From IMG/VR virus record IMGVR_UViG_3300042934_000124, positions 1 through 37,423 of that record: 37,423 nt of DNA. One strand, 5' to 3'. The stretch's first letter is position 1. Every line of letters starts with the position of its first letter. Below, piece after piece: positions 1 to 37,423 of the stretch. Both the position numbers and the translations under genes were made by a program. Source of the DNA: a virus. Taxonomy: Duplodnaviria > Caudoviricetes. The notes under the pieces were generated by a model. The model saw only the letters and a program-made list of their open reading frames with translations, did no database searches and was not told the origin of the DNA.

Positions 1-47
1 TACCTAGAGCTTTTCTTTGCATAAAAATTTCACTATAAATGGTACTG

Positions 48-146
48 TAAAGCTGATGATGGGATTCGAACCCACGACTTGCTCATTACGAATGAGCTAA
101 GTGTAAACAGCGAAACGCCAAGCTATTGGTACGCATGGACAGTGCT
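48..146. repeat. Direct repeat, left copy (att region)
   Basis: taaagctgatgatggg...ggacagtgct is identical to 37325-37423. Confidence 0.97.
52..97 (-). tRNA. 3' half only of tRNA-Thr(CGT) (att core; not a complete tRNA)
   Basis: Minus strand GCTCA-TTCGTAA-TGAGC anticodon arm, GTGGG-TTCGAAT-CCCAT T arm and 3' acceptor strand; no D arm or 5' acceptor strand. Confidence 0.88.
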
Positions 147-211
147 TGATGCCCAGTAGAAACAATTACTTTTTATTTCTAATTATTTCCTTTGAAAAAC
201 GGCCATGAAAA

Positions 212-240
212 AAGATAATGCATTAAAAACGCATTATCTT
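212..240 (-). terminator. Hairpin terminator after the moron; overlaps GCATTA repeats
   Basis: aagataatgc...gcattatctt inverted repeat followed by a T run on the minus strand. Confidence 0.65.
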
Positions 241-471
241 TTACATTGTTTTATTATCCTTCTTCTTGACATCTAAAGCCCATATTATTGATATCGGTAT
301 CGCTACAGCATCCCATAAAATTATAGTCACTATGGGCCATATATTTTTAATATTATCGAATATGCCTGTTATTAATCTAGGTAATGGTGTAAAGAAGTAA
401 ACCAACACGATTAATACTATTAATGCGCCGCTTATGCCTATGTACCATCCACTATCATCATCATAACTCAT
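241..471 (-). CDS. Small two-TM membrane protein (moron)
   Basis: 76 aa, two hydrophobic segments, RBS AGGGGG upstream. Confidence 0.75.
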   Translation of the reverse strand: MSYDDDSGWYIGISGALIVLIVLVYFFTPLPRLITGIFDNIKNIWPIVTIILWDAVAIPISIIWALDVKKKDNKTM

Positions 472-486
472 TGCATCATCCCCCTA

Positions 487-633
487 TCATATTAATGAGT
501 ATATAATACCGATTACTATTAGAAATATTACAACTACGAAAGTAATTAAAGTGCTAAACCCTTTTAGCTGCTCTTGTTTTAATTTCATTTCTGCATATTT
601 TTCAATTGAGCTCTTTTCCTTTTTATCTCCCAA
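487..633 (-). CDS. 48-aa single-TM membrane protein (not in ORF track)
   Basis: TTG start after GGCGGTGG; MGDKKEKSSIEKYAEMKLKQEQLKGFSTLITFVVVIFLIVIGIIYSLI*. Confidence 0.7.
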   Translation of the reverse strand: MGDKKEKSSIEKYAEMKLKQEQLKGFSTLITFVVVIFLIVIGIIYSLI

Positions 634-658
634 TTTACCACCGCCTAGTTTTTATATT

Positions 659-686
659 ATTATAGCAAATTTTTTGAATTAAGCAA
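659..686 (-). promoter_or_regulatory. SigA-type promoter for the moron
   Basis: TTGCTT-16 nt-TATAAT with extended -10 (TGCTATAAT). Confidence 0.65.
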
Positions 687-698
687 ATGTATAGCTTT

Positions 699-714
699 TC
701 AAAATTCTATTTTA
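699..714 (-). repeat. TAAAA-N6-TTTG site upstream of moron
   Basis: + strand tCAAA-attcta-TTTTA, between lysin terminator and moron promoter. Confidence 0.55.
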
Positions 715-720
715 TTGAAT

Positions 721-754
721 AAAAAAAGAGGGTAGAAGCCCAAGCCTCTACCCT
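721..754 (-). terminator. Rho-independent terminator of the lysis operon
   Basis: AGGGTAGAGGC-TTGG-GCTTCTACCCT then CTTTTTTT. Confidence 0.85.
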
Positions 755-1443
755 AAATTTGCATATTTAATTATTAAGCTACGGACGTGGTCGGCCTTAT
801 ACGTGCCACTTGTCCACAACAATGTATCTGATATAACCTTGTCTTTTGCTAATCGGTCTACTCCACCCATTTTACTCAGGAGTGCCGGTACATTTTTGAG
901 ATTGATTGCTTCTACACTTCCCCACGCCGCTGGGCTACCTATGATGTTGCGAATTACAAGTACCTGGACAGCTTTTTCTAGGTCTACATCCTTTTTTACA
1001 GGAGTAAGAAATAGTTTCTTTTCAGCAGCCCGGCGTCTAACAAGCCCAGCAAGAACTACTCCACCACCACGAGTCCACAGGTCAAATTGATTAGCTGCAG
1101 CTGTTACGTTACCCTTGTTTAGATGTTTTAGTAAGTCAGACTTTTGCAATGCGCCTGCTCCACAGTTGTAAGTAAATGAGACAAGCGCATCATACTGGTT
1201 TTGATTGATGTTGTATGTCACATATTTTTTAACTGCATTTTCATAAGATACTAGACGGCTAGTAAGTAAGCTGTCTGCCTTTGATTGAGTTATCGTCATG
1301 CCAGCACCTATTTTTTTACTATCTACAGTGCCGGTTGTACCCCATCCGATTGTCCAGACTTTTGCTGGGCAAAGATAGGCTTTCAATGAGCATCCCTCGA
1401 AAGATTTAATTAGATCAATTCCTGTTTTTGATATCTGCATCAT
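748..1443 (-). CDS. Endolysin, GH24 phage lysozyme with C-terminal extension
   Basis: GIDLIKSFEG..AYLCPAKVWTIGWG, NQYDALVSFTYN, GLVRRRAAE motifs. Confidence 0.93.
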   Translation of the reverse strand: MMQISKTGIDLIKSFEGCSLKAYLCPAKVWTIGWGTTGTVDSKKIGAGMTITQSKADSLLTSRLVSYENAVKKYVTYNINQNQYDALVSFTYNCGAGALQKSDLLKHLNKGNVTAAANQFDLWTRGGGVVLAGLVRRRAAEKKLFLTPVKKDVDLEKAVQVLVIRNIIGSPAAWGSVEAINLKNVPALLSKMGGVDRLAKDKVISDTLLWTSGTYKADHVRSLIIKYANLG

Positions 1444-1727
1444 TATGCCCCCTTCAATGCGTTCATCTTTTCTACAAGTGTCTCTATTATGATTTCTATT
1501 TGCTGCTCTGATAGCTTAGGATTAAGCATAATAAGCACTTTTCTTACAAATGCATACTTCTTAACCCCGTAACCTTGGAGCTCTAAAAAGGCACATATTT
1601 GCTCTATAATATTGACTGCAAATAAGGCGCCTATCCAAAGCTTTTGTTTTTTAAGCCATGGTACCAACACCATGGAAACCACTGTAAAAACTACTACAAT
1701 TAAAGCCATAATCATATTAAATTCCAT
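1443..1727 (-). CDS. Holin (LL-H-like)
   Basis: N-terminal TM, G..KKYAFV and IEIIIETLV pattern, coupled to the lysin. Confidence 0.7.
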   Translation of the reverse strand: MEFNMIMALIVVVFTVVSMVLVPWLKKQKLWIGALFAVNIIEQICAFLELQGYGVKKYAFVRKVLIMLNPKLSEQQIEIIIETLVEKMNALKGA

Positions 1728-1959
1728 CTACATTATCTCCTTTGTTTTTTAGTTTTTTTACAAATGCTAAATAACCACCTTCTGCCCCACAAAAAGCGAA
1801 TACACAAGTTATTAGTGTAGATGGCTCATTACCAGTTAAGTAAAACAGACCTATATTGGACACTGTAAACAATAGCAAAAAGAGTAACATTAATATAATT
1901 ATCCTTTTACTAAATCTGCCTTTTGGCTTAGGCGTACGTTCTATTTTAATTTTAAACAT
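1717..1959 (-). CDS. Two-TM lysis-module membrane protein (holin-like)
   Basis: FSKRIIILMLL...EPSTLITCVFAF; position in lysis cluster. Confidence 0.6.
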   Translation of the reverse strand: MFKIKIERTPKPKGRFSKRIIILMLLFLLLFTVSNIGLFYLTGNEPSTLITCVFAFCGAEGGYLAFVKKLKNKGDNVDGI

Positions 1960-1970
1960 CTAAACACCTC

Positions 1971-2261
1971 CTACAATACCAGTGCTATGATAGCACCCAC
2001 TATAGCACCCACAATAACCCCAAGTGCATTTTCTTTTACTCCGTCTAACAATTTACTGGGCTTCATCTTAATCTCTTCTACATCCTTTTTAAGGTCGCTA
2101 ACTTCTTCTTTTGTGTATTTTGTTTGTTCAGCTATTGCTGCAATATTGCTGTTCATTTCATGCAATAAATTTTGTTGTTCCTCTAGTTTATCTATCCTAT
2201 GAGTGTTGCTTTTGCTTCTGGATGTAGTCTCGGTTAACTCTTTAATTTGGTTTTCATTCAC
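1971..2261 (-). CDS. XhlA-like coiled-coil membrane protein
   Basis: SNTHRIDKLE coiled coil plus C-terminal TM; probable GTG start at 2261 after AAAGGGG. Confidence 0.7.
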   Translation of the reverse strand: MNENQIKELTETTSRSKSNTHRIDKLEEQQNLLHEMNSNIAAIAEQTKYTKEEVSDLKKDVEEIKMKPSKLLDGVKENALGVIVGAIVGAIIALVL

Positions 2262-2287
2262 TAGCCCGGTTCCCCTTTCTTTTGTTA

Positions 2288-2319
2288 AAGAGGGCATAAA
2301 AAATACGCCCTCTTGGCGT
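2288..2319 (-). terminator. Terminator with alternative hairpin before the lysis genes
   Basis: ACGCC-AAGAG-GGCGT-ATTTTTT overlaps an alternative stem AAGAGGGC/GCCCTCTT. Confidence 0.6.
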
Positions 2320-2320
2320 T

Positions 2321-2338
2321 ATAAAACTGAAATTTTAT
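2321..2338. repeat. Symmetric ATAAAA-N6-TTTTAT site abutting the tail-spike stop codon
   Basis: ataaaa-ctgaaa-ttttat; stop at 2338-2340. Confidence 0.65.
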
Positions 2339-4152
2339 TATATATAACAATATTCAAGTCGTCTAACCGTTGCTGTTAGTGGACTTGACAACGCTTGGCT
2401 ATATAGCCCAACATAACCAGAATTAATTGCTGTATTAGATGCAGTTATATAAGTTGTGCCATCAACTTTTATAACAATTGTACCGTCATATTGGACTTCT
2501 ATTCTGATAATATGATCGTTTGAGTAATTTAATGTCACTGTGCCTGTTGCTATGCTTATTACTGCTCCATTTAATCCACTAGGAGCAAAAAGAGATATGC
2601 TTGTAGTACCTAATACCAACACATATCCAAAATTAAATCCTACAGTGTTAGAATTACCTGCTTTATTTGCAAAAAACAAAATCCCTGACTTATCAAAAAA
2701 TCTCCCCTCTGCCTCGATTATAAGCGTTTTTCCACTTAAAGACTCGACTGTGTGGGTATCTGTTATCACTAATTGATTATACGAACCAGATAAACCCGTG
2801 TATTTTATAGTTCCATCAATAAGTTTTTTCATCGTTTCATATGGGGTTAAATTGGAATTTGTACTATATCTTTTAGTGTTATCTACAAATATTGAAGGTT
2901 CAAACTCAAAGGCAGATAGATACATAACATACCCTGATTGCAAAGATTGCCCTTGTGTTAGGTTTGATATATTGAGTTCTATTTTATGATATCCTTGTGT
3001 CATATTTGATAAAATAAGGCTTTTAGCATCATATAGAACATCATCTTTACTATAAAAATCAATCGTCCGCGCCAAAACTCCATTATCGTACACATCTAAT
3101 TTTCCGCCATATGTTGATTTGGGTGACAATAAATACAAATCAACACCTTTTACATCAACAAAAAATTCAAAATTTAAATATGAGCCAGCAGACCCATTTT
3201 TAAACCCAGTGTAGTTTCTATAATGAAATTGAGCAGTATTTGTCCCTGTAGATGTTAGGTCTGTTTTCATTAGTGATGAATTAACAGCAGGAATACTTGA
3301 TCTTTCATTCGTTTTAACTGTCAATATATTTTTGAATATATTTAACCCATATTGAAAAATTAAATCCCCTAAAAGGTGATATCCCGTTTGCGTGAAATGA
3401 GCATAATCATAATTTTGCAAATCATATACTGAATAGTCTTTGTTATTGTATATTTCATACAACTTATGAGTTATATCTAAATAATTTACATTATATTTTT
3501 GAGCTACTTCAATTGCTGCTCTCCCATAATTATATATTTTTTTATTATTTTCTCCAAATGCCGTATTAGAGGTAGGGGTTGTGGGTAAAATCAGAACTTG
3601 AATCTGATTATCTATGGCAATATCGATCATATCGCTAATATTAGTTTTAAAATCTTCTATTGGAGTTATGCTTGACGTGCCAGATGCATCGTTGATGCCA
3701 AACATAATTATCACTAAATCGGCATTTTCTTCGACTACATCTGTCTGGAAATTTGATAGTCCCACGCCTGACTTTCTTCCATTAACACCTTTATTGATTA
3801 CAGTAATATTGTTATTATTGTAATAACTTCTCAAGGTTGCTTGTAGCCTTAAAGGGTATGGAGTGGTAGCTCTACCAGTTCCTAAATCTCCATAGGTTAC
3901 GCTATCTCCAATACACACAATTATAACTGTGTCCCCATTTTTCATTCTGTCTGTAATATTGGTCATCTTATTAGGTGTTTTTAAAATGCTTATTTGTTCA
4001 GGTAGTCCAAAATCCATAGGCAATAGGGTGCCATCATCTTGGCTTACATAGGTACCCCCGTATCCATTTTCATCCTTCGTAAACGCAACTGTATCACCCA
4101 ATACCTTGATGGGTAGCGATGTTTTAAATATCCTTAGCCAGTCAATAGGCAT
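2338..4152 (-). CDS. Tail spike / receptor-binding protein with SGNH/GDSL esterase domain and beta-rich C-terminus
   Basis: SGNH blocks GDSVT, NKGVNG, GINDA, DYAH; last tail gene before lysis. Confidence 0.82.
   Translation of the reverse strand: MPIDWLRIFKTSLPIKVLGDTVAFTKDENGYGGTYVSQDDGTLLPMDFGLPEQISILKTPNKMTNITDRMKNGDTVIIVCIGDSVTYGDLGTGRATTPYPLRLQATLRSYYNNNNITVINKGVNGRKSGVGLSNFQTDVVEENADLVIIMFGINDASGTSSITPIEDFKTNISDMIDIAIDNQIQVLILPTTPTSNTAFGENNKKIYNYGRAAIEVAQKYNVNYLDITHKLYEIYNNKDYSVYDLQNYDYAHFTQTGYHLLGDLIFQYGLNIFKNILTVKTNERSSIPAVNSSLMKTDLTSTGTNTAQFHYRNYTGFKNGSAGSYLNFEFFVDVKGVDLYLLSPKSTYGGKLDVYDNGVLARTIDFYSKDDVLYDAKSLILSNMTQGYHKIELNISNLTQGQSLQSGYVMYLSAFEFEPSIFVDNTKRYSTNSNLTPYETMKKLIDGTIKYTGLSGSYNQLVITDTHTVESLSGKTLIIEAEGRFFDKSGILFFANKAGNSNTVGFNFGYVLVLGTTSISLFAPSGLNGAVISIATGTVTLNYSNDHIIRIEVQYDGTIVIKVDGTTYITASNTAINSGYVGLYSQALSSPLTATVRRLEYCYI
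3982..3997 (+). repeat. TAAAA-N6-TTTG site inside the tail-spike gene (codons 52-57, EQISIL)
   Basis: + strand TAAAA-tgctta-TTTGT at the junction of the N-terminal anchor and the SGNH module. Confidence 0.55.
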
Positions 4153-4154
4153 AT

Positions 4155-4334
4155 TTATACCACCTTCCCTAAGCAGATATACGTGCCATTAACAAGGGCC
4201 ATGAGCACCTTGTCGCCAATAACTGGCGTATAGCTGCTTAATCTATCATACGGGCCTGTGGCAGTTTCTTCGCTTACAAATAATACATTAACCCTTGTTC
4301 CTGAAATGCTTGTTACTGTAGCCCTCTTAAACAT
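4155..4334 (-). CDS. 59-aa small tail-tip protein, OB-fold-like (not in ORF track)
   Basis: MFKRATVTSISGTRVNVLFVSEETATGPYDRLSSYTPVIGDKVLMALVNGTYICLGKVV*; TAATG coupling with upstream gene. Confidence 0.8.
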   Translation of the reverse strand: MFKRATVTSISGTRVNVLFVSEETATGPYDRLSSYTPVIGDKVLMALVNGTYICLGKVV

Positions 4335-5404
4335 TAAAATGCCACCACCTTTCTTGTGTTATGTTCCATTTTATCTTCTAAACTGCTTGATATGTTCCAG
4401 CTTGTTTCACTGTACTTGTCATTAATAGATGTATCATATTGCACAAATACAGTAGTCATATACCAATGCAATGGAATTATCATGGTTGAAAATGTTAGGT
4501 GAGAATATGATTGAGTGGCTTCGTTTGCATCCCTTAGTGTCTTAGCTTCTAACGTGTCCGTGTCCGCTATATCGTTAAGCTGCTCATAGCTTGTAATCTC
4601 ATAAGGAAAATTCTGTAAAGCAAACTGGCTATCGTCATTGGTATTTTCATATTCATATCTCATCCCCGTGCCATCTGATAACTCCACATATCTTACAAAA
4701 ACATTGTATATACCAAACGTATTAAGTTCTTCAACTACCACACTTTCTAGTGCATGATTTTCTGTGTCAGTGTATGTTACATCTACAACCCTATCTATAG
4801 GTAACACGTACGGCTGTGCTGCATAAAATCCGTTTTGGTCTGCATATAGGCTAGTATAATTAATTATGTCTAGTAGATAATTAACAATGTCCAGATAAGG
4901 CGTACCGCCATCAAATGCCTTATCGCTATTAGTGACTTTACCGCTGTCCGGAATAGTATATTGATAAGTGCCTAGCCATCTAGCAATCTCATTGTCAACA
5001 TTTGTGCCAGCCGGAATAACTTCTATTTTCCTCGTCTTTTTCCAATCAAGTATTTGCAGCTTGTCGCAACATTGTATAGACCTACTCACAACCCCATAAT
5101 TGATAGTTTTTTGTGGTGATGACAATAAAAATACGCCCATCGGGTACCTATAAACCCCTTGGAGCGTCTTTATACATCTTATAATTTTTATGCGATCAGT
5201 GAGAAAATTTATATCTTCATCATCTGTTATGTTTATAGTGGATGTGCTTTTTATCCTTGATAGTGAATTGAAATCTTGTGAGTGAGAGATTACGCAATTC
5301 AAGTTCTTCTTGAAAACATCATCACTATCTAACAACTGATACTCCCACCATTTGATATTACCACTCCTTGATAGAGAACTCATTAGATTCTGGTTGAATG
5401 ACAT
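4334..5404 (-). CDS. Minor tail / baseplate hub-like protein
   Basis: YPMGVFLLSSP motif; position after Dit-like gene; ATG at 5404 after GGAGGTG. Confidence 0.7.
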   Translation of the reverse strand: MSFNQNLMSSLSRSGNIKWWEYQLLDSDDVFKKNLNCVISHSQDFNSLSRIKSTSTINITDDEDINFLTDRIKIIRCIKTLQGVYRYPMGVFLLSSPQKTINYGVVSRSIQCCDKLQILDWKKTRKIEVIPAGTNVDNEIARWLGTYQYTIPDSGKVTNSDKAFDGGTPYLDIVNYLLDIINYTSLYADQNGFYAAQPYVLPIDRVVDVTYTDTENHALESVVVEELNTFGIYNVFVRYVELSDGTGMRYEYENTNDDSQFALQNFPYEITSYEQLNDIADTDTLEAKTLRDANEATQSYSHLTFSTMIIPLHWYMTTVFVQYDTSINDKYSETSWNISSSLEDKMEHNTRKVVAF

Positions 5405-7379
5405 CCTGAACACCTCCGTAATAAGTCTCTGTAAAAGTAAGCCCTATACTGCATCTACTAAACAATACATTATCCTTTTTACTCTTAATAGCCGCTGAAC
5501 CATAAGCCGCAAGTCCTTTACTGTCTCTCAAAAATAATGTGCTTTGAGTATTTATGATTCTCATTAGATTATTTAAATCGCTGTATTTTACATCGACTTG
5601 TACGTCAATTACCCTGTAGTCCGTAAGTGATCTAGACTCCTTCGGCTTGCTTAATCCGGCGTACAGTTGATAACTTTTGCCATCGTCATAACTTGCAGTA
5701 GCTGAAAAGTTACCATCGAAAATCATAAAATCATTCGTTCCAGCGATACTGAGCCTCGGATATTTAAATATAACAGACATTGTTTTTGTGTCACTATCTG
5801 TATATGTTAATTCAACGGATATAGCTCTAACTTTGTACTCATAAGTTATACCACTAGCACATTCAAAGTCTTTATATTCGTCATTTTGCGCGATATCATC
5901 AGCTATTTGTAACCAAGTATCCGTACCTAATTCACGCCTATAAATTTGTGCCTTGTAAAAATCCTCACTATCATCATTGTAGACATTAAGCACTATACAT
6001 GCTTCGAGTTGATTGCCATAAATATTAAATGTTGGCTGCGCCAATTCAGCGTAAGACACCTCAAAGTTTTTGCTTACCCATGCAGAGTATAAATTGTATT
6101 GGTTTTTTATTCTTAGTTGTGCTTGATATACCTTATTGTTTTCTAGTGGTTCATCGTGCTGATATTGCCTTGCAGCACTTCCAGACGTTTCGCCAGTATC
6201 AAATACTGTTGTTGAGCCATCCAATAGCTTAATCTGCCATGTCATTTGCTCGCTACTTGCTGTCCATTCAAACAGTGGATAGGCCGTACTATAAATAGTG
6301 TCAAGATTAAGTGTAGGATTAGGCGGTGGACCATACGCCGTAAAAGTTACCTCTTTTATCGAGGTCCTATATTGACTTGAATTAGTAGCCCAAACTGGAA
6401 TATATGTAGCTGTTAATCTGCTAGTAACGGCTCCCGTGCTTAATACATTAGGTGGTATTGTCGTTTCTCTTGCTGTTGTCCCTTGGTCTGTATACTTAAC
6501 AACTCCACCCTGTATAGTTTCATACTTCCAGCTAGATATATTTGACCCAGTAAACTCAACCAAAATAGATTGTGACAATAGTTTGTTGATACTGTTTGGT
6601 TCTAAAATTGATATTATTGGAGTTTTCTTTATTAGTGTTTCGCTGTATTCTTCCCAATCTGACCAAAATACGTCCCCGACAATTCCATTACCCACGCGCA
6701 CCCTAAATATGGTTGATGCGCCATTTAAAGTATTGTATGGTATGGTTACAGAATCAACCGTTGTTCCACTAGTATTATATATTACACTTCCGCCTTGCAC
6801 TGCTTCAAATTCAAAGAACTTTTGGTTAGTAGAATCCCACGATGCAATTATATTAATATCTGTATCTGTTTGATTGACTGCAATATTTGACACCGTTGCA
6901 TCGTCTATTGTTAATAAGAGTTTAGGATAAGTATCTCTGCTGATATTATCTATTTCCACTGCGCAACTGTCCGAAGCGTTAGCGCTTTGATCTACCCAAA
7001 AACATAAACCATTATTTGCGGCCCTATAATCTAAATCAAACTCGTAAGACATTTCTGACGGAGAAGTTATTACATGGAATTGTGTTTTAGAGCTGTCGTA
7101 TGTTACCGTATCTATAGTTTGCTTAGAGTTGTAGTACCCGAATTTCAAGGGTTTTGTGTAATAATCCACTGCATCTATGCTTACATACATACTAATTTCG
7201 TCAGTATCGGACAAATTCAAATTATCAAAAAATATAAACCCTATCCCATGCAAGTATTGCGTGCCATCATATAGATTAACACACCTTGGATATATAGTAT
7301 TCTTACTCGTAACGCCTGTATTGATATTTTTATTCCAACGGCCGTTTGCGGCAGCCTTTATTTCCAATACATTAGACAT
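5358..7379 (-). CDS. Minor tail protein with Ig/FN3-like domains and Dit-like C-terminus
   Basis: FN3-like GITYEYKVRA; C-terminal TLFLRDSKG...LTFTET; directly after tape measure. Confidence 0.7.
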   Translation of the reverse strand: MSNVLEIKAAANGRWNKNINTGVTSKNTIYPRCVNLYDGTQYLHGIGFIFFDNLNLSDTDEISMYVSIDAVDYYTKPLKFGYYNSKQTIDTVTYDSSKTQFHVITSPSEMSYEFDLDYRAANNGLCFWVDQSANASDSCAVEIDNISRDTYPKLLLTIDDATVSNIAVNQTDTDINIIASWDSTNQKFFEFEAVQGGSVIYNTSGTTVDSVTIPYNTLNGASTIFRVRVGNGIVGDVFWSDWEEYSETLIKKTPIISILEPNSINKLLSQSILVEFTGSNISSWKYETIQGGVVKYTDQGTTARETTIPPNVLSTGAVTSRLTATYIPVWATNSSQYRTSIKEVTFTAYGPPPNPTLNLDTIYSTAYPLFEWTASSEQMTWQIKLLDGSTTVFDTGETSGSAARQYQHDEPLENNKVYQAQLRIKNQYNLYSAWVSKNFEVSYAELAQPTFNIYGNQLEACIVLNVYNDDSEDFYKAQIYRRELGTDTWLQIADDIAQNDEYKDFECASGITYEYKVRAISVELTYTDSDTKTMSVIFKYPRLSIAGTNDFMIFDGNFSATASYDDGKSYQLYAGLSKPKESRSLTDYRVIDVQVDVKYSDLNNLMRIINTQSTLFLRDSKGLAAYGSAAIKSKKDNVLFSRCSIGLTFTETYYGGVQDVIQPESNEFSIKEW

Positions 7380-7395
7380 ATATAATTATCGCCTC

Positions 7396-9450
7396 CTATC
7401 TAGTCGCCTCTCTCAATGATTGCTGTCTTGGCCAATCCTTAAATGCGCTTCTTAATTCCCTTGTTTCGCCTATGAGTGCACCTAATAGATTATTGGTGTC
7501 GCTCATATCAACCATATTGTTAGCGTTGTCTTGAGCTGTCTCCCTTGGGTTAGTTATTCTAGTGCTTTTAGGTAAATATAATCTCTCGTTAGCGTGTACA
7601 TCATATACGCCATCTTCTGGCACGTAGTTAGTACCTGTGGCGTATCCCCTCATATCTGAGTAACTTTTTCCTATAGTTGTTGTTTTAGCTGCTGATTGCT
7701 TAACAACACTTTGCAGCTTAACCGTTTGCTGTTGCACCTGACTAGCAACATTCGCTGAATCACTACCCACTTTTTTTAGTGCTGCGCTGGCTTCATTTGA
7801 GCCTCTCGTAAGCAATACAAGCAATCCCACTACAAGCGCTACTGCTGCCGCTATACCAAGTATTACAGGCAAAGATATACCACCTGCTAAACCCAATGCA
7901 CCTAATCCACTAGCAGCTATACCACTGCCAGCACCTAAGGCGATAAGCGCTGTACTAAGTAGCCCTAAAATCTTAGCCATACTTGCAAATGCTACAACCC
8001 CTAATAATACCGGAGCCGGAATAGCCGCTATAAATCCTGCCAACTTAGACAACAAATCAACAATAGGACTAATAGCATCTCCCATCTCAATTAAAGATAT
8101 TTTTAAATCATTCAGCGATTTATTGAGTTTTGCACCGCTAGTCTCTCCAAGTAGTGCCAATGCTTCATCCGTTGCACCGCCAGAGTTTTTAATTTGGTCT
8201 AGAACCTCAGCGAATTTCTGCCCTCCATCTTTTGTCAAGTTAAGCATACCGCTTAATGATCTAATGTTTCCAAATAGAGCACCTATAGCCTCAGTGCTAC
8301 CGCCTGTTTTACGCATAACATCTTCCATGAACCCTGCAAATCCTTTTCTCTCTAATGCAGCAGCATTAAACTGTATCCCTAATTCTTTAGCGGCTGAGGC
8401 TGCTTCTGCTGTGGGCGAAATCAATGCGCTCACGATCTGTCTAACGTTTGTGATTGCTGTATCAGCCTTAACACCACTTAATGTCATTGTTGCTATAGCT
8501 GCTTCAATTTGTTCAAGCGGCACCTTTGCACTAGCAGACACGGAAATCAAGTCACCCATGGAAGCTGCTAATTCTCCAACAGTAAGTTTTCCTACTTTCT
8601 GAGTAATGATAAACGTGTCAACTATTGCCGCTGATTCTTCTGCACTCTTTCCGTATCCATTCATCACAGATGTCAATATATCTGCCGCTACTGCAACATC
8701 AGTAAACCCAGTCTTTGCCAGTTTTGCTGATTGTTCTAGCACGATATTAGCTTTAGATGTCTCCACGTTAGACGATATTATTTCATAGTTTGCATTAGCC
8801 ATGGTATCAGCCGCTATGCCATACTTGGATGACATATCTAATACATCTTTACTCATTTGTTTATAACTTACTTGCGTTTCATCCATGATTGTACGAGACT
8901 TAATCATCTCATTATCAAATGTCAAAAACGCTCTGGTTGTCACCGTTGCAAATGCTGCTATAGCTAGTGTTGTGGCGATAAAATCCGCTTTAAGTTTGCC
9001 AAGATTAACTCCTGAGCGTTCCGCCCCAAGTCTAAAATTCTCCATTTCTAACTTAGCCATACCCATTATTGTTGAACTTTTTGCAACCTCTGCATTAACG
9101 GCTCTCTGCTGAGTTTCAAGTCTAGTCAACTGTGCCTGTGCATTTTTAAGAGCAATAGTCTTGCTTGCAATAGCTTTTTCATTTTTTGTATCTGCTGATG
9201 TTAGCTTGGCTAATTCTTTTTCAAGCTGCGCAACTTTATCTTTTTGCAACTGAGTTTGAGCACCTAGCTTTTGTTGCTGTATCACCAATCTATCAAAACT
9301 ATTGCCTGTTGCAGCAACTTGCGCACTCGCTTTATTAAATTCAGCGTTAAGTAAAGCCATTTGCTGAGTAACTTTAGGTACGCCGTCTTTGACCTTAGCA
9401 TAATCAAAATCCACCTGTATGGTACGCTTATACCCTTTAAAACTTGCCAA
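7396..9450 (-). CDS. Tail tape measure protein (TP901-type)
   Basis: Ala/Gly-rich, coiled N-terminus, TM stretch, GYATGT motif; follows chaperones. Confidence 0.93.
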   Translation of the reverse strand: MASFKGYKRTIQVDFDYAKVKDGVPKVTQQMALLNAEFNKASAQVAATGNSFDRLVIQQQKLGAQTQLQKDKVAQLEKELAKLTSADTKNEKAIASKTIALKNAQAQLTRLETQQRAVNAEVAKSSTIMGMAKLEMENFRLGAERSGVNLGKLKADFIATTLAIAAFATVTTRAFLTFDNEMIKSRTIMDETQVSYKQMSKDVLDMSSKYGIAADTMANANYEIISSNVETSKANIVLEQSAKLAKTGFTDVAVAADILTSVMNGYGKSAEESAAIVDTFIITQKVGKLTVGELAASMGDLISVSASAKVPLEQIEAAIATMTLSGVKADTAITNVRQIVSALISPTAEAASAAKELGIQFNAAALERKGFAGFMEDVMRKTGGSTEAIGALFGNIRSLSGMLNLTKDGGQKFAEVLDQIKNSGGATDEALALLGETSGAKLNKSLNDLKISLIEMGDAISPIVDLLSKLAGFIAAIPAPVLLGVVAFASMAKILGLLSTALIALGAGSGIAASGLGALGLAGGISLPVILGIAAAVALVVGLLVLLTRGSNEASAALKKVGSDSANVASQVQQQTVKLQSVVKQSAAKTTTIGKSYSDMRGYATGTNYVPEDGVYDVHANERLYLPKSTRITNPRETAQDNANNMVDMSDTNNLLGALIGETRELRSAFKDWPRQQSLREATR

Positions 9451-9462
9451 CTTTACACCTCC

Positions 9463-9998
9463 TTACGCTAAAAAATCATCTAAGCTGTCACATACTATAT
9501 TTTTATCCTGCTTCTTAACTCCATTGAGCTTTATGTCTATCATGCGTATAACTTTTGCAAGGCTTGATCTATAAAACTCTTCTTCTGTACGATTCATTTC
9601 AAAGCAGTACATGTAGTAAAGTAATTCCAAGTCTATTTCTTCATCTGCTTCTGCATCTCCAATAAGTACTTTTTTTCAACTTCTGGCCCACCTATTACAA
9701 CAAGCGAATCTGTTGTTATTTCCATAATGTTATCAAAAATAAGGTTGCCGCCACTCGCAATAATTACCCTTGCATCATCCAGCGTGAAATCCGTGTTGTT
9801 TGTTTTTGCTCCGCAATAAAGCAATATGGCCCCTAATTCGTAAGGCTTCTGCTCAAATTCCTTAACAAGCTTTCCGATGTCTCCGAATTCTTCACGCAAA
9901 ACAATTAATGCATAATTATTCATAGCGAAATCTATGTCCCTGTCTCCAAATTCTAAAGTCAATGTCTCTAAAGGCTTAATAGATAATCTTCTTCCCAT
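9463..9998 (-). CDS. Tail assembly chaperone gpGT (-1 frameshift product, about 178 aa)
   Basis: A-AAA-AAG at 9675-9669; -1 frame open to TAA at 9463 (VLIGDAEADEEIDLELLYYMYCFEMNRTEEEFYRSSLAKV...SLDDFLA*). Confidence 0.85.
9633..9998 (-). CDS. Tail assembly chaperone gpG
   Basis: Between major tail and tape measure genes; GGGAGG RBS. Confidence 0.85.
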   Translation of the reverse strand: MGRRLSIKPLETLTLEFGDRDIDFAMNNYALIVLREEFGDIGKLVKEFEQKPYELGAILLYCGAKTNNTDFTLDDARVIIASGGNLIFDNIMEITTDSLVVIGGPEVEKKYLLEMQKQMKK

Positions 9999-10011
9999 AA
10001 ATACCTCCCAA

Positions 10012-10041
10012 TATAAAAATAAAGCCCTAAATTAATAGGGC
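10012..10041 (-). terminator. Terminator after major tail gene
   Basis: GCCCTA-ttaatt-TAGGGC then TTTATTTTT. Confidence 0.7.
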
Positions 10042-10629
10042 CTACTCTTCCGGTTCTGGCGCGGCAATAGTATTTGTTGTTTGCACCTGCGTCAAAAAGT
10101 CTGTAAAATTTTGTGTCGTAACACTAGAGTTATCACTAGTTATTTTCGTGTAATACCTTCCTAAAGATATATGCTCAAACGCTGTAATTACAATTGTGTC
10201 ATTCCCAATTGTTAGATTATCCGTTTTTTGCTCTGTGGTTTCTTCAAGTGGTGAAGCTTTACAATACAAAAACCATACCATTTCTCTTTTTCCACCTGTT
10301 TTTTCAATTTCCCAACCCATAGCAAATGGTTTGGGTCTATCAGCACTAGTTCCGCTCTCAACGCCTGTTTCAGCTACGATCAATCCTTCCATCCAAGCCC
10401 GCCATACCTGAGGTATATGGTTGTGATTGATTGATATATTGTAAGCTGTTTTAGCGATTTCCTCTTCAACTAACACACCATCACCGTACTGCGTGCCTCT
10501 AGCAACTTGCGGTGTTCTTGTGGCACTCATTACGCCCGGTATATGCACAGCATCACCGTAGGTTAATACGCCAGCTGATTCAGTCACTTGAGCCAGATAA
10601 AAATTCTTAATATTAATAGACTTTCCCAT
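10042..10629 (-). CDS. Major tail protein (phi13-like)
   Basis: YGD motif, PFAMGWE, VWFLYCKA; position in tail module. Confidence 0.88.
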   Translation of the reverse strand: MGKSINIKNFYLAQVTESAGVLTYGDAVHIPGVMSATRTPQVARGTQYGDGVLVEEEIAKTAYNISINHNHIPQVWRAWMEGLIVAETGVESGTSADRPKPFAMGWEIEKTGGKREMVWFLYCKASPLEETTEQKTDNLTIGNDTIVITAFEHISLGRYYTKITSDNSSVTTQNFTDFLTQVQTTNTIAAPEPEE

Positions 10630-10973
10630 TACAACACCTCACTTTTCAAATAGTTAAAAATTAAAATTTTATGGTAAACAGTACCTATTCCGTCTACTTG
10701 TTCCTCTTCTTCATTGCCACTTACAAATAAAAAAGAGCCCTGCTTCATAAGGCTCTTGATTTGTTCTACCGTATTCGAGAAATCTCCTTTGCAAAAAACA
10801 TCTACTTGACAACTTCCAGTTTCTTCGGTGTAATCACCGTCTCCATACTCTTCACCACTCTCACCAAAAAAATGATAAGATATAACGGTATTTTTAGTAC
10901 CAAATGGTGCCCTTAATTGCCATGTACATGGGAAATTTAACACTTTCAATATGTTATACACCGTATTTATCAT
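10629..10973 (-). CDS. Tail completion/terminator protein
   Basis: YGDG..E..QVDVF..YHK pattern; precedes major tail. Confidence 0.7.
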   Translation of the reverse strand: MINTVYNILKVLNFPCTWQLRAPFGTKNTVISYHFFGESGEEYGDGDYTEETGSCQVDVFCKGDFSNTVEQIKSLMKQGSFLFVSGNEEEEQVDGIGTVYHKILIFNYLKSEVL

Positions 10974-11191
10974 GTCAAAACCCCTTTTTCATAAAGATAA
11001 TTCAATGAAAATACAGTTAAATTACCTTTGCTTACACCAACTAAAACAGTATTGTTTTTCATTAAGTAATTATTTTTCCATTCTTCGTTTTTTAGTGTTT
11101 TATCCCAAAAAGGCCATACCTTACACAAAGGTTTAATGCTAAAACCTTGCCTTTTTAACTGTTTATACTCTTCACGATTAGGCTGTCTCAT
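10970..11191 (-). CDS. Hypothetical basic 73-aa protein inserted in head-tail module
   Basis: Tightly coupled to both neighbours (1-nt gap; ATGA overlap). Confidence 0.6.
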   Translation of the reverse strand: MRQPNREEYKQLKRQGFSIKPLCKVWPFWDKTLKNEEWKNNYLMKNNTVLVGVSKGNLTVFSLNYLYEKGVLT

Positions 11192-11192
11192 G

Positions 11193-11618
11193 TCAAAACC
11201 CCGCCTTTCTCATTGCCATATCTACTATACTATCTATTTGGCTTTCTGCATCAGCTATAGCATTATCCATGAAGTGATTACCCTCTTTGCCATAATTGCC
11301 ATCATTTAATATGTGCCATAATGTACCTGTTTTTTTGCCTCCTTGTACTCTTACAACAGGATAACCATACTTATCTCTAGTTTTTTTAATAATTACATCA
11401 TCAGCCATATGGATTTCTCTAGGTCTTGAACCCTGCGTTCCATCTTTCTTGATTGGAGAGTATCTTGCTGCAGACAATCTTCTCACAACTGCTTTTTTAG
11501 TAACCTCAGCTATATCTGATACAGCACCAACGGCAGCTACATCACAATCCACAACTATAGCAGACATAAACTTTCCAAAATCTTCATCTGTGCCACTAAC
11601 TCTCATTAACATACCCAT
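11193..11618 (-). CDS. HK97 gp10-like tail component
   Basis: HMADDV, WHILNDG, HFMDNAI; likely ATG at 11618. Confidence 0.75.
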   Translation of the reverse strand: MGMLMRVSGTDEDFGKFMSAIVVDCDVAAVGAVSDIAEVTKKAVVRRLSAARYSPIKKDGTQGSRPREIHMADDVIIKKTRDKYGYPVVRVQGGKKTGTLWHILNDGNYGKEGNHFMDNAIADAESQIDSIVDMAMRKAGF

Positions 11619-11620
11619 GG

Positions 11621-11926
11621 TTACACCGCCAATCCGCAATACAATTCAGCTATATCGTCTTTGATGTATGACCGCTCTATTTTGTATCTCTTAATTACAC
11701 CATTAACGGTTAGCTCAACATATCTGGTTTTTTCTTCATCAAAGTCTACAGCGTACACCTTAAATCCTTTGTTTAGCTTAATATTTACACCTTGAGCAGC
11801 ATAAAACTCACGACTGCCGGGACTAAATATCTCGCAAAATATGTTATCGATCTTAACTTCATCCTCTGAGTAAACAGGTTCATTAACCACAACTACATTA
11901 ACAAGAGTACATGTATCTATCCACAT
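11621..11926 (-). CDS. Head closure / head-tail joining protein (SPP1 gp16-like)
   Basis: SREFYAAQ, RYKIERSY, ELYC; likely ATG at 11926. Confidence 0.8.
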   Translation of the reverse strand: MWIDTCTLVNVVVVNEPVYSEDEVKIDNIFCEIFSPGSREFYAAQGVNIKLNKGFKVYAVDFDEEKTRYVELTVNGVIKRYKIERSYIKDDIAELYCGLAV

Positions 11927-11927
11927 A

Positions 11928-12200
11928 TTACACCTCTTCCGTTGAGATATAATCCCCACACATACTAAGGTGATTCTTTAGCATAAAGTAAGCTTCTTTA
12001 TACTGCTCGCCTTTGCCGCGAAAATCATACTGCCATCTAGCATAAGTCTTGCAAGCCTGTATAATTAGTGCATCTTCTTCATCAGACACATCAATACCTA
12101 TATTCTCCATGTCTTTTAAACAAGCGTCTATAAACTCCTGCACTTCATCATCAAACACTGAATTAGTTATTCTCACAGAAAACTTTATTTTTTCTAGCAC
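11928..12200 (-). CDS. Head-tail connector (HK97 gp6-like)
   Basis: LEKIKFSVRI..FDDEV..I.ACL; follows capsid; likely GTG start. Confidence 0.8.
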   Translation of the reverse strand: MLEKIKFSVRITNSVFDDEVQEFIDACLKDMENIGIDVSDEEDALIIQACKTYARWQYDFRGKGEQYKEAYFMLKNHLSMCGDYISTEEV

Positions 12201-12213
12201 TATATCACCGCCC

Positions 12214-12248
12214 ATAAAAATAGGCTAGTAACTCAATGTCACTAGCCT
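12214..12248 (-). terminator. Terminator after capsid gene
   Basis: AGGCTAGT...ACTAGCCT then ATTTTTAT. Confidence 0.7.
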
Positions 12249-12258
12249 TATACCATTA

Positions 12259-13464
12259 TTATCCTGCTACTGGAACTGTAAGAGTTACAAGAGAGTTTTT
12301 GTCTAGCACTTTACCATCTACTAACATGATCGCTTTTGTAACCATATCTTCAGTATCATTGTCCTCATACTTCTTGATTGTCATATTGTAGTTCGTGTTA
12401 AGCCCGTAATCGTTGAAGTTGAACAGGAATGCGAAAGTGTTCGTTGCTACTGCTGGGGCCGCAAATGATGGCATGTAATCAGTTAGCACAACCGTTCTTC
12501 CCATTAATGTTCTTTCTGGTCTACCATTAATACCGTAGTTTACCCTGCAAATAGGCTGGCCAGCAGAATCCTTAATACCGATGAATGCCATGAATGATTT
12601 CTTATTCATACACCAAACCGCATCACTCTCATAAGCGAGTGGAAGAGCTGCTTCCGCCTCCGTTAAAGTTGAGTAAGTTAATGTTGTTACTTCTAATGCT
12701 TGGCCTGAAGCTGGCGTTTCTGCGAGGATACCCTTAGGTTGCCCTGTGCCTGTTCCAGTAATGATTGATTGCTCAAGAGCCTTAACCATGGCTTCTGTTA
12801 CATTGTTAATCAAAGTAGTTTCAAATACTGATAATGCAATTGTATCTGTTTCAAGAGATACAGATACCGCACAACGTAATTTATGGTACGCAAATGTAAT
12901 TGTACCTGTAGTTTTCTTTTGCTTGTCACTTCCAGCGCCCTCAGCTACCCATGTAGCAACTGGTTTTACGCTAGATGTAGGCACTGTAACGCCGCCTTTA
13001 ATAGCTGTACGTGTTACAAGTGGCAAAATCATGCCAACTGATTCCAATTTTTCAATGATTTTTTCTAGCACTGTGCTTGGAATAACTGCTCCTACGTCAG
13101 TAGTTTTTGTATTAGCATCCACATTCATAAACTCTCCAGGTATTTCAGTCCCATGAGTGACATAGTTCATAAACGCTTTTCTGTAATCAATGCTGTCATA
13201 AACATTATCAGCTAAAACATTGTTAGTTGAATCCATTACTTTCCCCGCAGCTGCAACGCTTTTAGTGCTAATTTCTGTGACTTTACTACCTTTTTCCATG
13301 GCTGCAAATTCTGCTTGCATCTGTGCTATGTCTTCCCATTCCTTATCAAGATTTTCAACGTCTGTTTTGTTTGCTTTAAATTTTTCAATATCCCCTTCTG
13401 CTAGAAATTCTTGAGCCGCCTTCATTAATTCCTGTCTTTTTGCTACGTATTGTTCTCTGTTCAT
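12259..13464 (-). CDS. Major capsid protein, HK97 fold with delta domain
   Basis: Coiled N-terminus, ATWVAEG, GTGTGQPKGIL. Confidence 0.95.
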   Translation of the reverse strand: MNREQYVAKRQELMKAAQEFLAEGDIEKFKANKTDVENLDKEWEDIAQMQAEFAAMEKGSKVTEISTKSVAAAGKVMDSTNNVLADNVYDSIDYRKAFMNYVTHGTEIPGEFMNVDANTKTTDVGAVIPSTVLEKIIEKLESVGMILPLVTRTAIKGGVTVPTSSVKPVATWVAEGAGSDKQKKTTGTITFAYHKLRCAVSVSLETDTIALSVFETTLINNVTEAMVKALEQSIITGTGTGQPKGILAETPASGQALEVTTLTYSTLTEAEAALPLAYESDAVWCMNKKSFMAFIGIKDSAGQPICRVNYGINGRPERTLMGRTVVLTDYMPSFAAPAVATNTFAFLFNFNDYGLNTNYNMTIKKYEDNDTEDMVTKAIMLVDGKVLDKNSLVTLTVPVAG

Positions 13465-14177
13465 TCGATAAATCCTCCTTTTAATTTTAAAAAATCTAAT
13501 TGAGCCTGGTATTTTTCAACCAAGTTGAATTTGTTCTTGATGTAGTCCGGCACATTGTCGTAATCCTCGAACATGCTGGCTACATACTGAATGTTGCTCT
13601 TTGGCTTCTCTAACTCTATGTTGAAGTACTTTATCGCTTCGTTAGCGCTTAAATAGGTGCCCCTGTTTACAAGTTCCTCGACTTGCTCAACTGTGGCTCC
13701 TGAGGCTAAATTATCGGCGTAAACACCCATGAGTCCGGCTTGCAATGAGTCTAACGCACCAGCATAACCTCTAAGATCATCAGCGTTACCACTAATATTT
13801 TGAACCAATGGTTTGTGCACAAAAAAAGTGCCATTACTTGGCACTATAACCTTGTCACATGAAAAGGGTATTACACTTGAAATACTTCCAGCTATTCCAT
13901 CAATATGTGCAATTTTTTCACCATCATGTCGTTTTATCATGTTGTATATTGCCATCCCAGCAAATACCGCTCCACCGCCGCTATTAATGTAGACGTTTAA
14001 CTTCTTACCTTTAACTCCTGATAGGAAGTTTTTAATCTTTCCAGGGTATTGGTCTGTATCTTCCCAAGCACCCCACCAACTACTTACAATGTTTCCATAG
14101 ATATATAAGTCTGCTGAGTCATTTTTAACATTTGTAACGTTCAGCAACTTATCCAAGTTGTCTATAATCTTAGGCAT
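13461..14177 (-). CDS. Head maturation protease, ClpP-like
   Basis: YINSGGGAVF, DGIAGSISSVI, FFVH; likely ATG at 14177. Confidence 0.92.
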   Translation of the reverse strand: MPKIIDNLDKLLNVTNVKNDSADLYIYGNIVSSWWGAWEDTDQYPGKIKNFLSGVKGKKLNVYINSGGGAVFAGMAIYNMIKRHDGEKIAHIDGIAGSISSVIPFSCDKVIVPSNGTFFVHKPLVQNISGNADDLRGYAGALDSLQAGLMGVYADNLASGATVEQVEELVNRGTYLSANEAIKYFNIELEKPKSNIQYVASMFEDYDNVPDYIKNKFNLVEKYQAQLDFLKLKGGFIE

Positions 14178-15366
14178 TTGTTGCACCACCTTCCAATGCC
14201 TTTATTTTGCTCTCTAATGCGTCTAGCTTATTTGTTACAACTGCGGTATCCAATCGCCTTATAGGTTTGTCTCCACCCTCTATAGGCGGCATATTTAGCA
14301 CCTCACGCCACTCATTAGGGGTTAAGGCTCCACGGTCTACCATCTGCAATAGATTTACTTTTGTATTCATGCTTGCATACTGTAAATTGTTAGCGCTGTA
14401 GACTATTCTGTCTGTAATTCTCTGCTTGCGAGTGAATGACTTTCTAATGTGTTCACTACTTAGCTGCATAGCGAATGGTTCAATCTCGCTTTCATAGTAA
14501 GCATTCCAGTCATCTTCTGAATACTTAGATTGTATAATTTTTTCGTTAGTGTTAAAGAAATTGTATAACCTGATAGTTGTTTTATCCATCTGGCTACTGT
14601 TAGGAACATAATTTTGCGGCGTAACTTGTGTAGCATCAAATCTTGTATCTGTGGCAGCTGCACCAACCGACTTACTGACATCTAAGAAACTATCAGTAAA
14701 TTGCTTTGTTTGCTCCTCTAAATCCTTAGGCTTAAGAGAAACGTTAAATTTAAGCAGCCATCTAATTACTGCACTGTTTTTTATCGCTGAAACTATTCCC
14801 TGATCTGTAGTTGTTACTACACTCATGAGTGATGCTAGCGCTTTTGCATTACTTGTGCCAAAAACATCGTTCTCATTAAAATCTTGCCTTAGATGCAACA
14901 CATTAGCATAAGGCAAAGTTATAATCTTTCCATTTAACATGTTAAATCTTAGAAATAATTCGCCATCATTAGCATAAATACACTCAGCCATGGTACATGT
15001 TATAGGGTATATCTCTATCGGTATACCATTTTCATCCTTGTTTATGTATGCAAATGCATTATTATTCAGCCTAAATTGAGTAGCCATCTTCTCAATAAAC
15101 ACTTGCATAGTCATTAGTGGATTAGGCTCCTCCAACAAAAACTTAATATTTATGTCTGGATTAACCTTTATTGCATCACCAGTCTTGCGTAAATGCTTAG
15201 GCGTGAGTTTTCCACAACCCTTGGCAAATGGTCTTATGCAGCTTCTTACTATGTCAGACTCGTAAATCTTCCCATTCCACGCATAAAACCCATTACCTCT
15301 TTCGGTAACCATGGTTATACGCTCAGCAGTAGGATTCTTATTCCTAAATCTATCAAGCAATCCCAA
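14170..15366 (-). CDS. Portal protein, HK97 family
   Basis: LLEEPNPLMT, VLHLR, LTPNEWREVLNMPPIEGGD; likely TTG start after AAAGGAG. Confidence 0.95.
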   Translation of the reverse strand: MGLLDRFRNKNPTAERITMVTERGNGFYAWNGKIYESDIVRSCIRPFAKGCGKLTPKHLRKTGDAIKVNPDINIKFLLEEPNPLMTMQVFIEKMATQFRLNNNAFAYINKDENGIPIEIYPITCTMAECIYANDGELFLRFNMLNGKIITLPYANVLHLRQDFNENDVFGTSNAKALASLMSVVTTTDQGIVSAIKNSAVIRWLLKFNVSLKPKDLEEQTKQFTDSFLDVSKSVGAAATDTRFDATQVTPQNYVPNSSQMDKTTIRLYNFFNTNEKIIQSKYSEDDWNAYYESEIEPFAMQLSSEHIRKSFTRKQRITDRIVYSANNLQYASMNTKVNLLQMVDRGALTPNEWREVLNMPPIEGGDKPIRRLDTAVVTNKLDALESKIKALEGGATNA

Positions 15367-15391
15367 TATATCAACTCCTTTCATAATAATA

Positions 15392-15414
15392 AGGCCACTG
15401 TTTAGCGGTGGCCT
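15392..15414. terminator. Hairpin between inserted gene and portal
   Basis: aggccactg-tttag-cggtggcct. Confidence 0.5.
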
Positions 15415-15417
15415 GTT

Positions 15418-15720
15418 TTACTTGTTTTCGATTGTATTCCTGTTAAAACTCTTGAAGTATTCAATATCAATAGCTACTTCATTGTGATTCAGCAATACCA
15501 CGTCGCCGCCATATTGTTCTTTAAGTTCCTTAAGCCTTGCAATATAATCATCTTTAGTTATTACGCTACGACACTCAACTACCAACGGCTGCTTAAGCAA
15601 AAGATTTAATGGATCCCTTGTCTTATGTTGAGGTGGTGGTGAAGGAGGTCTTAATAAATCATTCAATACTTCATAATCCAAACCTAAATCCTTGCGTGAT
15701 TTGAATAGATTTTCAAACAT
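15418..15720 (-). CDS. Hypothetical protein between terL and portal
   Basis: 100 aa, strong AGGAGGT RBS, Pro-rich segment. Confidence 0.7.
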   Translation of the reverse strand: MFENLFKSRKDLGLDYEVLNDLLRPPSPPPQHKTRDPLNLLLKQPLVVECRSVITKDDYIARLKELKEQYGGDVVLLNHNEVAIDIEYFKSFNRNTIENK

Positions 15721-15731
15721 ATAATTACCTC

Positions 15732-17519
15732 CTAGATCATATTTAAATATTCATCTTTCTTAGCTGATAATCTCTCGTAAGCAATAATCATAGTTACTGC
15801 GCCGTCAATACGCTTTCTAAGGTCTTGGCCCTTAACTGGTTGTATATTGTTGTTAATATCTGTCTGCACTTCCATATTACTAAGGCACCATTTGTCGATA
15901 GGGTGGTTGTTGTAAACTATTATTTTGGCTTCTAAATCCTTCTTCATTTCATGCATAGGTGTACTTAATGTGTATTTGCCTTGTCTTACTGGCTTAAACG
16001 CATTCTTACCGTATGTGTTTTCTAGCTGTTTTTGCTCAGCCTCCATAACATGCCATGGGTCGTATCCCCCAAAACTTGTATAGATATCAAGTTCTTCTTT
16101 AACTTCATCAAACCATGCAATTACATCTTCTTTCCTGATTTTGTACCCTTCGCATGTTCTTATAAGTCCTCTAGCTTCCCAAGCAGTATAAGATACTCCA
16201 TCATTCTTACTTTTATCCTCTATGCCATCACCAGGAGTCCAGTACATTTGTAATGTATATATTTGTGGGTCATTTGGTCTCATACAATAGATTCTTGCGC
16301 TTGCAAGGTCCGCTGTTTCAGCAAAGTCTATGGCACCTATAGCATAATCAAAACCCATGCTTTTAAACCCTGCCACCATATCCGCATAAGTAAAGTCTTT
16401 CTTACCATGTTCTATACCTATCATCTTGTCATTGTAGAGCTGCTCCCATAATAGCCAGCGAGTGACAGAGGATTCCTTCATGTTAAAGTCTTTAACCATT
16501 ACTGTAGCTTTAAAGCTCGCATCGCCCTTGGCTTTATTCACGTATCCCCTTAGCACATGCCTTTTCTTGATTGTATCTATACCGGGGTTGGCCTTTATCC
16601 AGCAATCTTCATTATCCCATTCTGCGCGATCATCCAGCTCATAAATTAAGGGCAGAAAGTTATCATCCTTCCTACCCTTAAATGTTATATTATTTTCAGC
16701 TATGAGCCGCATTATCTCATCATAACCATGCTCTTTAGCCTTAAGTAAAAAATCTTCCATGTAATCAATAACACTTGCAGCATAATCATACTGCGTATCA
16801 AATATGCACTCTCTTACAAATCCATTTGTACTTATACTGCTAATCAATGCCTGGTCCCTGAATGATGTTGATTGCTTCATATCATCATAGAGCTCACGTT
16901 TTTTTATAGCTGCAAGCTCATCTATGCAAGCAAAGTGAGTATTGAGTGAATCCAAGTCTTTACTTGCAAGTGGTTGCATGATGGAAAATGTACTATCATA
17001 ACTCAAACCTGTCTTAGTTTTTCTTATGTACTTAGATAATACGTTTGCCGATGGGTTCATGCTAGCCATCTTGTGACACTCATTAAATGCCTTCTTAGCT
17101 TGGTCATATTTTGTAGCTACGAAATATACCTCGGCAGACCCTTCGCCATCTCCTACGAGCATATACATGCCGTCAGCAGCATTCTCAGTGGTCTTGCCGT
17201 TCTTACGGCCTTCCACTGTCATGGATTCAGTGTATTGTCTAAATCCCGTTACCTTATCAACAAATCCAAATATAGCTTGGCGCCTGGCTTTCTGGAACAA
17301 TTCCAGCTTAAGCGGCTTTCCAGCATTACGGCCCTGAGACTGCAAACAAAAAGTCTCGACAAAATCTATGGGTTTATTCGCCAAGGCTTCATCAAATCGC
17401 CATTGACCCATATCGTGATCTAAGCAATACACTAAGTATTCATAAACTACTTTAATTTTTCTACATGCAACTATTTCACCGCTTGCTATCCGCTGCCAGT
17501 ATTCACGGATATAATTCAT
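15732..17519 (-). CDS. terL: Terminase large subunit
   Basis: GRKNGKTT Walker A, CIDE Walker B, WIKANP, GYDPW, RIDG. Confidence 0.96.
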   Translation of the reverse strand: MNYIREYWQRIASGEIVACRKIKVVYEYLVYCLDHDMGQWRFDEALANKPIDFVETFCLQSQGRNAGKPLKLELFQKARRQAIFGFVDKVTGFRQYTESMTVEGRKNGKTTENAADGMYMLVGDGEGSAEVYFVATKYDQAKKAFNECHKMASMNPSANVLSKYIRKTKTGLSYDSTFSIMQPLASKDLDSLNTHFACIDELAAIKKRELYDDMKQSTSFRDQALISSISTNGFVRECIFDTQYDYAASVIDYMEDFLLKAKEHGYDEIMRLIAENNITFKGRKDDNFLPLIYELDDRAEWDNEDCWIKANPGIDTIKKRHVLRGYVNKAKGDASFKATVMVKDFNMKESSVTRWLLWEQLYNDKMIGIEHGKKDFTYADMVAGFKSMGFDYAIGAIDFAETADLASARIYCMRPNDPQIYTLQMYWTPGDGIEDKSKNDGVSYTAWEARGLIRTCEGYKIRKEDVIAWFDEVKEELDIYTSFGGYDPWHVMEAEQKQLENTYGKNAFKPVRQGKYTLSTPMHEMKKDLEAKIIVYNNHPIDKWCLSNMEVQTDINNNIQPVKGQDLRKRIDGAVTMIIAYERLSAKKDEYLNMI

Positions 17520-17929
17520 TACTTATTGTACTTCTCCTGGTATTTCTCAAGAGTATCTTTCTCACTCTCAGGCTTTGGCTTGTCTGGCGCATTGACGATA
17601 ATGTCTGCAGCATCCTTAGGAAGAAGTTCAAATAGTTGTCGCATAGAGGTATTAAAGTTTTTAATCATGCTGTTATAGCTTTTTTGAGCGGGAGACTCAA
17701 TCCACATTTTCTGAGAACCTTGCTCCATGTAGCTAATAGGCCCCTTGTCATTAATTATGTCTTTGAGCTTATTTAGCGTTGCAGCCATAAAAGCAACGTT
17801 GTATACTAATGGCTGAGCCATTTTCTTTTTCTCTGTATTAATATTTTTTATGATCTCGTTGATTCTTTCTATCTCTTCTGCTATGAATTTTTCTTGAAAA
17901 TCCTTATTTGATATATCTATATTAACCAC
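17519..17929 (-). CDS. terS: Terminase small subunit (start uncertain: GTG 17929 or ATA 17920)
   Basis: ESPAQKSYN motif (P27-like); directly upstream of terL. Confidence 0.75.
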   Translation of the reverse strand: MVNIDISNKDFQEKFIAEEIERINEIIKNINTEKKKMAQPLVYNVAFMAATLNKLKDIINDKGPISYMEQGSQKMWIESPAQKSYNSMIKNFNTSMRQLFELLPKDAADIIVNAPDKPKPESEKDTLEKYQEKYNK

Positions 17930-17939
17930 TCCTTTCAAT

Positions 17940-18040
17940 TTACACCCCCTTGTGCGCCCGATTTTATCGTTCGGAGGATTTTTCTTGTTCGTCTCTCGGT
18001 CTTTAAGAATAACACCCACCCTACTTTTTTAGGGGGGACA
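17940..18040. other. Probable cos packaging region
   Basis: C/G runs (CCCCCC, GACCGAG, GGGGG) between HNH and terS, where cos lies in HK97-like phages. Confidence 0.45.
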
Positions 18041-18323
18041 TAGGTATTAAGTCTCCATGCTCATCAAACATCAATCCATCAACAACACCTGAATGCTCAT
18101 CATGTTCTCTCATGTGACACTCCTTACACAATGTAACAAGCAAGTCTGGATTAAGTGCCACGCTTGCATCACCTATATTATCAGGAGTTAAGTAAGTAGT
18201 ATGATGTACTTCTTCTCCTGCATTGCCACACTTACATAATCCATGGTCACGGTTGAATACATATTCTCTTACCCTCTTCCATTCCTTTGAGTTATAGAAA
18301 CTCTTAGCAAATACTCTAGCCAT
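18021..18323 (-). CDS. HNH endonuclease (HK97 gp74-like packaging accessory)
   Basis: FYNSKEWKRVR, RDHGLC, EVHH, LCKECH. Confidence 0.9.
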   Translation of the reverse strand: MARVFAKSFYNSKEWKRVREYVFNRDHGLCKCGNAGEEVHHTTYLTPDNIGDASVALNPDLLVTLCKECHMREHDEHSGVVDGLMFDEHGDLIPMSPLKK

Positions 18324-18324
18324 A

Positions 18325-18681
18325 TCAATCCACATTAGGACTATGCAGTATCCTATAGTCTATTGATTCATCTAATGGATGTCTAATAGGAATAGTCTGA
18401 ACAACATTTTGTAATCTGATATACTTTTCCATTTCATCATTCAACTCTTTAATCTTAATCAATGCATCATCCATATCAGATGTATCAACAATCATTTGAA
18501 TATGTATACCTTTCTTTGTAGCTGTGACCGCGGTCATATCTTTAGCCTCAGAGTAATCAGTTCCAACAGCAAAACGTTTATCATGCAAATAGCCACCACA
18601 TTTGCTACAAATTATACCGTCCTTGCCGTTCTTATGTATCTCTTTGTTGCCACACTCAACGCACTCAAATAATATATCCAT
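18325..18681 (-). CDS. Hypothetical protein with N-terminal Zn ribbon
   Basis: CVECG...CSKCG; GAGGAG RBS. Confidence 0.7.
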   Translation of the reverse strand: MDILFECVECGNKEIHKNGKDGIICSKCGGYLHDKRFAVGTDYSEAKDMTAVTATKKGIHIQMIVDTSDMDDALIKIKELNDEMEKYIRLQNVVQTIPIRHPLDESIDYRILHSPNVD

Positions 18682-18702
18682 CTACCAATCTCCTCTCAAT
18701 AC

Positions 18703-18744
18703 AAAAAGCGAACCAATCGACTACATGAGTCAATCAATCCGCTT
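18703..18744 (-). terminator. Long GU-containing hairpin with T run in the late leader
   Basis: AAGCGGATTGATTGACT-catgt-AGTCGATTGGTTCGCTT-TTT. Confidence 0.7.
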
Positions 18745-18771
18745 CTATCCCTTTGCTTAACTTGCTATGAT

Positions 18772-18838
18772 ACAATATTACCACATCATAATAATTACTT
18801 TCTACGGCAAATTATAATTAAATAATACTTGTTTTCAA
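18772..18838 (-). promoter_or_regulatory. Candidate late promoter region
   Basis: TTGAAA-16-TATAAT (18838-18811) and a downstream extended -10 TGGTAATAT. Confidence 0.45.
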
Positions 18839-18839
18839 C

Positions 18840-19046
18840 TTATTCACCTATAATTTTAACTTCTATCTGCACAATTTCATAATTTTTACCACATTCTCTA
18901 TGTTCAAAATTATGATTGGCTTCACGCATACTGCTAAATGTAAGCACCTTGTCATGTGAAGTGAGTTGCTTAAACTTACAATTCCTTTTGTCTGTACCAT
19001 ATAACCACTTCTTAGTTCTTTTATTCATTATGGCATACACTATCAC
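18840..19046 (-). CDS. Hypothetical protein
   Basis: 68 aa, AGGAGGT RBS. Confidence 0.7.
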   Translation of the reverse strand: MIVYAIMNKRTKKWLYGTDKRNCKFKQLTSHDKVLTFSSMREANHNFEHRECGKNYEIVQIEVKIIGE

Positions 19047-19051
19047 ACCTC

Positions 19052-19486
19052 CTACAATATATTAATCAACTCTAATATAATATCTTTCCTTCTCCTGACT
19101 ATCGTATCTGTACTCCTGTCCATTACATCTGCTATCCTGTCTATCTTCTCCCTTCTAAAGTATTTCATTTCTACAAGCTTAAGCTCATCAGGAGTAAGAG
19201 TACTGAGTCCGTTATCTATCTTCTTGATATGCCGCTCCTTGCTCCTAAGCATACGATTAAGGTTTTGTATCTTATCATCCCTATCTATAACCTCATTCTC
19301 AACATTTGAGTTAAATGAGTATGTTGCTGTGCTTGGCTTGATCTGGTTATTGCTAGCTCCCTTAATGCCTAACACATCATTAAGCTCATCTATATCTAGC
19401 TTTATGTTTTCTATTTCTGCCTTTACTTTAGGATAGCTATATAGCATACCCTCTACCCTACTGTATGAATTATCAATAGCTGGCAA
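19052..19486 (-). CDS. ArpU/RinA-family late transcriptional activator
   Basis: VEGMLYSYP N-terminus, sigma-4-like C-terminal HTH; located before packaging genes. Confidence 0.85.
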   Translation of the reverse strand: MPAIDNSYSRVEGMLYSYPKVKAEIENIKLDIDELNDVLGIKGASNNQIKPSTATYSFNSNVENEVIDRDDKIQNLNRMLRSKERHIKKIDNGLSTLTPDELKLVEMKYFRREKIDRIADVMDRSTDTIVRRRKDIILELINIL

Positions 19487-19497
19487 TGTATCACCCC

Positions 19498-19701
19498 TTA
19501 CTCTTTGAATATATCCAATATATCCAGTCCTATTTGCTCCAAATACTCAGCCAATACACTTACAGTAATGTTTTGCCCTGATTCAATACGATGTATCTGG
19601 CTAGTACTTGTTTTAAGCTTATTAGCCATTTCTTTAAGTCCTATGCCTTTCATTTCCCTTATTTCCTTGAGCTCAGCAGCAAAGTCTACGTTGTTATACA
19701 T
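19498..19701 (-). CDS. XRE-family HTH protein
   Basis: LKEIREMKGIGLKEMANKL..SQIHRIESG. Confidence 0.88.
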   Translation of the reverse strand: MYNNVDFAAELKEIREMKGIGLKEMANKLKTSTSQIHRIESGQNITVSVLAEYLEQIGLDILDIFKE

Positions 19702-19727
19702 TTTTTCATAAACACCTCCTACATGCT

Positions 19728-20057
19728 TGTAACCAACTCTAAAAAAGATGGTTACACTTGAATGTCTTGACTATCAATGGATACAAGCGTTTTGTAACCA
19801 ACTTTGCTTGTAACCACGTTTTCTGCAACGTATATAAATAAATAATAAATATATATATAAAAAGTATATTTTTTTCTTATAGAGTTCAAAACTTGGTTAC
19901 ATAGTTACAAATATATATACTACTATACTTAAAGTATTGATATATATAGGTTTATATAGTGTAACTATAGTGTAACCAAGTTGTAACCAAGTGTAACCAC
20001 AGAAAATTCTTAATTGTATTAACAATTTAATTTCGCCTTTGACTATCAATGTATACA
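19728..20057. repeat. Probable replication origin: TGTAAC(C/T) iterons around an AT-rich core
   Basis: About 10 copies in both orientations (19728, 19750, 19793, 19809, 19895, 19903, 19960, 19971, 19982, 19992); downstream of VirE-like helicase. Confidence 0.8.
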
Positions 20058-20111
20058 TAAAATAAGACAAAATGATATAAATTTCACTTACAAAATTATA
20101 CATGACTTTGG

Positions 20112-21560
20112 TCAATTATGACTCTTGTCAAGTAAATGCTTATTTTCATCTATTTCAAGCTGCTTATCCCTGTACCAATATTTCTGTACTCCATACCCGG
20201 TTATTCTTATAGGTCCACTGCTTTTACGCCATCCTTTGAAGCCTTGCATTATAGATGCTATTTCTATACTGTCCTTCTTACTAGGCTTCTGAGGTTCATT
20301 AAGAGCCTTTTGCCATAATTCCATGACACATATTATGTCTCTCTTTTCATCCATTAAGTACTCTTCAATCATTCCTATGCGATAATCGTCCTCCACCGCA
20401 TCAGCTTGATGGCTCCTTATGATGTCTAGTAGTTTCTCATCAGCAAATGGTTGCATCTTACCTTTGTCGTATAAATGCTTTGCTTCGGCCCATGCTTGCA
20501 ATATGTCTGCCTGTATAGCGTCTATGTTGTTGTATAACTCATACCCCGTATTGTTGCATACTACCGGATAATAACGCCTATTCCCTGTTTTGTCGGTGAG
20601 GAACTCTGTTTTATTGGTGGTCCCAAGGAATACACATTGTCTTTTGTGGTCCGTTACCCGTGTATCAAACGGTTTTCTATAGGTGTCTACTCTGCACGTT
20701 ATATAGGCCTTTACCGCTTCTACTTCTTTTGTCTTAGTAAGTGCAAGCAGTTCCCCCATTTCGCATATCCACGCTCCTTCTAGTGCTTCTATGCCCTTTT
20801 GTCCTTCTATCTCCTTAACCTCTCTGAAATAATCTTCTTTGAGTGCCAGCCAGCTTACAAAACTACTCTTTCCACTGCCTTGATTTCCCATTAGAACAGG
20901 CATATCATCAAATTTGCAACCTGGATTGTATAGTCGGTGTATCCCTCCTGCAAATATTAGGCGACTTACCTCATGGACGTATACATCATCTGCTGCCTTA
21001 AGCCATTTAGTAAGCATGTGCTTAACCCTTGGCTTGCCATCCCACTTAGTAGCTTCTATAATTTCCTTAACAGGGTTATAGGTGTTCTCAAAAAAGATAA
21101 TCCTAAGCGCATCATCAAGCTTCTTCTCGTTGTGGATCCTATAGGTTTTCTCTATGTACCTTCTTAGCTCGCTGTCATCTACATTAGTCCACTTAATCTT
21201 TTCACCATCAACTATGTGCTCAGGATATCCGGTAAGCTCATTAAGTACAAATGTGTTGCCATAGTTGAGATCATTTCTGAGTATCTGCAAGAAATTATCT
21301 ATACTAGCTACTGGATTACCTTTGTCATTTAGAGCTAGAGTGAATCCACATTTAAAAGGGTTTATCTTTGTGTTGTCTTTCTTATAGGCCGTAAGTCTGC
21401 GCTTAAATGCCTTTAGTACGCCTATCTTTTCAGCGTGTTTCAATAATGCTTCTTCTAGTTCTACCCTCTCAACCTCGCTGGTCTTATCAAAGAGTGCTAT
21501 GAATGTAGGTTCTAGCAGTATAGATATTTCGTCTAATTCTTGTACTTCACTCGCATACAA
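20112..21560 (-). CDS. VirE/VapE-family P-loop ATPase (replicative helicase-like)
   Basis: WDGKPR, PGCKFD, GNQGSGKS, GTTN, DKTGNRRY. Confidence 0.93.
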   Translation of the reverse strand: MYASEVQELDEISILLEPTFIALFDKTSEVERVELEEALLKHAEKIGVLKAFKRRLTAYKKDNTKINPFKCGFTLALNDKGNPVASIDNFLQILRNDLNYGNTFVLNELTGYPEHIVDGEKIKWTNVDDSELRRYIEKTYRIHNEKKLDDALRIIFFENTYNPVKEIIEATKWDGKPRVKHMLTKWLKAADDVYVHEVSRLIFAGGIHRLYNPGCKFDDMPVLMGNQGSGKSSFVSWLALKEDYFREVKEIEGQKGIEALEGAWICEMGELLALTKTKEVEAVKAYITCRVDTYRKPFDTRVTDHKRQCVFLGTTNKTEFLTDKTGNRRYYPVVCNNTGYELYNNIDAIQADILQAWAEAKHLYDKGKMQPFADEKLLDIIRSHQADAVEDDYRIGMIEEYLMDEKRDIICVMELWQKALNEPQKPSKKDSIEIASIMQGFKGWRKSSGPIRITGYGVQKYWYRDKQLEIDENKHLLDKSHN

Positions 21561-21623
21561 TTATTATCACCTCCTTATGTACCTCATGTAGTCGTTTTTT
21601 ATGCATATTTATGCATTTACTTA

Positions 21624-21887
21624 TTATTCTTCACCTGTCAACATCTTTGTGAACGGCAACGCTTCAAATCTTACATCTTCGTTGTTGAATATTCCCACCT
21701 TATACGCCCCATCTTCGATGTAATGTATTTGATGTTTTATATCTGATATTGAAATCCCTTGTTCTGTATGTGTAATCGCCTGTTGAGTTAGTATTGTTGC
21801 CCCTTTATGATCTTTTAGTGGGTATATCTGCTTCCATTTGCCATCATTTTTTATAAAAATATTATAATTATCTATACTTAGTGTCAT
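21624..21887 (-). CDS. Hypothetical protein
   Basis: 87 aa, GGAGG RBS. Confidence 0.65.
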   Translation of the reverse strand: MTLSIDNYNIFIKNDGKWKQIYPLKDHKGATILTQQAITHTEQGISISDIKHQIHYIEDGAYKVGIFNNEDVRFEALPFTKMLTGEE

Positions 21888-22248
21888 TCACTACCTCCAA
21901 TATCTCATCGTATGGCCTAGATGCTCTAATTCCATTTACAGATACGGTCACAAATCTTTTCAATGGATGGATGTATTCAACCTCACCTTCTCTTACTTCT
22001 GTTTCTTCTCTGCCTAACCCAATCCATCTTATCTTAACTGTAGAGCCTATTTCTATTTCCTGCTTAAGCTGCTCTATTCTGTTCATTTCTGCTGCGCAAC
22101 TCCTATTAAGCATCATCCTAAGTGAATTAGTGGGTACAATTAATCCAAACTTTTTATAAAATTCATCCTTTATTATCTTGTGCTTCACGCCTATAAAATC
22201 AAGTTCATGAGCGAATTTTACATGTTCATCGGTATAAATCTTTTCCAT
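21868..22248 (-). CDS. Hypothetical protein
   Basis: 126 aa, AAGGAGGTG RBS. Confidence 0.7.
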   Translation of the reverse strand: MEKIYTDEHVKFAHELDFIGVKHKIIKDEFYKKFGLIVPTNSLRMMLNRSCAAEMNRIEQLKQEIEIGSTVKIRWIGLGREETEVREGEVEYIHPLKRFVTVSVNGIRASRPYDEILEVVNDTKYR

Positions 22249-22284
22249 GATTTCACCTCCTTCTCAAACTTCGTTTTTATTAGG

Positions 22285-23148
22285 TTATCTATAATCTGAC
22301 CATTTTACGCTTTTAAAAATAGCTTTGTGATTTACCCATCTAGTAAACCTGTTTTGATATACATCTTTTTTATTGAAAGGCATTACAAGTGGGTCAACTT
22401 TCAGCTCTCTTAATTTCTCAATTCTATATAAATCTTCTTCCGGAGTGCTCCAATATCCGATTAGCACATAGCACATAATCTTATATGCTTTAACGTGTTT
22501 AACCATGGCTTTTATGTTTTCTGTTATGTCCTGCTTTGGATTATCCCAAGCTATATGAATTTGTTTGAAGTGTTTTAGCTTATTGAGCGCATACGCCTGT
22601 TCTTCATTCATGATCCTAACGTCAACACCTTGCATATTAACTGGTTGCCCCCACTTTAATAGCTGTTCTATGGCTTTCTTCCATTCTGTATTGGCGAAGA
22701 AGTTATTGTCTAAGACTTCTATGTGCTTACCTTTAGGATTAAGATCTAGCGGCTCCACAGGATGTATATAACCCTCTTTCTCTCTAACCACACAGAACGG
22801 GCAATTCCTTATGCACCCTCGGCTGAAAAACTGCATTGAATACTCATGTTGTGGGTATATGCTATAGTCTAACTTTCTTATCTTTTCTATTTCTTCCGGC
22901 AGCCTACTTTTGATATCAAATCCTGTGCCACCCTTTATGATCTCTGCACCCGGTGGATAATAAAGATAATCATCACTATAATTAAACAACTTGCTTGCAT
23001 ATACCTTGTCTATTTTAATGCCAATATCAGATATAGGGTTAATCCAATCCACATTATCATTTTTTGATTTATGATATGTTGCAGCTTTCATAAGTGGGAT
23101 GATCGGCATCTTAGCGTCTATATCTAACAATCTGATTTCCAACCGCAC
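22285..23148 (-). CDS. Radical SAM-family protein
   Basis: SRGCIRNCPFC (CxxxCxxC), LDNNF. Confidence 0.85.
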   Translation of the reverse strand: MRLEIRLLDIDAKMPIIPLMKAATYHKSKNDNVDWINPISDIGIKIDKVYASKLFNYSDDYLYYPPGAEIIKGGTGFDIKSRLPEEIEKIRKLDYSIYPQHEYSMQFFSRGCIRNCPFCVVREKEGYIHPVEPLDLNPKGKHIEVLDNNFFANTEWKKAIEQLLKWGQPVNMQGVDVRIMNEEQAYALNKLKHFKQIHIAWDNPKQDITENIKAMVKHVKAYKIMCYVLIGYWSTPEEDLYRIEKLRELKVDPLVMPFNKKDVYQNRFTRWVNHKAIFKSVKWSDYR

Positions 23149-23174
23149 CGCCTCACTTCCAAATTTCGATTTTA

Positions 23175-23360
23175 TTACTCTTCTTCTACTCTTACAAATA
23201 TCCTGCCGGATGATTTCCCGTTAAGTCTCCCTGTCTTAGCCTTACTGATTTGAGAGTACAGATACTTAACGCTTATATTTGCCCATGCAGCTACTTCTTG
23301 CACTGTACCTACACACAATGGCAATTCATACTTATCTGCTGTCACAGCCATGTATAACAC
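23175..23360 (-). CDS. Small phage protein (possibly DNA-binding)
   Basis: MAVTADKYELP motif; 61 aa. Confidence 0.7.
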   Translation of the reverse strand: MLYMAVTADKYELPLCVGTVQEVAAWANISVKYLYSQISKAKTGRLNGKSSGRIFVRVEEE

Positions 23361-23385
23361 TATCTCACCTCTACAAATCTGACTT

Positions 23386-23694
23386 TTACAATGCTATTCC
23401 TTCTTCTTGCTCGAATCTTTCAATGAATGGTGCTATTATCTGTATACCTTTCTTTGATGCGTACTCATACTCAAGCTTTGATCCAGCGCTATTCTGCCAT
23501 CCATTCAAGAAGCAAACTGCATCTACCTGATCTATCATTGCGTAACATATCGGCATATAATCTTTTAATCCATCCGGCAAAAACGCCGGATTTATTACGA
23601 TATGCCCTTTCTCTTGAAGTTCCTTTTCTTTTGCGTTAAATGCTTCTCTATAATTTAAAATGCCTGTTATCGGCCCAGCTACATAAATTTTCAT
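23386..23694 (-). CDS. DUF4406 / nucleoside 2-deoxyribosyltransferase-like protein
   Basis: KIYVAGPITG, INPA, GWQNSAGSKLE. Confidence 0.85.
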   Translation of the reverse strand: MKIYVAGPITGILNYREAFNAKEKELQEKGHIVINPAFLPDGLKDYMPICYAMIDQVDAVCFLNGWQNSAGSKLEYEYASKKGIQIIAPFIERFEQEEGIAL

Positions 23695-24023
23695 ATAACC
23701 TTACCTCCATGTTTGTACGGCCTTGTCTTGTTGAACTCATGTTTTTCTTTTAGTGCTGCCACTATGTCAATTTTATACTCTCTACACATATCTAAGATGC
23801 GGATAATTACGTCAGCCAGCTCAGTAGGTATGCCCTCCGGCTTACCATCTTCTCGGTAATAAGTCTCTGTCATTCCTCTGTTGTCTCTGTGTTCCTCAAG
23901 AGCTTCTGATAACTCGCTATGGCATAAGGCTATCAATTCACCGAAAGTCCTGTCTTCGTCCCACCACCCATGATTTACGGCATTTTCGTGTACTTCTTCT
24001 TCAAACTTTTTGATATCTAACAT
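23691..24023 (-). CDS. MazG-like nucleotide pyrophosphohydrolase
   Basis: LCHSELSEALE, ELADVIIRILD, RPYKHG. Confidence 0.87.
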   Translation of the reverse strand: MLDIKKFEEEVHENAVNHGWWDEDRTFGELIALCHSELSEALEEHRDNRGMTETYYREDGKPEGIPTELADVIIRILDMCREYKIDIVAALKEKHEFNKTRPYKHGGKVI

Positions 24024-24048
24024 CCAATCATCCTTTCAATATCGAATT

Positions 24049-24306
24049 TTATTTGATAATCCATAAGTAACAATTTGGAAATCCTATTTCATAGCCACCA
24101 TTATTTTTTTGAAAATATAAAAATGGTAGCCTTATAAGCCAATGAAAATACCGCCATTCTTTGTGTGGATACAAGCTGAATTTCAAGTTTGAGAATCCAC
24201 GGCCTTTAAAATAAAATTTAATCTTGCTACCTTTATTATATTTGACTATAACTAACTTTTTGGTAATCTGATAAGCATTGTGTCTCTTGTGTCTAAATAC
24301 TTTCAT
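24049..24306 (-). CDS. Hypothetical basic/aromatic protein
   Basis: 85 aa, AAAGGAG RBS; stop codon is part of the junction site. Confidence 0.7.
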   Translation of the reverse strand: MKVFRHKRHNAYQITKKLVIVKYNKGSKIKFYFKGRGFSNLKFSLYPHKEWRYFHWLIRLPFLYFQKNNGGYEIGFPNCYLWIIK

Positions 24307-24333
24307 CCACTCACTCCTTTACAAATTCGGATT

Positions 24334-24630
24334 TTATAAACATTTCTGATGTTCGTACAGCTCTTGAAAACTTATACCGTATTCATTCTCTATGAAGCAA
24401 CTAAAATCGTCACTGTCGCAGTATCCTTTTTGGTCGTCATAGCCCTTTTTGAACATCTCTTCAACTAAATCCTTGCACCTGTCACACTCATACCATGCGT
24501 GCAGGTTATCTTCTGTCTTATTTTTGTTGTATGTGTATTCTTCTCCTTTTTCAATTGTGCTGTTACACCAACTACAAGAATGCTCTGTTTTTGCTTTTAC
24601 ACGCTTCCTTTCAATCGTCTCAAAACTCAT
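24334..24630 (-). CDS. Hypothetical Zn-finger-like protein
   Basis: KAKTEHSCSWC..IEKGEEY, CDRC. Confidence 0.75.
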   Translation of the reverse strand: MSFETIERKRVKAKTEHSCSWCNSTIEKGEEYTYNKNKTEDNLHAWYECDRCKDLVEEMFKKGYDDQKGYCDSDDFSCFIENEYGISFQELYEHQKCL

Positions 24631-24658
24631 GCTATCACCCTTTCAAAAGTCAATTTTA

Positions 24659-25114
24659 TTACTTCATGAATACTAACCAATGCGTTTTGCTTCTTTTGTT
24701 ACCGAACAGTGGTTCGTATTGTATTTCTTTAAGCACTTCTTTTAGGCTCACTTGATCTTCATTCCATTTAAAAATCAATGTTCCATGGTCATCTAAAACC
24801 CTCATACACTCACTGAATCCTTTTTTAATATCCATCCTCCAGGTGTCTGACAGCTTTCCATATTTCTTGGCCAACCATGAGGATTCTCCTGCTTTTATCA
24901 AATGAGGAGGGTCGAAAACCACTAACTTAAAGCTTTTATCCGGATAAGGTATATTCCTAAAGTCAGCGATGATATCTGGGTTTATTTCTAACTTTCTTCC
25001 GTCGCACAATGTATCTTCAAGTTGCCTGTTATCCATATAGACAACTTTTTCGTTTTTCTTATTAAACCAAAACATTCTGCTACCACAACATGCATCTAAT
25101 ATTAGTTTTTCCAA
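24659..25114 (-). CDS. Class I SAM-dependent methyltransferase (amino-MTase-like)
   Basis: ILDACCGSRMFWF motif I, VFDPPH catalytic-type motif. Confidence 0.88.
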   Translation of the reverse strand: MEKLILDACCGSRMFWFNKKNEKVVYMDNRQLEDTLCDGRKLEINPDIIADFRNIPYPDKSFKLVVFDPPHLIKAGESSWLAKKYGKLSDTWRMDIKKGFSECMRVLDDHGTLIFKWNEDQVSLKEVLKEIQYEPLFGNKRSKTHWLVFMK

Positions 25115-25142
25115 CGCATCACCCCCTTTTCAAAAACTAATT

Positions 25143-25292
25143 TTATAAGTTATAATCATCTTCTTCATCAATGATATCCTCATCAGGTTCAAAACTCTTA
25201 CAAACCCCATTAACAATTTTTAAACTATACTGCCTAGTACATCGATCATTAATACAAAAAGCACAATCATATGTGTTACAAATAATATTCAT
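25143..25292 (-). CDS. 49-aa Cys-rich protein (not in ORF track)
   Basis: MNIICNTYDCAFCINDRCTRQYSLKIVNGVCKSFEPDEDIIDEEDDYNL*; GGGGTG RBS; bounded by two junction sites. Confidence 0.75.
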   Translation of the reverse strand: MNIICNTYDCAFCINDRCTRQYSLKIVNGVCKSFEPDEDIIDEEDDYNL

Positions 25293-25313
25293 ATTCTCAC
25301 CCCAATCAAAAAA

Positions 25314-25835
25314 TTATTTTAATTGCTTTAATTCCTCTTCCATGGCGTACTCTAGCCACTCCAACCTCCATATACATTGCCCCCATGTATCACTCATAGG
25401 CTCTAGTTTCTTAACTGCTAGATTGTTAACCCTGTACAATGCGCATAATCTTTCGTATCGTTCATTTGCTTGCCTAGCTGCTTTCACTTCTAGCGCTCTC
25501 TGCTCATTAGCTTTTCTAACTGCTACCTGGGCCGCTACGCTTATATTCCCATCCATCAAGCCAAGTTCAAACTCATTGTCAATAAATCGAATAGCATCTG
25601 TAAAATCTAATCCTTGGTGTCTTGATGCGAATGAAAATATATCTCCTCCGGCTCCGCATCCTTGGCAATAATATACGCCTTTGCTTTCTGTAACTATGAA
25701 ACTAGGTGTTTTTTCTGTATGGAAAGGGCAAAGTATCTTCCCTTTTGAAAACCTTTGCCCTGTTAACCTTTCTATTAGCTGTGTGAGTGATACTTGCTGC
25801 CTGATCTGTTCTTTGACTATCTCAAGTCTATTCAT
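25314..25835 (-). CDS. CHC2 zinc-finger protein (DnaG Zn-binding domain only)
   Basis: LCPFHTEKTPSF..YYCQGCGAGGD; likely ATG at 25835. Confidence 0.9.
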   Translation of the reverse strand: MNRLEIVKEQIRQQVSLTQLIERLTGQRFSKGKILCPFHTEKTPSFIVTESKGVYYCQGCGAGGDIFSFASRHQGLDFTDAIRFIDNEFELGLMDGNISVAAQVAVRKANEQRALEVKAARQANERYERLCALYRVNNLAVKKLEPMSDTWGQCIWRLEWLEYAMEEELKQLK

Positions 25836-26175
25836 CGTCCCCATCTTCTTCAAATATGCTCTTTTGTGCTGCTTTTACCGATACCTCAACATATTCTCCA
25901 TCTCGCTCAACTATTGCATTTAGCGATGTCATGTTGCCTTTTTGCTTGCTCTCTCGCTTGCATGAAGAGTTTACCTTGTATGATAGGCTAGGCGCCTTTA
26001 GCGTATTGTCGTTTTCATTAGGTATAAGACTGAGGTCAAAACTTACTAAGATATGTCCTTTCTCAAAACCACCCTTGTATAAATCCTCAATCACTTCCTG
26101 TATTGCTGTATCAGCTGATTCAACCATTTCTTCAAACAGCGGACTATTTAATCCAATTTGCATTTCATTCTCCAT
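25828..26175 (-). CDS. Hypothetical protein
   Basis: 115 aa, GGAGG RBS. Confidence 0.7.
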   Translation of the reverse strand: MENEMQIGLNSPLFEEMVESADTAIQEVIEDLYKGGFEKGHILVSFDLSLIPNENDNTLKAPSLSYKVNSSCKRESKQKGNMTSLNAIVERDGEYVEVSVKAAQKSIFEEDGDDE

Positions 26176-26344
26176 TTTTGCTTACCTCCAATAGTTTATT
26201 TTCTGGTATCTTTTCAACCTTGAATCGCCATTTGTAGGCGTCTTTACCAATTTTATTGAATAATTGTTTCCATGCTCTGTTCTTGTATTTATCACATATA
26301 CCGAACTGAAATTCTTTTTTCACAGTATTGTAAATACCATACAT
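26165..26344 (-). CDS. 59-aa hypothetical protein (not in ORF track)
   Basis: MYGIYNTVKKEFQFGICDKYKNRAWKQLFNKIGKDAYKWRFKVEKIPENKLLEVSKNGE*; GAGG RBS. Confidence 0.7.
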   Translation of the reverse strand: MYGIYNTVKKEFQFGICDKYKNRAWKQLFNKIGKDAYKWRFKVEKIPENKLLEVSKNGE

Positions 26345-26349
26345 CTACA

Positions 26350-26613
26350 TTACCTCTTTCTTTTTTTTATGTTATTAATATTGCTTATGATTTCATAGGT
26401 AAATTCGTTGCAAAGTCCGAACCCCATTCCATTTGCAGCTTTCATGCCAAATAATCCATTTTGTGAATATACAAAGTATCTACCTTGATATTCTCTGAAA
26501 AATATTATTGTTGAAGTAGCATATACTATATCCCCTTCTTGTATTAAAACTCCGTTCTTGTCTTGAAAGTCTGAAACCTTGTTATTAGATACTGTTTTGA
26601 TAGATTTTGACAC
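26350..26613 (-). CDS. YopX-like protein (C-terminal part only)
   Basis: QDKNGVLIQEGDIV and EIISNI motifs. Confidence 0.6.
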   Translation of the reverse strand: MSKSIKTVSNNKVSDFQDKNGVLIQEGDIVYATSTIIFFREYQGRYFVYSQNGLFGMKAANGMGFGLCNEFTYEIISNINNIKKRKR

Positions 26614-27969
26614 TTAAATCACCTCGTTTCCATTTTTTTTATAAATTCTTCTTCTAACCGTGTACTGATTTTCGTAAAAGTCTGCTGCATCTACAAAGTC
26701 ATATACGACTGGCACTTCTTTTCCTTCCATTTCTCTCTCAATACGGCCAACTGCCTGTATAATAGTGGCCTTATCCTTGCGTGGCATAGCTAGAAATAAT
26801 CTATCTAGCCGCGGTATATCTAAACCTTCTTTTGCTAGTGCATATGTAGCGTATAATATGTGTACTAATCCTGCCTTTACTTGCGCTATACGCTGTTCTC
26901 TTACGTCTTTTTTGGTTTTGCCATCAATTATAACCCCTTGGCCTAATCGCTCTTGTAGGGCCTTTAAATTACTCAAACGGTCACTCAATACTAAGCAATA
27001 ATGTCCTTTATTCTCTTTAATGTGCTTAGCGATAAGATCGTTTCTAGCTTCATCATCTGCCATAACTCCGACTAATTTCGTGTAGTCGATAGTGCCATCC
27101 GTCTTTAGGCAATCTTCTTCTATCGTGAATGATGTTTGTATAGGCTGTATGATCGCTTTAATCGTGCGTACAACGTCTTTTGATACTTCTGTTATTACTT
27201 CACCTAAGAGACTAAACATAGCTTTCTCTGTGCCTTTTACGTTGCGGTACGGTGTAGCCGTAAGGCCTATCTTGTATCTAGCTGATAAGTGACTTAGTAC
27301 CTTGTAAAACATCTTAGCGTTTTTAGCTGTTCCGCATATCCTGTGTGATTCATCGACTATGATAACGTCCCATTCACTCTTATACTGTGTTAGGTCTGTG
27401 TTGCTTAGTGTCTGCACCGTAGCAAATGTGATATGCTTGCCTATCTGTATGCGCCCCTCGGATATGACGCCAAGTGATGCTCCGGGCATGTTATCCTTTG
27501 CTCTAGCCTTGGATTGATTAAGTAAGTCAAGTGTGTGAGTAATCCATAAAGCTTTAAACCCTAGCCTTGCGATTATCTCTAATGCTGTCTGCGTCTTACC
27601 GCTGCCAGCTGGCATTACTAGAATACCGTTCTTAGCTCGCAATACCTCCTTTATGGCTTCTTCTTGATAATCGTAAAGCTTTATAAGGCTGGCATAATCA
27701 CGCTTAACTGGCTCACTTATATTAATCATGTAATCGCTTTTGATTGGGTGTAGTATCCATAACTTATTCAAAAACCCGAAAGGCACGATCAAATCATCAT
27801 CATTTAGCTTGTAATATTTGTTTTCTCTTTCTGTCTTGTAATTTGATATGCCTAGCCGCTGGTTGTTTTGCCACTGTGGATTAGGTATTGTTAGCTCAGC
27901 TATAATTACCTTAGTCAATCCAGTAGGTGCGCCCTTGATAGTGATTTCATTGTCTACGATTATCTCCAA
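26614..27969 (-). CDS. SF2 DEAD/DEAH-box helicase
   Basis: PAGSGKT, VDESH, GLTATP, EGLDIP, QAVGRIER. Confidence 0.93.
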   Translation of the reverse strand: MEIIVDNEITIKGAPTGLTKVIIAELTIPNPQWQNNQRLGISNYKTERENKYYKLNDDDLIVPFGFLNKLWILHPIKSDYMINISEPVKRDYASLIKLYDYQEEAIKEVLRAKNGILVMPAGSGKTQTALEIIARLGFKALWITHTLDLLNQSKARAKDNMPGASLGVISEGRIQIGKHITFATVQTLSNTDLTQYKSEWDVIIVDESHRICGTAKNAKMFYKVLSHLSARYKIGLTATPYRNVKGTEKAMFSLLGEVITEVSKDVVRTIKAIIQPIQTSFTIEEDCLKTDGTIDYTKLVGVMADDEARNDLIAKHIKENKGHYCLVLSDRLSNLKALQERLGQGVIIDGKTKKDVREQRIAQVKAGLVHILYATYALAKEGLDIPRLDRLFLAMPRKDKATIIQAVGRIEREMEGKEVPVVYDFVDAADFYENQYTVRRRIYKKNGNEVI

Positions 27970-28367
27970 AAGTTACTCACCCACCTATCAATAGGCTCAA
28001 ATTGGCTTACATCTATCTGCTTTATCTTATCCTCCTTCTGACCTATTACTGCTGATGCGTGGGTCAATGTAATACCGCCTGGCGTTTTAAATACAAAGTA
28101 GCAATTCGTGTTACCTCTGGACATTGCTAGGTTAAACGCTGTCATCTGGTTACTTTCTACTCTGCTTAATTTAAAGATATTGCTCTTGCAAGTCTTGCAA
28201 TCGAACATGTATAGCTTATTGTCTTTAGCTGCTATCTTGTCGAATGGCTGAGAGCCATCCTTTTGGTTTGGATACATCGTATAAACCGTGTAGCCGTTAG
28301 CGAACATGATCTTGTCAAAATCATCTTCAAACTCATTTCCTATGGTTTTGTTATTTTTTCTCTCCAT
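27960..28367 (-). CDS. PD-(D/E)xK nuclease, Holliday junction resolvase-like
   Basis: GNEFE, QPFD, FDCKT. Confidence 0.72.
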   Translation of the reverse strand: MERKNNKTIGNEFEDDFDKIMFANGYTVYTMYPNQKDGSQPFDKIAAKDNKLYMFDCKTCKSNIFKLSRVESNQMTAFNLAMSRGNTNCYFVFKTPGGITLTHASAVIGQKEDKIKQIDVSQFEPIDRWVSNFWR

Positions 28368-28545
28368 CTTCTCTCCTTTTCATGTAATTAGTAAGTGCTA
28401 CTAATATCTCAACGCAAAGTTCGCTTTCTGGATGTTTTCCAGACACCTCATATATTCCTTGTGACCACATGGGCCAGTCTGTTTTATCTTTGTGCTGCTT
28501 ATATAAGTTAAATGTGTCCCTGAATATTCCTGGCACATCATCCAT
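28351..28545 (-). CDS. Hypothetical protein
   Basis: 64 aa, AAGGAGGT RBS. Confidence 0.7.
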   Translation of the reverse strand: MDDVPGIFRDTFNLYKQHKDKTDWPMWSQGIYEVSGKHPESELCVEILVALTNYMKRREDGEKK

Positions 28546-28556
28546 GAGACACCTCC

Positions 28557-28976
28557 TTAAAATGGCATATCATCTTCTTCATCATCTACACTGAATGCTT
28601 GTGCTGGTGCAGTATTTGTTGGTGCTGATTGTTGCGGAGCATTACTTTCGGATGTAGCTCTGCTTTCTGCAAAATGTTGTTCTTCTGCCACAACATCTAC
28701 AGAGGTATGTTTTACTTTTTGTTGGTCTTCCCAATTGTTTACTTGAAGTCTGCCAACTATAGAGACCATCTGGCCTTTTCTAAAGTATTTCTCCGCAAAT
28801 TCTCCGGCTTTTCCAAATGCTACTATGTTAAAGAAGTCAACGTCTTGCTCTCCTTGTTTATGAAATTGTCTCCTAACTGCTAATCCATATCTTGCTACTG
28901 CTACCGGATTAGCTGATTGGGAATATCTTACCTCAGGGTCTCTTGTTAATCTTCCCATTAAGATTGCTTTATTCAT
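28557..28976 (-). CDS. ssb: Single-stranded DNA-binding protein
   Basis: MNKAILMGRLTRDPE...acidic tail DDMPF; start reassigned to 28976. Confidence 0.96.
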   Translation of the reverse strand: MNKAILMGRLTRDPEVRYSQSANPVAVARYGLAVRRQFHKQGEQDVDFFNIVAFGKAGEFAEKYFRKGQMVSIVGRLQVNNWEDQQKVKHTSVDVVAEEQHFAESRATSESNAPQQSAPTNTAPAQAFSVDDEEDDMPF

Positions 28977-29622
28977 TATTATCTCCCTTCTTAGCTGCTG
29001 CTTGCTCGTATGCAGCACACACATCATCGTATTGCTTCTTTGTCATTGCGCTTACTTCTACGTTGTAAGCTTTAAGCACTTGCGCTTTTACTTTATCTGC
29101 TGATTTCCCAGCAGTGTTAGCTATGGCGTAAAGCCTTGATAATTGTGCCGGAGTTAGTCCGCTTGTGGCTGGCTTACCTTGTTGTTGACTCGCACCTGAT
29201 TGCGGCTTATTGCTACCTTTTTTATCATTGTTGCTTGCTGCGTTGCCATCGTCATCCTCGTCACTCGCTAGACCTAATGCTGCTGCTAGAGAATATCTTC
29301 TAGCATATGTTATGGCACTTCCAGCGCCTTGTGCTGTTTGCTTATCTGCTTTAAGTGTTAATGGGCCTATCTCTACCCACTCACCGCTGCTATGCATTAA
29401 TAGCGTTGTTACGCTTATATTGAGACCATCACCATCACACGATTGGATGTAGCTAAGTCCATTCTCTTTGAGTATTGGTTTGGCTGTATCAACTAATGTA
29501 TCCAGCGGTGTATATTTGCTCTTGAAGAATGGGTTATCTGCACTCTTTGGTGGGTTAGTTACTTTTCCTTGGAATGCGCTTAGCGCTGCGGCTAAATTCT
29601 TGATACTTTCTGATTTTTGCAT
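28969..29622 (-). CDS. erf: ERF-family single-strand annealing protein
   Basis: NPFFKSKY, GSAITYARRYSL..DDDGN. Confidence 0.92.
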   Translation of the reverse strand: MQKSESIKNLAAALSAFQGKVTNPPKSADNPFFKSKYTPLDTLVDTAKPILKENGLSYIQSCDGDGLNISVTTLLMHSSGEWVEIGPLTLKADKQTAQGAGSAITYARRYSLAAALGLASDEDDDGNAASNNDKKGSNKPQSGASQQQGKPATSGLTPAQLSRLYAIANTAGKSADKVKAQVLKAYNVEVSAMTKKQYDDVCAAYEQAAAKKGDNNE

Positions 29623-29867
29623 CTGCTATCCTCCTTATTTTCTAGTAGTTCCTTGCATTTTGCCAACACATACAAGTAGTCGTTTTCTATTAGTGTGTAG
29701 TCTAAGCTTAGTGTCACTTTTTCTTGTGTCATATAATATCCATCTTCATGTATGACCAATTTGATTGTTTCAGATAATGCATCGTAGCTGAATAATATGC
29801 GATGTTCTGTGGTGGAGTTTACTGTGAATATAACTCCCATTAACCGTTCAAACTTTTCTCTATCCAT
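29592..29867 (-). CDS. Hypothetical protein
   Basis: 91 aa, AGGAGG RBS. Confidence 0.65.
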   Translation of the reverse strand: MDREKFERLMGVIFTVNSTTEHRILFSYDALSETIKLVIHEDGYYMTQEKVTLSLDYTLIENDYLYVLAKCKELLENKEDSRCKNQKVSRI

Positions 29868-29879
29868 ACACGCCTCCTA

Positions 29880-31319
29880 TTAAAGTTCGTGTTTTGTATT
29901 CACTGCGTTGTTTTCGGTGTCCATTGTTATAGTGATAAAGGCTTGAATGTCGTTAGATTCGCAAAGCTCAACTATCTTTTTCTGCTCAGATTCGTTAAGT
30001 TTTTCAAATCCATCTAAGCATATTACTCTTAGCTCGCCCATTCTTTGCAATGCTATCTTGAATGCTGCTTCTAACTTTTCACCATCTGAAAGGCCATCAA
30101 GCAACGTGCCATTGATGCGTATCATTGAGTTTTCATCTACACTTATTCCATCTATAGGTAACTTGTGTTTCTGCAATATTTCGCTAGGTTTGCTTCTGGC
30201 AGTGTCTATCATCTTGCTAAGTTTTTCGCTCCTAGCGATTTCATCCTTAAGCACTCCTGTTTTGATGGTGTTCATTCTCTCCCACTCTCTGAGATAAGAT
30301 TGCATTTTTAATATGTTGTCTATCTCGGCTTCGATAGGTTTTATATCTGTAATGCTATTTGATTCAATATACTTAGCTGCTTTTTCCACTCTAGTTTTTT
30401 CCTTACTTATCAGTTCTTCTTTTTCCATGTTTATGTCTCTTATTTTTGCTTCTTCGATTTCTCTCAGCTGTTCAAGATTGTTTTCTTGTATAGCTATTTT
30501 GCTTCTGAGATTTGCGATCTCATCCCTTATTGATTGAGCGTGGTCTATGCTATCCGCTTTCACATTTGCTATCTTGTTTCTGGCAGATATAGATATGTTT
30601 TCTATTGATATGTCGATGCTGTCCTTAAGCCTGTTTGCTTCGGCTATAAGATTATTAACTTTTTGAGCTTCTGAGATTTCATCGTAATAAAGCTTAAGAC
30701 TTACATCTTTCCATTCATCACCATCATAATTTGGTGGGAGAGTCTTTTCTATGCCTGAAACTTGATTTTTTAGCGTTGTTATGCTTCTGTTTGCATCTTG
30801 TCTCTCCGTGTAACATGTTGTCTCTATATCCTTTAAAGTTTGTAGTAAGTGTTTAGACGTATCAATGTTTATCCCTTCACCAAACCATTGTTTAATATCA
30901 TCTTCGCTGTATTCCATTTTTATCATGTTGAGTATGATGGCTGTTTGCTCTGATTGCTTCATGCCTATGAAATCCAGCGGTCTAAAAATATCGCCGCTTA
31001 ATAGCTTTCTTATTTCTGACTCCGTAGACTTAACAGACTCGCCTGTCTTGTTTAGCTTGAAGTAATCAGATTTTTGAGCCCTGAGCTTTCTATTTATTTC
31101 AAGCCCATTATCTAGTTCTACGAAAAGAGTAGCTTCATCCTCGCCGTGTTTAATCACCTCTGTTCTTCTCTTGGTGTTAGTTATAGCTGCTTCAATAGCT
31201 TCAAGTATCGATGATTTTCCGGCCCCTTTAGCTCCTGTAAAAATATTGATACCGGATGGTGAAAAGTTAAACTCATCTATTCCTAAAAAATTGGTTACTT
31301 TAATCGCTTTGATTTTCAT
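29880..31319 (-). CDS. SMC/Rad50-like ATPase
   Basis: NFLGI, GAKGAGKSS Walker A, coiled coil, LSDGE signature. Confidence 0.85.
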   Translation of the reverse strand: MKIKAIKVTNFLGIDEFNFSPSGINIFTGAKGAGKSSILEAIEAAITNTKRRTEVIKHGEDEATLFVELDNGLEINRKLRAQKSDYFKLNKTGESVKSTESEIRKLLSGDIFRPLDFIGMKQSEQTAIILNMIKMEYSEDDIKQWFGEGINIDTSKHLLQTLKDIETTCYTERQDANRSITTLKNQVSGIEKTLPPNYDGDEWKDVSLKLYYDEISEAQKVNNLIAEANRLKDSIDISIENISISARNKIANVKADSIDHAQSIRDEIANLRSKIAIQENNLEQLREIEEAKIRDINMEKEELISKEKTRVEKAAKYIESNSITDIKPIEAEIDNILKMQSYLREWERMNTIKTGVLKDEIARSEKLSKMIDTARSKPSEILQKHKLPIDGISVDENSMIRINGTLLDGLSDGEKLEAAFKIALQRMGELRVICLDGFEKLNESEQKKIVELCESNDIQAFITITMDTENNAVNTKHEL

Positions 31320-31339
31320 ACAATTCTCCTTTTAATGTG

Positions 31340-31582
31340 TTATTTTTTGCACCATCTATGGTATGCATCTACCGCTATAGTGCCGTGACCGTTTTTGTTT
31401 TCTATATATCTAGCATCTTGCTCAAGTATTGCCTTTCCGCATTTCAAGCAGTATCCAGCGAAATGATGATTGCCTACCGTAAAACATTTATTCTTTTTAA
31501 GTATCTCTATGTAAGCTTTTTCATCATCCGTAAATTGCTCAGCTGTTTCTATAATTCCTTCCTCTATATTAAGCACCTTCAT
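31340..31582 (-). CDS. Hypothetical protein (CxxC/HxxC)
   Basis: 80 aa, AAGGAGG RBS. Confidence 0.7.
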   Translation of the reverse strand: MKVLNIEEGIIETAEQFTDDEKAYIEILKKNKCFTVGNHHFAGYCLKCGKAILEQDARYIENKNGHGTIAVDAYHRWCKK

Positions 31583-31592
31583 TTATGCCTCC

Positions 31593-31808
31593 TTACCTTA
31601 AACTTCCTTTATACGTTCTATTTGGGTTTCTGTTTCTCTTAGAATGTCTTGCGTAACTCTCTACCAAGATGCCGTTTTTATTGTAAAAGTCATTCTTTCT
31701 TTGCTTCTTTAATTCGTTCTCGGCTTGCCAGTCTATATATTTTTTACACATGCCATGGCAACCTACAAATCTATCACTCTCTGAACATGTAAAACATGGA
31801 GAACACAT
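31593..31808 (-). CDS. Cys-rich hypothetical protein
   Basis: PCFTC..R..GCH..C..Y..W. Confidence 0.7.
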   Translation of the reverse strand: MCSPCFTCSESDRFVGCHGMCKKYIDWQAENELKKQRKNDFYNKNGILVESYARHSKRNRNPNRTYKGSLR

Positions 31809-31816
31809 ATCGTCAC

Positions 31817-31996
31817 CTACTTTTTGAAGCTAAATAGCTTCTTGAACAATGATTTCTTTTGATGAACTTTTTTGCTTGCAGCCTTTAATCCGCCTACTCT
31901 TAATTTATTTTTAATGTTTTTGTAAATCTTGCTTAGCTGTCCGTTGCCGTGCTTTCTTCTTAATACTTCTCTTTCTAAGCTTCTCAATGTTGCCAT
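31817..31996 (-). CDS. 59-aa highly basic protein (not in ORF track)
   Basis: MATLRSLEREVLRRKHGNGQLSKIYKNIKNKLRVGGLKAASKKVHQKKSLFKKLFSFKK*; AGGGGTG RBS. Confidence 0.7.
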   Translation of the reverse strand: MATLRSLEREVLRRKHGNGQLSKIYKNIKNKLRVGGLKAASKKVHQKKSLFKKLFSFKK

Positions 31997-32081
31997 TTAC
32001 AAACACCCCTTTTCGTTGTATAATGCGCCTATAAGTTGTTTTCTTTGTTCCTACTGATTCCCGTCAGTAGGTTCTTTTTTT
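31996..32081 (+). ncRNA. Candidate antisense small RNA unit (promoter, about 50-nt transcript, terminator)
   Basis: TTTACA-17-TATAAT (31996-32024); CCTACTGA/TCAGTAGG hairpin (32050-32071) followed by TTCTTTTTTT. Confidence 0.6.
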
Positions 32082-32410
32082 ATTTGAGATATGGTTTTAA
32101 GTGCTACTGCTCTTATCTGTAAGGCTTCATGCATTGTCTCTAATGCTGAAAATGCTATCAACTCCATGTGCTTATTCATTTCTACTGCATCTGCATTCAT
32201 GCGTATTAGTTGAAAGAAATTCCACACATACTGTTTTGTCATTGCTAGTGCTTCTTCTGTCTCTTCAAGTTCCTCTAGTAGTAATGTAAAAGCTGCTTCA
32301 TAACTTTCTATGCTAGGCTTCTCAGTTAAGTTGTGTAACACCTCGTGACTAGATGCTGTCTTTAGTAATTCATCAATAAAGCCGTCATGATCTTCTTTCT
32401 TTTGTGTCAT
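32051..32410 (-). CDS. Hypothetical alpha-helical protein
   Basis: 119 aa, AAGGAG RBS. Confidence 0.7.
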   Translation of the reverse strand: MTQKKEDHDGFIDELLKTASSHEVLHNLTEKPSIESYEAAFTLLLEELEETEEALAMTKQYVWNFFQLIRMNADAVEMNKHMELIAFSALETMHEALQIRAVALKTISQIKKEPTDGNQ

Positions 32411-32591
32411 CTATACACTCCTTCCATAATGATTTGATTTGACTAATTAGTAGTATGATTAATATAGTGAGTGGAATAAGTAACCATTCACCACCTACCG
32501 CTAAGTAACCTCTGGTTTGGTATGATTGTACTACCATGCATGGTGTTGCTAATACTGATAAGATAACTAAAATATTAGATAGTTTCTTCAT
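32385..32591 (-). CDS. Small two-TM membrane protein
   Basis: RGYLAVGGEWLL motif between hydrophobic segments. Confidence 0.7.
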   Translation of the reverse strand: MKKLSNILVILSVLATPCMVVQSYQTRGYLAVGGEWLLIPLTILIILLISQIKSLWKECIDDTKERRS

Positions 32592-32856
32592 TTGTGAGGT
32601 TCCCTTCTACGTATTCGTAGTATTCGGTTTCACAACACATTTTTATCGTTTCTTTTTCTGAGAAAACCCTTTTCCAAAATCCCTCTTCATCTCGGGTTGC
32701 TATTGTTGGCTCTCCAAGTGAAATAACGCTTTCAACTGTTTCAATTGATTCTCTTAATTCTTCTTTTTTCCATGCTCTGCCTATTCTGTTAACAATAACC
32801 TTAGTTCCCAATGGCAAACCTATCACATCGTAAGCTGTCAATCGTTTACCTTTCAT
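32575..32856 (-). CDS. Hypothetical protein
   Basis: 93 aa, AGGAGG RBS. Confidence 0.7.
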   Translation of the reverse strand: MKGKRLTAYDVIGLPLGTKVIVNRIGRAWKKEELRESIETVESVISLGEPTIATRDEEGFWKRVFSEKETIKMCCETEYYEYVEGNLTNEETI

Positions 32857-33057
32857 ACAATACCTCCTATGGTTTTTAATAAACTTTTCTTCCTTGATAT
32901 CATCTGGAAATTTGAAAACAACCCATCTTCTTCTAAGCCTGTATTGAGATACAATAGAGTGAGAAAAGCCTCTTCGGAATTATTAATAATCCCCGGGTCT
33001 ATCACTATTTCATTTTTTTAGCGTATCAATAATCAAAAACTCGTAATCTTCTTCCAT
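32853..33057 (-). pseudogene. 67-aa gene frameshifted at an A7 run
   Basis: 205 nt from coupled ATG (TAATG) to coupled stop (ATGA); deleting one A from 33013-33019 gives an uninterrupted ORF. Confidence 0.7.
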
Positions 33058-33269
33058 TACCATGCACACCCTTCCGGTATAAATTTATATTCTCTTGGGT
33101 TATCCCCTCTTTTGTACATGGCTTCTTCAATTTTTCCTATTACTGCGAATCTGGAGTAACTTTCTACCTCAAAGCTGCTGCTAGTATATTGCCTTACAGT
33201 TACTTCCCATATGTTTTCACTGTCAGATTTTCTTTTGTACCAGACCTCCTTGTCACCAAACAATCTCAT
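33057..33269 (-). CDS. Hypothetical protein
   Basis: 70 aa, AAGGTG RBS. Confidence 0.65.
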   Translation of the reverse strand: MRLFGDKEVWYKRKSDSENIWEVTVRQYTSSSFEVESYSRFAVIGKIEEAMYKRGDNPREYKFIPEGCAW

Positions 33270-33519
33270 ACACCTTATTACTAAGGCTCAATAAGTCTTG
33301 GTCAATCTCACTTTTATACTTGATTAGTTGCAATAGAGCTAATGTTGATATGCTATTTAGATGCTCTAATTCAGCCTGTGTTGGAATTAATAATGTCGGT
33401 GGTATATCTGTCAAATAATCATCGTCTAGCTTCAAGTCGGTGTAAAATATAACTGCTGAACCATCCATATTACTATCATCTTTAGTAAGGAATTCATATT
33501 TCGTTGGCATAAAATCCAT
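33253..33519 (-). CDS. Hypothetical protein
   Basis: 88 aa, AAAGGAG RBS. Confidence 0.65.
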   Translation of the reverse strand: MDFMPTKYEFLTKDDSNMDGSAVIFYTDLKLDDDYLTDIPPTLLIPTQAELEHLNSISTLALLQLIKYKSEIDQDLLSLSNKVYEIVW

Positions 33520-33546
33520 GATTGAATCTCCTTTACTTTTAAGTTT

Positions 33547-33735
33547 TTATTTTTCTTCCAATACTTCTTTGATTCCTAATATTTTTCCTTGCAGTATAGC
33601 TGCATCTGTGTGCATGTCATTGATATCTAACATGCTTACTCTATCTGAGATAGATTTGCTAATCAGTTTGAATTTTTCATCTAGCAATACTTCAAGTCTT
33701 TCTAATTTGATTCTTACAGATTCTTCATTCAGCAT
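33547..33735 (-). CDS. Hypothetical coiled-coil protein (likely paralog of 33725-33910)
   Basis: MLNEES..KLERLE..LD. Confidence 0.7.
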   Translation of the reverse strand: MLNEESVRIKLERLEVLLDEKFKLISKSISDRVSMLDINDMHTDAAILQGKILGIKEVLEEK

Positions 33736-33910
33736 CCTGCACCTCCAAAAATTCTTTGTATGCGTCTATCTTTGCTTGTTTTATGTCTATATCTAATTGA
33801 TACATAGCTAGAATGTCTTTGCTAAAATGTTGGCTCTTACATCTTTTGATATAATCCAAATCAATTTCTAATATTTCCAATTTTCTTATAGCTGCTTCTT
33901 CACTTAACAT
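33725..33910 (-). CDS. Hypothetical coiled-coil protein
   Basis: MLSEEA..KLEILE..LD. Confidence 0.7.
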   Translation of the reverse strand: MLSEEAAIRKLEILEIDLDYIKRCKSQHFSKDILAMYQLDIDIKQAKIDAYKEFLEVQDAE

Positions 33911-34224
33911 TAATATCCCTCCTTTTCTTCTAGCTCTTGTAATTCCTCTACTAGAGCCATATTTGCGAGTGTGTGGCCTTCTAACTTTTCATCCTCTGTT
34001 ATATCAAACATTACCTCTATCTCTCTAAGTGCTAGTGCTAAGTCACCATGCAGCCTTATAATTGATTTTCTCTCACATTCTTTGTCTCTTGAGTATTTAG
34101 CTAGCATACTTTGTGCTCTAGCAAATAATACGATCATATCCATTGCAGTAGCGTAAGCACCTTTTTGTATTACTAGCGCTTTCCACGCTGGGTTATCTTG
34201 AGTAACTGTTTGATATAGATTCAT
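33910..34224 (-). CDS. Hypothetical protein
   Basis: 104 aa, AAGGGGG RBS. Confidence 0.7.
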   Translation of the reverse strand: MNLYQTVTQDNPAWKALVIQKGAYATAMDMIVLFARAQSMLAKYSRDKECERKSIIRLHGDLALALREIEVMFDITEDEKLEGHTLANMALVEELQELEEKEGY

Positions 34225-34237
34225 ACTAAATCCCCCT

Positions 34238-34531
34238 TTATTGTTCGATGTTGTCTGCTACTATTTCACAAATGACATTGTAAAGCTTTTCTGCCACGCT
34301 AGGCTCTTTGGTGTCTTGATTTTCTATTACTTTTTTCTCTTCATTTATTATTCCTAACTCAGCTAAGCAATCAGGACAAAGCTCATAGCTTTTGTATTCA
34401 GAGTATTTCTGAGATGGTAAATCTATCTCCATGGCTACTTTTCCGTAAGTAAAGTTTGAGCCATATCCCGTATCAAAAGCTTCCCCTTTTCCGCATCTAT
34501 CGCATGTTATAATTACTTGACTCCTTCTCAC
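34238..34531 (-). CDS. Hypothetical Zn-ribbon protein
   Basis: CDRCGK...ELCPDC. Confidence 0.7.
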   Translation of the reverse strand: MRRSQVIITCDRCGKGEAFDTGYGSNFTYGKVAMEIDLPSQKYSEYKSYELCPDCLAELGIINEEKKVIENQDTKEPSVAEKLYNVICEIVADNIEQ

Positions 34532-34548
34532 GATAAATCCCCCTTATT

Positions 34549-34821
34549 TCATATTTTCATTGCTTCTCTAAGGCTTTCACCTGTTATCCTAATGCATCCC
34601 AATTTATGAGATTCTAACTCACCCCTTCTTATCATTTGCCTTATTGTCTGAGGGCATTTACCGAGTATCTCAGCAACCTCAGCGACCGTATAAGATGTTC
34701 TATCTAACTTCTTCAAATTACCAGTTTCTTCAAGCTTCAATAGCCTTGCGTCTTGTGACTTCACTTTTTTCTTTAACGCATCAATCTCTGACAACAATAA
34801 TTCTTCTTGTGCTTTTGTCAA
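34549..34821 (-). CDS. xis: Excisionase-like HTH protein
   Basis: YTVAEVAEILG..QTIRQMIRRGEL..KLG..RI. Confidence 0.8.
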   Translation of the reverse strand: MTKAQEELLLSEIDALKKKVKSQDARLLKLEETGNLKKLDRTSYTVAEVAEILGKCPQTIRQMIRRGELESHKLGCIRITGESLREAMKI

Positions 34822-34827
34822 TCAGCA

Positions 34828-35040
34828 TCACTCTCCTTTTACAAGTGAGTCAATTGTTACTCCGAAATAATCAGCCACTTTGCGAATATTTTCGCATGTT
34901 GGAGATACAGTGACCCATCTTGATACTGTGCCGGAGCCTAATCCAACTTCTAACTCAAGTCTTGATAAGTTCGTTCCATGCTTTATGCAAAGTATTTTAA
35001 TTCTGTCTACTAGCGTGATATCTCTTTCTGTCAATGTCAT
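34828..35040 (-). CDS. Cro-like XRE HTH regulator
   Basis: HTH; first gene of the lytic operon, opposite the repressor. Confidence 0.88.
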   Translation of the reverse strand: MTLTERDITLVDRIKILCIKHGTNLSRLELEVGLGSGTVSRWVTVSPTCENIRKVADYFGVTIDSLVKGE

Positions 35041-35129
35041 TTATTCGACTCTCCTCCCTTTTTCTTGCATGTAAGTATATTATTTTCTTAATTTACATGC
35101 ATATTTTTTGAATTTATTCAGCAAAACAG

Positions 35130-35158
35130 TTGATTTTCAGAACAAAGTATGATAATAT
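35130..35158 (+). promoter_or_regulatory. Lysogenic (repressor) promoter
   Basis: TTGATT-17-TAATAT with TG extension. Confidence 0.55.
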
Positions 35159-35268
35159 ACTGATTGTAAAGAAAATATTCAGACCTATAAACATAAAAAC
35201 AATACGTTTGGCGGCGTTTGGTTGATTATTTATTGGCCTGTTGTTGTTGACTGTTTCGGCTTAAATTC

Positions 35269-35297
35269 AGTATATGCGAATTTATTCTGAATGTCAA
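35269..35297 (-). promoter_or_regulatory. Early lytic promoter
   Basis: TTGACA-17-TATACT with an operator repeat in the spacer. Confidence 0.75.
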
Positions 35298-35349
35298 CGA
35301 TTTTTTCAGAAAATATTCTAACTTTTTTTAATGTGAAGGAGCGAGTGAT

Positions 35350-35700
35350 ATGTCTGTCGTTGATAGAGTAAGAGAATTATGCAAAAAAAAAGATACAAAT
35401 CTTAATGCTTTGGAGAAGGAATTAGGGTTTGGCCGTAGCACTATCAGTAAATGGGAAAAGGTTTCTCCTAGTATCGATAAACTTACTAGGGTTGCTAATT
35501 ATTTTCACGTTTCCGTGGATTACTTAATTGGTAATGATGGTGAAGAAATGCCTATCAAGATTAGAACTATCGCTGCGCATTTGGAGGACAAGGAGATTAC
35601 AGACAAGAAGATGGACATGATTTTAAAATATCTTAACGCCCTCTTCGATGAAGAGGAAAAAAAGATAAACGATGAGGGAAGTAAAAAACAAAACAATTAG
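35350..35700 (+). CDS. Immunity repressor (ImmR-like XRE HTH)
   Basis: N-terminal HTH, TIAAH motif, no S24 peptidase domain; upstream of ImmA-like gene. Confidence 0.9.
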   Translation: MSVVDRVRELCKKKDTNLNALEKELGFGRSTISKWEKVSPSIDKLTRVANYFHVSVDYLIGNDGEEMPIKIRTIAAHLEDKEITDKKMDMILKYLNALFDEEEKKINDEGSKKQNN

Positions 35701-35702
35701 GG

Positions 35703-36164
35703 GTGATTGTATTGACATATGACGAACTATTAAAGAAATATTGCAATGATGTGAGAATTACAGAGAAGAGTTTGCCGTTTGGATTAAAAGGCGCATACAG
35801 CAATGACATTATATTTATCGAAAAAAGAATGAGTAGCATAGAAAAAAAGTGTGTCCTGGCCGAAGAGTTAGGGCATCACTTTACTAGCAGTGGCATTATA
35901 TTAGATCAGCGGAATATTATAAATGTTAAGCAAGAGAAAAACGCTCACATTTGGGCCGTTAAGGAACTTATAACATATGAGAAATATTTAATGGCTGTCA
36001 TGCTTAATCATTGCGATTTTTGCAGAGCAGAGTATTTAGACATAACTGAATGGTTTTTACGTGATGCGTACTATGTATACTCACTAAAAATAAATCACTA
36101 CTACTATGAAACATCCGGAGAACTGTGTTACATGAAAGGAGTTGACGACTTATGGCGAGCATAA
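35703..36164 (+). CDS. ImmA/IrrE-family metallopeptidase (antirepressor)
   Basis: VLAEELGHH and KQE..A motifs. Confidence 0.88.
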   Translation: MIVLTYDELLKKYCNDVRITEKSLPFGLKGAYSNDIIFIEKRMSSIEKKCVLAEELGHHFTSSGIILDQRNIINVKQEKNAHIWAVKELITYEKYLMAVMLNHCDFCRAEYLDITEWFLRDAYYVYSLKINHYYYETSGELCYMKGVDDLWRA

Positions 36165-37255
36165 GCAAGCGCAAAGATGGGAAGTGGCTAGGCCAAGTAA
36201 ATAGCGGCGGCAAAAGAAAGAGCTTTTACGGCAACACTAAAAAAGAGGTTGAATCAAAAATAAGCGAATACCTTAATGACATCAACACCTATGGGGCCGA
36301 GATGTCTAAGGTTAATATCAGTATTGAAAAATTGATGCATACGCATCTGTTTGTTAATGTTAAACCTAGAGTAAGCCTTGGTACGTTTGAGCGTTATATG
36401 AGCCTATATAATACGCATATCAAGGACTCTACTTTTGGAGGTTATGACGCCAAAGTAACAATACACAACGATGTGCAGAAGTTTATTAATTCTAAGTCCG
36501 ATCTCAGTAATCAATCAATATCCATGATAAAGTACTTGTTGCATCAATCATTTAATCATGCGATAGCAAACAATATTATAAGGGTTAACCCTGTAGCCGC
36601 TATTAGCCCACCGAGATCAACATATAAAGAAAAGGCTATAGATGTTCTTACTATTGACGAGCAAGCTAAATTCATGTCAGTTCTTAGCAAAACCCACTAC
36701 GAATTATTATTTGTACTTGAACTAAATACCGGAATGAGGGTAGGTGAAATAACCGCTTTAAGATGGGAAAACGTTGATTTGGACAATCAGACAATCAAGG
36801 TGAGAGAAACAAAGAGACTGGTCAAAAAATATGATAACGATGGAAACTCTCAAGATATAATGCATACCAAAGAACCTAAATCTAAGTCAGGGAGTAGAGA
36901 TATCCCAATCCATAAAAATATAAATAAAAAATTGAAAGAGCTTAAAATAAATAATGGTGCCAGTAAAGACGATTTTGTATTTCTAAACACCAATAAAGAA
37001 CAAATAAAGTACGATAGCATATCCAAGGCACAAAAGATGCTATGCAAAAAAGCCAAGATTAGAGAAGTCACATTTCATTGTCTTAGACATACGTTTGCTA
37101 CAAGACTAATAGAAAATGGCGAGGACATAAAAACAGTGTCCCAGCTGTTGGGACACTCAAAGGCTGATATAACTATTAATCGCTATGTACACAGTACGGC
37201 AAATACAAAAATACAAGCGATTGATAAGTTATACACTTCATATAATGCATTATAA
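36152..37255 (+). CDS. int: Tyrosine integrase
   Basis: N-terminal arm-binding domain; TGMR.GE, PKS, FHCLRH, LGH, RYVH. Confidence 0.97.
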   Translation: MASISKRKDGKWLGQVNSGGKRKSFYGNTKKEVESKISEYLNDINTYGAEMSKVNISIEKLMHTHLFVNVKPRVSLGTFERYMSLYNTHIKDSTFGGYDAKVTIHNDVQKFINSKSDLSNQSISMIKYLLHQSFNHAIANNIIRVNPVAAISPPRSTYKEKAIDVLTIDEQAKFMSVLSKTHYELLFVLELNTGMRVGEITALRWENVDLDNQTIKVRETKRLVKKYDNDGNSQDIMHTKEPKSKSGSRDIPIHKNINKKLKELKINNGASKDDFVFLNTNKEQIKYDSISKAQKMLCKKAKIREVTFHCLRHTFATRLIENGEDIKTVSQLLGHSKADITINRYVHSTANTKIQAIDKLYTSYNAL

Positions 37256-37281
37256 ATATAAAGTGCATTAAAAATGCATTA
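37247..37281. repeat. GCATTA repeats, candidate integrase arm-type sites
   Basis: Copies at 37247, 37265, 37276; matching 11-bp-period pair at 220 and 231. Confidence 0.55.
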
Positions 37282-37324
37282 AATGATGTCTCGCAAATTA
37301 TATATTATCTCTGTCAGCCATTGA

Positions 37325-37423
37325 TAAAGCTGATGATGGGATTCGAACCCACGACTTGCTCATTACGAATGAGCTAAGTGTAAACAGCGAAACGCCAAGC
37401 TATTGGTACGCATGGACAGTGCT
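37325..37423. repeat. Direct repeat, right copy (attP-like; tRNA-Thr 3' half at 37329-37374)
   Basis: Identical to 48-146 up to the window end. Confidence 0.97.

What the first reader, a model, noticed from the sequence alone, without database searches (positions are those of the whole stretch)
22265..25321. Integron-like gene cassette array delimited by TAAAA-N6-TTTG sites
Seen: eight 15-bp sites in the same orientation (+ strand): CAAA-cttcgt-TTTTA 22265, CAAA-tttcga-TTTTA 23160, CAAA-tctgac-TTTTA 23374, CAAT-atcgaa-TTTTA 24037, CAAA-ttcgga-TTTTA 24322, CAAA-agtcaa-TTTTA 24644, CAAA-aactaa-TTTTA 25131, CAAA-aaatta-TTTTA 25307. They mark every gene junction in the block except the overlapping MazG/DUF4406 pair. 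The site's TAA is the upstream stop codon in four cases and abuts it in two more, and an RBS and start codon follow within about 10-16 nt. Arms are conserved and near-inverted; the 6-nt spacer differs each time. A rough estimate assuming about 35% GC gives about one chance match per strand in the whole window. Known: inverted arms around a 6-8 bp spacer is the core-site layout of tyrosine recombinases, and Tn916/Tn1549 integrases accept non-matching 6-nt coupling sequences (their target polarity, T-tract-N6-A-tract, is the reverse of this). Inference: seven promoterless cassettes are inserted, excised or shuffled site-specifically in the early operon. There are no attC hairpins or intI, and the recombinase is unidentified (own Int, host enzyme or another element). 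Alternative: a repeated operator or translational signal.
Basis: partly seen in the sequence, partly recalled or inferred. Interest (0 to 1): 0.92.

Follow-up and report, generated by a model that had tools for sequence, protein, structure and literature searches.

The report
Address-coded gene-swap sites in temperate phages
Eight short DNA sites separate small genes in this soil phage, and an otherwise unrelated prophage carries the same eight six-letter centres in the same order around different genes, so the sites likely work as fixed addresses where a recombinase would let phages swap genes slot by slot.

Summary
The eight sites are real. They form an ordered series of addresses rather than an integron-like shuffling array.

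- A prophage in G024 shares only 3 of 68 proteins with this phage, yet has all eight 6-bp spacers in the same order with unrelated cargo.
- In 25 loci, mostly from the likely host family, spacer order agrees in 451 of 452 pair observations.
- 49 of 77 shared-DNA block ends lie at sites; none lie at 23 site-less junctions.
- The left arm follows the upstream gene and the right arm the downstream gene, which brackets crossovers in a ~12-bp AAA-N6-WTT core.

Best reading: in-register cassette exchange between phages by a tyrosine recombinase that needs matching spacers, as for Acinetobacter pdif modules. Nine of 21 arrays lie next to a catalytically intact recombinase related to SPbeta YomM. This phage lacks it and would need it in trans. 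No reaction was shown.

The scan noted a sister motif (TAAAA-N6-TTTTA) earlier in SPbeta-like phages. I found no paper describing this system (10 searches).

The parts
25307..25321 (-). Site S1, TAAAA-taattt-TTTG; overlaps the 3' end of the primase zinc-finger gene
   Evidence: same spacer in L395 and L230
25143..25292 (-). Cassette 1 cargo, 49 aa, no family
25131..25145 (-). Site S2, TAAAA-ttagtt-TTTG
   Evidence: same spacer in L395 (left arm ACAAA), L230, L411
24659..25114 (-). Cassette 2 cargo, DNA methyltransferase-like (PHROG 954), 151 aa
24644..24658 (-). Site S3, TAAAA-ttgact-TTTG; address shared with both address series found
   Evidence: L395, L248, L355, L356, L357, L374, L401, L402, L406, L411
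24334..24630 (-). Cassette 3 cargo, 98 aa, PHROG 7314/19515 of unknown function
24322..24336 (-). Site S4, TAAAA-tccgaa-TTTG
24049..24306 (-). Cassette 4 cargo, 85 aa, no family
24037..24051 (-). Site S5, TAAAA-ttcgat-ATTG
23386..24023 (-). Cassette 5 cargo, two overlapping genes: MazG-like pyrophosphatase (23691-24023, PHROG 3301) and DUF4406 / nucleoside 2-deoxyribosyltransferase-like (23386-23694)
23374..23388 (-). Site S6, TAAAA-gtcaga-TTTG
   Evidence: also L397
23175..23360 (-). Cassette 6 cargo, 61 aa, no family
23160..23174 (-). Site S7, TAAAA-tcgaaa-TTTG
   Evidence: also L277, L397, L367
22285..23148 (-). Cassette 7 cargo, PHROG 9298 radical-SAM-like, 287 aa; 77% identical homologue in L411, where similarity stops after the left arm of S8
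22265..22279 (-). Site S8, TAAAA-acgaag-TTTG
25314..25853 (-). Primase zinc-finger gene, upstream flank; lies 13-69 bp from vapE in the six closest VapE relatives that show both genes
20112..21560 (-). VapE-like helicase gene, downstream core gene, separated from the primase gene by the array plus two further ORFs
28969..29622 (-). ERF single-strand annealing protein (enzyme of the main rival explanation)
36152..37255 (+). Phage integrase, the only PF00589 gene of the window; not of the candidate recombinase family
700..714 (-). Possible ninth site, TAAAA-tagaat-TTTG, just downstream of the lysin gene; unresolved

Best explanation
The eight sites are an ordered series of address-coded boundaries (dyad WMAAA-N6-WTTK, one fixed 6-bp spacer per position) between interchangeable genes, and they likely serve as crossover sites at which a tyrosine recombinase would exchange the DNA between matching addresses of two phage genomes. 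Shown by comparison: the addresses and their order are conserved between otherwise unrelated prophages, the cargo is replaced, and shared DNA begins and ends inside the site core. Inferred: one crossover at a matching spacer would join two phage genomes, and a second crossover at the next matching spacer would resolve them and swap one or more cassettes. Because the spacers differ within a genome, self-deletion is avoided and order is kept. Each cassette (right arm, RBS, gene, stop codon, left arm) is then expressed from the early operon. Rare out-of-register crossovers would move cassettes or duplicate addresses. Least certain step: the enzyme is predicted to be the YomM/LambdaBa02-like 320-aa recombinase found beside many such arrays, supplied in trans to phages such as this one that lack it.
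For: (1) The G024 prophage (L395) has all 8 window spacers in order; 6 have TAAAA left arms and 2 have ACAAA. No cargo is homologous, and blastn finds only 14-32 bp matches, at or next to sites. Only 3 of 68 window proteins hit that prophage region, at 27-44% identity. Chance for 6 of 7 strict matches is about 2e-9 before order is counted. (2) In 25 loci with 174 site calls, order is concordant in 451 of 452 observations; the shuffle mean is 302.5 and the maximum 339 of 5,000. (3) The slot after tcagag holds 18 different first-gene families in 18 arrays. (4) 49 of 77 distinct block ends lie within 25 bp of a site (13% expected); 42 of 156 sites but 0 of 23 site-less junctions carry an end. (5) At same-spacer block starts the left arm differs in 8 of 12 cases and the right arm in 1 of 12; at block ends the left arm differs in 0 of 10 and the right arm in 6 of 10 (Fisher P 0.002 and 0.02). 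The identity shared by partners is therefore about 12 bp, and arm alleles vary while the spacer stays. (6) Four co-resident prophages of G002 share 98-100% identical blocks bounded by addresses, e.g. 170 bp tccaaa to tcagag and 219 bp tataag to tctgat; one of them (L401) has no recombinase of the family, which fits action in trans. (7) All 9 close-clade recombinase loci with enough upstream DNA follow an array. R167, K190, H258, R261, H293 and H294 are invariant in 79 of 79 proteins and Y303 in 78 of 79. The family profile hits SPbeta YomM (E 3e-26) and BtCS33 ORF15 (E 1e-83), and both phages carry similar dyads at junctions.
Against: No reaction, binding or cassette intermediate was shown. 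The window encodes no such recombinase. Nine of 21 arrays lack one between the array and the next core genes, and 3 more are cut by contig ends. Adjacency may be co-inheritance, since arrays may be common in this family's prophages. Ten distant-clade loci (35-44% identity) show no array in the fetched stretch, and SEP9 encodes a family member but shows no array in 45-92 kb. 28 of 77 block ends lie away from any site. Four of 15 cargo pairs at 80% or more identity, and 13 of 14 pairs below 80%, sit at different addresses. The conserved arms (4-5 bp) are shorter than the 11-bp pdif arms (PMC6449649, passages). The pairs in (4) and (5) are not independent: about 9 start and 8 end events by my reading. 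Only one full match to the window's address set was found.
Confidence: 0.65

Rival explanations
1. Micro-homology recombination. The sites are conserved boundary signals, and phage single-strand annealing proteins (ERF here; RecT-like in relatives) or RecA cross over at the 12-30 bp shared by same-address sites. No site-specific enzyme is involved.
For: The window encodes ERF and no second recombinase. Matches to L395 reach 26-30 bp when the RBS is included. PeSL elements act as recombination hot spots through shared sequence (PMC2839356, section 16).
Against: The identity common to same-address pairs is confined to positions +2 to +14, with flanks at background. Outer arm alleles vary while spacers stay fixed. 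A dyad repeated at every junction gives no benefit to annealing and is unexplained under this model.
Confidence: 0.17
2. Operator or translation signal. A protein binds the dyad to regulate the operon (compare MrpR, a recombinase-fold repressor of SPbeta), and the breakpoints merely follow gene boundaries.
For: The dyad has fixed spacing and overlaps the stop codon and RBS region. Recombinase-fold repressors exist (PMC10516654, passages).
Against: No promoter enrichment (22 vs 17.6 +/- 4.8). No shared RNA hairpin: z from -2.1 to +1.1 over 8 sites. Position-specific spacers are kept between unrelated phages. Site-less junctions in the same arrays carry no block ends (0 of 23). The candidate family keeps all catalytic residues and its profile does not score MrpR.
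Confidence: 0.1
3. One reading: single cassettes are excised as circles and inserted or reordered without spacer homology (integron- or Tn916-like).
For: Cassettes do change address over longer times (L374/L405 at 87%, L355/L377 at 83%). Addresses are duplicated in L402 and L404. Tn1549 Int needs almost no crossover homology (PMC5871717, passages).
Against: Order is fixed in 451 of 452 observations. All 8 window spacers differ by 2 or more bases. Most near-identical cargo stays at its address (11 of 15). There is no attC hairpin or IntI. The Tn1549 target is TTTT-n6-AAAA, the opposite polarity.
Confidence: 0.08

Closest known systems
dif modules / pdif sites of Acinetobacter plasmids (XerC/XerD; PMC13141974 and PMC6449649, passages read)
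   Same: Modules lie between dyad sites with a variable 6-bp spacer. Recombination needs identical or near-identical spacers. Single modules replace one another through a proposed cointegrate with matched spacers on both sides.
   Different: Found in phages, not plasmids. Conserved arms are 4-5 bp and near-symmetric, not 11-bp XerC and XerD boxes. All sites face one way with no C/D alternation. One ordered address series is shared by unrelated replicons. Sites are fused to stop codon and RBS. The candidate enzyme is phage-borne, not host XerCD.
PeSL cassettes of T4-type phages (PMC2839356, abstract and section 16 read)
   Same: Repeated intergenic elements in accessory regions at which genes are gained, lost or replaced.
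   Different: PeSLs are about 100-bp promoter plus terminator units that recombine by shared sequence and yield mini-circles. Here the element is 15-16 bp, with no promoter or terminator and a position-specific spacer.
Integrons (attC/attI, IntI; features recalled, not from a call)
   Same: Promoterless single-gene cassettes in one orientation, separated by recombination-type sites.
   Different: No attC hairpin and no IntI. Order is conserved and cargo is replaced in place instead of being inserted at one attI.
Tn916/Tn1549 Int core sites (PMC5871717, passages read)
   Same: A/T tracts around a 6-bp crossover region.
   Different: Opposite polarity (target TTTT-n6-AAAA). That enzyme bypasses spacer homology, whereas here spacers are matched and conserved.
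Recombinase-mediated cassette exchange with heterospecific lox/FRT sites (engineered; recalled)
   Same: Different spacers prevent self-deletion and allow double-crossover swaps.
   Different: This would be a natural, multi-slot version shared across phages.

Membership tests
pdif / dif modules | 28-bp site with 11-bp XerC and XerD boxes | tested here: not met
   Conservation falls to background outside positions -2 to +14, apart from the RBS
pdif / dif modules | 6-bp variable spacer, matched between recombining sites | tested here: met
   22 of 27 block ends with a site in both partners share the spacer
pdif / dif modules | Alternating, inversely oriented C/D and D/C sites | tested here: not met
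   All sites in one orientation
pdif / dif modules | Host XerC/XerD act on the sites; likeness to host dif | tested here: inconclusive
   A recalled dif-like pattern gave control-level counts in 5 genomes; host dif not identified
Integron | IntI integrase next to attI | tested here: not met
   The only PF00589 gene scores 74 bits on TIGR02249, cut-off 265
Integron | attC sites folding as hairpins | tested here: not met
   15-bp sites; no shared fold in 51-nt windows folded as RNA; no attC model search was run
Integron | Cassette order variable between arrays | tested here: not met
   Address order concordant in 451 of 452 observations
PeSL | Sigma70 promoter plus stem-loop terminator in each element | tested here: not met
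   Promoter-like 22 vs 17.6 and terminator-like 1 vs 1.9 in shuffles
PeSL | Mini-circles from recombination between elements | not testable with these tools
   Only assembled contigs of one run were available
Tn916/Tn1549 sites | TTTT-n6-AAAA polarity and homology-independent exchange | tested here: not met
   Polarity is AAAA-n6-TTT and spacers are matched (PMC5871717)
Tyrosine recombinase (candidate enzyme, L248 family) | PF00589 domain with intact R-K-H-R-H-Y residues | tested here: met
Tyrosine recombinase (candidate enzyme, L248 family) | Binds and recombines the sites | not testable with these tools
   Needs an assay

The most novel reading that the evidence does not exclude
Temperate phages of Bacillota share a dedicated, enzyme-driven gene-exchange standard: an ordered set of 6-bp addresses read by the YomM/LambdaBa02-like tyrosine recombinase family. 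It would let unrelated phages, including ones that only borrow the enzyme from a co-resident prophage, swap accessory genes slot by slot. This would be a natural multiplexed cassette-exchange system and a direct mechanism for gene-boundary mosaicism.
Probability: 0.4. Interest if true: 0.95.

Novelty: new variant of a known kind. Interest (0 to 1): 0.83.

Why it matters
Phage mosaicism at precise gene boundaries is usually put down to illegitimate recombination plus selection, or to relaxed homologous recombination (my recalled background). Here the breakpoints map into a ~12-bp core, and the addresses are shared by phages with almost no proteins in common. That makes a site-specific route directly testable with a named enzyme family and natural substrates. 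It would also give a function to an orphan recombinase family that includes SPbeta YomM. A single recombinase that reads many orthogonal 6-bp spacers with very short arms would be useful for multiplexed cassette exchange.

Tried and rejected
- Primase zinc-finger search (57 loci) and generic motif scan (120 loci) found no close relative. The 126-aa ORF after S8 had only itself as a hit.
- Address scans of viral contigs: S7 gave 11 loci with no array; in 1 of 11 (L367) the site precedes a radical-SAM homologue as in the window. S6 and S4 gave 122 loci, and only the G024 prophage was recovered.
- Order-level search: no new recombinase hits in 401 genomes beyond the 11 family genomes already known.
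- Source-run contigs: no clean cassette deletion. One 8.5-kb contig matches only 24625-24662 (S3 plus RBS), and one joint 24660 to 25126 has a 21-bp side. Both are short and from the probable source run, so they were not used as support.
- AlphaFold model of the recombinase from a 2-sequence alignment had pLDDT 37 and was discarded.
- dif-like scan was at control level.
- The ArpU-adjacent 186-aa recombinase was found in 8 of 47 genomes and near 3 arrays (L376, L395, L403). It is absent from the window and was not favoured.
- SEP9 45-92 kb shows no array (the other half was not examined).
- The phi3T/phi3Ts 1,265-bp versus 725-bp replacement (bioRxiv 2020.05.06.055103, passages) is not bounded by the motif, so such replacements also arise by other routes.
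- Eleven site calls (shifted readings or probable in-gene matches) were dropped before the breakpoint test but were present in the order test. Addresses duplicated within an array were left out of that test.
- Duplicate records were counted once: L180/L248/L354/L360, L230/L358, L356/L394, L359/L393, L395/L443/L500.
Full report
Context. The window is a single 37.4-kb record with the gene set of a temperate siphophage: lysis, tail, head, terminase, ArpU-like regulator, replication genes, repressor and one integrase. A 99-bp direct repeat lies at its ends. The tRNA-like part of that repeat matches three genomes of the family that holds G001 at 98-100% over 51-60 bp (37 of 47 genomes have some match). 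G001's record is titled Cellulosilyticum sp., so that family is the likely host group (inference). The array lies on the minus strand between the primase zinc-finger gene and vapE. In the six closest VapE relatives that show both genes they are 13-69 bp apart, so the block is an insertion in this lineage.

Observation. All eight sites are present as described and far above chance. On the coding strand they read TAAAA-N6-(T/A)TTG, followed by an RBS and a start codon.

Related arrays. VapE searches (174 loci) gave two prophages, L248 and L230, with similar arrays after vapE, each followed by a second tyrosine recombinase of about 320 aa. Searching with that enzyme gave more prophages with arrays directly upstream of it. 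Searching by address gave 11 further stretches with sites, none with the enzyme in the fetched DNA; 5 other fetched stretches held no array. Searching likely host genomes with the window's array DNA gave a prophage in G024 (L395) whose matches fall at the sites. It carries all eight window spacers in the same order, two of them with left arm ACAAA. None of its cargo is homologous to the window's. Its replication and head genes differ, and only 3 of 68 window proteins hit the region.

The sites are addresses. Across 25 loci and 174 site calls the consensus is a dyad, (T/A)(A/C)AAA-N6-(T/A)TT(G/T). For 94 address pairs seen in at least two arrays, 451 of 452 observations agree in order, against a shuffle mean of 302.5. 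One series (gttgat, gtgttt, taactt, ttaatc, ttgact, taagaa, tccaaa, tcagag, tataag, tctgat) recurs in most loci. The window's series shares ttgact with it, and L411 joins ttagtt and ttgact to that series. Cargo is highly diverse: 167 ORFs fall into 141 families, and 18 arrays hold 18 different first-gene families after tcagag.

Breakpoints. Among 21 arrays with at least three sites, 49 of 77 distinct ends of shared DNA blocks lie within 25 bp of a site (13% expected), 0 lie at 23 site-less junctions and 28 lie elsewhere (junctions come from my simple ORF caller). Several near-identical blocks run address to address, notably among four co-resident prophages of G002. Where a block starts at a shared address the left arm often differs (8 of 12) and the right arm rarely does (1 of 12). 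Where it ends, the left arm never differs (0 of 10) and the right arm often does (6 of 10). Crossovers therefore fall within AAA-N6-WTT. For the window itself, the radical-SAM cassette is 77% identical to a gene in L411, and similarity stops right after the left arm of S8. These pairs are not all independent.

Against a strict model. Cargo pairs of at least 80% identity are at the same address in 11 cases and a different one in 4; older pairs are mostly at different addresses (13 of 14). L402 and L404 carry duplicated addresses. Out-of-register events therefore occur, but rarely enough to keep the order.

Mechanism. A dyad around a 6-bp centre whose identity matters more than the outer arm bases is what tyrosine-recombinase strand exchange predicts (established knowledge). 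The pdif system shows single-module replacement between plasmids through matched spacers (PMC13141974, passages). I infer two in-register crossovers between phage genomes in one cell. About 12 bp of shared identity is short for annealing proteins (recalled), but the window encodes ERF, so that rival stays at 0.17. Promoter and RNA-fold tests give no support to a regulatory reading.

Enzyme. The close clade of the 320-aa recombinase follows an array in 9 of 9 loci with enough upstream DNA, and keeps its catalytic residues in 78-79 of 79 proteins. Its profile hits BtCS33 ORF15 and SPbeta YomM over nearly their full length, but not ordinary integrases, the window's Int or MrpR. BtCS33 has six similar dyads between its replication genes and its ArpU-position regulator, and a 50-kb SPbeta segment has several at gene junctions (enrichment not tested). 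The L395 prophage appears to carry a distant member at its lysis end (L387). However, the window has none, the G008 contig holding L405 has only one PF00589 gene, 9 of 21 arrays lack an adjacent copy, and SEP9 has the gene without an array in the half examined. The assignment is a lead, about even odds given the site-specific model.

Literature. Ten searches (search listings) found no description of such ordered sites in phages; yomM occurred in none of the 15 papers listed. Papers read as passages: PMC5871717, PMC10516654, PMC6449649, PMC13141974 and bioRxiv 2020.05.06.055103. PMC2839356 was read as abstract and section 16. The library lacks most subscription papers.

Verdict. The feature is real. 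It works like pdif module exchange but is not a pdif, integron, PeSL or Tn916 system by the tests above. The scan noted a sister motif in SPbeta-like phages before. This report extends the pattern to small temperate phages of a different host group, maps crossovers to the core, and names a candidate enzyme family. Novelty: new variant of a known kind. Interest: 0.83.

Noticed in passing
window 48-146 and 37325-37423: 99-bp exact direct repeat containing a tRNA-like fragment (likely att region). G025 has two near-identical copies 18.5 kb apart, suggesting another element at the same site.
   Followed up: partly
window 700-714: Exact site in array orientation between the lysin gene region and a promoter-like stretch before two small ORFs; possible ninth address or chance.
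   Followed up: no
window 19720-19990: Several GGTTACA / TGTAACC repeats in an A+T-rich gap after vapE, typical of a replication origin.
   Followed up: no
L402 185-3572 and L404 7042-7893 (array-strand coordinates): Duplicated address runs, as expected from out-of-register crossovers.
   Followed up: partly
L377 7779-8500: Two adjacent cassettes carry 90% identical copies of one 71-aa gene at consecutive addresses.
   Followed up: no
L397 11052-11430 (G024:C17): Remnant with S6 and S7 addresses outside an obvious prophage; S7 there follows the same 10-bp upstream flank that precedes S8 in the window.
   Followed up: partly
L395, L410, L377, L381, L386: By my reading of the translations, several of these prophages encode TubZ/FtsZ-like or ParM-like proteins near the array or the recombinase, hinting at plasmid-like stages; not scanned against families.
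   Followed up: no
phage collection: The recombinase family occurs in 75-100 kb phages of Staphylococcus (SEP9, 6ec), Enterococcus (VPE25), Lactobacillus (Ldl1) and Geobacillus (GR1); its role there is unexplained.
   Followed up: partly
L417 34312-35906 (BtCS33): Six similar dyads between the replication genes and the regulator/short-integrase pair.
   Followed up: partly
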